From IMG/VR virus record IMGVR_UViG_3300042867_000770: 20,000 nucleotides of DNA; one strand, 5' to 3'. A program made the position numbers and the translations under genes. Of this stretch, positions 1-20,000 are shown piece after piece (the stretch's first letter is position 1; every line of letters starts with the position of its first letter). The DNA comes from an uncultured virus (IMG/VR IMGVR_UViG_3300042867_000770) (taxonomy: Duplodnaviria; Heunggongvirae; Uroviricota; Caudoviricetes). The notes beneath the pieces are model-generated. The model searched no databases. It was not told the DNA's origin and saw only the letters and a list, made by a program, of their open reading frames with translations.

Positions 1-1
1 T

Positions 2-406
2 GATCATCCAGAATCCAGTGTGATAAATTTAAAGAATGTATGTCACAATGTTACAGAATGTCACTGGGAAGGTGATACTGTGGTTGGTACAATTGAAATT
101 TTAACAACACCAAGTGGTAATATTGCAAGAGATTTGATTAAAAACAATATTCGCATTGGTATTAGCAGTCGAGGTTTGGGAAGTGTTCGCAATGTGAATG
201 AAAACACTGTTGAAGTACAAGATGACTTTGAACTATTGTGTTTTGACCTTGTATCTTCACCAAGCACACGTGGTGCTTATATGAATCTTGCCGAAGGCAT
301 AGATCGTGAAAAACAATTGATTGGCGGCAATCAAGATCGCAAAGACATCAACAAATATTTAAAAATTGAAAATATCATTCGTGATATATTGTCAGAAACT
401 CGCTAA
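2..406 (+). CDS. gp21: Prohead core protease (T4 gp21-like, peptidase S77), 5'-truncated by the window edge
   Basis: The frame is open from base 2 (DHPESSVINLKNVCH...), matching the gp21 'ELDHP...INL..VSH' motif. It also has 'TPSG' and 'IGISSRGLGS...DF.L..FDLVSSPST'. It lies upstream of the scaffold and capsid genes. The GTG start at 20 in the ORF track is internal. Confidence 0.93.
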   Translation, partial: DHPESSVINLKNVCHNVTECHWEGDTVVGTIEILTTPSGNIARDLIKNNIRIGISSRGLGSVRNVNENTVEVQDDFELLCFDLVSSPSTRGAYMNLAEGIDREKQLIGGNQDRKDINKYLKIENIIRDILSETR

Positions 407-422
407 AATTAAACTCGCTAAA
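396..422 (+). repeat. 12-bp direct repeat AAACTCGCTAAA (396-407, 411-422) spanning the protease stop codon
   Basis: Read directly from the sequence. Confidence 0.8.
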
Positions 423-426
423 TTAT

Positions 427-1554
427 ATGAACGAAGCAACAGCACCAAACGAAACAGAAATCAAGAAAATTGTGCAATATCTTGCTATAGAAGCCACCAA
501 GTACCAAGATATGATTGGTCTTGATGCTGCACACGACATTGATATTTATGGGCTACAGTCCGCAATTGAAGATTCCAATAACAAAAAGATTCTAAATTTT
601 TGGAACAAGTTGAGCAGCAAGCAGAAGAACGAAATACATGATATGGTGTCAACATATTTATATAATAAAGCACTGAAAGCAGACCCAGATTATTATGGTG
701 ACGACCAACCAACTCCAGTAAATTACAAACTTTCATCAAAAACGGCAACTCCAACCAATGCTCCCGCTGGTGGTAATGAAGCCAAGTTGATAAAATCTCT
801 TGCAAAAAAAGCAGAAGATTGGATGAACTATGTTGATGTAGATTCTCCAGAAAACATATCTTATGATGATTTCGAGGAATTTGTCATAAACGATCCAAAA
901 AACAAAAAGCTTCAAGCATTTTGGAATTCAATGGGAAACAAAAAACAAGAAAATTTGTTCTATAAAGTAGTTGATGTTTTAGAAAAAAAATATGGCGATG
1001 GCGATGACATGTATGAGGGTCGCAATCTTTCCAACATCGCAAAGAAGATGATGAAAGAAAATAAATCAACACCTCTTATGCTAAATGGCAAGGCAGTTGA
1101 TGAAAAATCAATTGAAATTGACGGAGTTGATCGTAGAGATTATCCGGATTTTTCTGATGCTTATATTTCTGCTGCAAATTATATGGATGGTACACCACTC
1201 AGCGATAAAGAAATTGAAGAGTTGGATGATCAAAATAATGAATTGGTTCATGAAAAAATTCAAGACGATCAATTGTATATGCAAGAAGGTGAAGAAGAAA
1301 AACTTGGTGGTTCTGCATATGACAAAGAAGACAAAGAAGAAAGAGGACAATACTCAAACAAACCAAAGATGGCTGGTATTACATTCTTCAATGTTCCGTC
1401 TGGTAAAGAATCAATTGCTACACAATATGGTTTGACTCAATTCAAGAGTAGCAAATGGGGAATCAAACATAAAATTGGTAGAGACTATACTGGTGCAGTT
1501 TCTGCGGCTGAAAAAATATTTGGTAAAGGTCGTTATTGGCAGCCAAATAACTAA
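427..1554 (+). CDS. Modular hypothetical protein, probably head-associated/internal
   Basis: 375-aa ORF in the head cluster. It has two internal ~80-aa repeats (NNKKILNFWN / KNKKLQAFWN), a DYPDFSDAYI domain and a short C-terminal domain, joined by acidic linkers. Confidence 0.75.
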   Translation: MNEATAPNETEIKKIVQYLAIEATKYQDMIGLDAAHDIDIYGLQSAIEDSNNKKILNFWNKLSSKQKNEIHDMVSTYLYNKALKADPDYYGDDQPTPVNYKLSSKTATPTNAPAGGNEAKLIKSLAKKAEDWMNYVDVDSPENISYDDFEEFVINDPKNKKLQAFWNSMGNKKQENLFYKVVDVLEKKYGDGDDMYEGRNLSNIAKKMMKENKSTPLMLNGKAVDEKSIEIDGVDRRDYPDFSDAYISAANYMDGTPLSDKEIEELDDQNNELVHEKIQDDQLYMQEGEEEKLGGSAYDKEDKEERGQYSNKPKMAGITFFNVPSGKESIATQYGLTQFKSSKWGIKHKIGRDYTGAVSAAEKIFGKGRYWQPNN

Positions 1555-1582
1555 TTTTACACAATTTACATAAATTGATATA

Positions 1583-1590
1583 TATTTATA
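1583..1590 (+). promoter_or_regulatory. TATTTATA putative late-promoter element
   Basis: Ends 4 nt before the ATG at 1595. The same motif recurs upstream of other genes. Confidence 0.55.
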
Positions 1591-1594
1591 ACAT

Positions 1595-2326
1595 ATGAGC
1601 AACAAAATCACAAATCCATTTCTAAAACAACTTATCTCTGGTATATCTCAAAAAGCTACTCAAGGTCGTATAACAGGCGTTGATTGGAATATTCTTGAAG
1701 AAGCCAAGAAAAATAAAAAAGTTGCAAAGAAAACTTTGAAAAAAGAAGGTGATGAAAAAAAGAATCCAGCAGATGATGCTGGTGGAGAAGATGCTGGCGG
1801 ATTACCACCACTAGGAGGCAAAGATGAAGCACCAACCAATGAACCAAAAGCAAACGCGGGTGGTAAAGATGCAGGTGCTGATGCACCGCCCGATGGTGGA
1901 AAAGAAGACGCTGGTGATGATGCACTCGCAGGACTTGGTGGAGAAGAAGGTGGTACAGAAGAAGATTCTGAAGAAGCGCAGGCTGACGCTGCCGAAGCAA
2001 AAGCAGAACTAGAAAAAGCCAAAGCTGAAAAAGATCAAGCCGAAAAAGAAATCAAAAAACATTCTTATATAAAACTTGGTTCCAATTCTGGTACACAATT
2101 TCTATTAGGAAAGATTTTGGATCATGCGTTCAAGACCAATACAATTGATGCACTGGCCGGTGAAATGGTACAAAAACTAAAAATCACCACTCCAGAAGAC
2201 ATCAATGCATTTAGTGAAGAAACTGCATCATACAGAGTAATTCCAGGTTTTCCAGAACTGTTGTCTTCTATGAAAACAATGGCAACCAAACAACCAGAAG
2301 AAACTGAAGAAGAACCATCAGCTTAA
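1595..2326 (+). CDS. Hypothetical head-cluster protein with disordered acidic/Gly-rich centre and a coiled coil
   Basis: 243-aa ORF with a D/E/G/A-rich middle and an AEAKAELEKAKAEK heptad pattern. It lies between the protease and the scaffold. Confidence 0.75.
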   Translation: MSNKITNPFLKQLISGISQKATQGRITGVDWNILEEAKKNKKVAKKTLKKEGDEKKNPADDAGGEDAGGLPPLGGKDEAPTNEPKANAGGKDAGADAPPDGGKEDAGDDALAGLGGEEGGTEEDSEEAQADAAEAKAELEKAKAEKDQAEKEIKKHSYIKLGSNSGTQFLLGKILDHAFKTNTIDALAGEMVQKLKITTPEDINAFSEETASYRVIPGFPELLSSMKTMATKQPEETEEEPSA

Positions 2327-2334
2327 TAATTTTT

Positions 2335-2784
2335 ATGAAAATACTTAAACTAAGACCTCTGATTGAAGGTATTGACCAACCAACCAACAATGCTCAACAA
2401 AAAGAATGGACTAATGAAGAAAAGAAATCTGCACTTGATTCCATTGGCCGTTATAACGAATATGGAAATCTTTTGCGTCGTCCACCAGAAGGTAATTTGA
2501 TGGAGATTGCTCATACATTAAGCAAGATTACAGAAGCTGCTGAAAAATTTACTCTCAGTGAAACTGGTGACGATTGGTTTGATAAAAACACTGTGTCACG
2601 CAACATGAAAGATTTGCGCCGTGTTAGTGAAGAATTCAACAAACTTGCTAAAGAAGCACACACTGTTCAACAACGTATGGAAGCATTATATGAAGATGGT
2701 GGGCATGTATTGGGTCGTTACTTTGAAATTAAAGATTTGAACGAAGGCACTGGTCCAGCAATCAGTAAAATTGCAAAAAAGTAA
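2335..2784 (+). CDS. Hypothetical helical head-cluster (prohead core-like) protein
   Basis: 149-aa ORF with N-terminus MKILKLRPLIE and a coiled-coil-like centre, immediately upstream of the scaffold gene. Confidence 0.75.
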   Translation: MKILKLRPLIEGIDQPTNNAQQKEWTNEEKKSALDSIGRYNEYGNLLRRPPEGNLMEIAHTLSKITEAAEKFTLSETGDDWFDKNTVSRNMKDLRRVSEEFNKLAKEAHTVQQRMEALYEDGGHVLGRYFEIKDLNEGTGPAISKIAKK

Positions 2785-2824
2785 ATAATATTATATATTT
2801 TTACGTTTTTTGTAAGTGTGTATA

Positions 2825-2924
2825 TATTTATTTATTATAAAATGCACTATTATTTAGTGCGAGACAGTTCAAAATTTCATTTGAAACTCTAATAGTTTCA
2901 TCAACCAAAAAGGATAAAACTATT
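2825..2924 (+). promoter_or_regulatory. Putative promoter plus structured 5' leader of the scaffold-capsid operon
   Basis: TATTTATT at 2825-2832. Hairpins GCACTA-TTATT-TAGTGC (2844-2860) and TGAAACT-CTAAT-AGTTTCA (2882-2900). SD-like AAGGA shortly before the ATG at 2925. Confidence 0.55.
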
Positions 2925-4277
2925 ATGTCAGATCTATTAAAACAAGCAATTGCCGACGCCAAAGCCGTTCGTGCCACTGCTCTATCAAACGCAAAAGCTG
3001 CTCTCGAAGAGCACTTTGCTCCGAAACTACAAAGCATGTTGTCTGAAAAGCTACGTGCCGAGATGGAAGGCGAAGAAGAAGTCGCACCAGCACCAGAAGC
3101 TCCAGCACCAGAAGCTCCAGCACCAGAAGCTGCATTGCCAACCGATGATATGGGTGGCGAAGAAATGGCTGCACCAGAAGCTCCATTGCCAATGGATGAT
3201 ATGGGTGGCGAAGCTGCTCCAGCACCAGAAGCTCCATTGCCAACCGATGATATGGGTGGCGAAGATGAGTTGTCTGAACTAAATATTGAAGATGACACTG
3301 GATATATGACCGAAGGTGAAAAAGCTTCTGGTGATTACAAAAAGACCACCAAGGGTCACAACACAGAAGATCCAGGTAAGAAGATGGTAAAGTCGGTTGG
3401 AGCCGCAATCGGCGGAACCAAAGGTTCTCTACCAGCCGCCAAGAAACACGCAAAAGCGTCGTCGGACTATACCAAGACCACAAATGGTCACAAGACTGAT
3501 GATCCACAAGGTCAAGGAAATGAAGTATCCAACGGCGGATATGACAATGACACAACAGCCTTGAAAGAAAACGAAGAAGTTGATGAAGCTTCTTTGGATG
3601 AAATCCTAAAAGAATTGGAAGACGGTCTGAATGACGTTGGTGGCATGGAAGATGTGGCAGCTGAAGAGGCTCCAGTTTCCGAAGCATCCGACGAAATAGT
3701 CGATCTTGATGAACTTCTATCTGAAACGGACGATAAAGACGCCGAAGAAGAAATTGAAGAAGGAAAGCTTCCAAAGGGTCTTGCTGATTACCAAGCCAAA
3801 AAAGCTGGTAAATCAAAAGACGACGACGATGAAGAAAAAGAAACCGTCAAAGAAAATATTTCGTTGAAGAAGGAACTAGCAGAATACCGTAGCGCAGTCG
3901 TTTATCTACGGGACCGCATCAATGAAGTTAACCTGCTCAATGCCAAGCTGTTGTATACGAACAAGTTGTTCAAACAAGCCAGCCTAAACAATGAGCAAAA
4001 ACTAAAAGTAATCGAGTCATTTGACCTCACGAAATCGGTTCGTGAAGCCAAACTTGTTTACGCTACGTTGGCCGAATCATTTAATTTCGGTGGAAAAAAG
4101 ACAGTTGTTGCAGCACCAGCCACTAAAAAGGTTGTTTCTCAAACTGTTAGATCCATCACCGAAGGACTCGCCTCCAAGCCAGTTGCATCAACAAGACCGA
4201 CAAAAGCCGCTGTTCTTACAGAAGGAGCCGAAATGGCAAACCGCTTTAAGAAATTGGCCGGTATTCGCAGTAAATAA
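2925..4277 (+). CDS. Prohead scaffolding/core protein
   Basis: 450-aa very acidic, low-complexity protein with helical N- and C-termini (coiled coil ending RFKKLAGI). It lies directly upstream of the major capsid gene and has many (I/L/M)-x-E sites of the kind cut by gp21. Confidence 0.82.
   Translation: MSDLLKQAIADAKAVRATALSNAKAALEEHFAPKLQSMLSEKLRAEMEGEEEVAPAPEAPAPEAPAPEAALPTDDMGGEEMAAPEAPLPMDDMGGEAAPAPEAPLPTDDMGGEDELSELNIEDDTGYMTEGEKASGDYKKTTKGHNTEDPGKKMVKSVGAAIGGTKGSLPAAKKHAKASSDYTKTTNGHKTDDPQGQGNEVSNGGYDNDTTALKENEEVDEASLDEILKELEDGLNDVGGMEDVAAEEAPVSEASDEIVDLDELLSETDDKDAEEEIEEGKLPKGLADYQAKKAGKSKDDDDEEKETVKENISLKKELAEYRSAVVYLRDRINEVNLLNAKLLYTNKLFKQASLNNEQKLKVIESFDLTKSVREAKLVYATLAESFNFGGKKTVVAAPATKKVVSQTVRSITEGLASKPVASTRPTKAAVLTEGAEMANRFKKLAGIRSK
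3084..3263 (+). repeat. Coding tandem repeats (APEAP)n and 3x APEA(A/P)LP(T/M)DDMGGE in the scaffold
   Basis: Repeated GCACCAGAAGCT and GATGATATGGGTGGCGAA units. Confidence 0.9.
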
Positions 4278-4317
4278 GTAAGTAAAAACAATCAACACCT
4301 AAATATAGGAAATTATT

Positions 4318-5928
4318 ATGTCAGACATCAAATCACTACTAAGCGAGACATCGAACCCAATGGTTCAACTAATGTCTCAAACCCGTGGTCTAATGACCAA
4401 ATGGGAAAAAACAGGGCTTCTAGAAGGCATCAAGACCGACATGGAAAAGTCACACATGTCTATCCTTTTGGAAAATCAAGCAAAGCAACTAATTGACGAA
4501 GCTACCCGCACAGGTACCTCCGCCAATTCCGAACAATGGGCGGGCGTTGCTCTACCACTGGTTCGTCGCGTTTTCGCTGAAATCGCAGCCAAGGAATTTG
4601 TATCGGTTCAACCGATGAATCTTCCTTCTGGTCTAGTATTCTATCTGGACTTCAAATATGGTTCCAACCAAGCCGGTAAACCAAGCTTCAGCGGACAATC
4701 GCTGTTCGGCGGTACAGGCACCAAGTTGGGTTCTACCGATAGCGCAACCAATGGTCTATATGGCCAAGGTCGTTTCGGTTATACCATGAATGACTCAACA
4801 ACGTCCCTAACCGGAACTGCTGCTACTGGTTCTTGGCTCGACGCAAAGTTCGTTCCAGAACTTTCCGCGTCTGTAGATGCTACCCAAATATTCCGCGTTA
4901 CCGCTGACTTGACAGGTACAGGCTATGATGCAACAGGCATCCGAGCTTTCACCGTTTCTGGTTCTGGAATCGTTGATTTCTATCCAGCATTCACCACTGT
5001 TGACACAGCCACTGACGTTGTAACATTCGTCGTATCTGGTTCCGCAATTGGAGCAACCCCAACCGTGCTTGTTGCTTATCATAAGCAACCAGAAGCCACC
5101 TCCCGTGGTGACTTTGAAGATCAAGGTGCTGGATTGCCAAACGCCACTGGCGTAGCAAACGACATTGGTATTCCAGAAGTCAATCTGGAACTGAAGAGCG
5201 AAGCCATTGTTGCCAAGACTCGTAAGTTGAAAGCCGTCTGGACACCAGAATTGGCTCAAGACTTGAATGCATATCACTCTATCGACGCAGAAGCCGAGCT
5301 AACCGCTCTTCTATCTGAATACGTTTCGATGGAAATTGATTTGGAAATCTTGGACATGTTGGTCACAGCTGCTCCAGCTGCCACAACTGAATTCTGGTCA
5401 GCTCGCGTTGGCGCTGAATACAATGCTACTCTTGGTAAGTTCCAAGACACAGCTGCTAACCGCACTGCATATGTCAAGAGCACATGGTTCCAAACCTTGG
5501 GCAACAAGATCCAAAAGGTCTCGAACAAGATTCACCAATTGACACTGCGCGGCGGTGCAAACTTCCTAGTTTGCTCACCAGACGTTGCTACAATCATTGA
5601 ATCCATTCCAGGCTTCAGTACCAACACGGACGGCGACCAAGCCAAGTTCGCAATGGGCGTTGCCAAAGTTGGCGCTCTGAGCAACCGTTGGACAGTATAC
5701 AAGAACCCATACATGACAGACAATGTTATGTTGGTAGGTTTCCGTGGAACAAACTTCCTAGAAACCGGCGCTGTTTACGCTCCATACATTCCACTGATTC
5801 AAACACCGTTGGTGTATGACCCAGTGAACTTTACTCCACGTCGTGGCGTAATGACACGTTATGCCAAGAAGATGCTCCGCCCGGAATTTTTTGGGAAAAT
5901 TGTTATCGGCAACTTGGACGAAGTATAA
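4318..5928 (+). CDS. gp23: Major capsid protein (T4 gp23-like)
   Basis: Motifs LLENQ, LPLVRR, VSVQPMNLPSGLVFYL, AKTRKLKAVWTPELAQDL.AYH.IDAEAEL, YAPYIPL, DP.NFTPRRGVMTRY are hallmarks of gp23. SD-like AGGA upstream. Confidence 0.97.
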   Translation: MSDIKSLLSETSNPMVQLMSQTRGLMTKWEKTGLLEGIKTDMEKSHMSILLENQAKQLIDEATRTGTSANSEQWAGVALPLVRRVFAEIAAKEFVSVQPMNLPSGLVFYLDFKYGSNQAGKPSFSGQSLFGGTGTKLGSTDSATNGLYGQGRFGYTMNDSTTSLTGTAATGSWLDAKFVPELSASVDATQIFRVTADLTGTGYDATGIRAFTVSGSGIVDFYPAFTTVDTATDVVTFVVSGSAIGATPTVLVAYHKQPEATSRGDFEDQGAGLPNATGVANDIGIPEVNLELKSEAIVAKTRKLKAVWTPELAQDLNAYHSIDAEAELTALLSEYVSMEIDLEILDMLVTAAPAATTEFWSARVGAEYNATLGKFQDTAANRTAYVKSTWFQTLGNKIQKVSNKIHQLTLRGGANFLVCSPDVATIIESIPGFSTNTDGDQAKFAMGVAKVGALSNRWTVYKNPYMTDNVMLVGFRGTNFLETGAVYAPYIPLIQTPLVYDPVNFTPRRGVMTRYAKKMLRPEFFGKIVIGNLDEV

Positions 5929-5956
5929 TAGTTCATCTCTTAAACAGAGATTTTAT

Positions 5957-5989
5957 AAAAAAGACCGCTCGAAAGGGCGGTCTTTTTTT
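5957..5989 (+). terminator. Rho-independent terminator, possibly bidirectional
   Basis: A-run, stem AGACCGCTC / GGGCGGTCT with a GAAA (GNRA) loop, then a T7 run, just after the capsid gene. Confidence 0.92.
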
Positions 5990-6051
5990 GTTTATTTATT
6001 TTGCTTTTTGGTTGGACTGGTATGTATTTATGAGTATAACTCAATCTATTT

Positions 6052-6798
6052 ATGGTAAAATCTGGAATATACAAAATAACAAATGAAATAACTGGAAAAT
6101 TTTATGTCGGATCTTCTATAGATATAGATCAGCGTTTTTTGGATCACAGGAGGGATTTAAACAATAAAACTCATGTAAATATAATATTACAACGCTCGTG
6201 GGAAAAGCATGGCGAAAAAGCATTTTCTATCGCAATATTAGAAGAATGTTCTCCGGAAAAGTGCTTTGAAAGAGAACAATATTATCTAGACACACTTCAA
6301 CCATATAAATCAATCGGGTATAATATTGGAAAACATGCCGGTGGGGGTGACAATTTTACACACAATCCAAACAAAGAATCTATGCGAGAAAAAAACAGAC
6401 TGATGTCGTCGGGAGAAAATAATGCAATGTTTGGAAAAAATCACACAGACGAATCAATAGAAAAACTTAAAAACAAAGCAAAAGGTCGTTTTTCTCTTGA
6501 ATGGTTTGTAGAACGAAATGGTCAAGAAATTGGTACTCAAAAATATCAAGAACGTCGTAAAATGCTATCATCTCGTAAAATCAATTATAGCCACGTAAAT
6601 AAAAATAAAGGAAAAAAGATCGTTGTAGAATCGACTAGAGGAGATAGTGTGAGCCGTGGAAGAAATGCACTAAAAGGTAGAAAAGAAGAATTTTTACTTG
6701 ATATATCTAATCAAGAATTGTCTAGTAAACAGATTGCTGACAAGTATGGAATATCAACTGCGGCAGTAAAGTATCACAGAAACAAGTTGAAAAAGTAA
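6052..6798 (+). CDS. Free-standing GIY-YIG homing endonuclease (Seg-like) with a NUMOD3-like motif and C-terminal HTH
   Basis: SGIYKITN...FYVGSS...R...H motif and REQYYLD...YN. NAMFGKNHTDESIEKL is NUMOD3-like. SSKQIADKYGISTAAVKYH is a helix-turn-helix. Confidence 0.92.
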   Translation: MVKSGIYKITNEITGKFYVGSSIDIDQRFLDHRRDLNNKTHVNIILQRSWEKHGEKAFSIAILEECSPEKCFEREQYYLDTLQPYKSIGYNIGKHAGGGDNFTHNPNKESMREKNRLMSSGENNAMFGKNHTDESIEKLKNKAKGRFSLEWFVERNGQEIGTQKYQERRKMLSSRKINYSHVNKNKGKKIVVESTRGDSVSRGRNALKGRKEEFLLDISNQELSSKQIADKYGISTAAVKYHRNKLKK

Positions 6799-6823
6799 CC
6801 GTATATATAATATATATTATACC

Positions 6824-7618
6824 ATGCTTATGAAGAAAATATATTACTATTCATTGTGTTTGTTAACATTGGTTACTGTTTTGGTTGCCAATCCAATTGA
6901 TGACAAAGCATCTCAATTTGTTGTGAATGGTGCGCCAATCAGCAAAATTGTAAAAGATACTCAGTATATAATCAAAAAGAATTATGCTATACATTATCGC
7001 TATGATACCAAAACAGCTGAATATGTTGTAGAACATCCAACACTTGAAAAGATCAATGGAAAATCAAAACGTAAAGATGATTTTAGACCAGACCCAGAAA
7101 TAGCAAAGCAACATCAATCATTATTAAGTGATTATGCTGGAAATCCATTTGATCGTGGTCATCTTGTGCCTGCTGGAGACAATACTCAAAATGATGATGT
7201 TATGAGTGAAAGTTTCTTTCTTTCTAATATGGTTCCTCAAGTTCCTAATCATAATAGAGGAATTTGGAAACAATTGGAAACTGCTGTTAGAAATTGGGTA
7301 ATTGAAGGCAAAGATGTATATGTTATAACTGGCACATTTTATAACAAAGGATATAAAGAAATTGGTAATAACAAAGTTGGTATTCCAGATTATATGTGGA
7401 AAGTTATTGTAGATTCAAAATCAAACAAGGGTATTGCATTTATGTTTCCTAATGCTCCACTGCCAGTTGAAGACCTTCATAAATATATTGTATCTATATC
7501 AGAGATAGAAGTCAAGACTGGAATAAATTTCAATCCAAAGTTGCCAGAAAAACAACAAAATGAATTGGAAAAGTCAAAAGCAGATCAAAAAGATTGGTCT
7601 AGCTTAACAAAGAAATAA
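6824..7618 (+). CDS. DNA/RNA non-specific endonuclease (NucA/Serratia/EndoG family) with N-terminal signal peptide
   Basis: R.DDFRPDP, FDRGHLVPAGD (catalytic DRGH), ESF.LSNMVPQ...NRGIWKQLE and IP..WKVI. The N-terminus MKKIYYYSLCLLTLVTVLVA looks like a Sec signal; the real start may be 6830. Confidence 0.93.
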   Translation: MLMKKIYYYSLCLLTLVTVLVANPIDDKASQFVVNGAPISKIVKDTQYIIKKNYAIHYRYDTKTAEYVVEHPTLEKINGKSKRKDDFRPDPEIAKQHQSLLSDYAGNPFDRGHLVPAGDNTQNDDVMSESFFLSNMVPQVPNHNRGIWKQLETAVRNWVIEGKDVYVITGTFYNKGYKEIGNNKVGIPDYMWKVIVDSKSNKGIAFMFPNAPLPVEDLHKYIVSISEIEVKTGINFNPKLPEKQQNELEKSKADQKDWSSLTKK

Positions 7619-7619
7619 T

Positions 7620-8276
7620 TTAACCAGCTGCTTTAAATACAGCAGCGTTCCAGTCCATACGTTTTTTTACACCACGATTGTTTGTGCTGCGATATTCTCT
7701 GTGGTTTAAATATTCCTTTGCAGCATCAGCAAACTTGTTTTGGTTCAACAACTTTATTGTTTTTGGTCCCATGTCACCACGATATAATGCATTGATTGTT
7801 GCAATTCTCACGGTTAATGGCATACTATCAAATTTTTCTATATGTTTTTTGGCAACATCAATCTTTTTATTAGCGTCTTTTTCAAGTAATTTCAATGCAT
7901 CATCGTCAGTTATACCTTTGCTAAAATCTTCATTTGGTTGAATTTTGTGACCATAAGCAATTGTGTCACTGCCGCCTTCAACACTTTTATGTGGAAACCA
8001 TAATTTCTTGACTTTATTATATCCACCTTTTGGATTGTTGATGTTGTTTTCAAATTGCTTGATTATATTCACAGCGCGAGTTGTTAAGTCGCCTGTGTCT
8101 CCTCTGTCGCTAAAATCAATATTATGCTGAGTATATGGCTTTCCTGCGCCATCCCCCGCTGGCTGTGCATATGCATGTTGTGCGGGAGGTGCAACAAGTT
8201 TGACTGGCGGTAAATCTGCCACGGCTTCAATGAGTTTTTGTTCATGTAACAGATCTTTCAGTTTTATTATACGCAT
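7620..8276 (-). CDS. Lysozyme-fold (phage lysozyme/GH24-like) muramidase with N-terminal extension
   Basis: IKQFE...DTIAYGHKI...GITDDDALKLLEKD and 'F.DAAKEYLN...RM' resemble T4-lysozyme-family motifs. The first ~65 aa are a non-catalytic leader/linker. Confidence 0.78.
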   Translation of the reverse strand: MRIIKLKDLLHEQKLIEAVADLPPVKLVAPPAQHAYAQPAGDGAGKPYTQHNIDFSDRGDTGDLTTRAVNIIKQFENNINNPKGGYNKVKKLWFPHKSVEGGSDTIAYGHKIQPNEDFSKGITDDDALKLLEKDANKKIDVAKKHIEKFDSMPLTVRIATINALYRGDMGPKTIKLLNQNKFADAAKEYLNHREYRSTNNRGVKKRMDWNAAVFKAAG

Positions 8277-8351
8277 ATATATTATAAGTATCTATGAAAC
8301 ATTTATTCTATGCGTATAATAAATATACCGATGTAAATCCGAACAGATTCA

Positions 8352-8359
8352 TATTTATA
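8352..8359 (+). promoter_or_regulatory. TATTTATA putative late-promoter element
   Basis: Ends 4 nt before the ATG at 8364, the same spacing as at 1583-1590. Confidence 0.55.
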
Positions 8360-8363
8360 TAAA

Positions 8364-9581
8364 ATGCCCGACACAAGTATAAATTACAATATTGATTCTG
8401 ACAGAGTACGCTGGCCTGGTTCTGGCTCCGCTATCACAACCGGAAGTACTCCATTTGGATTTTATGAAACCGACTCGCAATTCATATCAGAAGCACCAAA
8501 TGCTGCCAGATGGGCAGCAACTCGTTTGGGTTATCCCATTGTTGATATTGAAATGATAGACATAAATTTTTATGCATGTTTTGAAGAAGCTGTGAATGAA
8601 TATGGAGCACAAGTAAATCAATTTAATATTCGTAATAATATTGGTGTGCTACAAGGAACTTCCGCAAATGTAAATCTTACTCAAACAAATGTGGCTGGCA
8701 GTGGATTGCCACAACTCATAAAATTAGCTAATGGATATGGCACAGAGTTTGGTGTGGGTGGAAATGTGGATTGGAAAAAAGGTTATGTTGATGTTCAAAA
8801 AGGACAACAATCATATGATCTACAAGCATTGTGGGGAGATGTGAGTGAAAGTTTTGATAGAATTGAAATTCGCAGAATTTTTCATAACTCACCTCCAGCA
8901 TCCGCTCGTATATATGATCCATTTAGTATGACAGGTATGAGTTACAGCAATGTATTAAATGAAATGGGATTTGCTGGTTATTCTCCTGCTACTCAATTTT
9001 TGATGACACCAATATTTGAAGATTTGTTGCGTATGCAAGCAATTGAGTTCAATGATTTGGTTCGTAAATCTGGATATAGCTTTGAATTGGTTAATAATAA
9101 AGTAAAAATATTTCCAATTCCTACTTATGACTACAAGATGTATTTTGAGTATCTGCTTGTTAAAGACAGAGACAGTCAGGGCATTTATAATTCTGGTTCA
9201 TTTTATACAGCAAGCGGTTCGTATGTTTCTTCCAATACCATTGGAGATTATAGCAATGTTCCATACAATAATATTCCATACAGTGGCATCAATAGTGTTG
9301 GCAAGCAATGGATAAGAAAATACTTTTTAGCATTGTGCAAAGAACTATTGGGCAGTATTCGTCAAAAGTATCAAACGATTCCAATACCAGGTGCAGAAGT
9401 TACATTGGATGGTGCTGAACTGCGTCAAGAAGCATCTGCTGAAAAAACAGATTTGATTACACAGTTGAGAGAGAATTTAGAAGCAACTGGTCGCAAGGCT
9501 CAGATGGAAATGCGTGAAGCAGAAGCACAACAGATGTTATCCACTCTACAAAAAGTTCCGCTTGGAATTTATATTGGTTAA
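8364..9581 (+). CDS. Neck/head-tail adaptor protein (T4 gp13-like)
   Basis: RLGYPIVDIE near the N-terminus. WIRKYFLALCKELLG.IR.KY..IP.PG..VTLDG..L..EA..EK..L and a terminal P.GIYIG are typical of gp13-like proteins. Synteny fits. Confidence 0.85.
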   Translation: MPDTSINYNIDSDRVRWPGSGSAITTGSTPFGFYETDSQFISEAPNAARWAATRLGYPIVDIEMIDINFYACFEEAVNEYGAQVNQFNIRNNIGVLQGTSANVNLTQTNVAGSGLPQLIKLANGYGTEFGVGGNVDWKKGYVDVQKGQQSYDLQALWGDVSESFDRIEIRRIFHNSPPASARIYDPFSMTGMSYSNVLNEMGFAGYSPATQFLMTPIFEDLLRMQAIEFNDLVRKSGYSFELVNNKVKIFPIPTYDYKMYFEYLLVKDRDSQGIYNSGSFYTASGSYVSSNTIGDYSNVPYNNIPYSGINSVGKQWIRKYFLALCKELLGSIRQKYQTIPIPGAEVTLDGAELRQEASAEKTDLITQLRENLEATGRKAQMEMREAEAQQMLSTLQKVPLGIYIG

Positions 9582-9584
9582 AAA

Positions 9585-9992
9585 ATGAAACCTTTTTCTA
9601 TATTAGATATGATAATGTCCAAAGGTGAAAGACGACGACTAAAGTATGTTGGTGTGAAGAAAACTATGAAGCCGCCAACAAATTTTACTTCATTAGAAAT
9701 AAAGTATTATAATATGCTTGATGAAATTGGTGTGTATTTTATTCATCAATATCCAATGGGTGGTAGATTTTATGATGCATATCTGCCAGATGAAAATATT
9801 TTATTTGAATTTGATGGAGCATTTTGGCATCCAAAAACTGCTGAAGATGCAAAGTATATATTTCAAAAAAAGAGTATGAGAGTAGATGAGCTAAAAAATA
9901 AAATAGCTGCTGATAAAGGATACAAAATTATTCGCATACGCGAAGATGAACCAATCACATCAGAACAAATGAAAAAGTTGATATTTCCATAA
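9585..9992 (+). CDS. DUF559/Vsr-like PD-(D/E)xK endonuclease
   Basis: TSLE, QYP, YDAYLP..NILFEFDGAFWH, D..KN..A...GYKIIRIRE. Confidence 0.85.
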   Translation: MKPFSILDMIMSKGERRRLKYVGVKKTMKPPTNFTSLEIKYYNMLDEIGVYFIHQYPMGGRFYDAYLPDENILFEFDGAFWHPKTAEDAKYIFQKKSMRVDELKNKIAADKGYKIIRIREDEPITSEQMKKLIFP

Positions 9993-9998
9993 AAGTAT

Positions 9999-12749
9999 AT
10001 GCCAATAAAATATTTAAATAGAAGTAATATACCAACTGTTTTAGCAGGAACTCAAAAAGCAATATTTGGGTATGGAGCTACAAGTGTCGCTGTTTCAATG
10101 ACAAATCTTGTTAGTAACACGGGTGTAGTAGCAACAGACACGACGGGTGTTGGAACGGCAAGATATTCTCTAGCCGCAGCGGGTTATGGTACAGACAAAG
10201 CAATATTTGGATACGGATACTCAACCACATATGTTTCAATGACCAATCTTGTAAGTGATACAGGAGTTGTATCAACTGATACAGCCGGTATTGGTACGGC
10301 TAGATATGAATTAGCAGCAGCAGGTTATGGAGTGGGCAAAGCTATATTTGGATATGGAAGGACGGCTAGTGGTACAGCAACAACCAATCTGGTAAGTAAT
10401 ACAGGTGTTGTGGCGAGTAATACAACGGGTGTTGGCACAGCCAGATTTCAACTAGCAGCGGCGGGTTATGGAAATGACAAAGTTATATTTGGATATGGAA
10501 CCACGGGCACTGTTACGGCAGTAACCAATCTCGTAAGCAATGCGGGTGTAGTAGCAACAGACACGACGGGTGTTGGAACAGCAAGACAAGGTCCAGCAGC
10601 AGCCGGTTATGGTAGTGACAAAGCAATATTTGGGTATGGATATACCGCCGCTGCTTATGCGTCAATAACCAATCTTGTAAGTAATACAGGTGTAGTGGCA
10701 ACCGATACAACTGGCGTTGGCACAGCCAGATATATATTAGCCGCAGCAAGTTATGGATCAGATAAAGCTATATTTGGATATGGAGATAATGGTCCGGTTC
10801 TATCAATGACCAATCTGGTAAGCAACACTGGTGTTGTAGCAAATAACACAACGGGCGTGGGAACAGCAAGATATGGTCTAGCAGCGGCGGGATTTTCAAT
10901 AACTACAATACCAGCGCCCGGTGGAATAAAATATAAGAATATTAGTAATGTTCCAACTACACAAAAAGCTATATTTGGGTATGGGTATAGTGGCGGCAAT
11001 GTTTCAATGACCAACCTTGTTAGCAACAATGGTGTTGTAGCAAATGATACAACGGGTGTTGGTACTGCGAGATATCTACTAGCAGCGGCGGGGTATGGCA
11101 CCGACAAAGCTATATTTGGATATGGACAAAATGGTTCTGTCGTATTTTCAATGACAAATCTGGTTAGTAATACGGGCGTCGTAGCAAATGACACGACCGG
11201 CGTGGGTACAGCAAGAAATCAAATAGCGGCGGCTGGGTATGGTACTGACAAAGCAATTTTTGGATATGGAAACAACGCTGTGGTCGATCAGTCAGTGACC
11301 AACAAAGTAAGCAACACCGGCGTTGTAGCAACTGATACAGCGGGAGTTGGTACAGCAAGACCCGCTCTAGCAGCAGCTGGCTATGGAACCGATAAAGCTA
11401 TATTTGGTTATGGATATGTTACTTTATCAATGACCAATCTAGTAAGCAACACTGGTGTTGTATCAACAGACACAACAGGTGTTGGAACGGGTAGATCATA
11501 TCCATCGGCAGCGGGTTATGGGTCAGATAAAGCTATATTTGGATATGGATATAATGGCTCTGTCACATTTTCAATGACCAATCTTGTTAGTAATACAGGC
11601 GTTGTAGCAACCGATACAACTGGCGTTGGAACGGCGAGGAGTGGTTTGGCAGCAGCGGGCTATGGATCAGACAAAGCTATATTTGGATATGGACAAAATG
11701 GCGCAACTTACTACTCAATGACAAATCTTGTAAGCAACACAGGAGTTGTAGCAACAGATACAACGGGGGTTGGTACAGCAAGAGCCGCTCTAGCAGCAGC
11801 AAGTTATTCAAGTTCAATACCAGCACCAAGTGGATTAAAATTTAGAAAAGTATTTGCTGATCCTATTATTGTATCAGGAACACAAAAAGCTATATTTGGA
11901 TATGGAGATAATAGTTCCGTTTTAACTACAATCACAAATCTTGTAAGTAATACAGGTGTTGTAGCAGCTGACACAACGGGGGTTGGAACTGGGAGACGTG
12001 GTTTAGCAGCGGCTGGTTATGGAAGTGACAAAGCAATATTTGGATATGGATATAATGGCACTACACATTATTCAATGACAAATCTTGTTAGTAATACGGG
12101 TGTTGTAGCAACAGACACGACCGGTGTCGGTACGGCGAGACAAATTCTAGCAGCGGCGGGTTATGGAACAGACAAAGCACTGTTTGGATATGGTACGGTA
12201 GGTTTTACAACATTTTATTCAATAACTAATCTGGTAAGCAACACAGGTGTTGTATCAAATGACACAACGGGTGTTGGCACATCTAGATTTGGTCCAGCAG
12301 CTGCTAGTTATGGAACAGATAAAGCTATATTTGGATATGGATATAATGGTATAGGTTTATCAATGACCAATCTTGTAAGTAACACCGGTGTTGTATCAAA
12401 TGATACAGCGGGTGTTGGGACTGCAAGGTGGGTCTTGGCGGCGGCAGGTTATGGAACAGACAAAGCACTATTTGGATATGGATATAATGGTTCTGTCGGA
12501 GTATCAATGACCAATCTTGTAAGTAATACAGGTGTTGTAGCCACAGACACGACTGGTGTTGGTACTGGGAGAGATTCTCTTGCAGCGGCGGGTTATGGTA
12601 GTGATAAAGCAATATTTGGGTATGGATATACCACGGTTGCAGTTTCAATGACCAATCTTGTAAGTAATACTGGTGTTGCAGCAAATGACACAACCGGTGT
12701 TGGAACGGCAAGATTTGGTCTAGCAGCAGCAGGATACTCACTAACATAA
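9999..12749 (+). CDS. Triple six-bladed Kelch-like beta-propeller repeat protein, putative virion-associated adhesin
   Basis: 18 repeats of 45-49 aa (KAIFGYG-var-SMTNLVSNTGVVATDTTGVGTAR-var-LAAAGYG) in three blocks of six separated by 20-23-aa linkers. The fold and role are inferred. Confidence 0.8.
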   Translation: MPIKYLNRSNIPTVLAGTQKAIFGYGATSVAVSMTNLVSNTGVVATDTTGVGTARYSLAAAGYGTDKAIFGYGYSTTYVSMTNLVSDTGVVSTDTAGIGTARYELAAAGYGVGKAIFGYGRTASGTATTNLVSNTGVVASNTTGVGTARFQLAAAGYGNDKVIFGYGTTGTVTAVTNLVSNAGVVATDTTGVGTARQGPAAAGYGSDKAIFGYGYTAAAYASITNLVSNTGVVATDTTGVGTARYILAAASYGSDKAIFGYGDNGPVLSMTNLVSNTGVVANNTTGVGTARYGLAAAGFSITTIPAPGGIKYKNISNVPTTQKAIFGYGYSGGNVSMTNLVSNNGVVANDTTGVGTARYLLAAAGYGTDKAIFGYGQNGSVVFSMTNLVSNTGVVANDTTGVGTARNQIAAAGYGTDKAIFGYGNNAVVDQSVTNKVSNTGVVATDTAGVGTARPALAAAGYGTDKAIFGYGYVTLSMTNLVSNTGVVSTDTTGVGTGRSYPSAAGYGSDKAIFGYGYNGSVTFSMTNLVSNTGVVATDTTGVGTARSGLAAAGYGSDKAIFGYGQNGATYYSMTNLVSNTGVVATDTTGVGTARAALAAASYSSSIPAPSGLKFRKVFADPIIVSGTQKAIFGYGDNSSVLTTITNLVSNTGVVAADTTGVGTGRRGLAAAGYGSDKAIFGYGYNGTTHYSMTNLVSNTGVVATDTTGVGTARQILAAAGYGTDKALFGYGTVGFTTFYSITNLVSNTGVVSNDTTGVGTSRFGPAAASYGTDKAIFGYGYNGIGLSMTNLVSNTGVVSNDTAGVGTARWVLAAAGYGTDKALFGYGYNGSVGVSMTNLVSNTGVVATDTTGVGTGRDSLAAAGYGSDKAIFGYGYTTVAVSMTNLVSNTGVAANDTTGVGTARFGLAAAGYSLT
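10050..12740 (+). repeat. 18 coding repeats of ~141-144 bp in three modules: 10050-10898, 10959-11810, 11880-12740
   Basis: Counted directly from the translation and DNA. Confidence 0.95.
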
Positions 12750-12757
12750 AAATTTAT

Positions 12758-13225
12758 ATGAAAGGAAGATATTTTAGCACACGCGACTTAAACTTAATCA
12801 ATTCTCTTAATGGTGAATTGATGGGAAATATTATTGAAAATCTTATTCAAATATTTAAAATTTGTCCAAATGAAACCAAAACAAATATATATGGTGAAAC
12901 TTCATCAGAAACTGGTAAATGGTATTTTCCAGCAGTTCAAATATCTGCACTTATTGAAAGAGCTGAAATGACGGCAGAATTTGACGATTTCGGACCAAAT
13001 AGAAATCAAGATCATATTTTCAAGATGCGTGAAAAAATGTTAAAGCAATTAGAATTTTATCCAGAAATTGGCGATGTAGTATCTTGGAATGATAGATATT
13101 ATGAAATTGATAATGTAATACAAGAACAGCTACTTGGAGGTCAAAGCGACAAGAGTCATAGTATAGTTTGTAATAGTCATTATACCAAATATACATCACT
13201 CAATATAATGGAAAGAAATCAATAA
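12758..13225 (+). CDS. Neck/head-closure protein (T4 gp14-like)
   Basis: NIYGE, F.DFG, PEIGDVV.WN..YYEI..V. Its position between gp13-like and gp15-like genes fits. Confidence 0.75.
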   Translation: MKGRYFSTRDLNLINSLNGELMGNIIENLIQIFKICPNETKTNIYGETSSETGKWYFPAVQISALIERAEMTAEFDDFGPNRNQDHIFKMREKMLKQLEFYPEIGDVVSWNDRYYEIDNVIQEQLLGGQSDKSHSIVCNSHYTKYTSLNIMERNQ

Positions 13226-13229
13226 TTTT

Positions 13230-14546
13230 ATGGCATGGCGTGGACCAACAACTAAACCAGTGGCAAATAAACCACCACATAATCCAATAAATCATGGACA
13301 TGAAATGGCTGAATCTAAAAAGCCAGTAGTAGAGGCTGCTTATGGTCCAAATCACAAGCCAAATAGAGCATATGATTTACGCAGAGACACAGATACTCAA
13401 AAGAATTTTTCAGTTACACTCATTGATATTGATACTGCTATTTTAACACATCTTGATACTGTTATATCTCCTACAATAATAGATGCTGGTCGTCAAATAA
13501 AAGTGCCAATAAATTATGCTTCACCAGAAAAATGGAAATCTATTCAACAAGATGGTGTGATCAGAGATCATAATGGTAAAATACAAACACCAGTTATTGC
13601 TTTTCGCAGAAGCACCATGCAACGCAATGATAATTTAATTACACTCAATCGTTACTTACAATATCCAGCAGTAAAACATTTTTCTGAAAAGAATAAATAT
13701 GATAGATTTTCTGCCATGTCTGGATTTATGCCTGTGAAAGAAATTTATAGTGTAGCAATGCCAGATCATGTTATTATTAACTATGAATTTATTATATGGA
13801 CAGAACTGATTGAACAAGGCAATGCTGTTGTAGAAGCAATAAATTTTGCTACAGAAGATTATTGGGGTGATAAAAATAGATTCAAATTTAGAACAAGTAT
13901 CAGCGATTATAATTTTGAAACAACAAATGATGCTGGTCAAGATCGTATTGTACGCAGCACATTTAGCATGATGGTAAATGCTTATCTATTACCAGATAAA
14001 TTTGAAAATTATAAATCAGTTGTTCAAAAAGCATTTACACCAAGAAAAGTTGTATTTGATGTTCATGAAAAAATTGTTGGTACAATTGGACAATCTGGAG
14101 AACGTACATCTGTGTCTGTTAATGATGGAAACTTGGCTGATTCAAATCAACCACCAATTTCTCAAAATATAAATTATAATATCGTAAATCAAAACAGTAC
14201 ATTGGAAGTGTTGAATATTGTTGGTGGAGGGGATGGTGGAGCTACTGGATCATTCACCGCAAACTCTGTAACAATTTCTGGTTCTGCTGATATAGATTCT
14301 CAATTGATTGGCGATGGAAATGCAGCAAGATGGTTGGTTTCTATTTCTAATGGATCTGACATCAAAGTTAATGAAGTTATGTCAAGTTGGAACAATGTGT
14401 CTTCCAGTTTTTATGTAACAGAAGTAAGTCAAATTGGATATGTGCCAGTATCATTGTCTGTAAATAATGTGGGTGGTAGCATACACTTGTTGGCTACTCC
14501 TTTATCTGGAACATGGACACTTAAATATATAAAGATGGTTGTATGA
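13230..14546 (+). CDS. Tail terminator/sheath stabiliser (T4 gp15-like) with an extra C-terminal beta domain
   Basis: KVPINYASPEKW, KIQTPVIAFRR, PDHVIINYEFIIWT...Q.N..VE.I and F...AYL are gp15-like. About 160 extra residues follow PRKVVF. Confidence 0.78.
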   Translation: MAWRGPTTKPVANKPPHNPINHGHEMAESKKPVVEAAYGPNHKPNRAYDLRRDTDTQKNFSVTLIDIDTAILTHLDTVISPTIIDAGRQIKVPINYASPEKWKSIQQDGVIRDHNGKIQTPVIAFRRSTMQRNDNLITLNRYLQYPAVKHFSEKNKYDRFSAMSGFMPVKEIYSVAMPDHVIINYEFIIWTELIEQGNAVVEAINFATEDYWGDKNRFKFRTSISDYNFETTNDAGQDRIVRSTFSMMVNAYLLPDKFENYKSVVQKAFTPRKVVFDVHEKIVGTIGQSGERTSVSVNDGNLADSNQPPISQNINYNIVNQNSTLEVLNIVGGGDGGATGSFTANSVTISGSADIDSQLIGDGNAARWLVSISNGSDIKVNEVMSSWNNVSSSFYVTEVSQIGYVPVSLSVNNVGGSIHLLATPLSGTWTLKYIKMVV

Positions 14547-16957
14547 TTCAAAACGCATTTATAGCTTCAAATGGCTTGATTGTAAATGGAAATGCCGAAA
14601 TTAACGGAGATTTGACCGTGAGCGGCTTTGCATATGCTTCATCAAGTTATGCTATCACAGCAAGTTATGCTTTGAGTTATAGTGGAACAAGTGGAACAAG
14701 TGGTGCCAACGGAAGTAGTGGTGCCAGTGGAACAGACGGCAGCAGTGGAACCAGCGGAGCCAACGGAAGTAGTGGTGCCAGTGGAACAGACGGCAGCAGT
14801 GGAACCAGCGGAGCCAACGGAAGTAGTGGTGCCAGTGGAACAGACGGCAGCAGTGGCACAAGCGGAGCCAACGGAAGTAGTGGTGCCAGTGGAACAGACG
14901 GCAGCAGTGGAACCAGCGGAGCCAACGGAAGTAGTGGTGCCAGTGGAACAGACGGCAGCAGTGGAACCAGCGGCAGCAGTGGAAACACCGGAGCCAGCGG
15001 CAGCAGTGGCACAAGCGGCAGCAGTGGAAACACCGGAGCCAGCGGCAGCAGTGGCACAAGCGGCAGCAGTGGAAACACCGGAGCCAGCGGCAGCAGTGGC
15101 ACAAGCGGCAGCAGTGGAACCAGCGGAGCTGGCACCATTTCTGGCGGAACATCTAATTATGTTGCAAGATTTACCGGTGCAACAACATTAACTACCGGTT
15201 CAATATTTGACAATGCAACAAATGTTGGCATTGGAAAAGCAAATCCAAACGCAAAACTTGATGTATACGGTGATACAATAATTACAGGTAGTTTATCAGT
15301 GACTGGGAACATTACTAATATAGGTAATGTCAGTGCAAACAGCATAACGGTTGCTGGGCAACCAACAACTTATGGTACAGTAAATCCTGATTATATTAAC
15401 GCAGGTAGAATAACTTCCGACCAAACCGGTGCAGGTTCAGGTAGTGATATTATATTTAATTATGCACCTGTAAGTAGTGGTATATCTCTTAACACATCAA
15501 CGGGTGTATTCACATTAACCGCAGGTAAAACATACAGTTTATTTGCAGAATTAAGTTTCAGCAATTTTAGTGATACAGCAAATGGTTATGAAATATACGA
15601 TTGGGTAGATGCAACAACAAATACTAGATTAGTCACAACTGGTATAGGTGCTGGTATAGGTGAGAATATCAATAGAAATACAAATGAATTTAATGCAACA
15701 TCTACTACTTTAATTTATACCCCAACTACAAACCAAACTGTAAAAGTTCGTATTGTAGAGGCGGCGGGAACAGTAACTGTCAGAGCAGGTATTGGAACAA
15801 AAGCAATTATTCAACAAATAAATCCCACCATAGCTATTCAAGCAACTGCTACTGGTACGGTTAGCACGAACTATGCAAAATACACAAGGTCTGCACAACA
15901 AACTGGGTTATCAAATGGATCTGTTGTTGTTTGCAATGTGATAGAAAATGCAGGTGGATCGGCAATATCAGTCAATACAGGAAGTGGTCAAGTTACATTG
16001 TCCGCTGGTAAAACTTATAGATTAAAAGGAATGATTCCCGGTTTCACTACTAGCGGTGCGAACGTAAGACCACAGTTCTGTTGGTATAATGAAACTACAT
16101 TAACATATATAGGTTCGTCTGCCGAATCATACAGTCCGAGCGATGCTGCTGGATACGGAGCATTTGGAGGCACAGCTGAAGCAATTATTACCACAGCCGC
16201 AACAACCGTGACATCGTTTAGATTATTAGCAGGTGCGACCAATTTAGCAGGTATAGGCGGTAATGCCGATTTTTCTACTACCGGAAGTTATCCGTGGATT
16301 GACATACAAGAAATAGGATCAATCTTTGCTCTAAATGCATTGGACACAATGACCCTAACAGGCGCTGTTTCAGCCAGCGGTAATGTAACCGGACAAAACT
16401 TAATATCATCAAACGCAAGTGGTAATGAAGGTGGAGAAATACAACTTGCTAAATCTCCAAATAGTACCTTATCTGGAAGTAATGTTGTCATTGATCAATA
16501 CATTGATAGAATTAGATTTTTTGAAAGCGGCGGTAGCTCAAGAGGTGCATATATTGATCTATCAACAGCACCGTCGGGGGTAGGTTTTTTAATTAATAAT
16601 AGAGCAAGTGGTATTGTTGATGCCGGTACAGATGTTACATTAGGAAATTTGAAAGTAAGATTATCAACATCGGGAAATAGAAGTTTGCAAGTATCAACTG
16701 TTTCAGGAACATATTCAGTTTATGGCAGTAGTGTATATAGTACGGGAGGTCCAGGCGGTACATCAATAACAGACAATGCGCCATTAACAATTACAACCAC
16801 ACCCACATATATTAATGCGGGATATAGTTTTGGGCTAGGAGGATATACTGATACTTGGTTGCTTATGTCCACGGCCAGTAACATTGCTTGGAGAATAACA
16901 TTGATAGTTGGTAGTAGTTACAACAACAATATGATATGTATTGAAAGATTGGTATAA
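14543..16957 (+). CDS. Fibre/appendage protein: Gly-X-Y tract, NVGIG..P..KLDV motif, two tandem C1q/BclA-like domains
   Basis: GTS/GAN/GSS/GTD triplets at 14684-15130. NVGIGKANPNAKLDVYG near 15221. Duplicated GIS.NT.TG.FTL.AGKTY.L motif. ATGA overlap with the upstream gene. Confidence 0.8.
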   Translation: MIQNAFIASNGLIVNGNAEINGDLTVSGFAYASSSYAITASYALSYSGTSGTSGANGSSGASGTDGSSGTSGANGSSGASGTDGSSGTSGANGSSGASGTDGSSGTSGANGSSGASGTDGSSGTSGANGSSGASGTDGSSGTSGSSGNTGASGSSGTSGSSGNTGASGSSGTSGSSGNTGASGSSGTSGSSGTSGAGTISGGTSNYVARFTGATTLTTGSIFDNATNVGIGKANPNAKLDVYGDTIITGSLSVTGNITNIGNVSANSITVAGQPTTYGTVNPDYINAGRITSDQTGAGSGSDIIFNYAPVSSGISLNTSTGVFTLTAGKTYSLFAELSFSNFSDTANGYEIYDWVDATTNTRLVTTGIGAGIGENINRNTNEFNATSTTLIYTPTTNQTVKVRIVEAAGTVTVRAGIGTKAIIQQINPTIAIQATATGTVSTNYAKYTRSAQQTGLSNGSVVVCNVIENAGGSAISVNTGSGQVTLSAGKTYRLKGMIPGFTTSGANVRPQFCWYNETTLTYIGSSAESYSPSDAAGYGAFGGTAEAIITTAATTVTSFRLLAGATNLAGIGGNADFSTTGSYPWIDIQEIGSIFALNALDTMTLTGAVSASGNVTGQNLISSNASGNEGGEIQLAKSPNSTLSGSNVVIDQYIDRIRFFESGGSSRGAYIDLSTAPSGVGFLINNRASGIVDAGTDVTLGNLKVRLSTSGNRSLQVSTVSGTYSVYGSSVYSTGGPGGTSITDNAPLTITTTPTYINAGYSFGLGGYTDTWLLMSTASNIAWRITLIVGSSYNNNMICIERLV
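14702..15106 (+). repeat. Near-perfect tandem repeats: 54 bp x5 (14702-14971) then 45 bp x3 (14972-15106)
   Basis: The units encode GANGSSGASGTDGSSGTS and GSSGNTGASGSSGTS. Confidence 0.93.
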
Positions 16958-16973
16958 TCAAACATATTCAAAT

Positions 16974-17002
16974 ACTGAGAACATTCTCAGTTAAATAACT
17001 GA
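16974..17002. promoter_or_regulatory. Two overlapping intergenic inverted repeats
   Basis: ACTGAGAA-CA-TTCTCAGT (16974-16991) and TCAGTTA-AA-TAACTGA (16987-17002). Function unknown. Confidence 0.4.
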
Positions 17003-17098
17003 CGCAACATTGTCTGTATAATTTCTTTGTATTATTATAAATAATTTTAGAGCATATGATATTCTTGGAGATATTTATGGTGAGTACTAATTACATTT

Positions 17099-17812
17099 AT
17101 GTCAAAAAGATCAGATGAGATAGATAAAAAATTTATATACACGGATACCAATCCGGAAAATATAGTCGTTGCTAAAAAGAACGCAATGTTTTATCGCAGA
17201 GGCAATGAATTTTATGTTAATCATAATGGAGTAGTAAATGGAAAGTGGGAAAAACTTCCATATAAAACAGTTATCATTCCACATCCGCCAAAATCAAAGG
17301 TCATAAAATACAAAAAAGAACAAGAACTTTGGGTAAAAACAACTGATGGACTTTTGGATGAGTTTGACGACTTATTGCCAGACACAGGTTGGAAGTTTCT
17401 CAGTTATCAAAATATATTTGCTGCTGCTCCTACGGCTGCTTTCAGCATCAAAAATCTTAATTGGATATTTCCTGTGCCAGTATCTTCAAATGATACAGCT
17501 GGAAACAACAACAGCAGAAGTTATGATGAAAATTATTTTTATGCCAAGATTTCTAATAAATGGGTCAGAACTCCAATTACAATATTTGATTATGCTGGAA
17601 ATTCTACATCAGATAATGAAAATTTAAATAATTTTCTACCATTTGTTGCTCCACCAAGATTTTTACCAGTGCCAGCAACATCAGCAACAATTAATGATGC
17701 GGTGATAGGTGATCAAACATATGATGCAGATTTTTTTTATATAAAACCATCTGTTTCAAAAAGATCCATATTAAATGTTTATTATAATAGTAATAAAATG
17801 ACAAGATTTTAG
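17099..17812 (+). CDS. Hypothetical fibre-associated protein with a duplicated P.P.S....YD..YFY motif
   Basis: PVPVSSNDTAGNNNSRSYDENYFYAK and PVPATSATINDAVIGDQTYDADFFYIK, plus LWVKT.....DTGW. These resemble short motifs in phage fibre proteins. Confidence 0.7.
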   Translation: MSKRSDEIDKKFIYTDTNPENIVVAKKNAMFYRRGNEFYVNHNGVVNGKWEKLPYKTVIIPHPPKSKVIKYKKEQELWVKTTDGLLDEFDDLLPDTGWKFLSYQNIFAAAPTAAFSIKNLNWIFPVPVSSNDTAGNNNSRSYDENYFYAKISNKWVRTPITIFDYAGNSTSDNENLNNFLPFVAPPRFLPVPATSATINDAVIGDQTYDADFFYIKPSVSKRSILNVYYNSNKMTRF

Positions 17813-17820
17813 TATTTATA
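17813..17820 (+). promoter_or_regulatory. TATTTATA putative late-promoter element
   Basis: Ends 10 nt before the ATG at 17831. Confidence 0.5.
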
Positions 17821-17830
17821 TAAAAATATC

Positions 17831-20000
17831 ATGAGTCTAGACCCAAAAACCATTTACAATGTTCAGAGATCATCAGACGGTGCTGCATGGGAAGAAATAT
17901 ACATAAGCGGCAGCAACTTGGTATTACACACAAATGAAAATGGTGTATTAACGGGTTCTTCAGTATTGCCTGCTGCTATTACAGCAAGTTATGCTTTGAC
18001 TGCATCATATGTGATTGGCGGTGGTGGAACCAATGGCAGCAGCGGCACCAGTGGAGAATCTGGATCAAGTGGAACAGACGGCAATAGTGGAACCAGTGGA
18101 ACCAGTGGAGTCAACGGCAGCAGCGGCACAGATGGCGCAAGTGGAAGCAGTGGAAGCAGCGGAACCAGTGGAGCCAACGGCAGCAGCGGAACTAGCGGCA
18201 GCAGCGGTTCAAGTGGAAGCAGCGGCAGCAGCGGCAGCAGCGGTTCAAGTGGAAGCAGCGGCAGCAGCGGCAGCAGCGGCACAGGTGGTTCAAGTGGAAG
18301 CAGTGGAGCTGATGGTACTGATGGAGCAAGTTTTGATTGGGAGGGTGGGTGGTTAAGTATTTCTACATATCTAAAAAATGATGTTGTTTTTTACGAAGGA
18401 AGTTCTTGGATAGCTTTAGATAATATTTCAAGTGGTGGACAATCACCACCACTAGCAACAGGTTCATGGTCTATCATGACCGCAGCTGGTACTTCTGGCA
18501 CAGCAGGTAGTAGTGGTTCTAGTGGCACAAGTGGACAAAATGGATCTAGTGGCACTTCTGGTTCTAATGGTACAAGTGGTACTGATGGCACAAGTGGTTC
18601 AAGTGGATCTACCGGCACAAGTGGCTCGTCAGGCTCTACAGGAACAAGTGGTTCAAGCGGAACAGACGGTTCGTCTGGCACAAGCGGTTCAAATGGCTCA
18701 AGTGGCTCAAGTGGCTCGTCAGGCACAAGCGGCACTGATGGCACAAGTGGAACTTCTGGCACAGACGGTACGAGTGGTTCGTCAGGCACTGATGGTACAA
18801 GTGGAACTTCTGGCACAGACGGCACAAGTGGTTCGTCTGGCACAAGTGGCACAGACGGTACTTCTGGTACTGATGGAACAAGTGGCTCGTCAGGCACAAG
18901 CGGCACTGATGGTACAAGTGGAACTTCTGGCACAGACGGCACGAGTGGTTCGTCTGGCACAAGTGGCACAGACGGTACAAGCGGTTCTAGTGGAACCAGT
19001 GGCACGGATGGTACCAGTGGAACTTCTGGCACAGACGGCACGAGTGGTTCGTCAGGCACTGATGGTACCAGTGGAACTTCTGGCACAGACGGCACGAGTG
19101 GTTCGTCAGGCACAAGTGGCACAGACGGTACAAGTGGTTCTAGTGGAACCAGTGGCACGGATGGTACAAGCGGTTCTAGTGGAACAAGCGGAACAGACGG
19201 CTCTAGCGGTACAAGCGGCACAGATGGTACAAGTGGTACAAGTGGTACAGACGGTTCGTCTGGCACAAGTGGCACGGATGGTACAAGCGGTTCTTCTGGT
19301 ACAGACGGCTCTAGCGGTACGAGCGGCACAGATGGCACAAGTGGTTCATCTGGCACAGACGGCTCGTCTGGCACAAGTGGCACAGACGGGTCGAGTGGCA
19401 CAAGTGGTACTGATGGTACGAGTGGTTCTTCGGGAACTGATGGTTCAAGTGGCACAAGCGGAACAGATGGCACAAGTGGAACAAGTGGATCATCTGGCAC
19501 AGACGGTTCAAGTGGAACGAGTGGTACGGACGGTTCAAGTGGAACGAGTGGTACGGACGGTTCAAGTGGAACAAGCGGAACAGATGGTTCAAGTGGAACA
19601 AGCGGAACAGATGGCACAAGTGGATCTTCTGGCACAGACGGCTCATCTGGTACGAGCGGTACAGACGGTTCAAGCGGCACAAGCGGAACTGATGGTTCAA
19701 GTGGAACAAGTGGTACGGATGGTTCTAGCGGTACAAGTGGCACAGACGGATCAAGCGGCACAAGCGGAACAGATGGTTCGTCTGGTACAAGTGGTACGGA
19801 TGGTTCTAGCGGTACAAGTGGTACGGATGGTTCTAGCGGTACGAGCGGAACAGATGGCACAAGTGGATCATCTGGCACAGACGGTTCGTCTGGTACGAGC
19901 GGTACTGATGGTACGAGTGGATCATCTGGCACAGATGGCACAAGTGGTACAAGTGGTACAAGTGGTACAGACGGTTCGTCTGGCACAAGTGGCACGGATG
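17831..20000 (+). CDS. Large Gly-X-Y (collagen-like/polyglycine) fibre protein with an embedded CBM5/12-like module, 3'-truncated
   Basis: Translated by hand from the ATG at 17831: MSLDPKTIYNVQRSSDGAAWEEIYISGSNL...ITASYALTASYVIGGGGTNGSSGTSG.... No stop was seen to the window end, which explains its absence from the ORF track. The module FDWEGGW....TYLKNDVVFYEGSSWIA...P....GSW lies at 18332-18469. Confidence 0.9.
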   Translation, partial: MSLDPKTIYNVQRSSDGAAWEEIYISGSNLVLHTNENGVLTGSSVLPAAITASYALTASYVIGGGGTNGSSGTSGESGSSGTDGNSGTSGTSGVNGSSGTDGASGSSGSSGTSGANGSSGTSGSSGSSGSSGSSGSSGSSGSSGSSGSSGTGGSSGSSGADGTDGASFDWEGGWLSISTYLKNDVVFYEGSSWIALDNISSGGQSPPLATGSWSIMTAAGTSGTAGSSGSSGTSGQNGSSGTSGSNGTSGTDGTSGSSGSTGTSGSSGSTGTSGSSGTDGSSGTSGSNGSSGSSGSSGTSGTDGTSGTSGTDGTSGSSGTDGTSGTSGTDGTSGSSGTSGTDGTSGTDGTSGSSGTSGTDGTSGTSGTDGTSGSSGTSGTDGTSGSSGTSGTDGTSGTSGTDGTSGSSGTDGTSGTSGTDGTSGSSGTSGTDGTSGSSGTSGTDGTSGSSGTSGTDGSSGTSGTDGTSGTSGTDGSSGTSGTDGTSGSSGTDGSSGTSGTDGTSGSSGTDGSSGTSGTDGSSGTSGTDGTSGSSGTDGSSGTSGTDGTSGTSGSSGTDGSSGTSGTDGSSGTSGTDGSSGTSGTDGSSGTSGTDGTSGSSGTDGSSGTSGTDGSSGTSGTDGSSGTSGTDGSSGTSGTDGSSGTSGTDGSSGTSGTDGSSGTSGTDGSSGTSGTDGTSGSSGTDGSSGTSGTDGTSGSSGTDGTSGTSGTSGTDGSSGTSGTD
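18488..20000 (+). repeat. Long 9-bp-period coding repeat (GTS/GTD/GSS triplets, about 168 triplets in the window)
   Basis: GGN-ACN-AGY / GGN-ACN-GAY / GGN-TCN-TCN(AGY) units with mixed synonymous codons. Confidence 0.95.

Follow-up and report, generated by a model that had tools for sequence, protein, structure and literature searches.

The window that we analyzed, a stretch of 20,000 nucleotides from an uncultured tailed virus (IMG/VR IMGVR_UViG_3300042867_000770), holds a T4-like structural module with a gp21 protease, a gp23 capsid protein, a gp13-like gene, a weakly matching gp15-like gene and collagen-like fiber genes. Within this module, and co-oriented with it, lies an ORF at 9999..12749 that is open throughout and, with the stop codon counted in, encodes a protein of 916 aa; this gene and all other features described here are on the plus strand. 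Upstream, a neck gene at 8364..9581 (gp13-like, head completion or adaptor) matched phrog_211 'head-tail adaptor Ad2' (E 7.5e-12), and its product shared 47.3% identity with an ORF of Mel-JY01 and 37.8% with the protein annotated in Flavobacterium phage immuto as 'putative head completion protein'. The slot is immediately preceded by a small endonuclease-like ORF (orf9585, 9585..9992) with matches to phrog_3339 'homing endonuclease' and to phrog_559 'HNH endonuclease' (E 7.1e-13); this ORF was conserved at 66-100% in 22 related loci. Downstream, the slot is bounded by a conserved 155-aa gene (orf12758, 12758..13225; 76-100% identical in 20 clade loci), followed by the gp15-like gene at 13230..14546, whose match to PF16724 T4-gp15_tss was weak (E 3e-4) and, at 20.5 bits, did not reach the 25-bit cut-off. 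The slot gene was absent from the cultured relatives Mel-JY01 and immuto: homologs of orf12758 adjoin the gp13-like gene in both, and in Mel-JY01 the gp13-like gene and the orf12758 homolog are separated by 20 nt. We considered orf12758 as a propeller-specific partner and rejected it, as the gene is conserved in the clade and present in these cultured relatives that carry no propeller.

The 916-aa protein contains 18 copies of a K[AV][IL]FGYG motif, each belonging to one blade of a repeat with a spacing of 45-49 aa. At two points the spacing widens, to 67 and 71 aa, dividing the array 6+6+6 and bearing out the three groups of six blades that had been proposed in a sequence-only reading of this DNA, and Tandem Repeats Finder returned periods of 141/144 nt and 423/426 nt for the gene. 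The protein begins with a short tag (MPIKYLNRSNIPTVLAGTQ; 9999..10055), a putative virion-docking peptide that is common to the slot proteins of the clade. Propeller 1 (blades 1-6; 10056..10904, aa 20-302) is followed by linker 1 (TIPAPGGIKYKNISNVPTTQ; 10905..10964), propeller 2 (blades 7-12; 10965..11816, aa 323-606; 72% identical to propeller 1), linker 2 (IPAPSGLKFRKVFADPIIVSGTQ; 11817..11885) and propeller 3 (blades 13-18; 11886..12746, aa 630-916), which closely matches the C-terminal propeller of a relative, P0040. As read off the sequence, the two linkers are a first and a second internal copy of the N-terminal tag.

An alignment of the 18 blades (49 columns) had 17 invariant columns, and most of the remaining columns were below 1 bit outside two hot spots. 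The first of these is the loop after FGYG (loop 1; columns 8-10 and 12-15, entropy 1.8-3.2 bits), which also varied in length, and the second comprises the two residues after an invariant Arg (site 2; columns 39-40, 2.9-3.0 bits). Both hot spots recurred in a set of 256 relatives (1,543 unique blades), at 2.8-3.7 bits (columns 8-13) and 3.6-3.7 bits (columns 37-38), confirming the earlier description of 18 near-identical blades with two variable spots. Loop 1 had been called hypervariable; its high entropy and variable length agree with this, but the loop is not free: its first three positions favor Y, N and G, found in 9, 9 and 10 of the 18 blades, respectively. Likewise, site 2 is variable but spans two residues rather than the two to three first described, since the third residue after the Arg is L in 14 of 18 blades. 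The 152 variable residues comprised 19% Y/F/W, 52% G/S/T/N/A and 4.6% D/E/K/R.

We used AlphaFold2 to model aa 1-306. A first model, built on a shallow alignment (A1; 58 sequences, about 70% identical), reached a pLDDT of 48.7; it served solely for a provisional fold search and then gave way to a model built on a diverse alignment (A2). The accepted model of propeller 1 (pLDDT 95.4, pTM 0.91) was closed, six-bladed and of Kelch type, with lower pLDDT in the tag (60 for residues 1-10 and 81 for residues 11-20, vs 96-98 in the propeller blocks). In the fold search, Kelch domains overall matched at Z 31-33 (rmsd 2.4-2.6 Å, 272-279 residues) and generic six-bladed lectins and sialidases at Z of about 17. 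The Kelch domain of KLHL17 gave a VIA-align Z of 33.4 with an rmsd of 2.5 Å over 279 residues, with KLHL12 at Z 33.0 and Keap1 at Z 32.6; by Foldseek, KLHL12 had an E of 5.7e-15 and the Kelch matches a TM of 0.74-0.79. DSSP assigned strands to AAAGY, KAIFG and MTNLV, plus an irregular fourth. Because loop 1 lies between strands 2 and 3 and the R-x-x segment ends the 4-1 loop, both variable segments are predicted to fall on the same face of the up-down meander, so that the strand topology and DSSP string of the model support the single variable face proposed earlier. The same proposal had three closed six-bladed propellers: the first is closed in our model, and propellers 2 and 3 are expected to be so from their 70-72% identity to it. 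Across the query and 120 relatives, modules carried 5-7 FGYG-type motifs, or about six blades per propeller.

Like the Kelch adaptors KLHL17 (6hrl), KLHL12 (2vpj) and Keap1 (6fmp) and the designed SAKe6 propellers, the phage propeller has six four-stranded blades in a similar geometry (Z 32.6-33.4, rmsd 2.4-2.5 Å, 272-279 residues). As in Kelch domains, the chain begins with strand 2 and ends with strand 1 by DSSP, and the C-terminal strand therefore appears to close blade 1. The Kelch signature consists of four hydrophobic residues and a double Gly, followed by a spaced Tyr and Trp. The phage blades share with Kelch domains a hydrophobic strand followed by a Gly-x-Gly turn (AIFGYG), and a conserved Tyr occurs in AAAGYG; in the alignment, the conserved Trp was absent from all 18 blades. 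Unlike the Kelch adaptors, the phage protein, at 12-16% identity to them, has no BTB/BACK part, its blades are far more uniform, and its three propellers stand in tandem in a viral, presumably extracellular setting. A Pfam search of the 916-aa protein at E<=10 returned no families and no Kelch model (in a Pfam copy without PF26607), and no PHROG model matched it, while some related Atlas clusters carry Kelch_1 (18% of members) or Kelch_KLHDC2_KLHL20_DRC7 (22%). Among phages, CBB_550, CBB_552 and CBB_554 of the jumbo phage vB_PcaM_CBB are described in the available text of PMC5259590 as six-bladed Kelch-type propellers, and CBB_552 as detected in the mature particle by mass spectrometry. The CBB proteins match InterPro Kelch signatures, whereas the lake-phage propeller protein matches none. 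A tblastn search of the protein against 50,697 phage records gave nothing at E<=1e-5 with the low-complexity filter on, which may have masked the repeats.

The propeller family was large, with 521 relatives at E<=0.001 among 8,000 candidates scored, 695 cluster representatives (50% identity) at E<=0.001 and 448 confirmed stretches in IMG/VR; our literature search found no paper describing it. Partner domains in 67 multi-domain relatives included Laminin_G_3 (in 18), fn3 (6) and SBBP (5), with collagen, cadherin, Mtd_N, Phage_min_tail and PTR found once each. At the locus itself, the slot between orf9585 and orf12758 held six architectures across the nine loci examined, its contents across the clade being three propellers, LamG with two propellers, LamG with one propeller, or two genes. 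Whatever domains follow, the slot proteins of the clade all begin with an MPIKYLNR-like tag, and a tag-like N-terminal motif was found in 30 of 257 family proteins (query included). The locus thus has the layout of a receptor-binding protein, namely a gene in the structural module whose product pairs a conserved anchor with a distal part open to exchange. Like cassette-type receptor-binding proteins of tailed phages, it combines a conserved N-terminal tag with swapped distal modules in one genomic slot; unlike them, it has a neck-module slot and, in place of a trimeric fiber tip or tailspike, a head of tandem propellers, and exchange seems to go down to single 47-aa blades. A binding role in the virion, as first suggested from the sequence, is the best reading of this gene context and of the relatives' partner domains.

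The sequence-only reading had also likened the array to an antibody-like diversifying system, and this our data do not support. Two other assemblies (L002 and L003) carry the propeller gene without a single nucleotide difference. Contig pieces listed from 4 of 4 lake runs, dated 2020-2024, showed 0 other letters over 10127-10572, 10550-11132, 11105-11553, 11672-12336 and 12320-12746, giving no sign of the anticipated loop polymorphism in contigs, which drop rare variants and could miss low-frequency loop variants; low-depth bins in single runs (e.g., 10359-10509 in X18) are uninformative either way. Joints and loose ends in the lake contigs were considered as blade swaps and rejected, as they had short sides or inserted letters and were read as cross-mapping from other family members. 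Blades differed at 0.49 of four-fold sites vs 0.66 at saturation, indicating that they are old duplicates. The reverse transcriptase and silent donors that the sequence-only reading had suggested looking for were also not found: no RVT_1 match exceeded the cut-off in G000 (21.9 kb), G001 (63 kb), G002 (91 kb) and G003 (137 kb), about 313 kb in total, although these records make up 11-40% of their genomes by CheckV and a reverse transcriptase could lie elsewhere, and the 63-kb record of the phage, about 30% complete, held no extra propeller or donor copies. The 78 differences to the closest relative included all 12 substitution types and 16 of 78 started from A, showing that change is not adenine-specific. 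Like the targets of diversity-generating retroelements (DGRs), such as Mtd of Bordetella phage, this phage binding protein has its variation focused on a ligand-binding surface, here a predicted one, and one relative, P0140, bears an Mtd_N anchor. Unlike in DGR targets, a reverse transcriptase, template repeat and adenine-specific pattern were not found in the records searched, and the fold is a propeller rather than a C-type lectin.

Comparison with other phages instead revealed exchange. In a sister phage (L004/L005/L029), the flanks were 89-99% identical at the aa level (dS 0.14-0.47) and the propeller gene was 72% identical, with a frame dS of 0.77 and a loop identity of 16-17%; the linkers and tag had a dS of 0.23, similar to the flanking genes. 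Blade by blade, nucleotide identity was 0.817 on the diagonal and 0.806 off it, and the diagonal was best in only 3 of 18 cases, indicating that positional blade orthology has been erased. Loop omega against the sister phage was 0.9-2.3. In the closest pair, pN was 0.04 in the loops outside blade 17 and 0.04 in the frame, so that these loops changed at the pace of the frame. Contig L145 (6 kb), which is otherwise unrelated, encodes P0040, a protein of 772 aa with a LamG-LamG-propeller layout; the identity of its C-terminal propeller to propeller 3 was 89% in aa and 91.4% in nt. The best outside relative of propeller 2 was P0084 (78%). These comparisons support the movement of propellers between genes by recombination. 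Moreover, the differences between propeller 3 and P0040 were clustered (dispersion 1.44 vs 0.75 in permutations, p 0.0002), and the nearest blades were colinear with P0040/P0051 except for blade 17, in which the loop was replaced and the neighboring blades kept. The best donor-like match for blade 17 was 48 of 54 nt; no exact donor blades were found for the difference clusters, and one 18-nt stretch, also present in two other blades, was too short. The earlier reading proposed shuffling between blades; in our comparisons recombination moves propellers between genes, and single blades are probably also exchanged, with blade 17 as the one clear case.

The sole solved structures that we found by sequence were the PLL-family 'bangle' lectins of Photorhabdus, with phmmer E-values of 1e-7 for PHL, 1.7e-4 for PLL2 and 1.5e-3 for PLL3. 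Individual phmmer stretches were weak (single-repeat i-E-values of 0.012-2.9 vs the PLL family), a profile of 58 diverse family members (A2) found no PLL chain at E<=1, and no PLL-family chains were among the best 50 fold-search entries for the propeller 1 model. In the Atlas, the nearest cluster bears the name 'PLL-like beta propeller' and has PF26607 on 30% of its members, and PF26607 was annotated on 3 of the 120 relatives listed. The PLL lectins (PHL 5mxe, PLL2 6rfz, PLL3 6t96; PF26607 Beta-prop_PLL in Pfam 38.1) have the same repeat length of 47-48 aa, share the aligned motifs GTDxA-h-aromatic, NGV-h and G/A-R-x-x-h with the phage blades, and have their binding sites, for fucose, O-methylated sugars or galactose, between blades, in rings. 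Unlike the six-bladed phage modules, they have seven blades and are soluble bacterial proteins. The galactose-site residues of PHL named in the available text of PMC5584973 are R91, E93, W107, Q155, S160, G161 and W163. For these residues, the phmmer alignment placed R91 on the conserved Arg, E93 on the second residue after it (site 2) and Q155, S160 and G161 on loop 1, while W107 fell on the last G of FGYG and W163 on the M/I/V just past loop 1, both frame positions flanking the loop. The Trp pair that stacks on fucose in PLL lectins was not conserved; W104, W107, W115 and W118 of PHL face F, G, T and L of the phage protein. Together, these alignments suggest a weak sequence link between the phage propellers and the PLL/PHL lectins.

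We propose that the 916-aa protein is a virion-displayed, multivalent binder of a freshwater T4-like myovirus that owes its specificity to module exchange rather than programmed mutation, a reading to which we give roughly even chances. In this model, a short N-terminal tag, the putative docking part, is followed by three Kelch-type six-bladed propellers, in which each blade supplies a frame of four strands that stays fixed along with two variable segments, one being the loop between strands 2 and 3 and the other the pair of residues that follows the conserved Arg at the end of the 4-1 loop. Both variable segments would face one side and, with the neighboring blade, would most likely line shallow pockets, up to six per propeller and 18 per protein. 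Their ligands would probably be host-envelope sugars, by analogy with the ring of galactose sites in PHL of Photorhabdus. There would be no programmed mutation; homologous recombination via the near-invariant frame DNA would swap whole propellers, and probably single blades, with a very large set of related phage genes as the exchange pool, and new versions would then be stably kept.

The structural matches invite two other readings. Kelch domains use their BC and DA loops to form one central binding site, and it is these loops that vary in the phage blades. Since Kelch domains that bind peptides account for all of the best structural matches (KLHL17, KLHL12 and Keap1; Z 32.6-33.4, Foldseek E of about 1e-14), the propellers might bind a protein or peptide on the central top face, like Keap1/KLHL Kelch domains, with a host outer-membrane protein, pilus or flagellin as ligand, at one site each and without inter-blade sugar pockets. 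We consider this unlikely, given the 12-16% identity to Kelch domains and the lack of a Pfam Kelch model at E<=10. Moreover, the variable residues are charge-poor (4.6% D/E/K/R) and rich in Y/F/W and small polar residues, which suit sugar contacts; the commonest fusion partner has a ConA-like lectin fold (18 of 67); and lectins are the only solved structures to which sequence gives a link. The Kelch fold as best structural match would also suit an intracellular host-takeover factor, a substrate adaptor like the poxvirus BTB-Kelch proteins that is not in the particle, and Kelch proteins of eukaryotic viruses act inside cells according to the available text of PMC5259590. This we regard as highly improbable: no BTB or other adaptor domain was found in the Pfam search, the gene is co-oriented within a structural module, collagen, LamG, fn3 and tail-anchor domains occur as fusion partners in relatives, and CBB_552, the phage Kelch protein with proteomic data in that text, is in the virion.

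Two further readings accept a role in binding. A dispensable neck or head decoration, like Hoc or the whiskers of T4, would give weak, broad adherence to particles, mucus and cell surfaces without setting host range; this would fit a gene placed between neck genes and not beside baseplate genes, whose absence from cultured relatives means that it is not essential to the particle, and many weak sites on three propellers would fit avidity-based adherence. It is nevertheless doubtful in our view, since the slot turns over strongly between phages with 89-99% identical flanks, the usual pattern of host-range determinants, and relatives have collagen stalks and the tail-fiber anchors Mtd_N and Phage_min_tail. 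An antibody-like system that diversifies actively, its loops being rewritten fast by a retroelement or by programmed gene conversion from silent donors, could account for variation focused on two short segments in an almost invariant frame, for the loop omega of 0.9-2.3 against the sister phage, for the clustered differences to P0040, and for a blade whose loop is replaced while its neighbors are kept. We think it very improbable, in view of the lack of an RVT_1 match over the cut-off in the four records (about 313 kb; 11-40% complete by CheckV) and of further propeller copies in the 63-kb record, the presence of all twelve substitution types with 16 of 78 from A, and the identity of the gene in two assemblies and in the contig pieces listed from all four runs of 2020-2024. 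The blades, moreover, differ at 49% of four-fold sites, and the closest-pair loop pN of 0.04 equals that of the frame, blade 17 aside.

Returning to the virion-displayed binder that evolves by module exchange, we regard a bolder version of it as unlikely: the six sugar pockets of a propeller would all differ and form a ring with homology to that of the galactose sites in PHL (18 distinct pockets in all), and the near-invariant frame DNA would give phages a universal handle for recombination, by which single 47-aa blades and whole propellers are traded. Such a natural cassette system for building binding specificities, which needs no retroelement, would in its logic resemble the assembly of lamprey VLRs more than antibodies or DGRs.

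With its predicted place in the particle, the propeller would be among the commoner undescribed modules of freshwater phage particles. If the pocket model is true, the variable segments would offer a readable code for the host glycans recognized by uncultured lake phages, and the propeller a scaffold that is compact and very stable, in which 300 residues hold up to six programmable sites. How trade in pre-made modules can shift host range is seen in the pattern of exchange, which is relevant to phage-host prediction from metagenomes.

The 916-aa product of the ORF at 9999-12749 is built of 18 repeats of 45-49 aa each, which tag-like linkers at aa 303-322 and aa 607-629 divide into three groups of six. 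The repeat pattern is real: 17 columns of the 18-blade alignment are invariant, and entropy is maximal at columns 8-15, the loop after FGYG (loop 1), and at columns 39-40, the two residues after the invariant Arg (R+1 and R+2). Across 256 related proteins, an HMM made from these blades recovered 1,653 blades, of which 1,543 are unique; they show the identical two hot spots. The sequence-only reading of two hypervariable sites per blade was therefore correct as a description, but variation at these sites is not free, as loop 1 preferentially starts with Y-N-G and the third residue after the Arg is mostly Leu.

No Pfam or PHROG model matched the protein, even at E<=10. An earlier AlphaFold2 model from a shallow alignment had a pLDDT of 48.7; with 58 sequences of 35-72% identity, selected after exhaustively searching 1.84 billion cluster representatives, the model of aa 1-306 reached a pLDDT of 95.4 and a pTM of 0.91. 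Among 48,161 PDB representatives, this model was most similar to the Kelch domains of KLHL17, KLHL12, Keap1 and Plasmodium K13 (Z 31.4-33.4, rmsd 2.4-2.6 A over 272-279 residues), followed by further Kelch proteins (Z 19-26) and generic six-bladed lectins and sialidases (Z ~17), and Foldseek was consistent with this ranking. DSSP assigned to each repeat of propeller 1 three regular strands (AAAGY, KAIFG and MTNLV) and a fourth that is irregular, with the chain beginning at strand 2 and finishing with strand 1. By the strand topology of this meander, loop 1 (the 2-3 loop) is predicted to share one face with the 4-1 loop, which has R-x-x at its end. In Kelch proteins, the face of the 2-3 and 4-1 loops binds the ligand. 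The Kelch-type fold proposed from sequence is supported by the model of aa 1-306, and the placing of both variable segments on one face by its strand topology.

Sequence searches led to no solved structures other than seven-bladed lectins of Photorhabdus, namely PHL (E 1e-7), PLL2 (1.7e-4) and PLL3 (1.5e-3). In ESM-Atlas, the closest cluster bears the name 'PLL-like beta propeller', with Pfam 38.1 PF26607 (Beta-prop_PLL) on 30% of its members; this domain is precomputed on 3 of the 120 relatives listed. The link to PLL lectins is weak: single-stretch i-E-values of the PHL/PLL alignments were 0.012-2.9, and a search with the family profile returned no PLL chains at E<=1. Moreover, PLL lectins have seven blades rather than six, and their fucose-site tryptophans are not retained in the window protein. 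The link is still informative. According to the PHL study, galactose site 2G comprises Arg91, Glu93, Gln155, Ser160, Gly161 and Trp163, with Trp107 stacking (PMC5584973). Arg91 aligns to the conserved Arg and Glu93 to R+2; Gln155, Ser160 and Gly161 align to loop 1, Trp163 to the M/I/V position right after it, and Trp107 to the end of FGYG. These positions are those of the two variable sites. Fucose-site residues Thr194 and Val172 align to the GTD and TGV turns on the opposite face. Because the PHL pocket residues map onto loop 1 and the R/R+2 sites, the alignment suggests up to six candidate pockets per propeller, between blades, on the loop face.

The window (20 kb out of a 21,940-base IMG/VR virus record) holds a T4-like myovirus structural module. 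It includes a gp21-type prohead protease (2-406) and a gp23-type capsid protein (4318-5928; PF07068, E 1e-76), together with a lysozyme-like gene, a non-specific nuclease and a GIY-YIG homing endonuclease. Head completion is represented by a gp13-like gene (8364-9581); a weakly matching gp15-like gene (13230-14546) and two collagen-like fibre genes complete the set. The capsid protein shares 56.6% identity with its counterpart in Microcystis phage Mel-JY01 and 54.8% with the one in Flavobacterium phage immuto. The GIY-YIG/NUMOD3 gene (6052-6798), which separates the capsid gene from the nuclease gene, is likely a mobile insertion. The sister phage (L004/L005/L029) does not conserve it, there is only a 25% partial match elsewhere, and the capsid-to-nuclease spacing of the sister phage differs by ~0.8 kb. 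Just 5' of the capsid gene, a 450-aa ORF (2925-4277) of raised GC (0.46) has no Pfam or PHROG match. The fibre gene at 14543-16957 differs around 14803 by one 54-nt repeat unit from that in the otherwise identical assembly L003, a copy-number variation of the G-X-Y repeat; the rest of the downstream 6 kb is 99.9% identical. The second fibre gene (17831-20000) extends past the window end with a very long G-X-Y triplet run (9-nt period, ~95 copies) and a GC of 0.53-0.55 versus 0.32-0.46 elsewhere.

Across nine loci of the phage clade, the gp13-like, orf9585, orf12758 and gp15-like genes are kept (58-100% aa), and the slot flanked by orf9585 and orf12758 varies in content: three fused propellers in the window phage and its sister phage, two propellers in an 831-aa protein, one in a 764-aa protein, a pair of 654-aa tagged genes (one with a single propeller, the other with two) plus a 211-aa ORF lacking blades (L049 5038-9670; L097), or a 554-aa protein. 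Every slot protein in these loci opens with an MPIKYLNR-like tag. Because both linkers of the window protein are additional tag copies, it reads as three tagged single-propeller genes fused in frame; more distant phages (L006-L012) carry three separate ~306-aa genes in tandem. The slot gene is absent from cultured relatives, in which the orf12758 homologue adjoins the gp13-like gene, in Mel-JY01 after a 20-nt gap. One slot protein (L048 5968-7632) has two tag copies back to back (MSIKYLNISN...LKFANRSN) ahead of its propeller. Among the related proteins, MPLTIK (15), MPFTRL (14), MPIKYL (11), MPIKLK (8) and MPTLGK (7) recur as N-terminal tags, types that may correspond to distinct docking sites or to clades of phages. 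Immediately 5' of the slot, a 135-aa endonuclease-like ORF (9585-9992; phrog_559 HNH endonuclease, E 7e-13) is found in 22/22 related loci; conjecturally, a free-standing nuclease beside an exchange hot spot might promote exchange. In the sister phage (L005 9239-10777), ~1.5 kb of extra DNA separates the orf12758 and gp15-like homologues, two genes that lie side by side in the window.

Of 67 longer relatives, 18 have Laminin_G_3 as a partner domain, 6 have fn3 and 5 have SBBP; collagen, cadherin, RCC1, Mtd_N, Phage_min_tail and PTR occur once each, and 33 relatives have no partner domain. This set has the composition of fibre-borne binding heads. Jumbo phages encode Kelch-type proteins, and one of them, CBB_552, was reported from particles (PMC5259590).

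Relative to the sister phage, the flanks are 89-99% identical in aa (dS 0.14-0.47) and the tag plus linkers have a dS of 0.23; blade-frame dS is 0.77 and loops are 16-17% identical. Blades at the same position are not nearer to each other than other pairs (nt identity 0.817 versus 0.806), with the best match on the diagonal in 3/18. The sister phage carries a different gene at the same place. Propeller 3 (blades 13-18) recurs, at 89% aa and 91.4% nt identity, as the C-terminal propeller of P0040; this LamG-LamG-propeller protein lies on a contig with nothing else in common with the window. The frame of this pair has a dS of 0.255 and an omega of 0.17. Because loop pN outside blade 17 equals the frame value (0.04), loops are replaced rather than fast-mutating. 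Blade 17 looks replaced: 8/10 codons of its loop 1 differ, flanked by blades that are otherwise nearly the same. In the window, its closest resemblance is to blade 11 (48/54 nt), and in P0040 to that protein's own blade 1 (48/54). Differences between the two propellers are clustered (dispersion 1.44 vs 0.75 in permutations, p 0.0002), as are synonymous changes alone (1.46 vs 0.85, p 0.004), and nearest blades along propeller 3 switch between P0040 and another relative, P0051. Together, the sister-phage divergence, P0040 sharing, blade 17, clustering and P0040/P0051 alternation speak for recombination via the conserved frame, involving propellers and probably also blades; no exact donors turned up. 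This much of the shuffling proposed earlier is supported.

An operating antibody-like diversifying system had also been proposed, with a reverse transcriptase, silent donors and metagenomic loop polymorphism to be sought. Four records (~313 kb in total, 11-40% complete) gave no RVT_1 match above cut-off, a 63-kb record held no extra propeller copies, and the substitution spectrum was not adenine-specific. The stretch 9000-13500 is near-verbatim (87-97% of sampled words) in 20 of the 24 public runs listed, all 20 labelled lake water metagenome, 3 of which may be the source. The gene is nucleotide-identical in two other assemblies, and contig pieces listed from 4/4 lake runs (2020-2024) showed no other letters, in a comparison of contigs, which hide rare variants; the few variants within the gene, among the matches listed, came from one chimeric 231-nt record. 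The gene is now stable, and the reading as such a system is not supported. The blades are old, differing at four-fold sites of identical frame codons by a mean of 0.49 versus 0.66 at saturation.

The window protein belongs to a large family of phage propellers. The best reading is a multi-site lectin-like binder evolving by cassette exchange, with a putative virion location and ligand. What the window adds is the triple fusion of propellers, the neck-module slot with its common tag, a clean case in which genes that differ in architecture have exchanged a module, and the match, by position, of both variable sites to the bangle-lectin galactose pocket.
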